Positions 1 to 64,000 of a DNA stretch of 64,000 nt are shown in pieces; position 1 is the stretch's first letter, and the number at the start of each line of letters is the position of its first letter. Under the pieces are notes generated by a model, which was given only the letters and a program-made list of their open reading frames with translations, was not told the DNA's origin and searched no databases. The stretch comes from Octopus sinensis (lineage: Eukaryota): contig NC_042998.1 in the NCBI RefSeq assembly GCF_006345805.1, forward strand, positions 79,484,001 to 79,548,000, given 5' to 3'. The translations under genes and the position numbers were made by a program.

Positions 1-475
1 ACATCTGATGCTTCTTATGTCCAGCATTTTTCTCAAGGCACTTACACTCTGTCATGTGTGCACACTGACATTATACATCCAGCAGATAATGCTAGCTTCA
101 TTTCTTTTAAGCCTATGTATGTCCTCTGCAGTCACAGCCCATGTTTCACTGCCGTGTAGTATGGCAGTTTGCATACATGCATCATACAATCTACCTTTCA
201 CTCTGAGTGAGAGGCCCTTTGTCATCAGTAAAGGTTGGAGCTTTCTGAACTTTGCCCAGCCTATTCTTATTCTAGAGGCAATGCTCTCCAAGCATCCACC
301 CTCATTACAGACTTGGTCAAGCAGGTAGAGGAAGCTATCAACTACATCTAGTTTCTCCCCCTGGCATATGATGGAATCAGTTTTCTGAGCATCTGTGGTG
401 TTTATTGCCCCTGTGCATCTGCTGCACACAAAAGCTATCTTCCCAGTTAACCTTCCTTTGATGCTGCTGTACCTC
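1..475 (-). mobile_element. RTE-clade LINE fragment (C-terminal part of the RT ORF), decayed
   Basis: ORF 52..570 contains KLDVVDSFLYL..GGCLESIASRIRIGWAKFRKLQPLLMTKGLSLRVKGRLYDAC..ILHGSETW, the typical post-RT region of RTE elements; homologous to 12190-12968 and 62850-63480 in this window. Confidence 0.9.
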
Positions 476-2273
476 TTATGCATCCCAAGAAAAGTGAATG
501 TTAAAATGACAAGGTTATATATGACCATCATTTTGTTTTTTGCTTCCCGTCTTTCTCCTTCCACACACAACCATGAAGAGAACGTGGCTTACTGATGTGG
601 TATTGTATGCCTTGATGTCCTTTCTGTCAACTAATCTTATCTGTGCTTCAAGTAATCACAATGAAGGTACTGAGCTACAGGATGTATAAAATGTTTTTTT
701 TCTCTTTTCTTACTTGTTCTGCTTCAGAGTCAATTCAGTAATATAAGAATCTGTCTTATGTTTTACTTGTGGTGCAGCATTGTGCAACTTGCACTGATGG
801 AATATAAACTCACAGCTGTTCCCAAAAGGTTGACATGCTATCAACTCAAGTTTCTTGTAACACTTTTATAATGGCAAGATGATAACTATTTTTATCATTT
901 CGGTTACATTTAGACTGGAGGATTAGCAGAATCATTAGAAACAACAGACTGCCTTCCAGTATTTCTTCCCAGTCCTTTACATTCTCAGTTGAAATCCAAA
1001 ATCAACTTTGCTTTTTATCCCTTCCAGGGTCAATAAAAAAAAGTAGCAGTCAAGCACTAGGGTTGATATACTCAACTGTTCTCCTTCCTCCAAATTTCTG
1101 TCCTTGTGCCTATGTTAGAAATATTATTTAGGTTAAATTAGTAGTAGTGAGAGATCATAAGTGTAGAAGAAAAGCCAGCTATGGTAATTTGCTTTGAGCT
1201 TCTTTACGAAGAATGTGACTCATGTGATGATAATCAACCCAAACTGAAATAGTTACATTAATGTTAACTAGAAAAACAACTAGACACCACTCTACTAATA
1301 CTGGCCTGGTTCTTGTTATTTAGCCCAAAATCAGCCTGGATTAAGCAGACCTATAATTAAATGCATTCCAACCAATTTATTTTTTATTTTTATTTTTTTG
1401 AAGTTTGATATGTGATCCAGAATATGCAATATTAAAGATGTCTCTCTCACACGCGTGCATCCATGTATGCATGCGTGCGTGTGTGATTGAGGATGATTTG
1501 TTTGCGGTTTCAAGCAGGTCAAATAGCCAAAGGCCTCCTTGGCTCATACTGGCCTGCGGTGTTATGAAGTGTCATAGTTATGTAGTTTCCATGACACTTT
1601 CACATCCAATTGGATATGAACAGGTGCATCTATATACATTTCCGATATGGAAATAAACAACACTTGAAATATTATATACAGGCATTTGTGTACATGTATC
1701 TGTACATAACATATTGTAACACTACATGTGGCCAGCAAAAAAAAAAAAATTTACAGCTGTAGCAACAATCATAAAAGTCCATTGGAAATAACTTTCCCAC
1801 ATCTGGTCCTGGTTCCTGACAATAAGCTGAAGCATATTGAATAAAATGCATCAACAGGATACACAACAAAATTTTTGTCCTAAATTTATATGCTGTTCAA
1901 GTACTGAAAATTTTCAGAGACAACTATTAAAAGAAGGAATCTGTGCCAATGTTTGTCTAACAGAATTCTGACACTCTGGAAACAAGTTAAAAACGAATGA
2001 CTGGTAAACAGAAGCTTGTTGAGTAAACTCAAATGAGACTAGGTTAAAAATACAAATACGACCTATGAAGAAAAACTAGTATTTAGTATTACTAGTTGTC
2101 TCAGAGAATAGAAATGTAAACGGTTCAGAAAATTTCCAGTATTTGAACAGAGTGTAAATCTAGAGCAAGAATTTTGTTGTGCATCCATTTAGTGATTTAG
2201 TTCTTAGTTCTACAGGATCAGATCTAGGAAGCTTAACTACTGTAGACTAGCACCTATCCAGAGGGAGGATTAG

Positions 2274-2308
<35 letters not shown>

Positions 2309-5299
2309 CTGCTTAATGTTATTAAACTGGAGCTAAGCACTAGCATTATTAGTCTTTTTAACCATTTCATGACCATATAATATCCATGTTTTTCAATTTA
2401 TTTTGAAAATAATCCAGAATTTTGAAGGATTTAATAAAATAACCTTTAATTACCTTTAGTAGCCAATCTACCCATCTATGATGGTGGCATAAAATGAGGG
2501 AGGGAAATCATAACAGCAGTATGTATTGAAAAATGTGTAAATAGACTTGGTAGATTACTAGGTGATATCTTACAGAAATCCCATTATTGTTGGTGATACA
2601 GCATTCTATTGCAGCTATATGACATGTGTTTGCGACTAAGTGACATGTGATGATGATTCACTCCCAAACTGAAATAAGCTCCTAGCCTCTGTATCCTGAA
2701 TGGTTATGGGGACCACACCTAACGAAAGCCACAACGTCCTTCGACCACTACATAAAGAGTATTAAGAAAAAAATGTTATTTAGATATACTTTTATTTTAG
2801 TTGTTTACACTATTTTACACTTGTTTTATACATTCAAAGTTCACAAATGTCCTTATTTAAATTGTGAATCATTCCTTTTGATAATATCAATATGATTACA
2901 AAACTTTTTTGTAGACGATATTTTCTGTTTGGTCAACACTAATTTTCAAATTACTGGAGTCTGTTGCCCTACTCATAGCAACGTATAACCGGCTGTGTGT
3001 AAACATCAGAATGGGTAAAAGTACACCTATACGGTCTGAAGTCTGGCCCTGTGCCTTGTCTGCTGTGAATGCGCAAGCAGAATCTTTAGTAATCTGCCCA
3101 TCTACGATGAGAAATAAAGGGATAGTATTGCAAATCCAAACCCTCTAAATTCACAAACTATAGGGGCAGGGAATCCAAAGTTAATCCTTGTCACCGGAAT
3201 TTTAACAAAAAAAAAAAAATCAAAGGCAATTTATTAACCCAAAACCCAATGTCCACTAAAAATCATACTTTTTCGCATTTTTTCCTGATTACCTCCTTAG
3301 TAATCCTGAAAAAACATCATGACCAGCCATTTGGCCGTGAAAAAAGAACAGACATAATGCCCATTATAGTGAGAAGTTGACTTCCCATCATTTCTTTTAC
3401 TAAGTTATCTCCCCCTTAATTTTTATTTACTTTTTTACACCTGGAAACTGACCAGTTACCTTCAATATCCACTAAATAATAATTTTTTTTTTTTTTTTTT
3501 TTTGCTAAATACCTTCCCGATTACCTCCTTCATAATCCAAAAAAACATCATGACCATTGGTCCAGCTGTTTGACTATGAAGAAAGCACAAACAGACAGAC
3601 GTAATGCCCATTATAGTAAGATTAAATACGTTTGGAACATAACAAAAAGGACTAAAATTATGATGGAAAGTTTAAATTAAAATATGAGTTATTTCATTCA
3701 TAACAGAACCAGTGTCAGACAGGTTGGTATCGCGCATTTAAATGATTATTAATTTTTACTAAATGTTGAACAGGTGAGATTAATAAACAAAATAAAGTCT
3801 CTGAAGGAAAAAGGATTCAGAATTTAAAGTTAGCAAGGGGGAAAGTACAATGAATCACAGTAGTCTAAGGTGAGCTGTTCAACTATACCAAGCCCAATAT
3901 GCAAAAAAAGAAAAATATTACCACTGATTTATAAGGGTTTTTCACATTGATTAGACTACAAATTTAAGGAGTGGATGTAGTTGAATGAAATAAGCCCAGT
4001 AAATTAGTATTCATTTACTGCAAAAAACAGACAATAATTTTAAGTATTTATATAGCCTGAGCACTTTCAAATTTGCCATTCCAATACCTTATCAATGCTT
4101 TATCGAGGATTAATAATATTCCTACAATAAGAAATCCTTTGTGAAAATAAAAAACACCAATGTCCTTATTAATGGTACAAATTATTTATGGTACAAATGG
4201 AAAAGATTAAAATTAAAATCATCAGAGTAGTCACTGAGAAACTGGTTTACAAATTTGAAAAGAAAAAGCAGATAAATTATCAGAAAGTAAGTATATGACA
4301 GAATGTTCTTCAACTGTAGAAGTAACAACAAAAGCCTTCTGTAATATTTGTGCAATAATTAGGATTTGATACCAAGACAGCCTTTGAAGAATAACTATTT
4401 CTTAATGTCCAAAATAAGTAACCTATATTGAAATTGCCTTTTAGACATATAGCAAACATGGCAATGGGCACAATTAATAAACATGCAAGCATTGTTTATA
4501 AATGATAACCAGACCTGCATTAGCAATACATTTATACTCATTTGGTCTCCAAAGATTACTCTTGACATAAAATTATTTTAACTGTGACACATGTTGCCAG
4601 TGTATGTTACAATATATACAGCAGAACACAATGGTTGTCAGATATTTTTCACTGGTGGCATTCCTTAATTATACATCTTAATAATACAGCAATCTTATGT
4701 TTTTGTAAAAGTGAGAGAAAAAGAAAAATAATGTTGAATAAAAAGAAAAATTAATATTCATTATTTTAGGTTTATTAAGATCACTATCATCATCATTTAA
4801 TGCCCATCTTCCATGCATGCGTGAGTAGGACCAGCCAAGTTGTAAACAAGATGCTTCACAATTTTAACTCATATCCAACTACAGTCAAGGTTCAAATTTG
4901 GTAAGATAGACTTAGGCTTTCATCATTCTAAAGTTGATGAAAAATATACCAGCCATGTAATGAGGGTTATTTTAACTGACTACATACCTACCAAATATGT
5001 CTATAATCTTATGCCTATGTTTGGAAACCATCGTTATTTAATGTTAAGAATCTTGCAGCACTCTACTTGTGGCTCCCGACAAATGATATATTCAGATAAA
5101 AAATAGAAATTTTAATTGAAGAACTAAAATTTTTCAATAATACACCCAACAACATTTATTACAATTTGCTTTTAAGAAATGGCTGACTACAGTCCACTTA
5201 TATAATCTCTATTGCTTTTAACCAATGTTGTCTGCCCCTTAAATATGATATTTTTAAAAAAATCATAACTATCACTGAATTGCATATAATAATATTAAG

Positions 5300-5525
5300 A
5301 AATTGCTAAGGCAGCAAGCTGCCAGAAACGTTAGCACGCTGGGCAAAATGCTTAGCGGTATTTCGTCTGTCTTTACAATCTGGCTTCAAGTTCTGCCAAG
5401 GTTGACTTTGCCTTTCATCCTTTTGAGGTCGATAAATTAAGTACCAGTTGCATACTTGGGTCAATCTAATCAACTGGCCCCCTCCCCAAAAATTTCGGGC
5501 TTGTGCCTAGAGTAGCAAAGAATAT
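5300..5525 (+). mobile_element. SINE-like repeat (family B: ctaaggcagcaagctgccagaaacgttagcac...ttgactttgcctttcatcc...gataaattaagtaccag)
   Basis: Related copies at ~905-1130, ~26420-26575 (minus), ~28570-28680 (minus) and ~53465-53660. Confidence 0.7.
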
Positions 5526-5703
5526 TAAGAAATTGCTATTACATCTGAATAGTTTTATTGTAAACCTCGTTATCAATAGATTAGCATTTTCACTGTTTAC
5601 AGCTGCTGGCAGAAGTGTAAATAGCTTTAACACCTCCTTAGATAACTTTAGTAGGGTTCACTCTATTACATACACTCTTGTCTGATAACTTTCACTCACA
5701 GCC

Positions 5704-5748
5704 TCACAAACTTTGAAGAAGGTCATAAGTTTTCCTTTTCTCCTTTGA
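5704..5748 (-). CDS. Candidate terminal coding exon (SKEKRKTYDLLQSL*) of an unidentified host gene
   Basis: Long polypyrimidine tract plus CAG acceptor (plus-strand 5749-5780); phase 0 matches the phase-0 donor of the exon at 7853-7971; ends in TGA at 5704-5706. Confidence 0.6.
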   Translation of the reverse strand, partial: SKEKRKTYDLLQSL

Positions 5749-6159
5749 CTGATCCATTGAAAGAAAAAAGAAAAAGACTAGTAGTAAACCATGTGAGTAA
5801 ATGTGGGGAAACACACTTTTGAAACTTGTATTGCCTAATTACACAAAGTGCCCCAACAGGAAACACAAAAACGACAGCATCTGAATAAATTAGGACAGAC
5901 TACATAAAAATCAGTCTGGGCAGAAGACAGAAAGAAGTGGGTGAAAAAATGAAAGCTTCCTTCTTATTTCACAAAGAACAGAATTTTAAAGAAAAATTAA
6001 ATGCGAATCACTTAAGAGGTTGGATTCACAGATCTCATACTGGAGTAATGTTGTACCTCTACTTTGATAAACAGTTTGTTTCTTTAGTGTTTGTGCATAT
6101 GCATTTTGCAACTAATTTTAGGAAAGTGTTTTTATTTATTTTATGGTTTATTATCATCA

Positions 6160-6810
6160 TCATTTAACGTCCATTTTCCATGCTGGCATGGGTTGGATGG
6201 TTTGACTGAGGTCTGGAAAGCCAGTAGCTGCACCAGGCTCCAACCTGACCTGCGAATGTTTCTACAGCTGGATGCCCTTCCTAATGCCAACCATTCCGAG
6301 AGTGTAATAGGTGCTTTTTACATGCCATCAGCACAGGAGCATGTCAGGCAGCCCTGGCATCGATCACGCTCAGATAGTGCTTTTTACATGCCGCCAGCAT
6401 GAGCCTAGTCAGGGGGCATTAGCATCAGCCATGTTCGGATGATGATTTTTATGTGCCACGGGCACGGGAGCCAGTCAGAGGACATTGGCCACAGCTACAT
6501 TTTGGTTTTACTTGTCTCAACAGGTTTTTTCAAGCATATCATATCGCCTGATGCACCAAGGGTACTTTTAAATGAGCCAGACATGCAACACTGGCATCTG
6601 CCATGGTTGCAATCTCACTTTAGTTGCCAGGTCTTCTCAATCACAGCATATCTCCATAGGTATCAGTCTCCTGTCATTGCTTCTGTGAAGCCCAACATTT
6701 GAAAGTCATGCTTCACCAGCTCATCCCATGACTTCCTGGGTCTACCTCTTCCACAGGTTCCTTCCACAATTAGAGTGTGGAACACACAGCTGTCCTCATC
6801 CATACGTAAC
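6160..6810 (-). mobile_element. 5'-truncated RTE LINE (end of ORF plus 3' UTR with (GAT)n tail)
   Basis: Minus-strand ORF reads VLRMDEDSCV..TLIVEGTCGRGRPRKSWDELVKHDFQMLG; the 3' UTR matches 63481-63926. Confidence 0.85.
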
Positions 6811-7502
6811 ACACACGTTTTTGTTGTGTATATGTATACATACACACACATACATATATAATTTGTGAGTTTTCATATTTTATCTAGTTTCTTGATGCTG
6901 AATACTATATGCATGGCAGGATGCTGTGTTGGAACAGACCTTTCCAACTTGTACCAGCACAGAAAACAATGATGATGATGTAAGCTGTATGATGCATTAG
7001 AGTGTAGTGTTTTGATATCTTTAGTGTTAATCAGGCTGGTAATTTCAGTTATACTGTAAGGATTGTACATTTTTATATTGCCATGAGATATGCGTCTTTT
7101 TGCATGCTTCTACAATTATTTAGTTGAACTGTATGTATTGCAGTATCTACATTTGAGACCATGTTAACTGTAATTTTGTCTTATGACAAAAGTAGTTCAA
7201 CCAAACTTTTCAAGTTCAAGAAAGTGTCTGTTTACCCACTGATTGTGTGGGTATGTGTGTGTTGTTGTTGTTGTAGTCCAAGGGATTTGGAGCAATGTTA
7301 GCAATACTGTTGTAGTAGCAAAGTGTGCAGAAGTTGAATAGTTTTTCATAAGGCATGTGTATTCATTTTTATTTGTGCTGTTTACCACAAAGGACATTTA
7401 GCTGTGATATGGTGTTTGTTATTGTTTTTGTACCAGAATGGGTCACCTACAATGAAGTTTTTCTTAACATGTTTGAAAGTGTGTTAAGGCATGTTATAAG
7501 CA

Positions 7503-7543
<41 letters not shown>

Positions 7544-7852
7544 CAGGGAGGGTCATGAGGTTGGTAGTGAAGTATGTACGTTTCATGCTGCTGGTTTTTA
7601 TCTTGAATACAAACATTTTCAATGTTCTAGAGATCTATTGGTCTTCAAGTTTATCTTTGTATCGGTTGCATGACATAAAGTGTTTGCAGTGGTATGTTGT
7701 GTTGGGGATGCAACTTTGTTTCTTGATCATTGCTAGGTGACTGCTTGATGAGGGTTTTTAATTGCACTATGGTGTTATTTTATGCTGTTTACGTTGTGGT
7801 ATAAGTAAATATAGCATTTTTGAGCTATGATTATGCAGTTAACATTGGTTAC

Positions 7853-7971
7853 TTTTACTGTTAAAGTTTGTGTGATGTGCTTGAGTTTTGTTTTAATTGT
7901 ATTATATATGGCAAGATCATTATTGAAGCTGAGGACTTCATTAAGAATTTTATAACAGTACTTCCACATTC
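7853..7971 (-). CDS. Candidate internal coding exon (xMWKYCYKILNEVLSFNNDLAIYNTIKTKLKHITQTLTVK) of the same gene
   Basis: cccag acceptor and AAA|gtaacc donor; 119 nt = 2 + 39 codons, open and protein-like; donor phase 0 fits the exon at 5704-5748. Confidence 0.6.
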
Positions 7972-8534
7972 CTGGGATGCATTATGTTGTAATTCAAGAC
8001 ATATTTAGGGGCATTTTGTGTATTTTAATGTCGTGAGAGAGAGGGGGAAAGAGGGGAGGTGAAGGAGGGAGAAATAGGGGTACGAGGAGGGGTGGAGAGC
8101 ATACTGGGATGTTCTTACCCTTTTTATTGCTCTTGAAAAGGCAAATTAAAAATATGTGTAAGAGAGTAGAAACAGACAGACAATATGAGTAATAGCAGAT
8201 ATATTCAGAAAAGAATAGAGTGTAAAATGAAATGAACCTGTACTGAAAAGACTGAAGAAAATAGGACATGAAGCTAATTATGGGGAGAATAAGGAAGAAA
8301 CGTTGATAGAAAGGATTCTCAACGACATCAACAATAGCAGTTTAAAAGCTGAACTGAACAAAAAAGCAAGGAGAGGAAACGCTGACCATTAGGTCGTATC
8401 ATGGGTGGCACTGACTACTGTGTGTTTATCTAACACCACGGCAACAAGAAAGTTATGCCTGTCCTCAAACTATTTCAGTATAGTTTTGAGCGTGTAATGA
8501 GTATGTACAGAGATAGAGAGGCAGGCTACCATAC

Positions 8535-8564
8535 TTGATGTAGTGAGCCAAAAATAATTTTGAA
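8535..8564 (-). CDS. Possible upstream micro-exon (xQNYFWLTTS) of the same gene
   Basis: ttatttcag acceptor and A|gtatgg donor; the phase-1 end fits the phase-1 start of exon 7853-7971; an alternative donor/frame also exists. Confidence 0.35.
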
Positions 8565-11500
8565 CTGAAATAACTCTAACAAGTCATTAATATCGTTTTC
8601 GTTTCAAAGTGGCAAGGGAGAGAACTCGAGAAATTTCATCTGACACAAAACTGAAATACGTAGTTAAACAGAATTGGATACGTCTGAACTTTTGGTAGCG
8701 TATGTGTGTCTGTGGAATGCTCAAGTCTTTCGCACGTTAATTTCACGAGTAGGCAGTTCCACTGATTGCATCAACTGGAACATTCTTCGTCATAACCGAC
8801 GGAGAGCCGATTTTTTTTTTGTTGCTTTGTTTTTAACTGGTGTGACAATTTTGGATATGCTTTAGTTTCGTCCTCAGCAAAACAGTCAATACAAAGCTAC
8901 CAAGACCTCACAACTAATAAACATTACACAAAAATCGTGGGTGTGTGGTTGAGAAGTCTGCTTCCCAATCATGGTTTCAGGTTCAGTCCCACTGCATGAC
9001 ATCTTGGGCAAGTGTCTTCTACTATAGCCTCAGACAGACTAATGCCTTGAAAGTGGATTTAGAAAACAGAAATTGAAAGAAGCCGCGTGCGTGGGTGCGT
9101 GTCCTGACATCTCATGGAGGTTGTAAGTGAAGGCCATTCATTTCCAATATTCTCTGGAAATTGGCCATGGGGGAAAATTAGCTGGATCTTTTCTTTTTGA
9201 AAGCCAGATTTTTCAGATTTTTCTAGTTAACTAAATAATTTGAAACTTCGTATACTGGTAGAATGTGTCAAAAGAAAACAATAATTTCAACTAGTTTTTT
9301 TGACAAAAATGTATTTTATAAGTTTATACGTAGTTTAAATCTGCGAGTTTTAACCAATCGTATTCTCTGTATTCATTTGAAATTATTTGCTCCGTCTAAA
9401 CATATTGTTACTGTGACGTAAACAGCACACACGTACTGTTTACTTTGGATGAATAATAAACACATATTCAGTGTTTTTGTATAGGTTTCGGGTGTTTTCT
9501 CTATACAATGTATATAAAACAGAGAGAGAGATGGGTGGAAAGAAATGATTCTGTTCTAAACATAGAAAACAAGCTCCTAGGTGCTTGAATTTCCAATTCC
9601 ATCTGCTCCTGCTGTTCACATCATTTACGGCTCTATATTTCTCTCTCACTACCAAAACATGAGTTTACAAATATTTTAGATTTCATATAAGGTAATTAAT
9701 ATACATTAAAATTTTTATGCAGAAGAACAAGATAAAAATAAATAACATTAAAAAAAAGCAGGAAAAAAGCAAGTCTTAGAATATTCCAAACAGTTAAAAG
9801 TATATAGCTACCACAGATAAAGGTATAAAAGAGTGGATCAGGTCATAAGCCACAACACATAAAGCATAGTAAAACAATAAATCCGTAGATAAACGAGAAA
9901 TAGGGAGATGTAGAGTGAGTGGAAGAGAGAGAGGGTTGCAAAGTGACAGAGGTCAGGGTACGTAGTAGTGGATATAGTGACTGACAAAAAGATGGGAGAG
10001 ATATCATGGCAGATCTAAGAGGGTGTTCAGAGGAAAGGAGCATTCAGTGGAAAATAAAGTGATAAGGGAGGATATTGAGAATGCAGGTGGGTGACAAAGA
10101 GATTCCAAAGAGAGAAAGATAAATGGTAGTACAAAGGAAGGTGGGGGTGAAATATTTAGTCTGCTCTCATAATTAAAGCTGCTCAGTAAATGGCACCGTA
10201 GATAGATAAGTGATGGAGGGCTGGGTGTTAGGAAAATGAGCTGTGGGAAAGGATCGGCAAGTACAGATTGGATGCAAGGATACAGACATAAATATGCTTT
10301 TAGGACTTCATTTATTTTTGCTAAGATAAATAGATCATAAGCAGAGAGAATTATCACCACCATCATTATTTAACACCTGTCTTCCATACTGGCATGGGTT
10401 GGATGGTTTGACAGGAACCAGCCAGGTAGGAGACTACACCAGGCTACTGTGTCTATTTGGCATGGTTTTTATGGCCAGATGCCCTTCCTAACACCAATCA
10501 CTTCATAGAGTGGACTGAGTGCTTTTTACATGGCACCAGCACAGGTGAGGTCACTTTTGGCATCACCATCATCCTTCAATCAACCTATGGTTGGTTGGAA
10601 CTTTTGACACAGTTTTTACAGCTGGATGCCCTTCCAAATGTCAACCACTGCACAGAATCACCAATTATTTCAACCCATTGTCATTTCTCCCATGAGACGA
10701 TCTGAGGTTGGTCTTCACTACTTCATCCCAGGTCTTCCTCTTCCACAGGTTCCATTCACATTTAGCAATCGTTTTAATGTCCACTTTTCCACATTTGCAT
10801 GGATCACACAGATATTACTGAGACAGATTTTCTATGGCTGGATACCATTCCTCTCACCAACTTTCACCTGTTTCCAAGCAAGGTAATATTTACCCACAGC
10901 CAGACATGTTTCCACAGATTATTGAAAAATGAATGAGATTTAATTTACAACAATTACATGATGTCATGACAAGAAGTCAAAAACATACACACACAAACAA
11001 ATACAATAGACTTGTTTCAGTTTCCATCTCCCAAATCTACTTGAAAAGCATTGGTCAAGCTAGGGCTATTATAGAAAATACTTGCCCAGGGTGAATACGA
11101 GACTGAACCTGAAACTATGTGGTTGCAAAGACAGGTATGAATGCATTCAGTTAGAGTTTCTGGCTATTCAATTTCAGAGAGGAAATTCATTACAAAACAG
11201 CTTTTTCTAAAAATAAACTAACAATAGCTCAAACTGTCAGTATTCAATAAATTATTTGCTACTGGACAATATGTTGAGGAAATACATTTTTATTTATTTC
11301 ATTGTTATTAGGAAACAGGCCTGCTCTCTATAGAGTATCTATATAGATAAAAGAAACCTAATAATAGGAAAATATATTTATGAAAGATAGTCTGAATAGA
11401 CTAGAATCTGATACCAGGGATGAACACTCGCAGATTCAAAAGATATTTGAAAGACCATCAGCCTTAAAGTTGGTGGTCAGATATGCATTGAAAAAAAAAA

Positions 11501-11659
11501 AACACAAAATACAGTAATACCTGGGTGAGATATATTCTTAGTGACAATTGTGAAACTAGAAGAGATTAAATTTGACAAAATAAAAACCTGCTTAACATCA
11601 GTAAATTAAGGGAAGTTCCAAGGGAAAAGTCCAAATCAGTCTATATAACACATTGTTTT

Positions 11660-12968
11660 ATCATCATCATCGTTGTCGTTTAACGTCCGCTTTCCATACT
11701 GACATGAGTTGGACAATGACCGAGGACTGGCGAGCCAGAAGGCTGCACCAGGCTCCAGTCTGATCTGGCAAAGTTTCTACAGCTGGATGCCCTTCCTAAC
11801 GCCAACCACTCCAAGAGTGTAGTGGGTGCTTTTACATGCCACCGGCATGAGAGCCAGTCAGGCGATTCTGGCAATGACCATGCTCAAAAGATGTTTTTTA
11901 CATGCTATCTGCACACGAGCCAATCCGGTGGCACTAGCAATAACTACACTCGAATGTTATTTTTCACATGCTGTTAAGGCGACACTGGCAAAGATCATGC
12001 TCAAATGGTGCTTTTTATGTGCCACAGGTACAGGAGCCAATTTGAGGCCCTGGCAACAATCACGCTTGGATGTCCTCTTAACGTTCCACTGGGACAAGTG
12101 CAAGTCAGGCGGTACTGTCATCGGCCATGTCAGCAATTTTGATTTCACTTGCCTCAATAGGTCTTCGCAAGCAAATTTTATTGTCCAATGAATGAGGGGT
12201 ATAGGTGGGCTGGTTACATCCATTGGCATAGGCCATGGGCTGTGGTCTCACTTGGCTTGTCGGGTCTTCTCAAGCACAGCATATCTCCAAAAGACTCAGT
12301 CACTAGTCATTGCCTCGATAAGGCCCAATGTTCAAAGGTCATGCTTCACCACTCATCCCAGATCTTCCTGGGTCTACCTCTTCCATAGGTTCTCTCAGCA
12401 GCTAGGGTGTGACACTTTTGCACATAGCTGTCCTCATTCATTCACAACACATGACCATACCAGCGCAGTCGTCTCCCTTGCACACCACATCTGATGCTTC
12501 GTAAATCCAACTTTTCTCTCAGGGTGCTTCCACTTTGTCGTGTATGCACACAGACATTACTCATCCAGCGGAGGATACTGGCTTCATTCCTTACAAGCTT
12601 ACGCATGTCCCAGCAGTCACAGCCCATGTTTCACTGCCATGCAGCATGGCTGTTCATACACATGCGTCATACAGTCTACCTTTTACTCTGAGCGAGAGGC
12701 CCTTTGTCACCAGCAGTTGTAGGAGCTCTCTGAACTTTGCCCAGGCTATTCTTATTCTAGCAGCTACACTTTCAGCGCATCCACCTCTGCTACTGACATG
12801 GTCCCCTAGGTAACAGAAGTTATCAACTACTTGTAATTTTTCTCCTTGAAATATAACAGAAGCTGCTCTCTGCACATTTTCAGTGTTTATAGCACCTGAG
12901 CATTTGCCACATACAAAAACTATCTTCCCAGTTAGCCTTCCTTTGATATTGCTGCACCTCTAGGTACA
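11660..12968 (-). mobile_element. 5'-truncated RTE LINE, decayed
   Basis: ORF pieces 12654..12875 and 12442..12627 (SVAARIRIAWAKFRELL..GLSLRVKGRLYDACV; LRWYGHVL), full 3' UTR, and a (TCA)n tail at ~11660. Confidence 0.9.
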
Positions 12969-15050
12969 TCTTGATACCATATTTTACAAGTTTGCTATAG
13001 AGTTTGGCAGTTTATAGTGTCAAAAGCTTTTCCCATATCAATGAATAGTCCACATAATGTCCTGTTTCTACATTACTTTTAATACAAAAATCCAAAAAGT
13101 GCACAACTGAGAGTAACTGGTTGTGAATCAAAACTTATTTTGGTGAATGAGGAAAAAACAGAAGTGAAATTTTTCTATTTGTGATTCTGGGAACTACCAA
13201 CAAAAATCAAGTAATTCTCAATAATTTAAATACTTTTTACAGTTTAAGAAAATAAAAGAGATGGAAGTATGCGAATATAAATAGAACTAGGAGTCCTGAA
13301 CAAAGCCATAGATGAGGGCGGCAGGCAAACATTCACTCCCTCTCGCCCACTTTTCAGTTGTATCAAAAGACGCCATGATCCAATAACTATGTCAAATGAA
13401 ATAGCAGTCTCCTTCAAACCATGTTAACCCATACAATACCACCAAGCACATAAAGCATACACAAACTCTCTTGGAAAACGAGTTTAAAAAAAGTCACTTG
13501 CTCAACCAACCATAACTAAAATAAAACGCTACTAAACAAACAAAGAACAAATTAAATTCAGTGCAAAGGCTATAAATAATTTTCAAGTCAGAACTTGGAA
13601 TCAAAACAGAAATATATTGCAACGAAGTGTGATGGATGACGTAATAATGAAATGGCAAAAAGAGTAGCAGTGATAGTGGAGAAGATAACATTAGTAGTGG
13701 TAGTAATAGTCAAGACTATAACTGTAGTACTATACTATTAGTAGTAACACTGGTTTTGTGCGTGTAGTAGTAGTAGTAATAGAGGAGACCAAAAACTATA
13801 AGTAGACAAGAGATAAAAACTGGACAAGTGTAAATGAAATATTGTAAATGGAAATGATTTTTCAAAATGAAATCACAATTTATGAGAAGATAATCAACGA
13901 GCAGAATTATGTAATAAAGAACAAAATTGTTTCACAATAAAGCTAGCAATACTTTCTTATAAAAAGGGGACAAGCAGCCAATGTGGAGGAAGCTTATGGA
14001 AAATAAGAGAAGAAATGATAAAAACTTATCACAAGGTGTTGAATCCCATGAAAGAGATGACAAAGGGCTGCAACAACTAGTGAGATGCCATGCTGGAGCA
14101 AACCAAGCCAACTTGTGTCAGCATGGGAAAACAGCTAAAAAGAAAATGATGATGACATTGACTTGTATGTTTTGTGGTATGCTACAGAATTTTCCAGTAA
14201 CACTGTCAATTCTATACACCCAGATATATTTTGGATACTAACATAAACAATAGTTGTGACTAACAATCTTTAATCTTTTACATTTTAGTCACTGGACTGT
14301 AGCCATGCTGGGGAACCACTTTGAAGTGTTTCAATCAAATAAATTGACCCCAGTACTTACTTTTTAAAGTCTGGTACTTAATTCTATTCTTCACCAAACC
14401 ACTAAGTTATAGGGATGTAAATAAACTAACACTGGTTGTTAAATAGAGAGACAGGAGACAAACACACACATGGGCTTCCACGTGGTTTCTGTCTACCAAA
14501 TTCACTCACAAGGCATTGGTCATCCTGGAGTTATAGTAGAAGACACTTGCCCAAGGTGTCACAGTGGGACTGAACTTGGAACCACATGATTGCAACGTCA
14601 ATGTATTAACCAAACACCATGCCTAGGATTAAAAAGCTAATTAGAAATAAACGTGATGAGGAAAAAACTGAATGACTATCATTATTTGAATTATTTTGGT
14701 TAAATATGAAAGGCAACTCCAGACCATTTTTAATTTCTGAGTTCAACAATAAACCCCAGCCTTCATTACTGTATTTACCCAAGTTATGATGAATGAATCA
14801 CAGTGTAAGAAAGTAAAATGGTTTAGAAATTAAATAATCCAAAGACATTTAATGCTTGGAACAAATCTAAGAGAGTATGTGTAGCGCTACAGCCATAATT
14901 AAAATGGTGAGATCTAACTTAACCCTCTTTACAATAGAAATCTGATACAGCCACTCAAAATTTCATTATTCTTAAATGTAGAAAGCAGTTTTATATACTA
15001 ATCTATTTTTTGTTGAAGTATTTCACATGTGAAGTTATTTTTTTGCCAAG

Positions 15051-15107
15051 ATATATCAAGTTTATTGAGGCAATACGATTTGCAGAAAATAGCAATTCCA
15101 TTTTTTG
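15051..15107 (+). CDS. Candidate internal exon (xISSLLRQYDLQKIAIPFF) of an unidentified plus-strand gene
   Basis: tttttttgccaag acceptor and G|gtaaat donor; 57 nt = 2+54+1; the phase-1 end fits the exon at 15372. Confidence 0.5.
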
Positions 15108-15371
15108 GTAAATATTGAACCCTTAGCATCCAGATTATTCTATTAAATGTAATGCTACTCATGCATGATCTTGAGTATAACTGGAATAGCCATAAAGCTA
15201 AATTTTGCAGTTAAAGAGTTAAAAAAAGAAGTAATCCTTTGGTTGGTAGATATACATGGTCCCTAGTTATTATAGTTCTATAACCATTTAGGAGCAGGGT
15301 TAGAAATACTTAGTTATATTGAAAAATTATTTTATGCTTTTTGGTACTTTTGTGATTTTTTTTTTTAGCAG

Positions 15372-15421
15372 GAGAATCTCAAAACATTGAGATGTGTGAA
15401 GAGATTCTAAAGCGAATTTAA
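15372..15421 (+). CDS. Candidate terminal exon (GESQNIEMCEEILKRI*)
   Basis: T-rich tract plus a tandem TAGCAG acceptor (15366-15371); phase 1; TAA at 15419-15421. Confidence 0.5.
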
Positions 15422-15669
15422 AACTTCACTCTAAATATATTGATGAATATAGTATTAAAAATGATGCTTCCATGTACCAAAAATCACACGTGCACACACA
15501 CACAGGGCTCTTAAATGTCAAGGGTTTTTTAAACTTTTAACAATTTTGATCCCCTAAAAGATTGCCCAACATCTCTACACTACCCTCACCCATCAAAATC
15601 ATCATCATTACCAGATTTATCAGAATTTCAAAATATGACAATACCCCTTGCTTTTATTTCACATTATAT

Positions 15670-15993
15670 GTGATACCTGTGCTGGTGGCATGTAAAAAGC
15701 ATCATCCGAACGTGGCCGCCACCAGCACCGCCTTGACTGGCTTCCGTGCCGGTGGCACGTAAAAAGCACCAACCAATCGTGGTCATTGCCAGTTTCCCCT
15801 GGCACCTGTGCCGGTGGCATGTAAAAAGCACCCACTACACTCACGAAGTGGTTGACATTAGGAAGAACATCCAGCTGTAGAAACACTGCCAGATCAGACT
15901 GGAGCCTGGTGCATCCTCCTGGCTTCCAAGACCCCGGTCGAACCATCCAACCCATGCTAGCATGGAAAACAGACGTTAAACGATGATGATGAT
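15670..15993 (+). mobile_element. RTE 3' UTR remnant with (GAT)n tail
   Basis: Matches 63640-63926. The same family also occurs at ~10360-10520, 17229-17790, 22240-22520, 25240-25530, 26036-26170, 50860-51083 and 59459-59830. Confidence 0.85.
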
Positions 15994-17972
15994 TATATAT
16001 ATATATCTAGATAGATAAGTTCACCAAAAATTTAGATTGTACTGCATTACCTCTGGATATCCTTGTTGCTTATTTTGATATATATATATAGAGAGAGAGA
16101 GAGAGATAGATAAGAATCACCAAGAATAGGAACATGAGAAAAAAAAGAAAGAAATCAAGATTTTGTCATATTTGAAGAAAGTTCTGAGATCTATACCCTC
16201 AGCATATAGAAACCGTGGTTAAAACCCTGCTCTACATAATCATTCAAGCTGCTGCAATTAAAACTCCTGCAAATCACACCGCCCTACCATCTTACTGAAT
16301 ATTTTTGATCATAGATTTCTTCAATCAGGATTGTAACAATTCCCCACATTTAGAGTGGGCTATTACCATATTTACAGACTTATACAATCAGTTTCACATT
16401 GTTACAATACACACAATACATTGTCACTAGACACTTAGCATTTTAATTTATGAATTTTAGTCACAATAAACCATTTACCAACGTCCTGTACATGGTTCCA
16501 ACCACCAATGTGTCATAAAAATGTCTACAAACATTTAATGCACTTCTGCATTTCCTATTTCACACTATTTCAAGAATCAACATTGAAATTTATCGTACAA
16601 TCATGATCTTGTTTCAATGCCCACTGTACATCACACACACAATGCATATTGCCTATATTCAGCTTGTGTTAACCCATTTCTAATCCTACTTCTATATACT
16701 TTACAATGTATTGGCCACATCTGTGCTATTGATTGACACAGAAAATGTATAACAAGTATGTTTTCTGATACTATATACAATTGCATAGTACAAACAAGAC
16801 CACTGTCACAATTATCCCAGGCAGAATACTTCAAAGGCGAAAAAATAGTAAATAAATAAAAAAAAAATTGTGTATCCTCCCTGCAATAACTGCCTGGCCC
16901 CAAGTGCTGGCAACTTATGTCATACCACTGATTATATAGCTTGACTGTTTTTTTAAAGAAAATTAGTTCAACAGTTTCACTATACAAAAGACATCATTAC
17001 AGCCAACAACACAAATATTATACACATTTTTTTGTATAAAAATAAACACCAGTTACAGTTATCCTTAGCAGCTATTATCCCAGGAAGACAAGCCAAGAAA
17101 GAGAGCTGAATATAAAGGTCAAGATTTCAACCTTTACACAAAACACAATAAAAATCAGTGTGTGTGAGAGAGAGAGAGAGAATGTTTGTCTACTCAGTTG
17201 CATGAGTGTATGCATGTATGTATATTATCATCATCATCATTTAACATCCATTGTTCATGCTGGCATGGGTTGAACAGTTTGACTGGGCTGGCACCAGACT
17301 CCAGTCTAATTTGGCATGGTTTTCTACAGGTGGATGCCCTTCCTAATGCCAACCACTCCAAGAGTGTATTGGGTACTTTTACGTGCCACCAGCACAGGTG
17401 CCATTTACATGACACTGGTATCTGCCACGACTGTGATTTTGCTTGGCTTGATGAGTCTTTTTCTCAAGCATGACATAATGCCAAAGGTCTCAGTCATTGC
17501 CTCCATGAGGAGACTCAAAAGGAAGTTAGCAACTTTGCCTCCGTGAGGCCCAACACTCAAAAGGTGTTCTTTACTTCCCACCAATATGGGTGCCAGTTAC
17601 CACAACTAGGATTTCATTTGGCTTGACAAGTCCTCTCAAGCACATCACATCACCAAAAGGTCTCTGCCACTAGTCATTGCCTCTGTGAGGCTCAAAGTTT
17701 GAAGATCATGCTTCACCACCTTGTCCCACGTCTTTACACAGCTGTCCTTGTACATGCACATCATATGACCATATCAGTGCAGTCGTTATTTGCAAAAAAT
17801 GAAATTACTTTCTTGCCAACCAATGGAAACAAGGAACTCTTGACAAAAGAGATTTTTTCTACATCAAGTGAACCAAATACTAACAACAAAGCTACATCAA
17901 CTGATAAAATCAAAACATGCAACGAAACATCAAGTTTCTAAACACATTTTATTGATTATTATTTGTAAATAT

Positions 17973-18200
17973 TTAACCCTTTCGTTACCAACCCGGCTGA
18001 AACCGCCTCTGGCCCCGAGTACAAATGTCTTGTTTTCGTAAGTTTTGAATTGAAATCTTCCACCAAACCTTAGTCACACTTTATGTTCCTAACACCAGCT
18101 TAATGATAACGAAGTTATTTTACAAAATTCTTTGTTATATCTAAAATAATTGAGAGAAACATAGAGCATCCCAAAATAAATACAGTAACGAATGGGTTAA
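17973..18200 (+). mobile_element. piggyBac-like MITE
   Basis: Ends TTAA-CCCTTTCGTTAC ... GTAACGAATGGG-TTAA (TTAA TSD, CCC/GGG termini); 228 bp. Confidence 0.85.
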
Positions 18201-19387
18201 TTAATCAAATCATTGGTTATGCTTAAATTGTCATTCTATAGTTTTTTATTTAATATACAAAAATATTTTTCACAACAAATTTCATCAGTGATAACAATCA
18301 TAACCACTATTTATAACATTTCTATGTGAATAAGCTTCTCACTTAATGATTGGGGATTTGAAATGAATCACAGAATCAAGGTATTCCTGAATACAGCCTG
18401 GTCTTTAAATAAAATCCCCTGGCTCAGATGTAACTCAGTAAACTACAACCAAAGAACATTAAAACATACCATCGCTGAAGTTATCTAGCAGACCTTTAAC
18501 AAAGTGTCCAAGAAGACAATAGACCAGATTTCATGATCATTGTTTTTATATCCACTTTTCCACGCTAGCAGGGCTAGCATGGAAAGTGCAGGCAATGTTT
18601 TACAACTGGATGCCCTTTTTGATGTCAAACCTTTTAACTCTTATGTCACGCAGATATAGTATAAACATTCTACATACACACATATACATACATATTTTTC
18701 AATGCTAACAATGGATAAAATATTTTTGTTGGAGCAATATTATCACTGGATCATTGATTTTTCCATGCTTGGATACTTTTCTAGCTTTCATCAATAAAAT
18801 ACAAGTTGCAGTTATGGAATATGTTGTCAAGATGCAGTTTTGCAATATGCTTGCAAATAGATGCCAGCAGCAGTCACATGCTTAGTCTGAAAGTATAATG
18901 ATGGCTGTAGTTGCTGTCCATGTTTATTCATAAGTCAACCAAGTTAAGAAGGCCCATAGTGAAGAATTATTCCAACTATGGCCATCTTTTTGTTTTTCAG
19001 AAAAATCTACTTAGGATTACATTATACAATGTGATGATTCTTATTTACAATGATTGGTGTAATTTAAGGGCCCTTTGGCTGTTATTTCAAGCAGTTCTAG
19101 CAACCACATAAAGACTTTCTTGGTTCAAATAACACAGAGGAAAGTTCATTTCGTTTGCATGATGTTACAGAAACCGAAGCAAAGCATTTGATTTTCTTCA
19201 CAAAAAAATACAAATAGCTACATCATTTCCATCTCTAAAACCAATTGTTGATGATGATATAGCTAAACTAGTCACTAGAGAGGACACTTTTCTGTACAAC
19301 CTAACTGGTTGTATGTGTGTGTGTGTGCACATGACTGACTGAACAGGCAGAATTGTTGGAACAAATAAAATGCCTTGTGGTATTTGT

Positions 19388-19537
19388 TCAAACATTTGAG
19401 GTTTTAAGCTCGAATTCAACTTTGCCTTTCGCACTTTTGTGGGGTCTATAAAAAGCACCAGTCCTGAATATTGGATGAGGAAACTCAAAGCACTGGACAA
19501 AATGTGCTGTGGTTTTGTTCAAGCTCATTAAGTTTAC
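19388..19537 (-). CDS. Candidate terminal exon (VNLMSLNKTTAHFVQCFEFPHPIFRTGAFYRPHKSAKGKVEFELKTSNV*) of an unidentified gene
   Basis: gttgttgcag acceptor; exactly 50 codons ending in TGA; phase 0 fits the donor of the exon at 20313. Confidence 0.6.
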   Translation of the reverse strand, partial: VNLMSLNKTTAHFVQCFEFPHPIFRTGAFYRPHKSAKGKVEFELKTSNV

Positions 19538-19700
19538 CTGCAACAACACTGGCACCTAACTATCATGTCCCATGCCCTTCCCTTGCACAACAACAGCAGC
19601 ATAGTGAATGGAATCTTGCTCCCCAGACAATAACTGGTTTTCCATAAAAAAAAAACAAAAAAAACCTTACTCAGGCTTGCATCCTGACTGATGGAGGGCT

Positions 19701-19929
19701 TTAACCCTTTCGTTACTGTATTTATTTTGAGATGATCTGTGTTTCTTTCAATTATTTTAAATATAATAAGGAATTTAGTAAAATAACTTAGTTATCATGA
19801 AGTTAGTGTTAGGAACATAAATTGTGATTAAGGTTTGGTGGAAGATTTTAATGAATAACCTATGAAAACAAGACATTAATACTACAGAGCCAGAGCCAGT
19901 TTTGGCCGGGTTGGTAATGAAAGGGTTAA
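19701..19929 (-). mobile_element. piggyBac-like MITE, second copy in the opposite orientation
   Basis: Ends TTAA-CCCTTTCGTTAC ... GTAATGAAAGGG-TTAA; interior is the reverse complement of 17973-18200. Confidence 0.85.
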
Positions 19930-20312
19930 TATAGATGTATAACTTATTGTGAAACTAATAATATATAAAAACAGATCAAAGACAGATAAGCAATAACAAA
20001 AAAAAATTGTCCTTTACGTTTTTGAACAGGACCTAAATTTGTTCAACTCTAATCTAAACTCCCGTGATACTTTCCTCTGAAGCATGACTAAATTTGAGAC
20101 ATTATGGTTCCTAGTTTGATCATTATCAATTTCAAGTAGGTATTTTTATCTATATTGTAATGAGTTTGTTGATAATATGAGCACTTGACTACATACTTAA
20201 GACAAATAACAGTAATCATTATCCTTCTTTTCACCTGACAATAAGTCAACATGAACTGACATTTACAGCCGCCTGTTGCTTATCAAAAACACACCAAGTT
20301 CACTTTGTTTAC

Positions 20313-20427
20313 CTTCTCAACAGTAACAATTTCCAGATAATAGAATGAATGTGATATGCTTGCTGCCATACTGCATCCCAGACAAATAAAATACTGCAGA
20401 GACTGTTCAGGTTGATACACTGCATGT
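20313..20427 (-). CDS. Candidate penultimate exon (..HAVYQPEQSLQYFICLGCSMAASISHSFYYLEIVTVEK)
   Basis: AAG|gtaaac donor at phase 0 and an open frame; acceptor ambiguous (exon start 20427 or 20446). Confidence 0.5.
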
Positions 20428-21239
20428 CTGGGTGTGCAGTATGTTTCTCAGCTATGCAGAGGTAGAATTTAACTATGCAATTTTCACTGTATCTGCAGAA
20501 TACCTATATGCTATGCAAACACTCAAGCCAGGCAGCCTTGGGACAAGACAATAACAACTGGATAGAAAGATTATATTGAAGAAACGAAAAGTTAGCAGTA
20601 GAATCAAACAGTTGAGTAGCAAGATATTCAAATGAAATACAAGCACATGGAATGTCGTTACCTTAATGCTACTCCACCGCAATCATACACAGAGGAACAA
20701 CAAAACAGATTACTTTGTATACACAATCTCTAAAGTAACATCTACAACAAAAGAACTATATGAAACTGTATTATGATTAGTAGCACACACAGCATTAATA
20801 AGTAAACTGGTATTTAGCTTCACCTTAAAAGTCATCTGGTCAACAATCAAATCAAACAAGCCTTTTACAAAATTAGGTATTAATACAGCAGAAAATAAAC
20901 ATTTATTAGCAAGAAACTGAATTTTTCATAATTTGATGGTTATGTATGTCACCTGGCCACAAAATATGAAAGTCAATATTTTGGAATTAGATTTTTATAT
21001 TTATTAAGAATGGTATATTTAATCAGAACCAATTATTGACAATCTGTCTCTTTTAGCAAATTGCTTACAACTTAAAGGGTTAAAGTTAAATTTAATGTTC
21101 TAAATATAATCCTACAACTGTTCCATTAACGGCTAACACAACAGCTTTACCTCACACACACATGCATGCACACATACACACACAGGTATAAATAAGCAAT
21201 TTTAATGAATAGAAATTGCTATAGTTCCCAAGAAGAACC

Positions 21240-21850
21240 AAACACTTTGCAAATATCTCCTTCGAGTAAAACCACCAGTAGAAGAGAAAGAACTGCGTGT
21301 ACTCCATCCCATGCAGCTGTGGTAGGTTATACAAAGGCAAAACATGCCACCCCCTCAAAATAAGGGTAGAGGAACATCGCAAAGCTGTGACAGGAGGAGA
21401 TATTGATAAATTGGGTATAGCTGATCATGTATGGAAAAATTGAGACCACCTCCCCCAGTGGGATGAAGTTAAAATAATAGACAGAGAACACCACTGGAAA
21501 ATACGAAAACTAAAAGAAGCAGCACATATGCTAGGACACAATAGCCCCCTAAGCAGACCAAGTGCAGATATGGGAACCAGTATCAAGGATGGATAGGAAA
21601 ATATGAAATTTATAAACCCTAAAATTCACTCTGTAATTGCCCATGGGGATATGGAGTGGTGGTTAAGAGCACGGGCTACTAACCCCAAGATTCTGAGTTC
21701 GATTCCAGGCAGTGACCTTTATAATATCAAAAAATTGATACTATTATCATCAAGACACCTGATGAAGGCTGGAGGGTATATCAGCCAAAACATTTTTAAC
21801 AACAAACAAGATGAGGACAAATATCTGTCCAAATGTACAAACTATTTCTC
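21240..21850 (+). mobile_element. Penelope-like element 3' fragment (GIY-YIG endonuclease remnant plus terminal region)
   Basis: From 21291 translates to NCVYSIPCSCGRLYKGKTCHPLKIRVEEHRK..IADHVWKN*DHLPQWDEVKIIDREHHWKIRKLKEAAHM, the PLE GIY-YIG pattern, with one in-frame stop. Confidence 0.85.
21645..21717 (+). other. tRNA-derived (Pol III A/B box) module inside the Penelope-like remnant; not a tRNA gene
   Basis: A-box-like TGGAGTGGTGG at 21652-21662 and B box GTTCGATTCC at 21697-21706; cloverleaf stems are broken. Confidence 0.65.
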
Positions 21851-22984
21851 TTTGTAATTATATATAGCAGCAAAATTATATACAGCCAGCTTCATGTTAT
21901 GTATGATTAGTTCAAACTTACTGAACCTTTCATTGTTTTGCTGCAATGTCCCACTCCATTTAGCAACAAGGAAATAGGTGTAAGATTTAGGAAATCTGTA
22001 GAAAACTACTCTAATCTATCATTTCAAAATATATACTGTAGATAATTCAACAGAACATTAGGCACTCACATTCAACTCATTAGTACATTTATGTTTATCA
22101 GTTTATGAATGTCTATTTTCAGATAAGATAGGTAAAGACATGCATATTTAAACGGGAGGGTGAGGTTGAAAAGGAGTGCATTTTGTGAATAGAAGTATGT
22201 TAGTTATGTACATGTGAATTATACATTGTATATGTGGATCATCATCATTTAATGTCTCCCTTCCTTGCTGGCATGAGTTGGACATGGTAACAGACAACCA
22301 GCAAAGAGGCCAGCAACAAAGACACATAACTCTTGAATGTCAACAATGTCATCATCATCATCATCATTTAACGTCCGTTTTCCATGCTGGTATGGGTTGG
22401 ATGGTTTGATGGCTCCAATCTGATCTAGCAATGTTTCGATAGCTGGATGCCCTTCCTAACACCAACCACTCCAAGAGTGTAGTGCGTGCTTTTTATGTGC
22501 CACCAGCACAAGAACAAAAATACCTCAGTGGAGTGTTCTGTGTACTAAATACAAAAACAGAAGGGTCTCGCATACATAATACAATGAATTCAAAAATTTC
22601 AATGAACTAAGATTATCTAAATATTTATTAGACAAAAATTCCCTCTGGTAGAATTTAAATATATTAAAAAAGAAGGTAGATAACTCCAATAAGACCAGTT
22701 CAAAATTTTGGACAATATAAACAATAAAGATTAATTGTAGGAATGGCCTAGTCCATCTAGCCATAATTATGAACCTGTGTAAAAACAAACAGCAGCTCTT
22801 TACAATTGCAACTCTGTGCAGTTAACAAATGCTTTGACAACTTTGTTCAATGAAGATGGTCAACACCCACTTGCAACGTATTTTTCATATTCCAGCATGA
22901 AAAAAAAAATCCTTCATTTACAGTGCATAAATACAGTTGGAAAAGGGCTGGGGCAACAAAGGAATTAAACATTATTGCTAGAAA

Positions 22985-24225
22985 TGTGGAACAAGGCTGA
23001 AAAGTCCATAGGCTAACAAATGAAGGAGTAGTGGTAGAGCTGCGAAATCTTGCATGCATTAGTTTCAACTTATTAATAAATAACTGCATTGCTTCTTTCC
23101 AGATAATCTCTGTTCAAAGACTTCAAATGTAACTAGTAGTGACTTGTCTTGAAAATAGACAGAATTTGGCATTGCGGTGTTATTAATTATCAGCAGAAAA
23201 AGGTTTTAGCCCCCAAAGACATTCATGCTGACATGACTGGTACATTAAGGGACAACAATCCAGCTTTATCAATAGTGCAAAAGTGGGCAGCTGAATTTGG
23301 GAGGGGAAGGGAGAATCTTGAGGACCCACGGTCAGGATGTCCTGCAACTACCACTACTGAGGAGAATACTGATCATGTTCACCACATGATGATGGATGAC
23401 AAGCAATTAACTATAAATCATACAGCCGATGCTATTAGCATATCCCATGAGGGATTTGAGAATATTGTGCACAATGAACTCAACACAACGAAGGTTTCTG
23501 TTTGGTGGATGCCATGTCTTCTGACACTTCATCAAAAGTGCATTAATTAGATAGCATCACAGGAAAATTTGATATTGTTTCAAGCACATCCAGTTGGTAT
23601 CCTTGAATGTTTCCTAACTCACAATGAGTATTGAGTTCATCACTTTGAGCCAGAGACAAAGTGACAGGGGAAAACCCCCTCTTCACCTGCCAAGATCATT
23701 TTATCTGCAGGGAAGATAAAGAAGATAATTGCCTCAGTTTTTGGGATGCAAAAGGCATTGTTTATTGATTATCTTCAAAAGGGCTACATCAATGGAGAGA
23801 ACTATGCCAATTTATTGAGGCAATTACGAAAGGCTATCAAGACCAAAAGCCCACGTAAACTGACGAAAGGGGTCTTGTTTCATCAGGACAAGGCTCCAGC
23901 TAACAAGTCCTTACTTTCAATGTGCATGATTATAGCTTTGATCATCCTTCGTATTCTCCTGATTTCCACCCATCTGACTATCATCTGATCCCCAATATGA
24001 AAAAAACTATTGGAAACCAGTATTGCAGTGACCATGTCATATCTGCTGTCGATGACTTTTTCACCAACAGGATGAAAGCTTCCCTACCAATGGGATCGAA
24101 GCACTGCAACACCAATAAGATATGTGTGGACGGCAAGGAGGGCTAGGTTGAAAAATAAACCTCGTCTGGTCACATTCCATGAGAGTATCTTGGTCATCCT
24201 ATGAACTTTTCAGCCAATCCTCATA
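22985..24225 (+). mobile_element. Mariner transposon, near full length, inactive
   Basis: TIRs GGCTGAAAAGTCCATAGGCTAAC / GGTCATCCTATGAACTTTTCAGCC; transposase pieces 23149..23550 (KWAAEFGRGRENLEDPRSGCP) and 23746..23988 (LFIDYLQKG..GVLFHQDKAPA), then HPSYSPDFHPSDYHL; stops and frameshifts. Confidence 0.9.
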
Positions 24226-27200
24226 GGGATAACCAATATTAAATAATTTATTAGCTGGTCATATGAAATTCAGTTCATGTATTTGTATATATGTAAATAA
24301 GAGGTGACAGGAGTTCAAGGAGCAGTTATTCTGGTTGTAGTAAGAGAGTTTCTTTCTGTCTATGTGACAAATCTTATGACACTCATGCTGGTATGTCATA
24401 TGGTAGGGATACTGAATATGGATAATTTTCAGAGAGTGGGGAGAAATGTGGGCTCCAATTCAGCCATGAAAAATGATAATTAGTAGGCAGAAATGTTAAC
24501 TAGCATGAAAATCAAAGCACACGTGAGGTAAGATGGTAAATGGGCATTTAAACAAGCCCAAAGTGCACAGAAGAAATAACTGCAATGGTACAAGACAATA
24601 TGAAATGGGCAGAAGTTCTGAGTGAAAAAGTACAAGGTATTACTGATAGTTATTATTTTAAAAATAAAAAAAAAAGGTAAAGTTACCTTCTCTGTTCACA
24701 CTGACTCATAAGGGTAAGTTTTCCAGTTTCCATGACTTCTAAATTCCCCACCTGGACGGGACGCCGGTCTGTCGTAGGATTACTCATTTTTGCCAGCTGA
24801 GTGGACTGAGCTATGTGGAAAGTGTTTTGCTCAAGGACACAACACACTGCCCAGTCCAGGAATCGAAACCACAATCTTATGATCATGAGTCCAACAACCT
24901 AACCACTAAGACACACACACCTCCACATAGTTATTTAGCCCTAAATCAGCTCTAATAGAACAAGCCATAATCAAATGTATTTTCAGGCATTACAATTTAT
25001 CCTTTATGTGGCAGGGGAGGGAGGAGTATAATCTGACTACACTGTATAATTTTCCTTGGTATTTTAAGAGAGTAAGGTTTCAATTGAAGAATACTTTCAG
25101 CGCCAGATTGACTGTTAATATAAGCCTAAACAAAGGCACCAATGGAATTTTTGCCAGTGCAAGGTTTACTAATTAGAGGTCTTTTAATGAATAAAGTGAG
25201 TCGAAAGTTTTCATTTTCTCTATTAATCTAATTCATTATCATTTAATGTCTGTTTTCCATGCTGGCATGGGTCGAACAGTTGACCAGAGCTGTTAAGGCC
25301 AGCAGCCACACCAGGCTCCATTGCCTGTATTGGCATGGTTTCTACAGCTGGATGCCCTTCCTAACGCCAACCACTCCACTGAGTATACTGGGAGCTTTAT
25401 ATGTGGCACCAGTGCCAGTACTTTTAATGTAGCACCAACACAAGTACTTTTTATGTAGCACCAGCACTTTTTATGTAGCACCAGTACTTTTTATGTAGCA
25501 CCAGTACTTTTTATGTAGCACCAGCACCAGTAACAATTCTATTGTGACAGATGGGTCTTCTTGAGTACAGCAGTGTACCAAATATCTTAGTCCTTAGTCA
25601 TCTCCTTCATAAGGCTCAGTGTCTTAAGAAAGATATAAGTTGCTTACTGTTATTTAGTGTAAAAAGAATAAAAAACAGATCACATTTAATATTGTTATGG
25701 GGTTTGATCTGACCTGGAAAATTCTTCGTCAATCAGTCAATGAAAAGGATCAAGGATGCATCAGTCTAGGTCCAAGCTTAGAGCATCAATTGGTCATGAC
25801 TGGCCCTGGATTTGGGGCTGTTATTTCTAGTAGGTCAAGTGACCATACAGAAGTTTCCTAATTGGTCTGATACCAGTAGGAAGAAAAAGACTTGTCACTT
25901 GGGAATAAGTGTTGAGATAAAACTTCAGAATACTGAGACTAACAGAAACAATGACAAGCAACCGAAACATATAGCATTAAATACAAGCTAATAGAGAAAA
26001 AAAGACGATAAACACAATTATGAAAGGTAATGTGAAGGGCATCCAGCTGTAGAAACTGCCAGATCAGATTGGGGCTTGGTGCAGCTATCTGGTTCGCCAG
26101 TCCTCAGTCAAATCGTCCAACCCATGCTAGCATGGAAAGCGGAAGTTAAACGATGATGATAATAATGATGATGAATGGGAGAAGACGACACGTTATGTAT
26201 ATAAATCATGTGTATGTACATCATGTGAAAAGATACAGAAGCATACAAGAGATAAAAATTAGGGGATAAAATGTGACACTGGAATAGACAGCTGTTCGAA
26301 TTACACAACACTTTATCGAGTCGACTTTTAGAAATAATTTTTTTATTCTACTGTTTCCACTCAGCTTATTTCCATGTAGTTAGCAATTTGGGTGAGTGTG
26401 TATGTGGAGGGAGGGGTGAGTTGATCATATCGACCTCAGTATTCAACTGGTAATTATTTTATCAACCAAGGCAAAGTCGACCTCAGCAGAATTTGAACTA
26501 AGCGTAAAAGACTGGCGAAATACCGCTATGCATTTTACCCGGTGTGCTAACGATTCTACCAGCTCAACGCCTTAATATAACCGATTATCGATAAATGTTA
26601 TGCTAACATTTTGTTGCAGCTATTCGTGCAATGACACGGTTAGCATTTATTATTATTATTATTATTAAACAAGGTTAACGAATTATTAATACTTGTTACT
26701 GCCTCATAATTTCACCATCATCAAGATTTGCAGAGAGAAATCATTTTGATATTTCGGTTGAGTCTAAACTCACATCATTAAGAATTCTAGAGAAAAACAT
26801 TTACATCACAACTTCTTATTTCCTCACCTAAAAATAAAAACCTTCTAAATCGACAAATTCTAAAAATGCGGAATAGTTTATTTTCCTAAACAGCAAATGA
26901 AATACAGCTGCAAGCAACCTTAATGTTTGTTTTGGAGGTCGTAGACTGGTGGCTCTAATACAAATATACAAGATGATTTTATTTACATAGATATAAGGAA
27001 AGAGGAACTGAAATTTATTTATACCTTTCTTAATGACTTTAGCAATTAACGTGAGAAGAAACATCGATATTATCGATTACTAGTTATTGATATTTCACTC
27101 GACATCACTAATGTCCTTGAAAAAGCATGTATATACACATATTTTATACATTCTCAATTCTCATCCCACTTATGTTGCATAGCTGTTAGTCAACATTGAT

Positions 27201-30109
27201 CGAATAGACTTTTGGTCAGAGACGTTCCAGTAATGAACATCCTGACTAGTTTTCATTTGTAGTTTATCCAGGAACGAATTATTCAGTAATCTAAAGGAGA
27301 TATGACTGCTGTTACTAGGAAGTTTAGCGACTACAGAGCAGATGTTAATGCTTATGTAAGTACTGGTGTATCAGACCAGTGCTAAAGAGACAAAAGATAA
27401 CTAAAGAACTAAAGAGACAAAAAAATTTATTTTTAATCATTTATATGATCATACAAAATTAACATCTATCGTTCCAGCTGAGATCCTTCGGAATTTGTCA
27501 CTGGCGATGATGAAAGAAAAAAAAAACAAATAATAAACGTAAAATATCCTTCATTCAAAGTTATCTATCAATTATTTCTTCGTTGTATTTTTTCCAACTC
27601 TCTCTCTTTCTTAAGTACATTATCGTAACATCGATACAACTAATTTACAAACATATCGAAAATGTATGAAACTTGACTTTGGAGGGGGAAAATTACATTA
27701 GTAACAAAATTTATAGTAACTCCACGTGGCAGGACACGATATAGTAAACTATACACACAGAAACATGCCCTGGCCAAAAATGACATTCATGACAAAATTT
27801 TAGCGGATACACTCATTAAACGAGTCGCCATACATGACCTTTTACAAATAGCAGCCAAATATCCCTCAAATCATACACTAGACTATCATCTTAAAGGAGA
27901 TAGCACGCATTTTACAGAATGTTCCTGGATGCACAATGTCTGAATGAACAAATGAGATAGTTATGATTGGACTTAAAACATATGAGCTCGATCTCCGAGG
28001 ATGGAATAGCAGCAACAATGGGTGGAGGGAATGAAAGAGATATCTTCAACTTCTCATATTTCTTTAAAGCGTACTCGTATACAAGCATTTCGAAAATTAC
28101 GGTGACAGAAAGAAAGAAAAAAGAAGTAATGAGTTGTATAGTCCCTAATTAACCCAGAGCCAACATAGCTAAACACATTACACAGACATATTCTAAGACT
28201 ACATTGTATAATATATTCTTTCTGTTTTAAAATGATGGGGAGTGATTTAAGGGATTTGGCTGCTATTTCTTCTAAGCGTGTAGAGGTTATTGCGTTCTGT
28301 TTGTAGTCTACAAATAGAGACAACTAAATTCAAGACATGAATTTGAATTATTTACAAAACAAAAAAACCTACTTGACATATACCAAAAAATAACATTTAA
28401 AGGTTATTTGAACATTTTTATGGGACCTTACATAAGAGCCAGCCAAATACATTGATTTATTGTTGGGTGTATTTCAACTGACACCGCTATCCTCTAAGAT
28501 TACCTACATGTATAAGCCTATTTGTTTAAGCTAGTTGAATTTAATTCCATTCACATTTAGGATGCCTTTGAGGAACATCAAATCGACCTCAGTACTTGTG
28601 CCTTATTTAATCGACTCTGAAATCATTAAAGGCGACGTTGACCTCGAAGGGATTTGAACTCGGAATGTAAAGAACAAATTTTTTTCCCCCATCATTTTAA
28701 CGTTTCTACTGATTTTAAATGAACGCTGGAGATCATTTGAAACCAGGTTTAGTTTTATGAATGGTTTACGTCGGTAATAATTAGTTTAATAATAAAGTAT
28801 ACCTGCCCACAAGCTCAATTTCGTGAATTTTACTGACAAGTAATCGGGCGACCTTCTAGCATTAAACTACAGCCAACACAAGCCAAGAATATAGCTAATT
28901 AAAATCATGACTTTTACACCTTTTCCTCGAGTATTAATGAAAAGTGTAAAAATATCTTAAACAGTGGTTTTGGCTTGGCCTATTCTAATTTCAATAATTC
29001 GCCCGCCACATATCAATACCAACCACACACAAACATTTATTTTGTGTGCGTATGTATGCGCAATTACAACAAATGTATACGATATTTAGAAACGAAAACA
29101 AGAAACACATATGGGATTTGGCACATAATTTAAAAGGAACAAATATATATACAACACACACAAACCCGTCTTTCCGACCGACCTTATTAATGCGTTCAGT
29201 TCTGTCTACATAATACATCGTCGCCCTATGGTACCGTCCCAAATATGTAGGGGTAAATTTATTTGAAGGGAGATGGAAAGGAAGCTAGCATAAAACCGGT
29301 CATATCCTTAACAGGGTATTTAACTTTACAGTCGTTTACCTTTTACAATTTGCATATCGACCTTCATTCAATTGGTTTAGATAACACACACCTTCATTCC
29401 TTACATATACACACACACTTATATAAATATATATATATATTATATATATATTCAGGTTCTATTACTTCCCCCTGCTTCTTCTAGGGACCAAGTACTAAAT
29501 ATACCAATATATTTCAATGTTTATAATTGTTTTGCTTACTAACATTTTATGAACTGGCTTTCGTGATCTTCACTATTTACCCTTGAGACTAATAATTACA
29601 TAAATTATATTACTCCTTCAACAAATACCTGTTCAGTGAAATGTGATTACAGGGTACTTGAGAACTCAGAAGACGAACAGTAGACATTTGGTAGTGAAAG
29701 AGATAAAATACAAAAGCAACAACGGTTATTATAAAACTTGTAGTGCAGTAAATGATGATACTTTTCTTTCTAGGAGTTAATACACATTTAATAACAACTT
29801 AGGTAAAGATTTTTTCTTTTATATAATTGGTGTTGTTAATAGTCCAGACTTACCGCGAATACATCCCCGTAGAAGCGACATGGCCATCGAAGAGACTCTG
29901 CTCGCTCTTTCTTTCCCTCTCTCGCTCTCTTTCTCTCTCTGTGAATGTGCGTATATTTTACAGTTTGCCAGTTCACCTCATAGTACGCTCTTTCATTCTC
30001 TCCCTTTCCCTCACTGTTACCTCGATCTCTATTACCTTCTCTTTATTGGTACTCACACACTAGAGCGACACAATACATATATGCGTATATACGTGTGTGT
30101 ATATATATA

Positions 30110-30181
30110 CTTTATTTAAAAGCAGCAGAAATATCGCAGAAACTGTTACTCAGTTTCGCGTTCCCGTTCGTCGGATAGTTT
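30110..30181 (-). ncRNA. Degenerate minimal type I hammerhead ribozyme motif in a single Penelope-type terminal repeat arm
   Basis: Minus strand reads aaactat-CCGACGA-a-cg-GGAA-cg-c-GAAA-ctgag-TA-acagttt; diverged homologue of the palindrome arms. Confidence 0.5.
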
Positions 30182-30275
30182 ATATATATATATTTGTATG
30201 TTTATGTATGTATATATATATATAGATATATGCACAGACATATATGAATATATACATACACACATATATACATAC

Positions 30276-30306
<31 letters not shown>

Positions 30307-30566
30307 CACATATATAGACATATATATATACACACACATATATATATACATATATATATTATATACATATATATATATAATATTTACATATAATATATAT
30401 ATATAATCAACAGTATATTGGATAATTGATATCCTATAGTGGGTTACATTCATAACCCCTATCTTACTTTGTACTATATACATATATATATATATTTAAT
30501 ATATATGCATATATATATATAATATATATACACATATGATATATATAATGTATATATACACATATG

Positions 30567-30598
<32 letters not shown>

Positions 30599-30691
30599 TA
30601 CATATAATATATATACACACATATATATAAAATACTTACATATAATATATATTTATACACATATATTATAAAATATATATATATAAATATA

Positions 30692-30847
30692 CTTTATTTT
30701 AAGCAGCAGAAAATTCAACAAAATCTGTTACTCTGAGTTTCTCATTGCTGTTCATCAGACAGTTTTTGCTAGAAAACTGTCTGATGAACGGCAACGAGAA
30801 ACTCAGAGTAACAGATTTTGTTGAATTTTCTGCTGCTTAAAATAAAG
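30692..30847. ncRNA. 156-bp palindrome carrying a minimal type I hammerhead motif on each strand (copy 1)
   Basis: 75-bp arms (2 mismatches) around a 6-nt loop TGCTAG. Plus: aaaactgt-CTGATGA(30781-87)-a-cg-GCAA-cg-a-GAAA-ctcagag-TA|acagattt. Minus: aaaactgt-CTGATGA-a-ca-GCAA-tg-a-GAAA-ctcagag-TA|acagattt. Confidence 0.75.
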
Positions 30848-31464
30848 CATATTACTCTACCACTGGTATTTGAGAACTCTTTTTTCCACCTTGTTTCACA
30901 TTTATGTGTTTACTCCGGTATATATAAATATATACAGATATAATATATATTTATATACATATATAAATATTTACATGTATATAATATATAAATTAATGTA
31001 TAATATATATTATATATAAATAATATATAATATATATTATATACTCCTGTACTCCTTTAGTTGTTTCAGTTATTTGACTGCGGCCATGCTGGAGCACCGC
31101 CTTTAATCGAGCAACTCGACCCCGGGACTTATTCTTTGTAAGCCCAGTACTTATTCTATCGGTCTCTTTTGCCGAACCGCTAGGTGACGGGGACATAAAC
31201 ACACCAGCATCGGTTGTCAAGCAATACTAGGGGGACAAACACAGACACACAAACACACATACACATACATATATATATACATATATACGACAGGCTTCTT
31301 TCAGTTTCCATCTACCAAATCCACTCACAAGGCTTTGGTCGGCCCGAGGCTATAGTAGAAGACACTTGCCCAAGATGCCACGCAGTGGGACTGAACCCGG
31401 AACCATGTGGTTGGTAAACAAGCTACTTACCACACAGCCACTCCTGTGCCTATATGTATACATA

Positions 31465-31501
<37 letters not shown>

Positions 31502-31888
31502 TATATATATATATTTATATATATATATATATAAATATATATAAATGTATATTTATATAAATATATACATATATATATATATACATATTTACATATACAT
31601 ATATATATATAATCAACAGTATATTGGATAATTGATATCCTATAGTGGGTTACATTCATAACCCCTATCTTACTTTGTACTATATACATATATATATATA
31701 TTTAATATATATGCATATATATAATATATATACACATATGATATATATAATGTATATATACACATATGATATATATATATATATATATATATAAATAATA
31801 TATAATATATATACACACATATATATAAAATACTTACATATATATATATTTATACACATATATTATAAAATATATATATATAAATATA

Positions 31889-32044
31889 CTTTATTTTAAG
31901 CAGCAGAAAATTCAACAAAATCTGTTACTCTGAGTTTCTCATTGCTGTTCATCAGACAGTTTTTGCTAGAAAACTGTCTGATGAACGGCAACGAGAAACT
32001 CAGAGTAACAGATTTTGTTGAATTTTCTGCTGCTTAAAATAAAG
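31889..32044. ncRNA. Hammerhead palindrome copy 2
   Basis: Identical to copy 1, offset 1197 bp. Confidence 0.75.
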
Positions 32045-32885
32045 CATATTACTCTACCACTGGTATTTGAGAACTCTTTTTTCCACCTTGTTTCACATTT
32101 ATGTGTTTACTCCGGTATATATAAATATATACAGATATAATATATATTTATATACATATATAAATATTTACATGTATATAATATATAAATTAATGTATAA
32201 TATATATATATATAAATAATATATAATATATATTATATACTCCTGTACTCCTTTAGTTGTTTCAGTTATTTGACTGCGGCCATGCTGGAGCACCGCCTTT
32301 AATCGAGCAACTCGACCCCGGGACTTATTCTTTGTAAGCCCAGTACTTATTCTATCGGTCTCTTTTGCCGAACCGCTAGGTGACGGGGACATAAACACAC
32401 CAGCATCGGTTGTCAAGCAATACTAGGGGGACAAACACAGACACACAAACACACATACACATACATATATATATACATATATACGACAGGCTTCTTTCAG
32501 TTTCCATCTACCAAATCCACTCACAAGGCTTTGGTCGGCCCGAGGCTATAGTAGAAGACACTTGCCCAAGATGCCACGCAGTGGGACTGAACCCGGAACC
32601 ATGTGGTTGGTAAACAAGCTACTTACCACACAGCCACTCCTGTGCCTATATGTATACATATATATTTATATAAATATATACATATATATATTTATATATA
32701 TATATATGAATATTTACATATATATAAATATATATAAATGTATATTTATATAAATATATACATATATATATTATATATATATATATAATATTTACATATA
32801 ATATATATACACACATATATATAAAATACTTACATATAATATATATTTATACACATATATTATAAAATATATATATATAAATATA

Positions 32886-33040
32886 CTTTATTTTAAGCAG
32901 CAGAAAATTCAACAAAATCTGTTACTCTGAGTTTCTCATTGCTGTTCATCAGACAGTTTTTGCTAGAAAACTGTCTGATGAACGGCAACGAGAACTCAGA
33001 GTAACAGATTTTGTTGAATTTTCTGCTGCTTAAAATAAAG
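32886..33040. ncRNA. Hammerhead palindrome copy 3 (plus-strand GAAA reduced to GAA)
   Basis: Offset 997 bp from copy 2; one A missing at 32992-32994; minus-strand motif intact. Confidence 0.7.
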
Positions 33041-34499
33041 CATATTACTCTACCACTGGTATTTGAGAACTCTTTTTTCCACCTTGTTTCACATTTATGT
33101 GTTTACTCCGGTATATATAAATATATACATATATATATATATTTATATACATATATAAATATTTACATGTATATAATATATAAATTAATGTATAATATAT
33201 ATTATATATAAATAATATATAATATATATTATATACTCCTGTACTCCTTTAGTTGTTTCAGTTATTTGACTGCGGCCATGCTGGAGCACCGCCTTTAATC
33301 GAGCAACTCGACCCCGGGACTTATTCTTTGTAAGCCCAGTACTTATTCTATCGGTCTCTTTTGCCGAACCGCTAGGTGACGGGGACATAAACACACCAGC
33401 ATCGGTTGTCAAGCAATGCTAGGGGGACAAACACAGACACACAAACACACATACACATACATATATATATATATACATATATACGACAGGCTTCTTTCAG
33501 TTTCCATCTACCAAATCCACTCACAAGGCTTTGGTCGGCCCGAGGCTATAGTAGAAGACACTTGCCCAAGATGCCACGCAGTGGGACTGAACCCGGAACC
33601 ATGTGGTTGGTAAACAAGCTACTTACCACACAGCCACTCCTGTGCCTATATGTATACATATATATATATATAAATAATATATAATATATATTATATACTC
33701 CTGTACTCCTTTAGTTGTTTCAGTTATTTGACTGCGGCCATGCTGGAGCACCGCCTTTAATCGAGCAACTCGACCCCGGGACTTATTCTTTGTAAGCCCA
33801 GTACTTATTCTATCGGTCTCTTTTGCCGAACCGCTAGGTGACGGGGACATAAACACACCAGCATCGGTTGTCAAGCAATACTAGGGGGACAAACACAGAC
33901 ACACAAACACACATACACATACATATATATATACATATATACGACAGGCTTCTTTCAGTTTCCATCTACCAAATCCACTCACAAGGCTTTGGTCGGCCCG
34001 AGGCTATAGTAGAAGACACTTGCCCAAGATGCCACGCAGTGGGACTGAACCCGGAACCATGTGGTTGGTAAACAAGCTACTTACCACACAGCCACTCCTG
34101 TGCCTATATGTATACATATATATTTATATAAATATATACATATATATATTTATATATATATATATGAATATTTACATATATATAAATATATATAAATGTA
34201 TATTTATATAAATATATACATATATATATTTATATATATATATATATGAATATTTACATATATATAAATATATATAAATGTATATATATATAAATATATA
34301 CATATATAATATAGATATATACATATATAAATATTTACATTTATATATAATATATATATATACATATATATATAAATATATAGGAAATGTATCAGGACAT
34401 GAAATGTAAAAGCCGAACTAGACTACTTTATGCGCAACTCCATTGTCTCCCAAGACAAAAAGGATGCCAACATACATATACATACATATATACATATAT

Positions 34500-34713
34500 A
34501 ACAACACAGCTCCCATGACTTTCGGAAACATTTTTTCACGCTCAGAGTTGCTGAAGCATGGAATAAACTGCCTGCGTCAGTTGTTGACTGCCATGACACT
34601 GCATCCTTTAAGGCCCTCATGCTTTCCGAAATCCGCCGAAACTACACCTGATTATATATACACTTTAGATGAGTTGTAGTGCACCTGAGCACTGTACACA
34701 ATTATTATTATTA
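34500..34713 (+). mobile_element. CR1/L2-type LINE 3' end
   Basis: Reads HDFRKHFFTLRVAEAWNKLPASVVDCHDTASFKALML..*, followed by an (ATT)n tail. Confidence 0.75.
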
Positions 34714-34747
34714 TAAATATTTACATATATATAATATATATATGTGT

Positions 34748-34794
<47 letters not shown>

Positions 34795-35080
34795 TTATAT
34801 AAATATTTACATATATATAATATGTATGTACATATATATATATATAATATATATACACTTATACATATATATACACACAAACACACACAAATATATATAT
34901 ATATATTAGAAACTTTGGAGATGATGCACAGGTATTTTATATTAGAAGAAATGAGGTACTCAGAAATTCGGATGGTTCATATTTACAGATATTTATTTAT
35001 ATATTATATGTTTTTATACATCATATATTAGCGCTTTCGTCCATTCTGGTGGATTTTTGAAATGGAACCAAGTTCCTGTG

Positions 35081-36522
35081 GAAAAAGTTTGACCATTTTA
35101 TAGTGTCATTGAGTGTGTAGTGGTTGGGAGGGATATAAGATAGAACAAGAGGGTGATGAATGGGGAGAAAGTGAGAGAGAGCATGTGTGTGTGTGTGTGT
35201 GTTATTTTATATCTGAAAATAGTGTTAGAGAAAAAGAAGGGAAGGAAGAAAAGGGAGAGAGGAAGAAGAAAAAATTGTTTTGCTGGTTTCTTTTGTCGTT
35301 GGTAAGGATGGTTACTCCAAGAGGGGTCTAAGATCTTGGGGAAAAAGTTTGACCATTTTATAGTGTCATTGAGTGTGTAGTGGTTGGGAGGGATATAAGA
35401 TAGTACAAGAGGGTGAAGAATGGGGAGAAAGTGAGAGAGAGCATGTGTGTGTGTGTGTGTGTGTTATTTTGTATCTGAAAGTAGTGTTAGAGAAAAGGAA
35501 GGGAAGGAAGAAAAGGGACAGAAAGAAGACCATAAATTATATTCCTTTTCATCATTGTCTTGTGAGAGAGTGTGTATGTGTGTGTTTATGTGTGGTGCGT
35601 GTGTTTGTGTCTTAGTATCTGAAAGATACAAAGGAGGACTGGTCAAGTTGTTAAGAGTAATCAGTGCCACTTTTGTTTTTATTTTTTTGCAACTGTAAAT
35701 GGTTTTTGGTCTTTAGAAATTGGCCATTTCAAAAAAGAATTGTCTGGATTTCTTTTTATTATTGTTTTGTGAGGGTGTGTGTGCGGGGTGCCTGTGAGTC
35801 TGGCAGGAGTGTCATTGGAGAAGGGAAGAAAGAAGAAAAAGAGGAAGAAGAAACAATTGTGTTGATATTTATACCACCACTCAGTTCCTTCAATCCAATG
35901 TTTGATTACAAAAACAGGTCTGTTTTATTCACACTTTAAAAGTCAATTTGCTTTGGTGATTAACAAGAATGTAGTGCAATGTACAGTGTACTAAATGCTA
36001 CACTATGTTTGTTAAATTATAAATTGAAAGATTTGTCCTTCAATGTATGATGAGCAAAATTTCATAAGGTCCATACTTGAAAAAGAGAATTAAGTTTTAT
36101 CATACAGAAGCAAGTGATTCCACAAATTAAAGTAAAATGGTTTCATTCAAATATTAGAGTATCATTTGTTCAATGTTGTATTTTCAAAAACCAGAACATA
36201 TGTGTAGAACTCTGTGTGTGTGGGGGGGGAGTGCTTGTGAATCTGGAAGGGGTGTCGTTGGAGAAGGGAAGAAAGAAGAAAAAGAGGAAGAAGAAATAAC
36301 TGTGTTGATATTTATACCACTATTCCATTCTTTCAATCCAATGTTTGATTCCTGTGCTTACATGGGATGGAAAATGTGGATTACAAAAACAGGTTTGTTT
36401 TATTCACATTTTAAAAGTCAATTTGCTTTGGCGATTAACAAGAATGTAGAGTAATATACAGTGTACTAAATGTTACACTATAGTGTAGCATTTAGTACAC
36501 TATACTGGTGTATAGTGTACTA
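35081..36522. repeat. Local direct duplications ending in fold-back palindromes
   Basis: 35081-35255 matches 35341-35517 (260-bp period); ~35790-36006 matches ~36231-36480; palindromes at 36460-36501 and 36493-36522. Confidence 0.85.
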
Positions 36523-36689
36523 TATATATATATATATATATACAACAAGCTTCTTACAGTTTCTGTCTACCACATCCATTCACAAGGTTTTGGTCAGCTT
36601 GAGGCTATAGTAGAAAATACTTGCCCAAGGTGCCACGCAGTGGAACTGAACTCAGAGCCATGTGAACACAGCCATGCCTGCACCTACAA

Positions 36690-36725
<36 letters not shown>

Positions 36726-37699
36726 GTAACTATTAAAACGCATGCATTTGTGCATAATTCTTCAAATTTCTGTATGCCATCCTGGGGCACTGCCTTAAAG
36801 AATTTTCTTTTTTTAGTTGAACGAATCAACCCCAGTACTTGTCTTTTAAGCCTGATACTTATTCTATCAGCCTCTTAAGACCTGAACCTCTATGTTAGGG
36901 GAACATAAACAAACCAACACCAGATGTCAAGCAGTGGTGAGGAGACAGACACATATACACACTACATACATACATACATATGTACGTATGTATTGGTGTA
37001 TACATAAAACGTAATAAATGCACAAACAAACAGGAATCAGATATGGATGGTCACCAATTCCTCATCAGTTATCTGCCAACAGATCAATCACAACTTTGTG
37101 CCTAACCTATCTGTCTATGGATGGATGGATGGATGGTGCGGTGAATAAACCATCATCTAAATTATGCAAAAATGAAAATAACACTGACATCTCATTTTAA
37201 CATACAAATATTTTGAAATACCGAAGAATAAATTTATTCAATAAAATCACCTTTAGCTTCAACCATGGCCTCCACAACTTCAGAATCTTCTGCAACTCTT
37301 CTAGGCGGTCTCCTTGTTTAAGTTGGTGAATGCTATCACAATCCTTGCCTTTAGTTCATATTTGGTATTACAAGCAGTTTTGTTGGTCTCTCGCTCAACT
37401 GTACCCCACACATTATATTCAACACTGGTGGTTGAATATTATGTGTGAATATTATAAGCTTCAGCCTTAGGGCTGAAGTATATAAAAGAACACACACACA
37501 CACAAACACACACATAAATAAATATGCATACATATATATGCATGCATGTATATATTTATTGTTTCACTCGTTTCAGCCAGAAGTTGAGGCTGTACTGCTG
37601 CATTATCTTTCAATATAGTTGTCTCTTTCTTTTTTGTTTTTTGTTTTTCTGCGTTGTCTCTAGTGAAGTAGTGAGCTGGATGAAGGAGCTCTTCTTTGT

Positions 37700-38410
37700 A
37701 CTACCTGCTGTGAAGCGGGTTCATCTCAGATAAAAATGTATCCCGACTCTCTTTGAAGACCTCAACATATACACAGGTTGATTATCAGAATGTTGAATAA
37801 TTGTGGACTCTTGAAACCCAAATTTGGTGACTGGTATAGATTTCAATTCCAAATGTGGAAGACAGACCTTCCAGAATCTACCATAATTATATAACTGCAT
37901 ATCTTTCACATATTCTCTCAATCGAGTAGAGCTTCAGTTCTTTTAGCCTCTTCCAATAGCTCATCTGTTGCATCGGATCAACCTTCTTAGTGTAGGGCAC
38001 TAGATTGCATCAAGTTCCGCCATCAATTTGACATTCTGTAGTGACCACAGCTGGGAGTAGTAACCAGTCGACTGAAAACGAAGGTTCTCTATATGAGTAA
38101 CATGGAATCCTTTTCCTGGATCTAAATTATCTCAGAATCTATCCAGCTACTTGCCTGCACAGTGATGCCATCTTCATAATATGCAACATGGAATGCTTGC
38201 ATTATTACTCATGTAGATTCCCAGGTCACACACCAACTCTGACTTTGAGATTGCACTACCCACTGGTTCTGTGTAATCAGATTGTAATCTGTTTGTGGGC
38301 CAATTGTAAAGTGCATCAAACTTCTCGGCATTGAACTGCATGTTATTTTCATCAGCCCACCTATATATTGCATTCAGATCAAGTGAGAATGTGGTTTTAT
38401 TGGAGGGGGA
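37700..38410 (-). mobile_element. CR1-type LINE RT C-terminal fragment, decayed
   Basis: ORF 38174..38452 reads DLNAIYRWADENNMQFNAEKFDAL..VCDLGIYMSNN; downstream frames resemble the CR1 C-terminus. Confidence 0.75.
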
Positions 38411-38559
38411 AGTTAAGACAGGAGGAAGAAGCAGATTGTATAGATACCACATAGTCCCCCTCCCCTACTCCTTGCACCTTCCCCTTCCCACTCTTACCCT
38501 AAACCTAACCCCAAGTGCTCTAGTTATTGGTGTAAATGAAAATTTATGATCTGAATATA

Positions 38560-38790
38560 GAAGCTGCAGGTTTCAAAGCAGTTATCTGTAGTTGTCCTTT
38601 TTCTCTTTGATTGTCGAAGAAATATTCACATTTGAAGAGCAGCTAACCTCTATGACAGTACAAATTGTTTGTTTGTTTGTCCCAAAGAGCAATATCCAGC
38701 CTATTACCTTTGCACTTGGTAGAAATTTTGATGGGAATGCTCCCACCAATATTCCTCGTGCTGATGTTCATGCATGTGTTCAATAACAGG
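38560..38790 (-). mobile_element. Restriction-like endonuclease (RLE) LINE fragment
   Basis: With frameshifts reads EYWW..IPIKISTKCKGNRLDIALWDKQTN..CTVIEVSC..KEKKDNY; homologous to 44170-44340. Confidence 0.7.
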
Positions 38791-39599
38791 GGTATTCTCT
38801 ACATTTATCCCAGATCTCTCTATACTACTATGCGATCGTGTACACACATATACAGGCCGAAATTAACTCTTTTTTCCTCGCATGCTTTTCCATTTACTAA
38901 TTACGCATACCAACCTGTCGTGGTTTTGGATATATACAAAGTAACAGTAAATAAATATCCCTTTACAACTTCAATCACTGTTCATGTGTCACATCTTACA
39001 ACATACTGTTGCAATAAATCTTTGCCATTACATTGGTGACCCCGAGTTAAAGAATTGCAGTCTTCACCTTTGCATGAACAGTTGTCACATACATTTGGTG
39101 AACCCTTCTACAGAGAACCACTATCTACTGATGCACCCTCATTCGACTTGCTATGATGCACAAATTCCATGACAACTCGTTTCACTAAAACAACTAAATT
39201 CCTGTGCATATCTTTTGAATGTTTTTTATTATTATTCATATTTTGCATGTACTTTTTTCGTTCACTTTGAAAATGTTTGTATTGTTATATACACACACAC
39301 ATACTCCTTTCCTCAGCACCTGGCCTTGTGCACACATTGTTCATACACGCATACATGCTAACACGGTCACATTCATGCACCACATATGCCTTCCCCGCTT
39401 GTTTTTCATGCTCCCAGCGCCCTTGTAGACACAACTCGCCTCTGTAAGATCCTAGGTTGGTCACGTATACATAGAGAAAGTCGTTTGTCCCTTACAACGC
39501 GTAAGCTTGCTTTTTACTCCTGCACGGTCAAGGCATTTAATACCTCATACATCAGCTGGCATATTAAACACTGTACATTGTATTTGTAATTAATGCACT

Positions 39600-39958
39600 A
39601 GCATTACTACCTCGTTCTCGCCCACAGCATCATAGGCGGAGGGTGTAACCTCTCGAAAGAGCTGTTCTTCACTCCTGCTCCAGAGCGTCGGCTGCGGGGT
39701 CATTCCGAAAAGCTCTACCTGCGACGATTTCATCTCAATCGAAGGAGAGGAGCTTTCTCCGTCCGGGTTGCGGATCCGTGGAACGGGCTGCCAGGCGGGA
39801 TGGTGAAGATGCCGACGACCGCTTTGTTCAAAGCCTCCCTTGACCTCAAGTGGCCTGAACTCTTTGCATGAACACCACCCTGTACTTAACTCCATGTCCC
39901 CCTGCATGGCCTTGCTATTTGCTTTTGAGCCAAATTAACTAACTAACTAACTAACTAC
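39600..39958 (+). mobile_element. CR1-type LINE 3' end with (TAAC)n tail
   Basis: Reads RRLRGHSEKLYLRRFHLNRRRGAFSVRVADPWNGLPGGMVKMPTTALFKASLD..*, then a short UTR and taactaactaac. Confidence 0.8.
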
Positions 39959-41520
39959 CTCAGCCTTGCGCACGCACGCACACACACGTGCCCCTCCTGC
40001 CTTGTTTTTCAATACGTCTGTGCCAACTCAGCCCTTTCTCAACCTTATGCACGCTGGATGTTCACATGCTCTGCGCTCATGTTAGACGTAATTTCCCTCT
40101 GTTAGACCTGTTTGGTTGCGTAATAAATGGAGAAAATTACCTGTCACATACATCACCCCAGCATGCTACACTATCGTTCTTGCTAACCTCATCAATTACC
40201 AACAACAATACCAGACACATTTCACTTCTGAAAAACCTTCAAGGCATTTCATACGCTGCAATCCTGCATGAAGATCTTTGATATCATGGATTGAGAATAC
40301 ACTCACTCGCTCACCTGAGCTTAACTTACAGTGAACTTTGATTCGTGCACCTGCACTCGTGCATATGCACGCATGTACTAGCTCATTTTCCGTACTGCCC
40401 AGTCACTGACTGCACATTTTGGCATGTAAAGCGACACCGCTATTCAGACTCACTTGAATAAATATCTGTCTCGTATACACTTCAACGGTCCTCTCTCCGG
40501 ATATGCAAAATTTTTCTTCAGCCATGCATTTCTTTCTCTTGCGCAATCGTTCGTTTCCTTTTCTCAGAACCTCTCTGGAGAGGAAGTGATGTAGTGGCTT
40601 CATGCAGGCATGGCGTTGCCAGATGCCTTCGGTAAGCAGAATACTGTCTTTGCAACTTGACTCTTCTAACCTCTTCTAGGCGACCAAAAGCTAGAATAGA
40701 GACAACAGACCTCCAACGAAATCTATTGCTCTTAAACAATATGTCTATCCTTCAGGCTGGTTTTGGATAGTTATAAAAACAAGGACTCCGTAAGCCAAAG
40801 TTGGTTAGTGAGAGTGACTGACAGAGAGGCGGCTGACCGGCTCAAGCGAAATGCTGTCTCGACTGAGGTAGATTAACAAAGTGACAACTATGGAATTAGC
40901 AAACATAGAAGCTCATTCCACCACTCTCACTTTTACTAACTTTCTTTTCTCTGGAACATTAACATATCCCTCTCTCTATACTACTATGAGATCGTGTACA
41001 CACATACAGACCGAAATTAACCCTTTTTCCTCGCATGCTTTTCCATTTAGTAATTATACATACCAGCCCGTCGTGGTTTTGGATATATTACAAAGTAACG
41101 GTAAATAAATATCCCTTTACAACCTCAATCATATTTCTTCTTCTGTCTTGCATACTGGTAACCAACACCTTAACAACAACCGTTGCAAATTGGTGATACT
41201 CCACTGCAACGAAGAACTAACCGTTACAGATTCGCAATCCCACTCACTAAGTTATTGATAAAGTACTCATCCGAAATTAATTATTTGATTCGTTTAATGT
41301 TAATTAATTCACTTGATTTATCTTACTTTTCCTCAACAATAAGAATACATAGGAATCGATCTTTAAAATGCATGCCTGCACTACTTGGCACGTTTAAGCG
41401 TGTCCGAGTGTCCGTGTAAAACGTACGAGTCTGCTTAAGTACGAACGTACATGCATGCAAGTCTGATCGAGTATGCATATCCATGTATGAATATGGAGGA
41501 TATAAATTTATGGATATATG

Positions 41521-41521
<1 letters not shown>

Positions 41522-41591
<70 letters not shown>
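41522..41591. repeat. Long (TA)n microsatellite; many other (TA)n, (CA)n, (CT)n and (AAT)n tracts occur throughout the window
   Basis: Direct inspection. Confidence 0.95.
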
Positions 41592-41598
<7 letters not shown>

Positions 41599-42550
41599 CG
41601 AAAGCGTTATACCTGTGTCTACATCGACAGCAATTACACACGTGCATGCGAGTCTTATTTTATGTTCCTTTTTTGGGTGTGTGTGTGTGTGTTTGTGTTT
41701 GTGAATCTCCCATTAGCGTATGGGTGCGAAAGGGAAACGTACAAAATTATTGGTTTATTAGTATATATTGTGACTGTGCGTGCACTCGAGCACGAATAGG
41801 TGTATGCTGGTGTACGTGTGTGTGTTAGTTTGTGCGTGTGCATGAGAAAGAGGATTCACGCAAATATTACACGAAGAGTTATCCCCCTTGAACTACAAGT
41901 AAATTTTCCCAAGATATTTATCAGCATTCATCTTTCTATTTGCTATTTTACTATCCAATATCAATATAATGAACGCGCCATAGGATTCCACCCACCCCCA
42001 AAAAAATCCACTAGCCAGCTCATTTCTTCTTATGGAGTCTTCCATCACAATATTCTTCGAGATTTTGTATTTCTTTTTCTTATACCCTTTTTTAACACGA
42101 ACCAAGTCCAGCCCCTACCTACAGTCTCTATCATTTAGCACATTCAGCCAAGTATATGAAATACATAAACACAGCGAGATAACAATCTCCTTAGCCAATC
42201 AAAGACCAGCGTCAAATTCAAGCAGGTTTCTGAACACAGGCACGGCTATGTTATTAAAGAGTTCACTTTGCAACTACATGGTTTAGAGTTCAATCCCCTG
42301 ACGCAGCACTTTGCATAAATGCCTTCTACTGTAGGCCGGGTTTCCTAGGATACATTTTTTTCCAACAGTAGGCATTCATGTAAAAGTCAAAATATTACTT
42401 TTTTTTTTTTTTTTTTTTTGTAAGAGGCTCGACTATTACATGGATGCTACTATTCAGGAGCTGAAATTCACATTAGACTCCAAAATGCCGTATCATGAGC
42501 AGAAACCCAAATGATCTCTGGCAAAATAATAATAATAATAATAATAATAA

Positions 42551-42961
42551 TCTTTATATATAAAAGTGAAGTTGTGTGTCTGTCTCCTACGATTTAGATT
42601 CCTAACTACTCCCTCATTTTGTGGTGCAGTTTAACCAAAACCGGTTATCTTATAGTCGTGATTCATATCGATTCATACCCTTAGTCGTGTTCATACCCTT
42701 CTGGGTATTAGTGCGCGTCTACGATGAGTCTACGATTAAAAAAAAAAATTTACCATCATTTTTTTCCATTTTTCGCTATTATATAAGGGAAGTAACTCTC
42801 TAAAAATGTCTACGATGAGTCAACGATTTAAAAAAAAATTTACCATCATTTTTTTCCCATTTTTATTGCATTTTTTTGCTATATTTTGGCTATAACTCTC
42901 TAAAAATGCTTATATAGTTATTTCCCTTACAAACCCGAGCAACGCCGGGCGATACTGCTAG
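42551..42961 (+). mobile_element. Non-autonomous Helitron
   Basis: 5' TC, 3' CTAG, sub-terminal hairpin CCCG-agcaacgc-CGGG (42934-42949), inserted between A and T in an (AAT)n tract with no TSD. Confidence 0.85.
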
Positions 42962-43439
42962 TAATAATAATAAATAAAAGAGAGTAGAATGAAGTACTAT
43001 AATAATATCAGTTTTATGCATCAAAATATGTTAAGGACGCTTAGCTTTTATAAATATTAACACATGTTCTTTTCTTCCTAGCCATCACAATTAGCAGATC
43101 GTTTACCTGTCACGAAACAGGGTCGATTTCACAGGAAATATAAGGAAAATTCCTAATTTGAGGGTCAGAATTAGAGAGTCGATATTTACTTGAGGTCAAC
43201 TTTTACACGAGTATATCTGGTATTTGACTGTAAAGCTTTGTATCTACCGAACTATGACATAAGCCATATAACTCCTTTACTCTATTAGAACCAACCTCTG
43301 TTCTGCAGAAAAGATTTTGGATTTTTGATTTCAACCTGTAAATCTTTATACGAATGCTCTCTCTCTGACATACATACATGTTTCCCGAAGACTTGAAGAT
43401 AATAGTAATATCGGCATGAAGTGTAGACTTTCTTGAACA

Positions 43440-43900
43440 TATGACCGCTACATCACACTTTGCAGGCTATGTGCTTACAATCCAAGAGCAGGAGATTGCT
43501 ACAAAATAAGAGATAGTGAAACCCATGGACCCCAAGATGCAAGCGAAAATGTCGATTGTTTATGTAACGTACGAATGTAAGGTTCTCACGTCGGAGGTAC
43601 CAAACGTATCGTACAGATGAGAAGTTACTTGACGTACAAATGGCGATTCTGGTTCCGCATCTAGTCGCTACATGCTGAGAGTCGAAAGGGGGGTGAAACA
43701 GCATAAGAGCAACACCGAAGAGAAAAGAATAATATTCGTAGATCTATTTGCCGGCAGTGGTTAGTAAGACAGATAAATAATTGACAATGACAATGTGTTG
43801 GTCGCTCGCTGGTAGTTGGTATGTATGTATGTACGTACGTACGTACGTACATACATACATACCAACTACATACATACATACATACGCACGCACGCACGCT

Positions 43901-43956
<56 letters not shown>

Positions 43957-44340
43957 CACATACACACATACATACATACATACATACAAGTAAGCTACGT
44001 CATGTTTCTGTGGAAGACATTACGCATGTGATTAGCAGCTGTCCTAAAATGTCGTCATGGTACTACCTCCCTATGCGGCACGATGTTGTTACTAAAACAA
44101 TTTACAATGCCATCCGCAAAAAAGACTGTCCTGAAATAAATTTAGAAAATCCCTGTTATGGAATACATTCATAAAAGCCAACTCAAGGAATACTGGTGGA
44201 ATATTCCCATCAAAACTTCTGTCAAATGTAAGCATAACAGACCGGATATTGTTGTTTGGGACAGAGGGACAAACGTGTGTACCATCATAAAGGTCAGCTG
44301 CCCTACAGATATAAATACCTCTTTGAAAATGGCTAAGCGG
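43440..44340 (+). mobile_element. RLE-type non-LTR retrotransposon C-terminal fragment (R4/Dong/HERO-like), interrupted by a microsatellite
   Basis: SHFAGYVLTIQEQEIATK, then KLRHVSVEDITHVISSCPKMS..RHDVV (CCHC knuckle plus RHD), then EYWWNIPIKTSVKCKHNRPDIVVWDRG..IIKVSCP (PD-D endonuclease). Confidence 0.8.
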
Positions 44341-45058
44341 GGCGGCGTCATTTGAAGGCTAAAACAATGCGAAGCGATGTGTAGCAACATCTGATAGCCT
44401 GGTCGGTCACGGTGATCACATACATATATATATACACACATATATATATACATACACATACATATACACACATATCTGTATATATAGAGAGATAGATAGA
44501 GAGAGAAAGTAATTACGAGTCAATGAGGATAACGACGGAAGGATTAAAAAGCATATAAATAATTGAATATAAAATGAAACAAAATTGAAGCCAAAACATT
44601 AAAAATTATTGAAAGTGGGTAGAAGAAAACACTACGTAGTGTAGTAGTACTACGCTAGGGTATCTGTAGAAAGTTGAATATGATTTCAGAATATAACGAG
44701 AAAAAATTCGGATCTTGGGAATTTTCCGAAAGTCTTCTCCCCACCTCAAGATTTTCCCCGCACCTGTTGCACTATTCTTTTCTGATTTTCGTTTCTGGGT
44801 CAAATTGGAAACATTAACCAAAATAAGTAATAGGCTTACAAAGAATAAGTCCTGGGGTTGATTTGTTCGACTAAAGGTGGTGCTCCAGTCTGGCTGCAGT
44901 CAAATGACTGAAACAAGTCATACTTTATTCATAATACAAACTTTTATCTACTTTTCAAATTTATACGACACTGCGTAGTTGTGAGTTCAAATTGAACCGA
45001 GATACTTGGTAAATAGCTGTATTTTGAATGTGGAAAAAAATCAGAAAATAGATTAATT

Positions 45059-45479
45059 GGATCTTTTTGGTTTGAACGGCAGTTTTTTCTAGCGGTGCCA
45101 TATGAAATTGTCACCCATAATTATGATCCTAGTATCGATCTATTGCATTTCAATCTGTTTTGGGGGTAGGGTTAGGGTTATGGTTAGGAGTGAGGGAAGG
45201 GTATCTTCTTTTCTTCAGAAATGTAAATAAATCCAATCTGTTTCTTAAACGAGGGACATATTCATACGGCACAGAATGTTTTTCGCCTCAATAGACGTCA
45301 TTGATTGGTTGAAATTGCAGAAAAAAACAACAAATATCTTACAAACTATAGAATTTTCTCAATAAAGCCAAGAGAAAAAGATGTTTTATAAACACACTCT
45401 ACCAGTATACGAAGTTTAAAAGTGTCTAGTTACGTGGAAATTATTTTTAAAAAAACTGCCGTCCAAATCGAAAAGATCC
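45059..45479. mobile_element. MITE, probably Merlin-like
   Basis: TIRs GGATCTTTTTGGTTTGAACGGCAGTTTTT / AAAAACTGCCGTCCAAATCGAAAAGATCC; 8-bp flanks GATTAATT (45051-58) and GATCAATT (45480-87) look like a TSD with one mismatch; GG termini. Confidence 0.7.
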
Positions 45480-46964
45480 GATCAATTTGTGATCGTTAAA
45501 TAATATACACTATAACAAGGTGTTTTAGGCACTTGTTATTTGTATGTCTATCATGTTTTGAAAGCTTTCAGGTAACAGTTGTTTCTTCTATTTTCTTCCA
45601 ACCCGTTATCATTTAGAAGTGGGTGGATATGAGTAATTTTATGTACGTAAATAACTCTATTGCATACGTATACACATACATGCATCACTGTATACTAAAG
45701 CGTTTGGAGCGTGTTTGGAAAGTTTTCAACATACCATAGGATACTTAGAAAGTTGCAGCTGCTGGTGTGTGTGTGTGTGTGTGTATCTGTATATATAAAA
45801 GGCAGGATATGTGTGTGTACGTGAACGTAATTTATGCACGTCCACAATTTGGCACGCATGTCGCTCCAATTTTAGGAGGACATTCGTCACGATCCCAGCT
45901 GTATTTTCGTCAAATTATTTTCCCCGGGGCACCCGCGGGTAGCGGTAAAAATCGATTTTCAACCTTAACTTTTACCAATTTCGAAGTTTGCTAACATGAG
46001 TTAAGACCCTTCTTGCCATAGAGAAGTGAAGCTGTGTGTGTGTGTGGGGGGGAGAAGTTGTGTTGATGTATGTGTGTGTGTGAGGGAGAGAGGGTAAGTG
46101 ACAGCGTTCACCAAAACTAAAAATGTAAAATGTTCTTTTTTCTTAAATACGAGATATAGTATTCAAATTTAGGGTGTTTTTGAAAGACACTGTATTTTAT
46201 AATCAGGTTATATGTACTTTCTCACACAACAATTAAAATATATCTATTTTAAATCATTTATTTATTTTAAATCGTTCAGCTTTCTTCCCCCTCCCCTCAC
46301 ATACACATTACTTTGGGCGCGAAGGAGTTTTGTTTTTATTTTACGCCGAGGAAAAAAGTGTTTTGTTGAGAATCCATTTATTTAACAACATAGAAACAAT
46401 GAGGGAGGTAACAATTTGTCAGCGAATTACACAATATAAATGGGTAAAATTTCCGAGGCTCCACCATCTCCCTCCCCGTTTCTCGGACCACAAAAAGGGT
46501 TTTGTAGCATTTTAGAAGGCCAGGGTAGTTGATTCCACGTAAAAAATCCGATCGTGCGAGTGTTATATAAAAATTTGCCTGGAGTATTTCATGGTAAATT
46601 TGAGATTAAAAACAAATGTTTTCCATATTCTTAATCTCCGTATTTTTCCACGTACATTGAAAAATAGATGGTGAAAAGATCAATGGGGGAGGGGGAGGTT
46701 TCCGAGGCTTCCACCACACCACACCCCGTTTTTAGGACTACAAAAAGGGTTGTGTCGCATATTAGGAGGCCAGGGTAGTTGATTCCACGCAAAAAAATCC
46801 AATTTGTTTTTCTTAGTGAAAATCGTGCAAGTGTTAATCTAAAAAATTACCAACCATTTTCCCATTCATTTCTGTTTATGAAATTCTGTACATAATTTTG
46901 CTTTCTCGGTGGTCAAGGTAAATGATGACTGGCAAAGCAACAGTGCCCTAATGCTGACAATGGA

Positions 46965-47415
46965 TACAATGACCTGATCTACAATAATGCGCTGATTGAA
47001 ATTGAGAATGCCCTGCTCAAAATGGGTGGGGCGGCGTTGAACACATTCGGTTTGCTATCCCCATTGAGACAGGACGTTAATACACTCCCACCAAAGTTAC
47101 TTCTGGAGTTATCGTTTGCGGAGTGCCTGAGAGTAAATGAGCCGAAATTGCTCCCTGATCAGAGGCTGGTGTACGAAACTGTCGTCAGTGCCGTTGAAAA
47201 ACAGACGGGCGGCATTTTTTCCTCGATGCTGCTAGAGGTACCGACAAATCCTATGTAACACAATTAATACTTGCTAAGATTCGTCGCGAGAAACAAACTG
47301 CGCTAGGCGTTGCTTCCTCGGGAATCGCTGCTATGTTATTGCCGGGAGGTAGGACGACGCACTCAGCATTCAAGCTGCCTTTACATTTGGTGAGGGCCGA
47401 GGTTCCCACTTGCAT
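46965..47415 (+). mobile_element. Helitron RepHel PIF1-like helicase fragment (pseudogene)
   Basis: With one frameshift reads DQRLVYETVVSAVEKQTGGIF/FLDAARGTDKSYV..ILAKIRREKQTALGVASSGIAAMLLPGGRTTHSAFKLP (degenerate Walker A plus motif Ia). Confidence 0.85.
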
Positions 47416-47429
47416 GCAGAGTGCCATTA

Positions 47430-48310
47430 GGCACTCGTGCTTCTATCCCAGATGGGCAACGCTGGTGGCGAGGGTACTACCTCGTTCTTCTATAGAGGGT
47501 TAGTAGAGTTCAAGTGTAACGACGTCCTGGGAGAAACCCTAGGCTTCGACAAAGATCAACTGGCCAACCTGTTCCAAAGAATATTCGGGATGGGGCCCCT
47601 ATGGATAATTACCAAAAGTTCCTGGCCTGGCAATGTTACAGAGGAGCTTTACCGGTTCGAAATAAGCTCTTTAGACATGAGTGTGTGCCTTCGCCGGTTT
47701 GTGCAAGATGCGAACAGGACAGTGAACTGTCCTGCACGCGATTGTGCAATGCCCCAAGGTGACTGAGCTCTGGGCTTATGTCGAACACCTGCTGTCACAT
47801 TTGAGAAGAGTACAACTGTTGAGCGAATCTGTAATTTAGATCGTTCCGCCGACCACCCTGAATAGGGAGGAGAGAGCCTGTTTTCTCTCGGTAGTTGCTG
47901 TGGAAAAAAAAGTAGTATGGAAGACGAGAGTGAAAGGAATTGCAACAGGCATGTTCATCTCCAGTCTCGAGCTAATCGACTTTTTCGTTTTCCACATGAA
48001 ACAGAAAATAAGGCTGGAGAAGAAATACCAGTCGCAAAGTGTGTTTTGTAAAAGATGGAGGTCTATAGCAGGTATGTTGTGAGTGAAAGAACCTGTCTAA
48101 ACGAGAATATAAAAAGGACAAAGCTAAGTCTTCAATGTGAGTATGTGATTTGTGGGGTCGACCGCGTCCTCCGCTCCATTTTTTGTAAATCACTCATTCT
48201 CATTTAATTGTATATATTTTAATTGTTTGTTTATTCATACGTTTCGTCTCATTCGATACCCTGACCCCAATGTTTGTTTTGTCTGTCCTCGTATCGTCTC
48301 TTCTTTTTCT
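47430..48310 (+). mobile_element. L1/Tx1-type LINE 3' fragment
   Basis: Frameshifted reading KFLAWQCYRGALPVRNKLFRHECVPSPVCARCEQDSE/TVLHAIVQCPKVTELW (zf-RVT-like C-C-H-C motif), then a T-rich UTR. Confidence 0.8.
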
Positions 48311-51300
48311 CAACCTCATGGTTAATAGAGAAATTGACTGGAATTGCTTTAGTTGTCTTCAAAAGCGAAATTGACATCCAATATTTGCTGTGTGTAAGTA
48401 TCTACTGATTTAAGTGTCTACTCTCTCTCTCTTTCTCTTCCTTTGTGTCCCTCTTCTCTCCCTCTTTTGATTTAACAATGTATATAGGTATCTATGTATC
48501 TACTGCTCTTGCGATGAACGCCGTTACCACTCACTATCTTTTTCACTCTCTCTCTCTCTTAGGTCCTCTCTAAAACATTTAAAAACACAAAACGACCGCC
48601 TTCACCACATACTGTCTCTTTCACTCTCTCTCTTTCTCTCTTACTTCCACTCTCTCGCTTTGCCACCGCTATGAAGTGTGACACACACGACAGGTACGTA
48701 TAAAAACAAAAAGTTAACGTATTAATATTATTGATAATAATAATGACTATGTCACTGATGACGACAATGATGATCTTCCTTTGAATTAAAGGCACAAAGC
48801 TAAAGTAATTTGTGGTCAACATTCCTCGTTGAAGAAGTTCATTAGTGTAAATACTAGACCGTGACTAGTATGAAAATTTGTGGATTTCCTTAGTTCTGTG
48901 ATGTCTATCAAATGTCACTATTTGTCACAAATGCAAACAAAGTATTCTAAAACTATTTTGTATTTGCTCAAACTAGATTTTCTGCATGACCACTACATCA
49001 ATTGAGTGGGTTAACTAAAATCTTCCCAATCAGTCACTCTGCTGAATCTCCATACTCATTTGACCATGTTAATGAGACAGCTAAATTTTTAGTCATCTGA
49101 CCAATTCAGTGAAACAGCTAAATCTTCCCCAATGAATTATATGAAATATATTTAGATAATATATTCTAAATTGTGGAACTTAGGACTGCATGTCCTCCTA
49201 TAAAGCTATTTAAAAATGAAATGATGAAATCTACACAGTACAAGAGCACTAGGTTAAAGGAGTGGAATTCCTGTGAGTTCAATGCAAGTGCATCTTGTAT
49301 GATTTTGTGTGTCTCAGCTCACTGTCTCTCAGGAATAGGCCTATGATGACTTTGATGACAAGATAGACTGGTACCCAGTAGAAATGATTAAGTTATCTTT
49401 ACATGTTTTGAAGTCCCTTGAACCTAAGGAGACATTTATATTTACATTACATAAGATTGGCTGAGCCAATTGGTAGTGGATAACTGACAATAGTTAAACA
49501 GTTCATATCTTGTTACTGAGTCCATAGTTAGAGCCAAACTGACCTTTAAACAGAATGATTATTTACTTAAGGCAGAAAGAAAAAGGGACACCACAGAGTT
49601 TCTTTTTTCTTCTTTTTTTTTTCTAGTGTCAGATTTATTTTGGTGCAAATGGTGAATTATAATTTTTTTTAAATAAATAAAAGTAAAAAATTTCCATTTG
49701 TTTTCCTTTTATCGTAGTTGTAAAGAAAAAATTTTCTCATCTTGTTTACTACTATTTTGCATTTAATAATACAATTAAAAATAGATCAGGGTACATGTAA
49801 TATACTTGTGTTGTGTGGTCAGGCCTGGAGGATAGCCTAGAAGGAAACTGAAATTTTAATCAATCATTTCAGATCCAATATATCTTAATATCTTGTCAGA
49901 AAATAGAAGAGCCAAGGGATTATTATTGTTGGGTTGTGCTTAGTGGCATGAGCTGGCCTTAATCCAGCTCTGCCTATGGCATCTAAAAGTAAATAGCTAC
50001 CACAATGGAGGAGCAATTCACTGCTGCATGCAGGGAAAGTACTATGATAACTGATGTGTATTTTATTATAAACTGTGTCAGACAATTATCACATATAGTT
50101 AAGAAAGAGATGAGCTCCACCATGCTGAATTACTCAAGATACTCAAAATGAAGCCTTAGATTTTAGTGCTGCTAGACAATAGATTAAAGTACTAACATAA
50201 GAGCAAAAAAGCTAAAATAACAGTTCATCAAAAGCAGAGCTGAGTCATAAAACCCAACAAACATATCAAAAGATAATTACTGCTGAGAAGAGGAAATATC
50301 CAGTTCCATTTTTTATAACATATATCCAGTACATAGAGTATGAGATGTTTGGCAGTTTAATTCTTTAGAGGTTTTTTTTTATCAGTTAGGTCTGAATGAA
50401 GAGGCAGTGCATGTGATCTTTGCAAAATTACTAATGTAAGACTACTAGTAGTTTATAGTTTATGATTACTAGTTCAGTGGAGCTGAATACAAATCCATTG
50501 TATATATATATATACCTTGAGTACACTTAATTTTATGTACCTCAGTTCCACTATTTTTTAAGAACAGATAACAAATTTTGTAATAACAACTTGATGTCTT
50601 ACAGAGAAGGTAGGAAGAATGTTTTAATGTACTTAACGCCAGAAAAACTCTGCCATCATCTCTCTCACTATCAATATCGGTATCTTACTCTCCAAATCAC
50701 TCTTGTTTCTTTTCTAGCTGGGTTATCCATGAAGCTGCTCTACATCAAATACCTATATCTGTTTCCTCTATACTTCAGACCTCTCAACTGGCACAAAACC
50801 AAAACCCGTCAATACTACTCTCCCCACTCCCAGTTGAAGGGGTTAGCCATGCAAGGTACTTGGTGACCTTGTCAGTGCTAGTACCTCATAAAAAGCATTG
50901 GTGATGGTGCCCCATAAAAAGCATCCAGTATACACTATAAAGTGGTTGATGTTAGGAAGGGTCTTCAACTGTAGAAAGCATGCCAAAACGGACAATGGGA
51001 CCTGGTGTGGCTCCTGGGCTTGCCAGTCCCTATCAAACCATCCAACTCATGCCAGCATGGAAAGCATACGTGATGATGATGATATTTTTTTCTCTACCTC
51101 GTAATTATTTCTAGTTAGCTTTTTAACATTCTCAGCATCATGTAAGTTAACACTAAATTATTCTTTTGCATGAAGTACAATTTTGTACCTCAATTGAACG
51201 ATTTTCTCGTTACCACTCTAGTATAATCTGTTTCATTGACGAAACCATATTAAGACCCATATTTCTTCATAATTGACTGCCATTCTTGCCAATATAATTA

Positions 51301-52281
51301 AATATTTTTACCTAACTACATAATTATTTCCTATTGTTTTGATGTTCAGTTGTAATAAAATCCTTTTAAGGAGGTGCTTCAGCATGGCCACAGTCAATTA
51401 ATTGAAACGTGTACAAAAATACACACACACACATAACGAGCAAATTCTCTCACAAGGCATTGGTCAGTTCAAAGCCATTTGCCTAAGCTTCTAAACCATA
51501 CATCAGTGCTTGAAGTTACCTGCTTAAAATGTTTGACTTTTTCTCTTCTCATGGCAAACTAATTCATTCACCTTTTGAATGGTTCCTAATTATCTCTAAT
51601 CATTTCCCTGTCTTGGATATGTCCACACTACCTCAACTATTGTTTCCATACACAAGGTCTCTTAACCTGCATTTTTAAAGTTAGTATACAACCAATAGAA
51701 AAGGGAAACAACTTTATCATGATCTTATTATCACCATATTTTACAGGCAAATTTCTTTAGAATCTATGTCAGTAAAAGAATTTATATTTTTACCAAAAAT
51801 AGATCTCACATACATGATATATAGAGTTAAAACAATCTTAAATTAACTAAGATTATTCCTATCATTTAAAGACGGATTCACTCTCTGAATGTTGAAATTT
51901 TAGTAAAAAATAAAATTGCAAGGGCGATAACTTGAATAAAATTCGCTAATGAGAATTTTGGGATAAATAAAAAGGATGTAAATGTAGTGACTTATTTGAA
52001 CACAAATGATATTTTAGTATGTGTAGTCTAAGCAAATCTCCTTAGAGAAACATTTTCTTTTCAGTTGTCAAGGTATAGAAGTCATCAGCACACACACACA
52101 CACACACATTGTCTGTTTACGGTCTTCAATTGAACTATGGTTTTCCCAAATCTATATTGGATATATTCCATATATACATATGTATATTTTGTTTTATCTT
52201 TTACTTATTTCAGTCATTAGACTGCAGCCATGCTGGGGCACAGCCTCGAAGGAATTTTAGTTGAACAAATCTACCTCAGTA

Positions 52282-52698
52282 GATGCAGCAGTGGCTGTGA
52301 GGTAAGTAGCTTGCTTACCAACCACATGGTTCCAGGTTCATTCCCACTGTGTGGCACCTTGGGCAAGTGTCTTCTCCTATAGCCTCAGGCCGACCAAAGC
52401 CTTGTGAGTGGATTTGGTAGACAGAAACTGAAAGAAGCCTGTCATATATATATGTGTATATATATGTGTGTGTGTATGTGTGTGTATATGTTTGTGCGTC
52501 TGTGTTTGTTCCTCCAACATCGCTTGACAACTGATGATGGTGTGTTTTTGTCCCCGTAACTTAGTGGTTCAGCAAAAGAAACTGATAGAATAAGTACTAG
52601 GCTTCCAAACAATAAGTCCTGGGGTCAATTTGCTTGACTAAAGGCGGTGCTCCAGCATGGCTGCAGTCAAATGACTGGAACAAGTAAAAGAGAAAGAG
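52282..52698 (+). mobile_element. tRNA-derived SINE (family A), full length
   Basis: tRNA-like head (gtggctgtgaggtaag..ggttcattccc), accttgggcaagtgtcttc domain, internal TA/TG microsatellite and conserved tail; same family as the array SINEs and the remnants at ~8930-9085, 14280-14620, 36545-36945, 44820-44920 and 61180-61650. Confidence 0.85.
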
Positions 52699-53929
52699 TT
52701 ATTTTTTTACTTTTTAAGCCTGCTACTTACTTTATCAGCTTCTTTTATCAAACTGCTAAGTTATGATGACATAAACACAAAAACACTGGTGGGGGAGAGA
52801 CAAAAATTAGACATAAGGACACACACATAGATACATACATATATATATATACACACACACACTCACAGACTTGGTTAGCCCAAGGCTATAGTGGAAGACA
52901 CTTGCTCAAGGTGCCATGCAGTGGGACTGAACCTGAAACCATGTGGCTGGAAAGCAAACTTCTTACCACACAGCCACACCATGCGTGTGTGTGTATGTTC
53001 ACATGTGCAAACATGTTTTACTGTCACCTTGCCTTATCATTGTGATAGTCTTGAGCATCACTATTATGAAAGTAGTTTCTTTGTTGACAGTCATATTTGG
53101 AAATAGGTAAATATTACTTCACTTGGAAACAGGTGGGGTTGACAAAAGGAAGGGCGTCCAGCTATAGAAAATCTGCCTCAACAAATTTTGTCCAACCCAT
53201 TCAAGCATCGAAAAGTGGACAATAAAATAACGACAATAATGATGAATCAATTTTTAGTCTTATTAACTGTGTAGAATATGCTTTCTTAAGTAAGTCGAAA
53301 GAGTTTTATTGTATTCTCATATATGTTTCAGTCTTGAGGCTGAGACCATGCTGGGGCACTACCAGTAAATAATTTAGTTCTTTATTTATTTATATTTGTC
53401 ATATCTCTGTGGGTTGAATGCAAGTGATTGTAGTTTTGGGATGCTGTAATAATATTGCTCTGGTGTTAAGGTCAGAAAGCTGGCAGAATCATTAGCATGC
53501 CAGGCAAAATGCTTAGTGGTAATTCATCTGTCTTCATTCTCTGAATTCAAATAGGAAAAATAGGGTTGATAAAATGAGAACCAGTTGAACACTGAGGCCA
53601 ATATATTTGGTCTAGCCCCTCCCCTGAAATTGCTGGCCTTGTGACAAAATTTGAAACCAATATTGCTCTAGTGTCTTTGTGTATGTGTCTGGAAGTAGCT
53701 TTTGATGTAGTAACCAGTGGCTCAGCAACAAAATTTGTTTAGGGCGTGCAAACCCAGGTCCAAATTTTTTATGAAAAATGTGAATTTTTTCAATGCTGCT
53801 CAATTTGTGTTAAAGAACTATAAGACAATGGACAAAATGTGTAAAGAAGTCTTTTTATTTGGGGGTTTCAATGCTATGGAGAGAGAATAAAAATCAGTGA
53901 TGACTTCTACTTTTGCTCATATAAGGTGC

Positions 53930-55375
53930 AGGGACACAATTCAAAGAGTGGAAAAATAATTTTTTCCCACATCTTCCATCTGCATTGCAACCTGCTGCCC
54001 ATGGACCAATGTTTCAGTTCCATCATCACCAGGAAACCTTAAAGGCATAAGCTTGGGTTCTGAGTCAGAAGACTTCAATAGCAGTGAAGGTGAAGAAACT
54101 TAACTATTCAACCAATGTGAATTAAATGATCTAGTGAAGAACTTAGGGCTTACAAAGGATTCAGCAGAGCTTTTAGGTTCTAGACTTAAATCCAAGGATC
54201 TTTGAGCACCTCGTACATCATTCTATTGGTTTTGTAACAATGAAAGAGAATTCATTCTTTTTTCACTTAAGAAAATTATTTGGTTTATTGTGCAGATCCA
54301 TCAGGACAAATAAGAACATTTGGCATAAGTTACAGCCCTGATTAATGGAGACGCTTCAACAACTTTTCAAAGAGAAGTCTTAAAGCTCTTCAACTCTAGC
54401 CTTGTTGGACACTCAGTGATCATGAAGGAAACATGAAAATTTGATGTAAGTCTTCACAAGATTAAATTCAAAGATCACAACTGGATGATAAAAATGGCCA
54501 AGTAGGGATATGCTTAAATTTGGAAGAAAGAATATCCTCCTCTACATAGAAAACTTGGCCCCATGAAGCAATTCATAAAAGCTTTGCTACAGGATGGAGA
54601 GGGTTTAAAATATTTGCATAGCAGGTTTCGTGCTCTATCAGACGCTATGGTTGAAGAGGGTGTATTTGTAGAACCAGATATAAGGAAACTTGTCGAGGAT
54701 GAACATTTTCAAAACTCCCATAGTGAGCCTGAAAAAGATGCATGGGTTAATTTTAAAGATGTTATGAAGAACTTCTTGGGTAATCACAAGGATCCAAACT
54801 ACAAAGATATAGGGGCAAGAATGCTGGAAAATTTTGAGGCCTCAGGATGCAAAATAAGCATTAAAGTTAATTTCCTACATGCCCATTTGTATTTCGTTCC
54901 AGAAAATCTGTGGGGTGTGAGTGAAGAGCAAGGGGAAATGTTTCATCAAGGACATAAAAAGAGAAGGAAAGAACATATCAGGGAAGATGGAATGTCAATG
55001 TGATGGCTGACTACTGCTGGATGATGCAGTGTGAATGTCCATCAAATGCACACAAGTCAAAGAATTCCAGGCATAGTTTCCAAGCGAAAAAAAAATTTCA
55101 AGGTGCTGAATAGATAAAAAACAAATGGAACTCTTTTAGAAATCTATTTTCTCATGTTTCAATTATATTTGTACCATAGTATTTTGCTAAATAAAATATG
55201 AAATTCATTTTTATTAGTTTCATTTTGACCTACCATTTGTAGATTTACCTGTTTTATCATTAAATTGTGAGAAAACCTTATGTAATGGGAAAGAGCTTTT
55301 TTTGATATTTCCGATTAGCACCACAAAGTAACATGCAATTATCAAAAAATTCAATTTCATTGACCATTGTAATTA
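53930..55375 (+). mobile_element. Decayed DDE DNA transposase, probably CMC/Chapaev-like (superfamily uncertain)
   Basis: Fragments LFNQCELNDLVKNLGLTKDSAELLGSRLKSKDL and ORF 54563..55003 (MKQFIKAL..FKDVMKNFLGNHK..KVNFLHAHL..VSEEQGEMFHQ), then MADYCW in another frame; many stops and frameshifts. Confidence 0.65.
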
Positions 55376-55476
55376 ACGCTGAGTCATTGAAATAGTGTTT
55401 TTAATGAAAAACCAGAACAAAAAGCTTTCCAAAAACTTTTTTTCTTTATTATCATTATTTTTCTTTACAAATATCA

Positions 55477-56264
55477 TTACTTCCCAAGACTCAAACCTCC
55501 ATCAAAAGGAATGGTAGCACCAGTGAGAAAACTTGCTTTAGGAGAACATAAATATGAAATAAAATCTCCTACTTCTTCAGGTTGACCCCATCGACCCATT
55601 GGAGTTCTTACACATCCAATATCAGGACCCAGTTTTGCCTCCAGTTGTTTCCATGGTTTCGTGTGTATATACCCAGGAACAATACAATTACAAGTGATTC
55701 TCCGCTTTGCTAGCATTTTAGCATAATGACGAGACAAATACTCAAGTACACATTTCCCAGTGCCTGGCATCATGTAACCTAATCGAGTTTGATCATTGAT
55801 ATTACAACCAGGGCTTGATAAGCAAACAATGTAGCCATAACCATCTTCCATTAACTTCATTCCTGTTTCTACTAAACGTATGAAACACTTAGGATAGATG
55901 TTCTGGAAATAATCATACGTTTCAAATGTAGTGAAATGGGTATCTGGATTTTTTGAAACGGAATCTGGTGTATAAAGTCCAGCAGTGTGAACAATCGCAG
56001 TGAGCGTGCCATTCATTTCATTCAAACATTTGAAATATGAATTCACAGTGTCTTCTCCACAAACATCTCCACCAATTGTCCTAACCTGGATCTTGAAATC
56101 CGTCTTTAATTCCTGTTCACACTTCTTGGCATTTTCACTGTCAGAATAGTAACCAAGAATTAAATTATAACCTTGGGCAGCAAGACCTTTGGAAGTAGCA
56201 AAACCTATGCCACCTGTTCCTCCGGTAACTATGGCAATTTTTTGCCGGTCTTCAATCTTTTGAT
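55477..56264 (-). CDS. Short-chain dehydrogenase/reductase, enoyl-ACP-reductase-like (FabL/FabI-type Y-x6-K active site); large terminal exon, first exon not located
   Basis: Intact frame with TGGTGGIG Rossmann motif, HTAG, LSSPG, YMMPGTGK, PGYIHT and TPMGRWGQPEEV..FLTGATIPFDGG. No in-frame ATG before the Rossmann fold (upstream in-frame TGA), but a pyrimidine-rich ttctag acceptor ends at 56265 (phase 1). TAA at 55477-79 and AATAAA at 55445-55450 (minus). Confidence 0.9.
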
Positions 56265-56391
56265 CTAGAATATACAAAAGACAAACATGTAAAATTCACA
56301 AATTATAATTATGTTTATATATTTATGAAAACAAAAATACTTTTTAAAAATATGTAGTAAATATTTTAATTACTTACACATATATACAAAA

Positions 56392-57620
56392 TATTGGGTC
56401 AACCCATAAATAATGTGGGTTTTTTATACTTCTTTTATTTTTCAAAATTAAGATAAATAAGGTTCTTTTTTAATCTAAAATATACTCTCCATTTTCTACA
56501 ATGCTCTTCCATCTATCTGGTAGACTTGCAAGGCCCTGCTTCCAAAATTCACTTGTCCATGACAAAAAATGCTCCTCCAGTACTGTTTTGACCTCGTCAA
56601 CAGAATTCATATATCTTCCGGCCAAATTATCTTGAAGACTGTGGAATAAATGGTAATCAGATGGGGCAATGTCCAGTGAATATGGTGGGTGGGGCATCAT
56701 TTCCTATTCAGATTGCTCCAACCTTTATGTGTATGTGGCTGAGCATTACCCTAATGGAAGAACACCTTTCATCTAGAAACCAAAGAAGGTCATTTTTCTT
56801 CTAGCACTCCCAGTAGATGTCTTTTGTTATCATTTGGTTTGGGTTTAAAAGTTCCAAGTGGACTAAACCTTTCATATCTCACCAAACAGACAACAACACC
56901 TTATGTGGGTGAAGACTTTCTTTAGCCTAGGGTGCCGATGTTTCTCCTTTCCCTACCCACTGTCTTCGGTGCTTGACATTTTTATAGAGAGCCCATTTCT
57001 TGCCACCAGTCACTATTCAGTCCAAAAAAGGTTCATTTGTGGGATGTGACAGTAAAGAAGAGCATAAATTCACTCTCTGCACATGATTACACTTGGAAAG
57101 TTTGTAAGGAACCCACTAACCCAATTTGCTGACTTTTCCAATGGCATACAGGTGTCGATGAAAGGTTGAATGACCAAATCCATGCTTCTCAGCTAGTTCC
57201 TCGTTATTACAATGGGATTTTGTTCCCCTAGGGTCTCCAGGGCATCCTCATCAAGCTCTACAGATCTTCCAGGACAAGACTCATCTAGGCTGTAGTTTCC
57301 AGCTTGAAATTTCTGGAACCACCATTGACACTGGCTTACGCATATTGTCTGATCCCCATACACTGCATTAATATTCCTCACACTTTCCATTGTGTTGTTG
57401 TCTTTATTGAACTCATAAAGCAAAATATGTTGAATATATTCCTTTGTCATTTTCATAATAACATCGAAAAAAATAACTGTTAAAATAGAACTGCACTCTT
57501 CAAAGGTAAAATTACTACCTGCTTTTATAGCAAGTTGATGCAGGTAGTTTATCCCATCTGCATCCAACTTTTAGTTCATGCAATTGTAAAAAAAAACATT
57601 ATTTATGGGATGACCCAATA
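56392..57620 (-). mobile_element. Mariner transposon, near full length, inactive
   Basis: TA-flanked TIRs TTGGGTCAACCCATAAATAATG / CATTATTTATGGGATGACCCAA; transposase pieces 57193..57567 (HILLYEFNK..CQWWFQKFQAGNYSLDE..GRS) and 56470..56700 (PHPPYSLDIAPSDYHLFHSLQ). Confidence 0.92.
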
Positions 57621-59298
57621 AAAAGCAATCACAGTTGATGGGAATGACCACCTGGCGGTGGATGGCATGCATTTGATAAATTTAATACAGAATGGGCTGT
57701 TCACACACACACACGTGTGCATACACACATACACATGCACATACATGCACCATCTATTACATGCAGTTTATAACTGATCAGAATGTACAGCTGGATTAAA
57801 ACAACTGATGGACTTATTTTGGAACCAAACCAGATTGATGAGTTACATATGACCTAGAAACAGCAAAGCAAAAGCAGTGGATTTTACTTCAAGATTCATA
57901 AACCAAAAAGGGGAACTCAATGCGGTTACTTGAACACCTAAAATTATTAGCCAAACCTGTCTCAAATCCTGCTCTATCATCTTAACAATTGAAAGAAAAA
58001 ATTGGATAACATACATTTGGAAAAAGCCAGAATGGTCATGGTTGGAATATATTTGATAATAATAACAACTTAAAACCTTAATAAGGGCTCTCTTACAAAA
58101 CAGTAACAACAGCTTTTGTTTTTATCGTTTTGTTTTGGTTAATATATTGTGATAATTTATGAACCAAGGGAGATTTGACTCCTTTTTGCATTGAGTTTCA
58201 TAACCTTTTAGAGGCCTCCTTTGTGGATTGATGCATACATATGTATAAACATAGTTTTCACGAACAAGTAGAGTGTAATTTAAGGGAGATTTTGCTGTTA
58301 GATCTCTGAGGTTTAACTGTCCTGTAGAGATCTCCATTGTTGGCTCATGCATACATACATACATGAGACAGCAGAAATTGAACTGAAATAGATACAGCTT
58401 CTATTTTGAACATACCACATGACCTCAGACTTACAATATTGATGACAACAATGTTATTGTGAAGATCAATTTGAGTGGGTTAAGTTGTCCCAGTTACATT
58501 TTCAATAAATTTAACCCTACTCTCAATATAGAGTAACACCACCAATAAATGCTCCTTTGTTATTTGAAACTTTATTTTTAATATTACAACAATGTTATGT
58601 ATATTACTAAATCCTGGTAATAAAAGGCATTTCTGTGACCTTGTGGCAATTCTATTGTTTAGTAGGTCACTATGTTTATTATTCAACATGGTCCTTGTTA
58701 TTTAAGACAGCAAGATGTGACATTTGAGTGATTCGCTGCTGTTTCTAGCAGGTTGTGTTGCTACGACTTTTGGCTGCCTTTTGAATATACATGAAGCTTC
58801 TTAAAGCTTTCTCTCCCTCCCTCTCAAAATCTGTCTTGTGTGTGCGTGTGTGTGTGTGCGCGCGCGCGTGTGCGTGTGCATGATGTGAGGGTTATTCAAA
58901 GGTTATTCGTTTTGGAAAACTAAACGATTACTTATTACAAGAATAAAGGGGAAAAAACAATATTAGAAATATTGCAGAAAAGTATCTTTATTCATTGCAT
59001 ATTGTGAGTGAGCCATCATGAATGACTTTCTACTATAAGGCAGAAATGATGCAATTAATCTTGTGTACACAATACAGTTTCAACTAAATAGTTATTGAGA
59101 CTCAATCTGGTTTTGTTTTTGCATGTGCACTGTACAACAGAAACAACAGATTGAATATGTATTGCATATACAAGATGAACAAAAGCATATATTCAATAAA
59201 TACATTTCTGCACAGCGAAGCTTACTGCATGTGCTCAGTAGCCACACAAAGACTAAAATATTGAAATATATATATTATATATATATTATATATATATA

Positions 59299-59414
59299 TA
59301 TATATGAAAGAAGGTTTGAAAATGCAATTTTAAAAGATGTTTATTCACTTGACCAGTTTGACCTGTGAATAAACATCTTTTAAAATTGCATTTTCAAAAC
59401 TTCTTTCATATATA
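59299..59414. repeat. Long inverted repeat (50-bp arms, 16-nt loop)
   Basis: 59299-59348 pairs with 59365-59414 with a single mismatch. Confidence 0.9.
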
Positions 59415-59844
59415 ATTCCACTCGTGCGGTACCTTACAACTTCATTTTGTTATACATACATCATCATCATCATCGTCGTTTAGCGTCCGTTTTCCATGCT
59501 AGCATGGGTTGGACGTTTCTACTGGGGTCTGTGAAGCCAGAAGGCTCATCAGGCCCAGTCAAATCTGGCAGTGTTCTACGGCTGGATGCCCTTCCTAACG
59601 CCAACCACTCCGTGAGTGTAGTGGGTGCTTTTTACGTGCCACCCGCACAGGTGCCAGACAGAGCTGGCAAACGGCCACGAACGGATGGTGCTTTTATGTG
59701 CCACCAGCACAAGGGCCAGGCGAGGCTGGCAACGGACACGAAACGGGGCAGTGCTGGCAATGGTCGCGAAACGGAAGGTTCTCTTACATGCCACCGGCAC
59801 TGGTAACACATCTGCAATTTCCATTGATCGATTTCCATATTATA

Positions 59845-61050
59845 TCATCATCATCATTTAACGTCCGCTTTCCATGCTAGCATGGGTTGGACGGTTCAAC
59901 TGGGGTCTGGGAGCCAAAGCTGCACCAGTCCAGTCAGATCTGGCATGTTTTTCTACAGCTGGATGCCCTTCCTAACGCCAACCACTCCGAGAGTGTAGTG
60001 GGTGATTTTATGTGCCACCGACACAGGTGCCAGACGAGGCTGGCAACGGCCACGCTCGGATGGTGTTTTTTATGTGCCACCGACACAGGTGCCAGACGAG
60101 GCTGGCAGACGGCCACGCTCGATGTGTTTTTATGTGCCACCGACACAGGTGCCAGACGAGGCTGGCAGACGGCCACGCTCGATGGTGTTTTTATGTGCCA
60201 CCGACACAGGTGCCAGACGAGGCTGGCAGACGGCCACGCTCGGATGGTGTTTTTATGTGCCACCGACACAGGTGCCAGATGAGGCTGGCAAACGGCCACG
60301 ATCGATGGTGCTGTTACGTGCCCACAGCACGGAGGCCAGTCGATGCGGTACTGGCTACGGCCACTTCGGATGGTTTTCTTATGTGCCACGTGCCACCGGC
60401 ACTGGTACCACAAAGATACAAATTCCATTGATGTTCATCTATTTTGATTTGTTTTGATTTTCACTTGCCTCAACAGTCTTCACAAGTGTCACAAGAAGGA
60501 AGGTACACAGGTGGACTGACTATGTCCCAGGTAGGGGCCATGGGTTATGGCCTGACTAGTCTTGCCGGGTCTTCGGAGGTGTTTTTTTATGTGCCACCGA
60601 CACAGGTGCTAGATGAGGCTGGCGAACGGCCACGATCGGATGGTGTTTGTCATGTGCCCACCGCACTGACTACGGCACTGATGGATTTCTTGTGGCCACA
60701 GGCACTGGTACCACAAGATACAAATTCCATTGATGTTCATCTATTTTGTCTATTTTGATTTGATTTGATTTTCACTTGCCTCAACCGGTCTTCACAAGTG
60801 TCACAAGAAGGAGGTATGCACAGTGGACTGACTAGTCTTGCCGGGTCTTCGGAAGGTGTTTTTTATGTGCCACCGACACAGGTGCCAGATGAGGCTGGCG
60901 AACGGCCATGATCGGATGGTGTTTTTACGTGCCCACAGCACGGAGGCCGGTCGATGCGGAACTGGCTACGGCCACGTTCGGATGGTTCTTTTGTGTCCCC
61001 GGCACTGGTACCACAAAGATACAGATTCCATTGATGTTCATCTATTTTGA
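59845..61050 (-). mobile_element. RTE 3' UTR copy with internally amplified ~60-bp hairpin repeats and block duplications
   Basis: (TCA)n tail at ~59845; five ~60-62 bp tandem units at 60006-60305; the block ggcactggtaccacaa..aattccattgatgttcatctattttg recurs at ~60400, ~60700 and ~61000. Confidence 0.85.
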
Positions 61051-61749
61051 TTTGTTTTGATATATATATATATATATATATACACAGACACATATCTATA
61101 TTTAAAAAGTTCAACTGAAATCAAGTCAAAATCAAAATCCAATGGACATACACATATAGATTCTTTTACTTAGACTGCAGTCGTGCTGAGACAATACTTT
61201 GAAGGGTTTCATTAAAAAAAAACCCAACCCTAATACATATTTTTGTAAGTCTTGTAATTATTTTATCATTTTCTTTTGCTGAACTACTAAGTTATAGGGA
61301 CATATAAAAAAAAAACAGCATCAATAGTCAAGTGGTGATGGAGGACAAACACACACACACACACAACAGAATAAATAATTTTCAAGAAAATGTGAAATAA
61401 TTCTTTTTTGGAGAGGCAGAGCTAAGCACTTAAAGGTATAAATATTAGCACATAACGTTGATTTAAAAAAAAACCATTGGATAGAAAAGTTGACACACAT
61501 GATGAGCTTCTTGCAGTTTCTGTCCACCAAATTCACTCACAAGGCATTGGTTGGTCTGAGACTATTGTAGAAGACACATGCCAAAGATGCTGCACAGTGG
61601 AACTGAACCCAAGACCACATGGTTGCAAAGCAAACCTCTTAACCACACAGCCATACCTACACCTAATATCTCTGCATTGAAAGGAATGTTATATTTGAGA
61701 ATGAATTTGTAAAGTCACAAACATATGCTTAATAAACATAGGAGAGAAA

Positions 61750-63926
61750 TGTGTCTGCATGGATGACGGTGCACCTGCTTTTAATGATTCTGCAAAGAAA
61801 GAAGCTTGGAGAAGCCATTATGAAAGGCTGCTGAATGTGGAGAATGAATGGGAAAGGGACCAGATACATGAATTGATAGCACCATGGTAAGATAAAGCAA
61901 TTAAGGATATGAAGTCAGGAAAAGCCCCCGGCCCATCAGGAATCACTGCTAGGATGCTTAAAATATCTGGTGGTGTAGGATATGGTCTAGTCATCCATAT
62001 TGTAAACTAGGTACTTCATGAAGGAGTCATACTCAATGAGTGGCATAGCAGCACCATTAGTCAACTGCTACAAAGGTGATGCTTTAATAAAAATAACTAC
62101 AGGGTATCAAACTGCTGGATCAGGTGATAAAGGTCACAGAGTAGGTCATAGCCAAACTAATTAGGAAGGGAGTATGCTTAGATGAGATGCAGTTTGGTTT
62201 TGTGCCAGGTAGAAGCACCACTGATGCTATATTCCTGGTAAGGCAACTGCAGGAGAAATACCTAGCCAAAGATAAACCCCTATACTTGGCTTTTGTTGAC
62301 TTGGACAGGGTCCCCTGATCCCTTATCTGGTGGGTGATGCAGAAACTAGGGATTAACGAGTAGTTAATAAGAGCTGTACAGGGATGCTGTTAGCAAAGTA
62401 AGGGTCAGCAATGAGTATAGTGAAGAATTCCGGGTAGAAGAAGGGGTTCACCAAGAATCAGCCCTCAACCCCCTTTTATTCATCATAGTCTTCCAGGCAA
62501 TAACAGAGGAATTCAAGACAGGTTGCCCCTGGGTGCTCCTCTATGCTGATGACCTTGTTCTCATAGCAGAATCGCTATCAGAACTAGAGAATAAAAATTG
62601 TGGAAGCAAGGTTTAGAATCAAAGGGCCTTAGAGTCAGTGTTGCAAAAACCAAAGTCCTAGTAAGTAGGAAGGCAAACACATCACAAATCCTTTCGGGTA
62701 GATGGCCCTGCTTGATCTGTAGAAAAGGTGTAGTTAGAAACTCTGTACCCAGTGTAAGCTATGGACGCATAAGAGGTGCAGCAACATCTAAGGAAGGTTA
62801 ACCAGGATGATAGCTTTTGTGTGCAGCAGATGCACAGGGGCAATAAACGCTGCAGATGCTCAGAAAACAGATTCCATTACATGGTAAGGGAAGAAACTAG
62901 AAATAGTTGATAGCTTACACTACCAAGGTGATCAAGTCTGTAATGGGGGTGGATGCTTGGAGAGCATTGCCACTAGAATAAGAATGGTCTGGGCAAAGTT
63001 CAGAAAGCTCCTACCTCTACTGGTGACAAAGGGCCTCTCACTCAGAGTGAAAGGTAGATTGTACGATGCATGTGTGTGAACTGCCATACTACACGGCAGT
63101 GAAACATGGGCCATGAATGCTGAAGACAAGCGTAGGCTTGAAAGAAATGACGCTAGTATGATCCACTGGATGTGTAATGTCAGTATGCACACACAACAGA
63201 GTGTAAGCACCCCAAGAGAAATGTTGGACATAAGAAGCATCAGATGTGTGCAACAGAGACAACTGCACTGGTATGGTCATGTACTGCGGATGGATGAGGA
63301 GAGCTGTGTGAAGAAGTGTCACTCTCTAACAGTGGAAAGAACTTGTAGAGGGAGACCCAGGAAGACATGGGATGAGGTGGTGAAGCATGACCTTCGAACA
63401 TTGGGCTTCACAGAACCAGTGACGAAAGACAGAGACCGCTGGAGATATGCTGTGATTGAGAAGATCCTGCAAGTAAAGTGAGATCACAGCTGTAGCCTAT
63501 ACCAGTGTCGCATAAAAAGCCCATTTCAAAAGTAACTTTGAATTGTTGGGCAACACGCCGTGCTTGATGAGACCTATTGTGTCAAGTAAAATCAAAAATC
63601 AAATCACAATTGAAAATGGAAATTGTAGTTGTGGCTGATGCCAGTGCCACCTGACTGGCTCCCATGCTGGTGGCATGCAATAAGCACCATTCATGCATGG
63701 GTCATTGCCAGTGCCACCTGACTGGCTCCCTGTACCGGTAGCACATAAAAAGCACCCACTACATTCTCAGAGTGGTTGGCATTAGGAAGGGCATCCAGCT
63801 GTAGAAAGATTGCCAGATCAGATTGGAGCCTGGTGTGGCCTCCTGGCTTGTCAGTCCCCAGACAAACCGTCCAACCCAAGCCAGCATGGAAAACGGATGT
63901 TAAACGGTGATGATGGTGATGATGAT
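61750..63926 (+). mobile_element. 5'-truncated RTE LINE with RT domain, decayed
   Basis: Pieces GKAPGPSGIT, DEMQFGFVPGRSTTDAIFLVRQLQEKYLAK..LYLAFVDL, PWVLLYADDLVL and ORF 63113..63481, then a 3' UTR ending in (GAT)n; frameshifts and stops. Confidence 0.95.
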
Positions 63927-64000
63927 ATTTCATACTCAAGAAGAATCATTCTCTACAGCAAAATTGTTAATGTCACTGCCTCTGCTGAAGAAGATTGGCC

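What the first reader, a model, noticed from the sequence alone, without database searches (positions are those of the whole stretch)
55477..56264. Intron-poor, bacterial-type enoyl-ACP-reductase-like SDR in an animal genome: candidate horizontal acquisition
The catalytic segment LSSPGCNINDQTRLG-YMMPGTGK-CVLE lacks the classical YxxxK (Pro sits where Tyr would be) but has Y-x6-K. This is the spacing of E. coli FabI (YNVMGLAK) and B. subtilis FabL (YTTVGVSK), while the TGxxxGxG N-terminus is FabL/FabG-like. Animals are not known to use stand-alone FabI/FabL (cytosolic FAS and mitochondrial MECR use MDR-fold enoyl reductases). About 262 codons are uninterrupted, unlike the tiny exons of neighbouring genes, yet the gene looks domesticated: AT-rich codons, an obligatory splice acceptor at 56265 and AATAAA ~27 nt after the stop. 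The frame is intact amid wholly decayed neighbours, implying selection. Alternatives are a retrocopy or a divergent eukaryotic SDR (PECR/DECR-like enzymes also lack YxxxK).
Basis: partly seen in the sequence, partly recalled or inferred. Interest (0 to 1): 0.8.

Follow-up and report, generated by a model that had tools for sequence, protein, structure and literature searches.

The report
Octopus FabL-like reductase of microbial type
The open reading frame is a real, selectively maintained octopus gene for a short-chain reductase whose family is otherwise found in cyanobacteria, micro-algae and a few marine invertebrates, so an ancient gene transfer is plausible but not proven and it is not unique to octopus.

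Summary
Window 55477-56264 (-) is the 788-nt last exon of an annotated Octopus sinensis gene (XP_029657088.1, named "FabG isoform X1"). It has a true AG acceptor, an AATAAA 26 nt after the stop, and a 28-nt first exon 15.4 kb upstream, outside the window.

The protein is an SDR with TGGTGGIG, SSPGC and Y173-x6-K180, with Pro where the classical Tyr sits. B. subtilis FabL is its closest solved relative.

It belongs to a compact subfamily. In prokaryotes I found that subfamily only in cyanobacteria (33 of 33 loci). It also occurs in green algae and protists, and patchily in animals: octopods, an unidentified sister group, amphioxus, acorn worms and bdelloid rotifers.

Coding sequences are intronless or nearly so in each animal lineage, and dN/dS is 0.11-0.20. 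NJ trees never group the animals together. Each animal group is closer to cyanobacteria than to other animal groups. However, the cephalopod clade is not nested inside cyanobacteria and the backbone is unresolved.

Verdict: a functional FabL-like reductase of probable foreign (cyanobacterial or algal) ancestry, acquired before octopods diversified. Horizontal transfer is favoured (about 0.6) over ancient inheritance with many losses. The substrate is unknown. It is not a FabL, FabG or FabI orthologue.

The parts
55477..56264 (-). Last (second) coding exon of the SDR gene. It holds the last 2 nt of codon 10, codons 11-271 and the stop codon TAA at 55479-55477.
   Evidence: ORF list. 100% match to RefSeq protein P0001 from residue 10 onward. 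Pfam adh_short_C2, E 1.5e-37.
56265..56285 (-). 3' splice site: AG at 56266-56265, preceded by a pyrimidine-rich tract (ttgtcttttgtatattctag). The intron is phase 1.
   Evidence: Sequence. The junction was deduced from P0001 and locus L011. The same acceptor sequence and phase occur in the paralogue, and the same phase in Argonauta.
56265..64000 (-). 3' part of intron 1, about 15.4 kb in total. Exon 1 (28 nt, MSSQESCVA + G) lies about 7.7 kb beyond the window end.
   Evidence: Mapping of the window onto L011, Octopus sinensis CM016860.1.
55445..55450 (-). AATAAA polyadenylation signal, 26 nt downstream of the stop codon.
   Evidence: Its function is inferred from the consensus only.
56203..56226 (-). 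Dinucleotide-binding motif TGGTGGIG (residues 23-30). Most of the family has TGGTRGIG.
   Evidence: Sequence and family alignment A1.
55753..55821 (-). Active-site segment SSPGCNINDQTRLGYMMPGTGK, with S159, Y173 and K180 (Y-x6-K). Pro176 sits at the position of the classical SDR Tyr.
   Evidence: Alignments to FabL 3oic and FabG 2p68. Y173 is nearly invariant and K180 is invariant across 34 family members. P0001 keeps 52 of the 54 family-conserved positions.

Best explanation
**What it is.** Window 55477-56264 (-) is the main exon of a functional nuclear gene of Octopus sinensis. The gene encodes a soluble NAD(P)H-dependent short-chain reductase with no obvious targeting signal, so it is probably cytosolic.

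**Family.** The protein belongs to a compact SDR subfamily defined by TGGTxGIG, YDYYQxxYPK, SSPGCN and Y-x2-PGxGK (Tyr-x6-Lys). In prokaryotes I found the subfamily only in cyanobacteria. It also occurs in micro-algae and protists.

**Likely history (inferred).**
- An intronless copy entered the cephalopod lineage from a cyanobacterium or alga, before octopods split from the unidentified 60%-identical sister group, which is probably decapodiforms.
- It took on host base composition and lost part of a surface loop.
- In octopods it acquired a short 5' exon, a long phase-1 intron and a poly(A) signal.
- It duplicated within Octopus. The window holds the younger copy.
- It has since evolved under purifying selection.

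**Likely chemistry (inferred by analogy with FabL and FabI).** Hydride passes from NAD(P)H to the beta-carbon of an alpha,beta-unsaturated thioester or carbonyl. Tyr173 stabilises or protonates the enolate, and Lys180 holds the nicotinamide ribose. The natural substrate is unknown. It is more likely a CoA ester or a small enone than acyl-ACP.
For: **Real host gene**
- It lies on a 208-Mb chromosome and shares octopod repeats with the paralogue and Argonauta loci.
- It has a canonical GT...AG intron and GC3 of 28%.
- Orthologues in O. vulgaris and O. bimaculoides are 99.6% and 95.6% identical.

**Selection and integrity**
- dN/dS is 0.18 between the paralogues and 0.11 against Argonauta.
- 52 of 54 family-conserved residues are kept.
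- The AlphaFold model has mean pLDDT 92.8.

**Family and distribution**
- An exhaustive search of 1.84 billion cluster representatives gives only 33 with E <= 1e-30.
- The best non-cephalopod hits are cyanobacteria at 43-50% identity.
- All 33 loci found among 185,579 prokaryote species are cyanobacterial.
- No ordinary animal SDR exceeds about 35% identity.

**Foreign-origin signals**
- The coding sequence is uninterrupted in the sister group (L001) and in amphioxus.
- Single, non-shared introns occur in octopods (residue 9/10) and in Ptychodera (residue 198).
- All-animal monophyly was recovered in 0 of 300 NJ bootstraps.
- Every animal group is closer to cyanobacteria than to the other animal groups.

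**FabL-like chemistry**
- FabL is the top PDB hit for the single sequence.
- For the family profile FabL scores 169.7 bits against 146.1 for the next hit.
- Y-x6-K aligns to the Y and K of FabL.
Against: - The cephalopod clade is not nested within cyanobacteria. Cyanobacteria are monophyletic at 99% without it, and its sister group is unresolved.
- Only distance (NJ) trees could be built.
- The family is broadly present in eukaryotic microbes and in three other animal lineages. An old eukaryotic gene with many losses therefore remains possible.
- 161 of the 281 profile hits were not listed, so further animals may carry it.
- Expression in Octopus was not verified here. No Logan transcript encodes exactly P0001.
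- Scores are far below the curated FabL cut-off (104.9 against 328 bits).
- Fold comparison does not separate FabL from ketoreductases.
- Cyanobacterial neighbourhoods contain no fatty-acid-synthesis genes.
- The Arg of TGGTRGIG is replaced in cephalopods, so cofactor preference is unclear.
Confidence: 0.55

Rival explanations
1. Ancient vertical inheritance. The subfamily was present in early eukaryotes or early animals. It has been lost independently in most lineages and survives in cephalopods, amphioxus, acorn worms, rotifers and various protists.
For: The family occurs in green algae, an amoebozoan transcriptome, MMETSP protists, an unidentified eukaryote contig with Ndc80 and MIF4G neighbours, and four animal groups. 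The cephalopod clade is outside the cyanobacterial clade and the backbone is unresolved. Simakov et al. 2015 (PMC4729200) list convergent loss as an alternative for similar microbe-like deuterostome genes.
Against: Animals are never monophyletic in the bootstraps (0 of 300). Rotifers group with Coccomyxa and relatives at 73-91%. Each animal group is more similar to cyanobacteria than to the other animal groups. No intron position is shared between animal lineages, and coding sequences are intronless in amphioxus and the cephalopod sister group. Many independent losses would be needed across vertebrates, tunicates, echinoderms, ecdysozoans, other spiralians, cnidarians and sponges; none of these appeared among the named hits.
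Confidence: 0.28
2. It is an ordinary 3-oxoacyl (keto) reductase, as the RefSeq name 'FabG' says. On this reading the unusual Tyr spacing has no consequence for the chemistry.
For: The top NCBIfam hits by score are FabG and acetoacetyl-CoA reductase subfamily models (121 and 110 bits). It has a classical TGxxxGxG motif and retains Ser159. Foldseek neighbours are mostly keto or alcohol reductases.
Against: All scores are far below the curated cut-offs. Pro occupies the classical catalytic Tyr position, and the only conserved Tyr is 7 residues before the Lys, as in FabL and FabI. With a family profile FabL is clearly the best solved relative. The C=C-reducing SDRs YwfH/BacG and AerF are also among the close folds.
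Confidence: 0.15
3. It is a processed retrocopy of a multi-exon octopus SDR gene.
For: The coding exon is long and uninterrupted and lies in a transposon-rich region.
Against: No candidate parent exists. Apart from its own paralogue, which has the same structure, no animal SDR outside this subfamily exceeds about 35% identity. The same intron is present in the paralogue and in Argonauta.
Confidence: 0.02
4. It is bacterial or algal contamination, or a misassembly in the octopus genome.
For: The nearest relatives by similarity are cyanobacteria.
Against: It lies in a chromosome-scale scaffold between octopod repeats and mariner remnants. It has a spliceosomal intron. It is present at more than 95% identity in three Octopus genome projects and in Argonauta, with a BTB gene nested in the intron of the paralogous and orthologous loci. 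It is only 50% identical to any bacterium.
Confidence: 0.01

Closest known systems
FabL (enoyl-ACP reductase III, Bacillus subtilis YgaA; PDB 3OIC/3OID)
   Same: It combines an SDR fold, a TGxxxGxG N-terminus and a Tyr-x6-Lys catalytic spacing. FabL is the best solved relative, both for the octopus protein (E 6.5e-22) and for the family profile (E 7.7e-49).
   Different: Identity is only about 29%. The score of 104.9 bits is well below the 328-bit cut-off of the FabL equivalog model. The octopus protein has 3 extra residues between the Ser and the Tyr, and its own signature motifs (SSPGCN, YDYYQxxYPK, PGxGK). In cyanobacteria there is no link to fab genes or ACP. The octopus protein has no obvious organelle targeting signal, whereas the free ACP of animal mitochondrial FAS II is in the mitochondrion.
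FabG / acetoacetyl-CoA reductase type classical SDRs (the RefSeq name of this gene)
   Same: Same fold and length, the same glycine motif and a retained Ser.
   Different: The classical YxxxK motif is absent, with Pro at the Tyr position. Scores are 110-121 bits against cut-offs of 269-302.
Microbe-like 'gene novelties' of marine invertebrates (Simakov et al. 2015, Nature; PMC4729200)
   Same: The distribution pattern is the same: readily alignable to cyanobacteria and micro-algae, and absent from most animals. The same two explanations apply, transfer or convergent loss.
   Different: That set was defined as deuterostome-specific. This family also occurs in cephalopods and bdelloid rotifers. 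It is not mentioned in the main text of that paper, nor in the amphioxus novelty preprint.
FabI / InhA ('divergent' SDR enoyl reductases)
   Same: Tyr-x6-Lys spacing, according to established descriptions of FabI.
   Different: The N-terminal motif here is the classical TGxxxGxG, not the divergent type. FabI and InhA are not among the best 60 solved relatives.

Membership tests
SDR superfamily (Pfam adh_short / adh_short_C2) | Score above the Pfam gathering cut-off, and a Rossmann fold with a TGxxxGxG motif | tested here: met
   adh_short_C2 scores 129.9 bits (cut-off 27) and adh_short 85.5 bits (cut-off 26.6). TGGTGGIG is present. The AlphaFold model has pLDDT 92.8 with alternating strands and helices. 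About 2000 SDR structures match it.
FabL (NCBIfam NF005975, equivalog) | Score at or above the curated whole-protein cut-off (328 bits) | tested here: not met
   104.9 bits.
FabL | Tyr-x6-Lys catalytic spacing combined with a classical glycine motif | tested here: met
   Y173 and K180 align with the Y and K of 3oic. Both are conserved across the family.
FabL | NADPH-dependent reduction of enoyl-ACP within type II fatty-acid synthesis | not testable with these tools
   No assay was possible. Cyanobacterial neighbours show no fab or acp genes in 34 loci. The Arg of the glycine motif is replaced by Gly or Ser in cephalopods.
FabG (TIGR01830 and related models) | Score at or above the curated cut-off, and the classical Ser...YxxxK triad | tested here: not met
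   110.2 bits against 297.75, and 121.1 bits against 269. Pro sits at the classical Tyr position in the alignment to 2p68.
FabI / InhA divergent SDR | Divergent N-terminal cofactor motif plus Y-x6-K | tested here: inconclusive
   Y-x6-K is present, but the N-terminus is classical. No FabI or InhA entry is among the best 60 PDB sequence hits. No direct comparison was run.
PECR / DECR-type eukaryotic enoyl and dienoyl reductases | Closer similarity to these than to bacterial SDRs | tested here: not met
   None appears among the best 60 solved relatives of the protein or of the family profile. No named animal PECR or DECR appears among the protein hits.
Horizontally acquired gene in an animal | Physically integrated in the host genome and not a contaminant | tested here: met
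   Chromosome context, host repeats, a spliceosomal intron, and orthologues in four octopod genomes.
Horizontally acquired gene in an animal | Absent from related animals, with best hits outside animals | tested here: inconclusive
   The best non-cephalopod hit is cyanobacterial (277 bits), against amphioxus at 250 bits. The E-values give an alien index of about 24 by my own calculation. The family is absent from all other named animals in the lists, but present in amphioxus, hemichordates and rotifers. 161 hits were not listed.
Horizontally acquired gene in an animal | Phylogenetic nesting inside a donor clade with support | tested here: not met
   Cyanobacteria are monophyletic at 99% excluding cephalopods. 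The sister group of the cephalopod clade is unresolved. Only NJ trees were built.
Horizontally acquired gene in an animal | Maintained by selection after acquisition | tested here: met
   dN/dS is 0.11-0.20. 52 of 54 conserved positions are kept.

The most novel reading that the evidence does not exclude
The same cyanobacterial or algal FabL-like reductase was captured independently by at least three or four marine or aquatic animal lineages (coleoid cephalopods, amphioxus, acorn worms, bdelloid rotifers). In each it was kept, and often duplicated, under purifying selection. That would be a case of convergent horizontal acquisition. It would point to a shared, still unknown substrate of microbial origin, for example an unsaturated lipid, oxylipin or toxin met in the sea, that animals cannot otherwise reduce.
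Probability: 0.3. Interest if true: 0.75.

Novelty: new member of a known kind. Interest (0 to 1): 0.5.

Why it matters
If the transfer reading is right, this adds cephalopods to the short list of large, complex animals with a functional metabolic gene of cyanobacterial or algal type. No horizontally acquired cephalopod gene turned up in my literature searches.

It would also link cephalopods to amphioxus, acorn worms and bdelloid rotifers through the same enzyme family. That suggests a recurrent selective advantage.

Practically, the RefSeq name 'FabG' is probably misleading. The family is an uncharacterised Tyr-x6-Lys reductase clade with no studied member, so one enzyme assay would annotate several hundred cyanobacterial, algal and animal genes at once.

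If it instead proves to be an old eukaryotic gene with heavy loss, it is an ordinary orphan SDR of modest interest.

Tried and rejected
1. **Second copy or exon 1 in the window.** None found. Exon 1 lies outside the window.
2. **Retrocopy and contamination hypotheses.** Both rejected; see the rival explanations.
3. **Conserved operon in cyanobacteria as a clue to function.** The two loci first inspected differ. Across 34 loci only loose partners recur: a DUF3598/BFA1-like protein in 13, an epimerase-like NAD-binding protein in 10, an unknown 337-aa protein in 9, and a Rieske/PaO oxygenase in 4. No fab genes occur. This is not enough to name a pathway.
4. **Identifying the organism behind the 60%-identical sister sequences (P0004-P0006).**
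   - The flanks of L001 hold only LINE debris.
   - A protein search with that LINE returned only unnamed copies from the same ENA assembly.
   - No sequence is shared with octopod loci beyond the gene itself.
   - Text searches for the run accessions found nothing relevant.
   - The assignment to decapodiform cephalopods therefore remains an inference. It rests on 99.5% bootstrap sisterhood, a shared loop deletion, and dN about twice the Octopus-Argonauta value.
5. **Fold comparison to separate enoyl from keto reductases.** Uninformative, because all SDRs match equally well.
6. **Family-wide alignment as a query for the prokaryote genome scan.** A narrower alignment was used instead, so only close relatives of the cyanobacterial form could be found there.
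7. **Literature searches for a prior report.** None found.
8. **Maximum-likelihood phylogeny.** No program was available, so only NJ with bootstrap was run.

Full report
**1. What is in the sequence**

The minus strand of the window carries an ORF at 55477..56277, 266 codons from an upstream TTG. It is the longest stop-free stretch in the 64-kb window: 272 codons, against 109-161 in 20 shuffles. About 0.0008 such ORFs are expected by chance at 36.6% G+C.

The window is part of Octopus sinensis chromosome CM016860.1, around 79.5 Mb. The ORF is the last exon of an annotated gene, XP_029657088.1, named '3-oxoacyl-[ACP] reductase FabG isoform X1', 271 aa (= P0001).
- Exon 1 (ATGTCGTCGCAAGAATCATGTGTTGCTG|gtaagt) lies about 7.7 kb beyond the window end.
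- The intron is about 15.4 kb and phase 1. It ends at ...ttgtatattctag| with AG at 56266-56265, and exon 2 runs from 56264 to 55477.
- AATAAA sits at 55450-55445, 26 nt after the stop.

The flanks hold decayed mobile elements, including a Mos1-type HTH at 57193-57567 inside the intron. Base composition matches the host: ORF G+C is 38.6% and GC3 is 28%, against 36.6% for the window.

**2. What the protein is**

Pfam places it in the SDR superfamily (adh_short_C2, 1.5e-37). No curated NCBIfam model is reached. The best scores are 121 bits for a FabG subfamily model (cut-off 269) and 104.9 bits for the FabL equivalog (cut-off 328).

The best solved relative is B. subtilis FabL (3oic, 6.5e-22). 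In that alignment Y173-x6-K180 (YMMPGTGK) lines up with FabL's YTTVGVSK. In the alignment to a classical FabG, Pro176 falls on the catalytic Tyr.

With a 34-sequence family profile FabL stands out further: 169.7 bits (7.7e-49), against 146.1 bits for the next entry.

An AlphaFold model is confident (pLDDT 92.8, pTM 0.90). Fold comparison matches all SDRs about equally. FabL is at rank 31, and the C=C-reducing SDRs YwfH and AerF are at ranks 13-14, so the fold does not discriminate.

P0001 keeps 52 of the 54 positions conserved in at least 80% of the family. The two exceptions are Tyr/Phe swaps. One lineage-specific change concerns the usual TGGTRGIG motif. It is TGGTGGIG in octopods and TGGTSGIG in the sister group. 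In classical SDRs that basic residue helps bind the 2'-phosphate of NADPH (established knowledge), so cofactor preference is open.

The N-terminus (MSSQESCVADQKIEDRQK) and C-terminus (SLGK) show no obvious mitochondrial or peroxisomal signal. This is by eye only.

**3. Relatives and distribution**

A word-indexed search gave the following:
- the O. sinensis protein itself;
- a paralogue at 83% identity;
- Argonauta hians at 76%;
- three unnamed proteins at 59-61%;
- sixteen cyanobacterial proteins at 43-50% (E 1e-78 to 1e-56);
- then a drop to generic bacterial SDRs at 35% or less.

An exhaustive HMMER scan of 1.84 billion cluster representatives found only 33 with E <= 1e-30, so this is a compact subfamily.

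Name look-ups and a profile search widened the picture:
- *Octopods.* Both paralogues are present in O. vulgaris and O. bimaculoides at 90% identity or more, and Argonauta has two copies.
- *Other animals.* The family occurs in Branchiostoma floridae, B. lanceolatum and B. belcheri (45-48%). It also occurs in the acorn worms Ptychodera flava and Glandiceps talaboti (40-42%) and in bdelloid rotifers (38-39%).
- *Eukaryotic microbes.* It is present in the green algae Coccomyxa and Micractinium, a Stygamoeba transcriptome, and MMETSP and Tara protists.
- *Cyanobacteria.* Many genera carry it.
- NCBI's pipeline already labels several of the amphioxus and acorn-worm genes 'enoyl-ACP reductase [NADPH] FabL-like'.

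A pattern scan of one genome from each of 185,579 prokaryote species returned 33 loci, all cyanobacterial. They include Crocosphaera, Cyanothece, Trichodesmium, Moorena and many Nostocales. The patterns were narrow, so only close relatives could be found. One further unnamed family member sits as a single ORF on a eukaryotic contig beside Ndc80 and MIF4G gene fragments.

**4. Gene structures**

| Lineage | Coding-sequence structure |
|---|---|
| O. sinensis, window gene and its paralogue (134.4 Mb, same chromosome) | Same acceptor sequence (tattctag) and same phase |
| Argonauta | Phase-1 intron a few codons further upstream |
| Unidentified sister group (L001) | One uninterrupted ORF in AT-rich, LINE-rich DNA |
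| B. floridae | Intronless, tandem pair |
| Ptychodera | One intron at residue 198, beside an intronless divergent copy |

The paralogue and the Argonauta gene each have a BTB-domain gene nested antisense in the long intron. That locus is probably the ancestral one and the window gene the younger duplicate. Consistent with this, dS is 0.47 between the paralogues and 1.2-1.5 against Argonauta.

No intron position is shared between animal phyla.

Sister-group contigs of 1.4-1.8 kb, with UTRs and two alternative 5' ends, occur in at least 17 sequencing runs. More than 100 contigs carry the P0005 cluster. This suggests the gene is expressed there, although whether the runs are RNA-seq could not be checked. 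Expression in Octopus itself could not be checked.

**5. Selection**

Nei-Gojobori dN/dS values are as follows:
- 0.18 between the O. sinensis paralogues;
- 0.11-0.12 against Argonauta;
- 0.20 within the sister group.

**6. Phylogeny**

MAFFT alignment of 100 sequences, 260 trimmed columns, NJ with 200-300 bootstraps.

Clade support:
- octopods plus the unnamed 60% group: 99.5%;
- amphioxus: 100%;
- acorn worms: 100%;
- cyanobacteria, excluding all animals: 99%;
- rotifers with unnamed sequences: 96%;
- that rotifer group together with Coccomyxa: 73%.

The backbone is unresolved. Cephalopod+amphioxus gets 8-16%, cephalopod+cyanobacteria at most 2%, and all animals together 0 of 300.

Mean identities show a hub pattern:
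- Cephalopods are 49.9% identical to cyanobacteria, against 47.2% to amphioxus, 43.9% to acorn worms and 41.8% to rotifers.
- Amphioxus and acorn worms are each 54% identical to cyanobacteria but only 46% to each other.
- Acorn worms also keep the cyanobacterial-type loop (TTPSSDDARVAADEK against TTPTSEEAEAAADKQ), which cephalopods have shortened.

**7. Interpretation**

*Shown:* a real, conserved and constrained octopod gene. It is an SDR of a distinct Tyr-x6-Lys subfamily whose closest characterised relative is FabL, and it has a patchy distribution centred on cyanobacteria and micro-algae.

*Inferred:* an ancient acquisition of an intronless copy by the cephalopod lineage, followed by intron gain and duplication. 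I put this at about 0.6.
- In favour: animals are not monophyletic, the similarity hub is cyanobacterial, no introns are shared, and the family is absent from the other named animals.
- Against: there is no supported nesting in a donor clade, only distance trees were available, the family is broadly present in eukaryotic microbes, and 161 profile hits were not listed.

*Chemistry:* reduction of an activated C=C bond is an analogy with FabL and FabI. I put this at about 0.5.
- An acyl-ACP substrate is unlikely for an untargeted animal protein. In animals free ACP is mitochondrial, and the cytosolic synthase carries its own ACP (established knowledge).
- Cyanobacterial neighbourhoods show no fab genes. 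The loose partners that recur are listed under 'tried and rejected'.

**8. Comparison with what is known, and novelty**

The gene model has been in RefSeq since the O. bimaculoides annotation, so the feature itself is known. My ten text searches found no paper on this family in animals or on horizontally acquired genes in cephalopods.

The pattern matches the microbe-like gene novelties reported for deuterostomes by Simakov et al. 2015 (PMC4729200). They left transfer versus convergent loss open. This family extends that pattern to cephalopods and rotifers.

I rate it a new member of a known kind and of moderate interest. It is not a FabL, FabG or FabI orthologue.

Noticed in passing
window 56470-56700 (-) and 57193-57567 (-): Decayed Mos1/mariner-type transposase remnants inside intron 1 of the SDR gene. 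The second matches Pfam HTH_48 (1.6e-17). The first has the typical 'PHPPYSLDIAPSDYHLF' C-terminal motif, recognised by eye only.
   Followed up: partly
window 54563-55003 (+): A 146-aa ORF about 0.5 kb downstream of the gene, on the opposite strand, with no Pfam match. It looks like the tail of a repeat-encoded protein (...FLHAHLYFVPENLWGVSEEQGE...).
   Followed up: partly
window 60001-60322: A 62-bp tandem repeat, 5.3 copies at 94% match, inside the intron. It produces the spurious overlapping ORFs at 59887-60457.
   Followed up: no
window 30181-34879: A block of (TA)n microsatellites alternating with four or more copies of a ~460-bp element (for example 33188-34156, 2.1 copies at 97%). The same element occurs many times in the paralogue locus L010 and, in part, in Argonauta L009, so it is an abundant octopod interspersed repeat.
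   Followed up: partly
window 52-570 (-) and 23149-23550 (+): Further transposon debris. The first is a LINE reverse-transcriptase C-terminal fragment and the second is a mariner-like N-terminal fragment. Both were recognised by eye only.
   Followed up: no
L010 14249-28760 (-) and L009 24489-33089 (-): A ~600-aa BTB-domain gene lies antisense inside the long first intron of the O. sinensis paralogue and of the Argonauta orthologue. It is conserved nested synteny that the window copy lacks.
   Followed up: partly
L012 3001-3798 and 5932-6729: Branchiostoma floridae carries two intronless family members in tandem, 2.1 kb apart and 94.7% identical. Several further paralogues exist in amphioxus species.
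   Followed up: partly
L013 1758-2642 (-) and 3001-9156 (+): Ptychodera flava has a head-to-head pair of family members. One is intronless (294 aa). The other has a single 5.3-kb intron at residue 198.
   Followed up: partly
L047 8001-8849: An unnamed 282-aa family member is encoded as a single ORF on a eukaryotic contig next to Ndc80 and MIF4G-like gene fragments. Its clade (P0021, P0022, P0346, P0351, P0355) falls near the acorn-worm sequences, and the organism is unknown.
   Followed up: partly
L014-L046 (cyanobacterial loci): The prokaryotic members are all cyanobacterial, and many come from nitrogen-fixing genera (Crocosphaera, Cyanothece, Trichodesmium, Nostocales). A DUF3598/BFA1-like gene sits next to the reductase in 13 of 34 loci.
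   Followed up: partly
L048-L055 (5' ends): Sister-group transcripts have two different 5' UTR sequences joined to the same coding region. This suggests alternative first exons there too, although the coding sequence itself is uninterrupted in L001.
   Followed up: no
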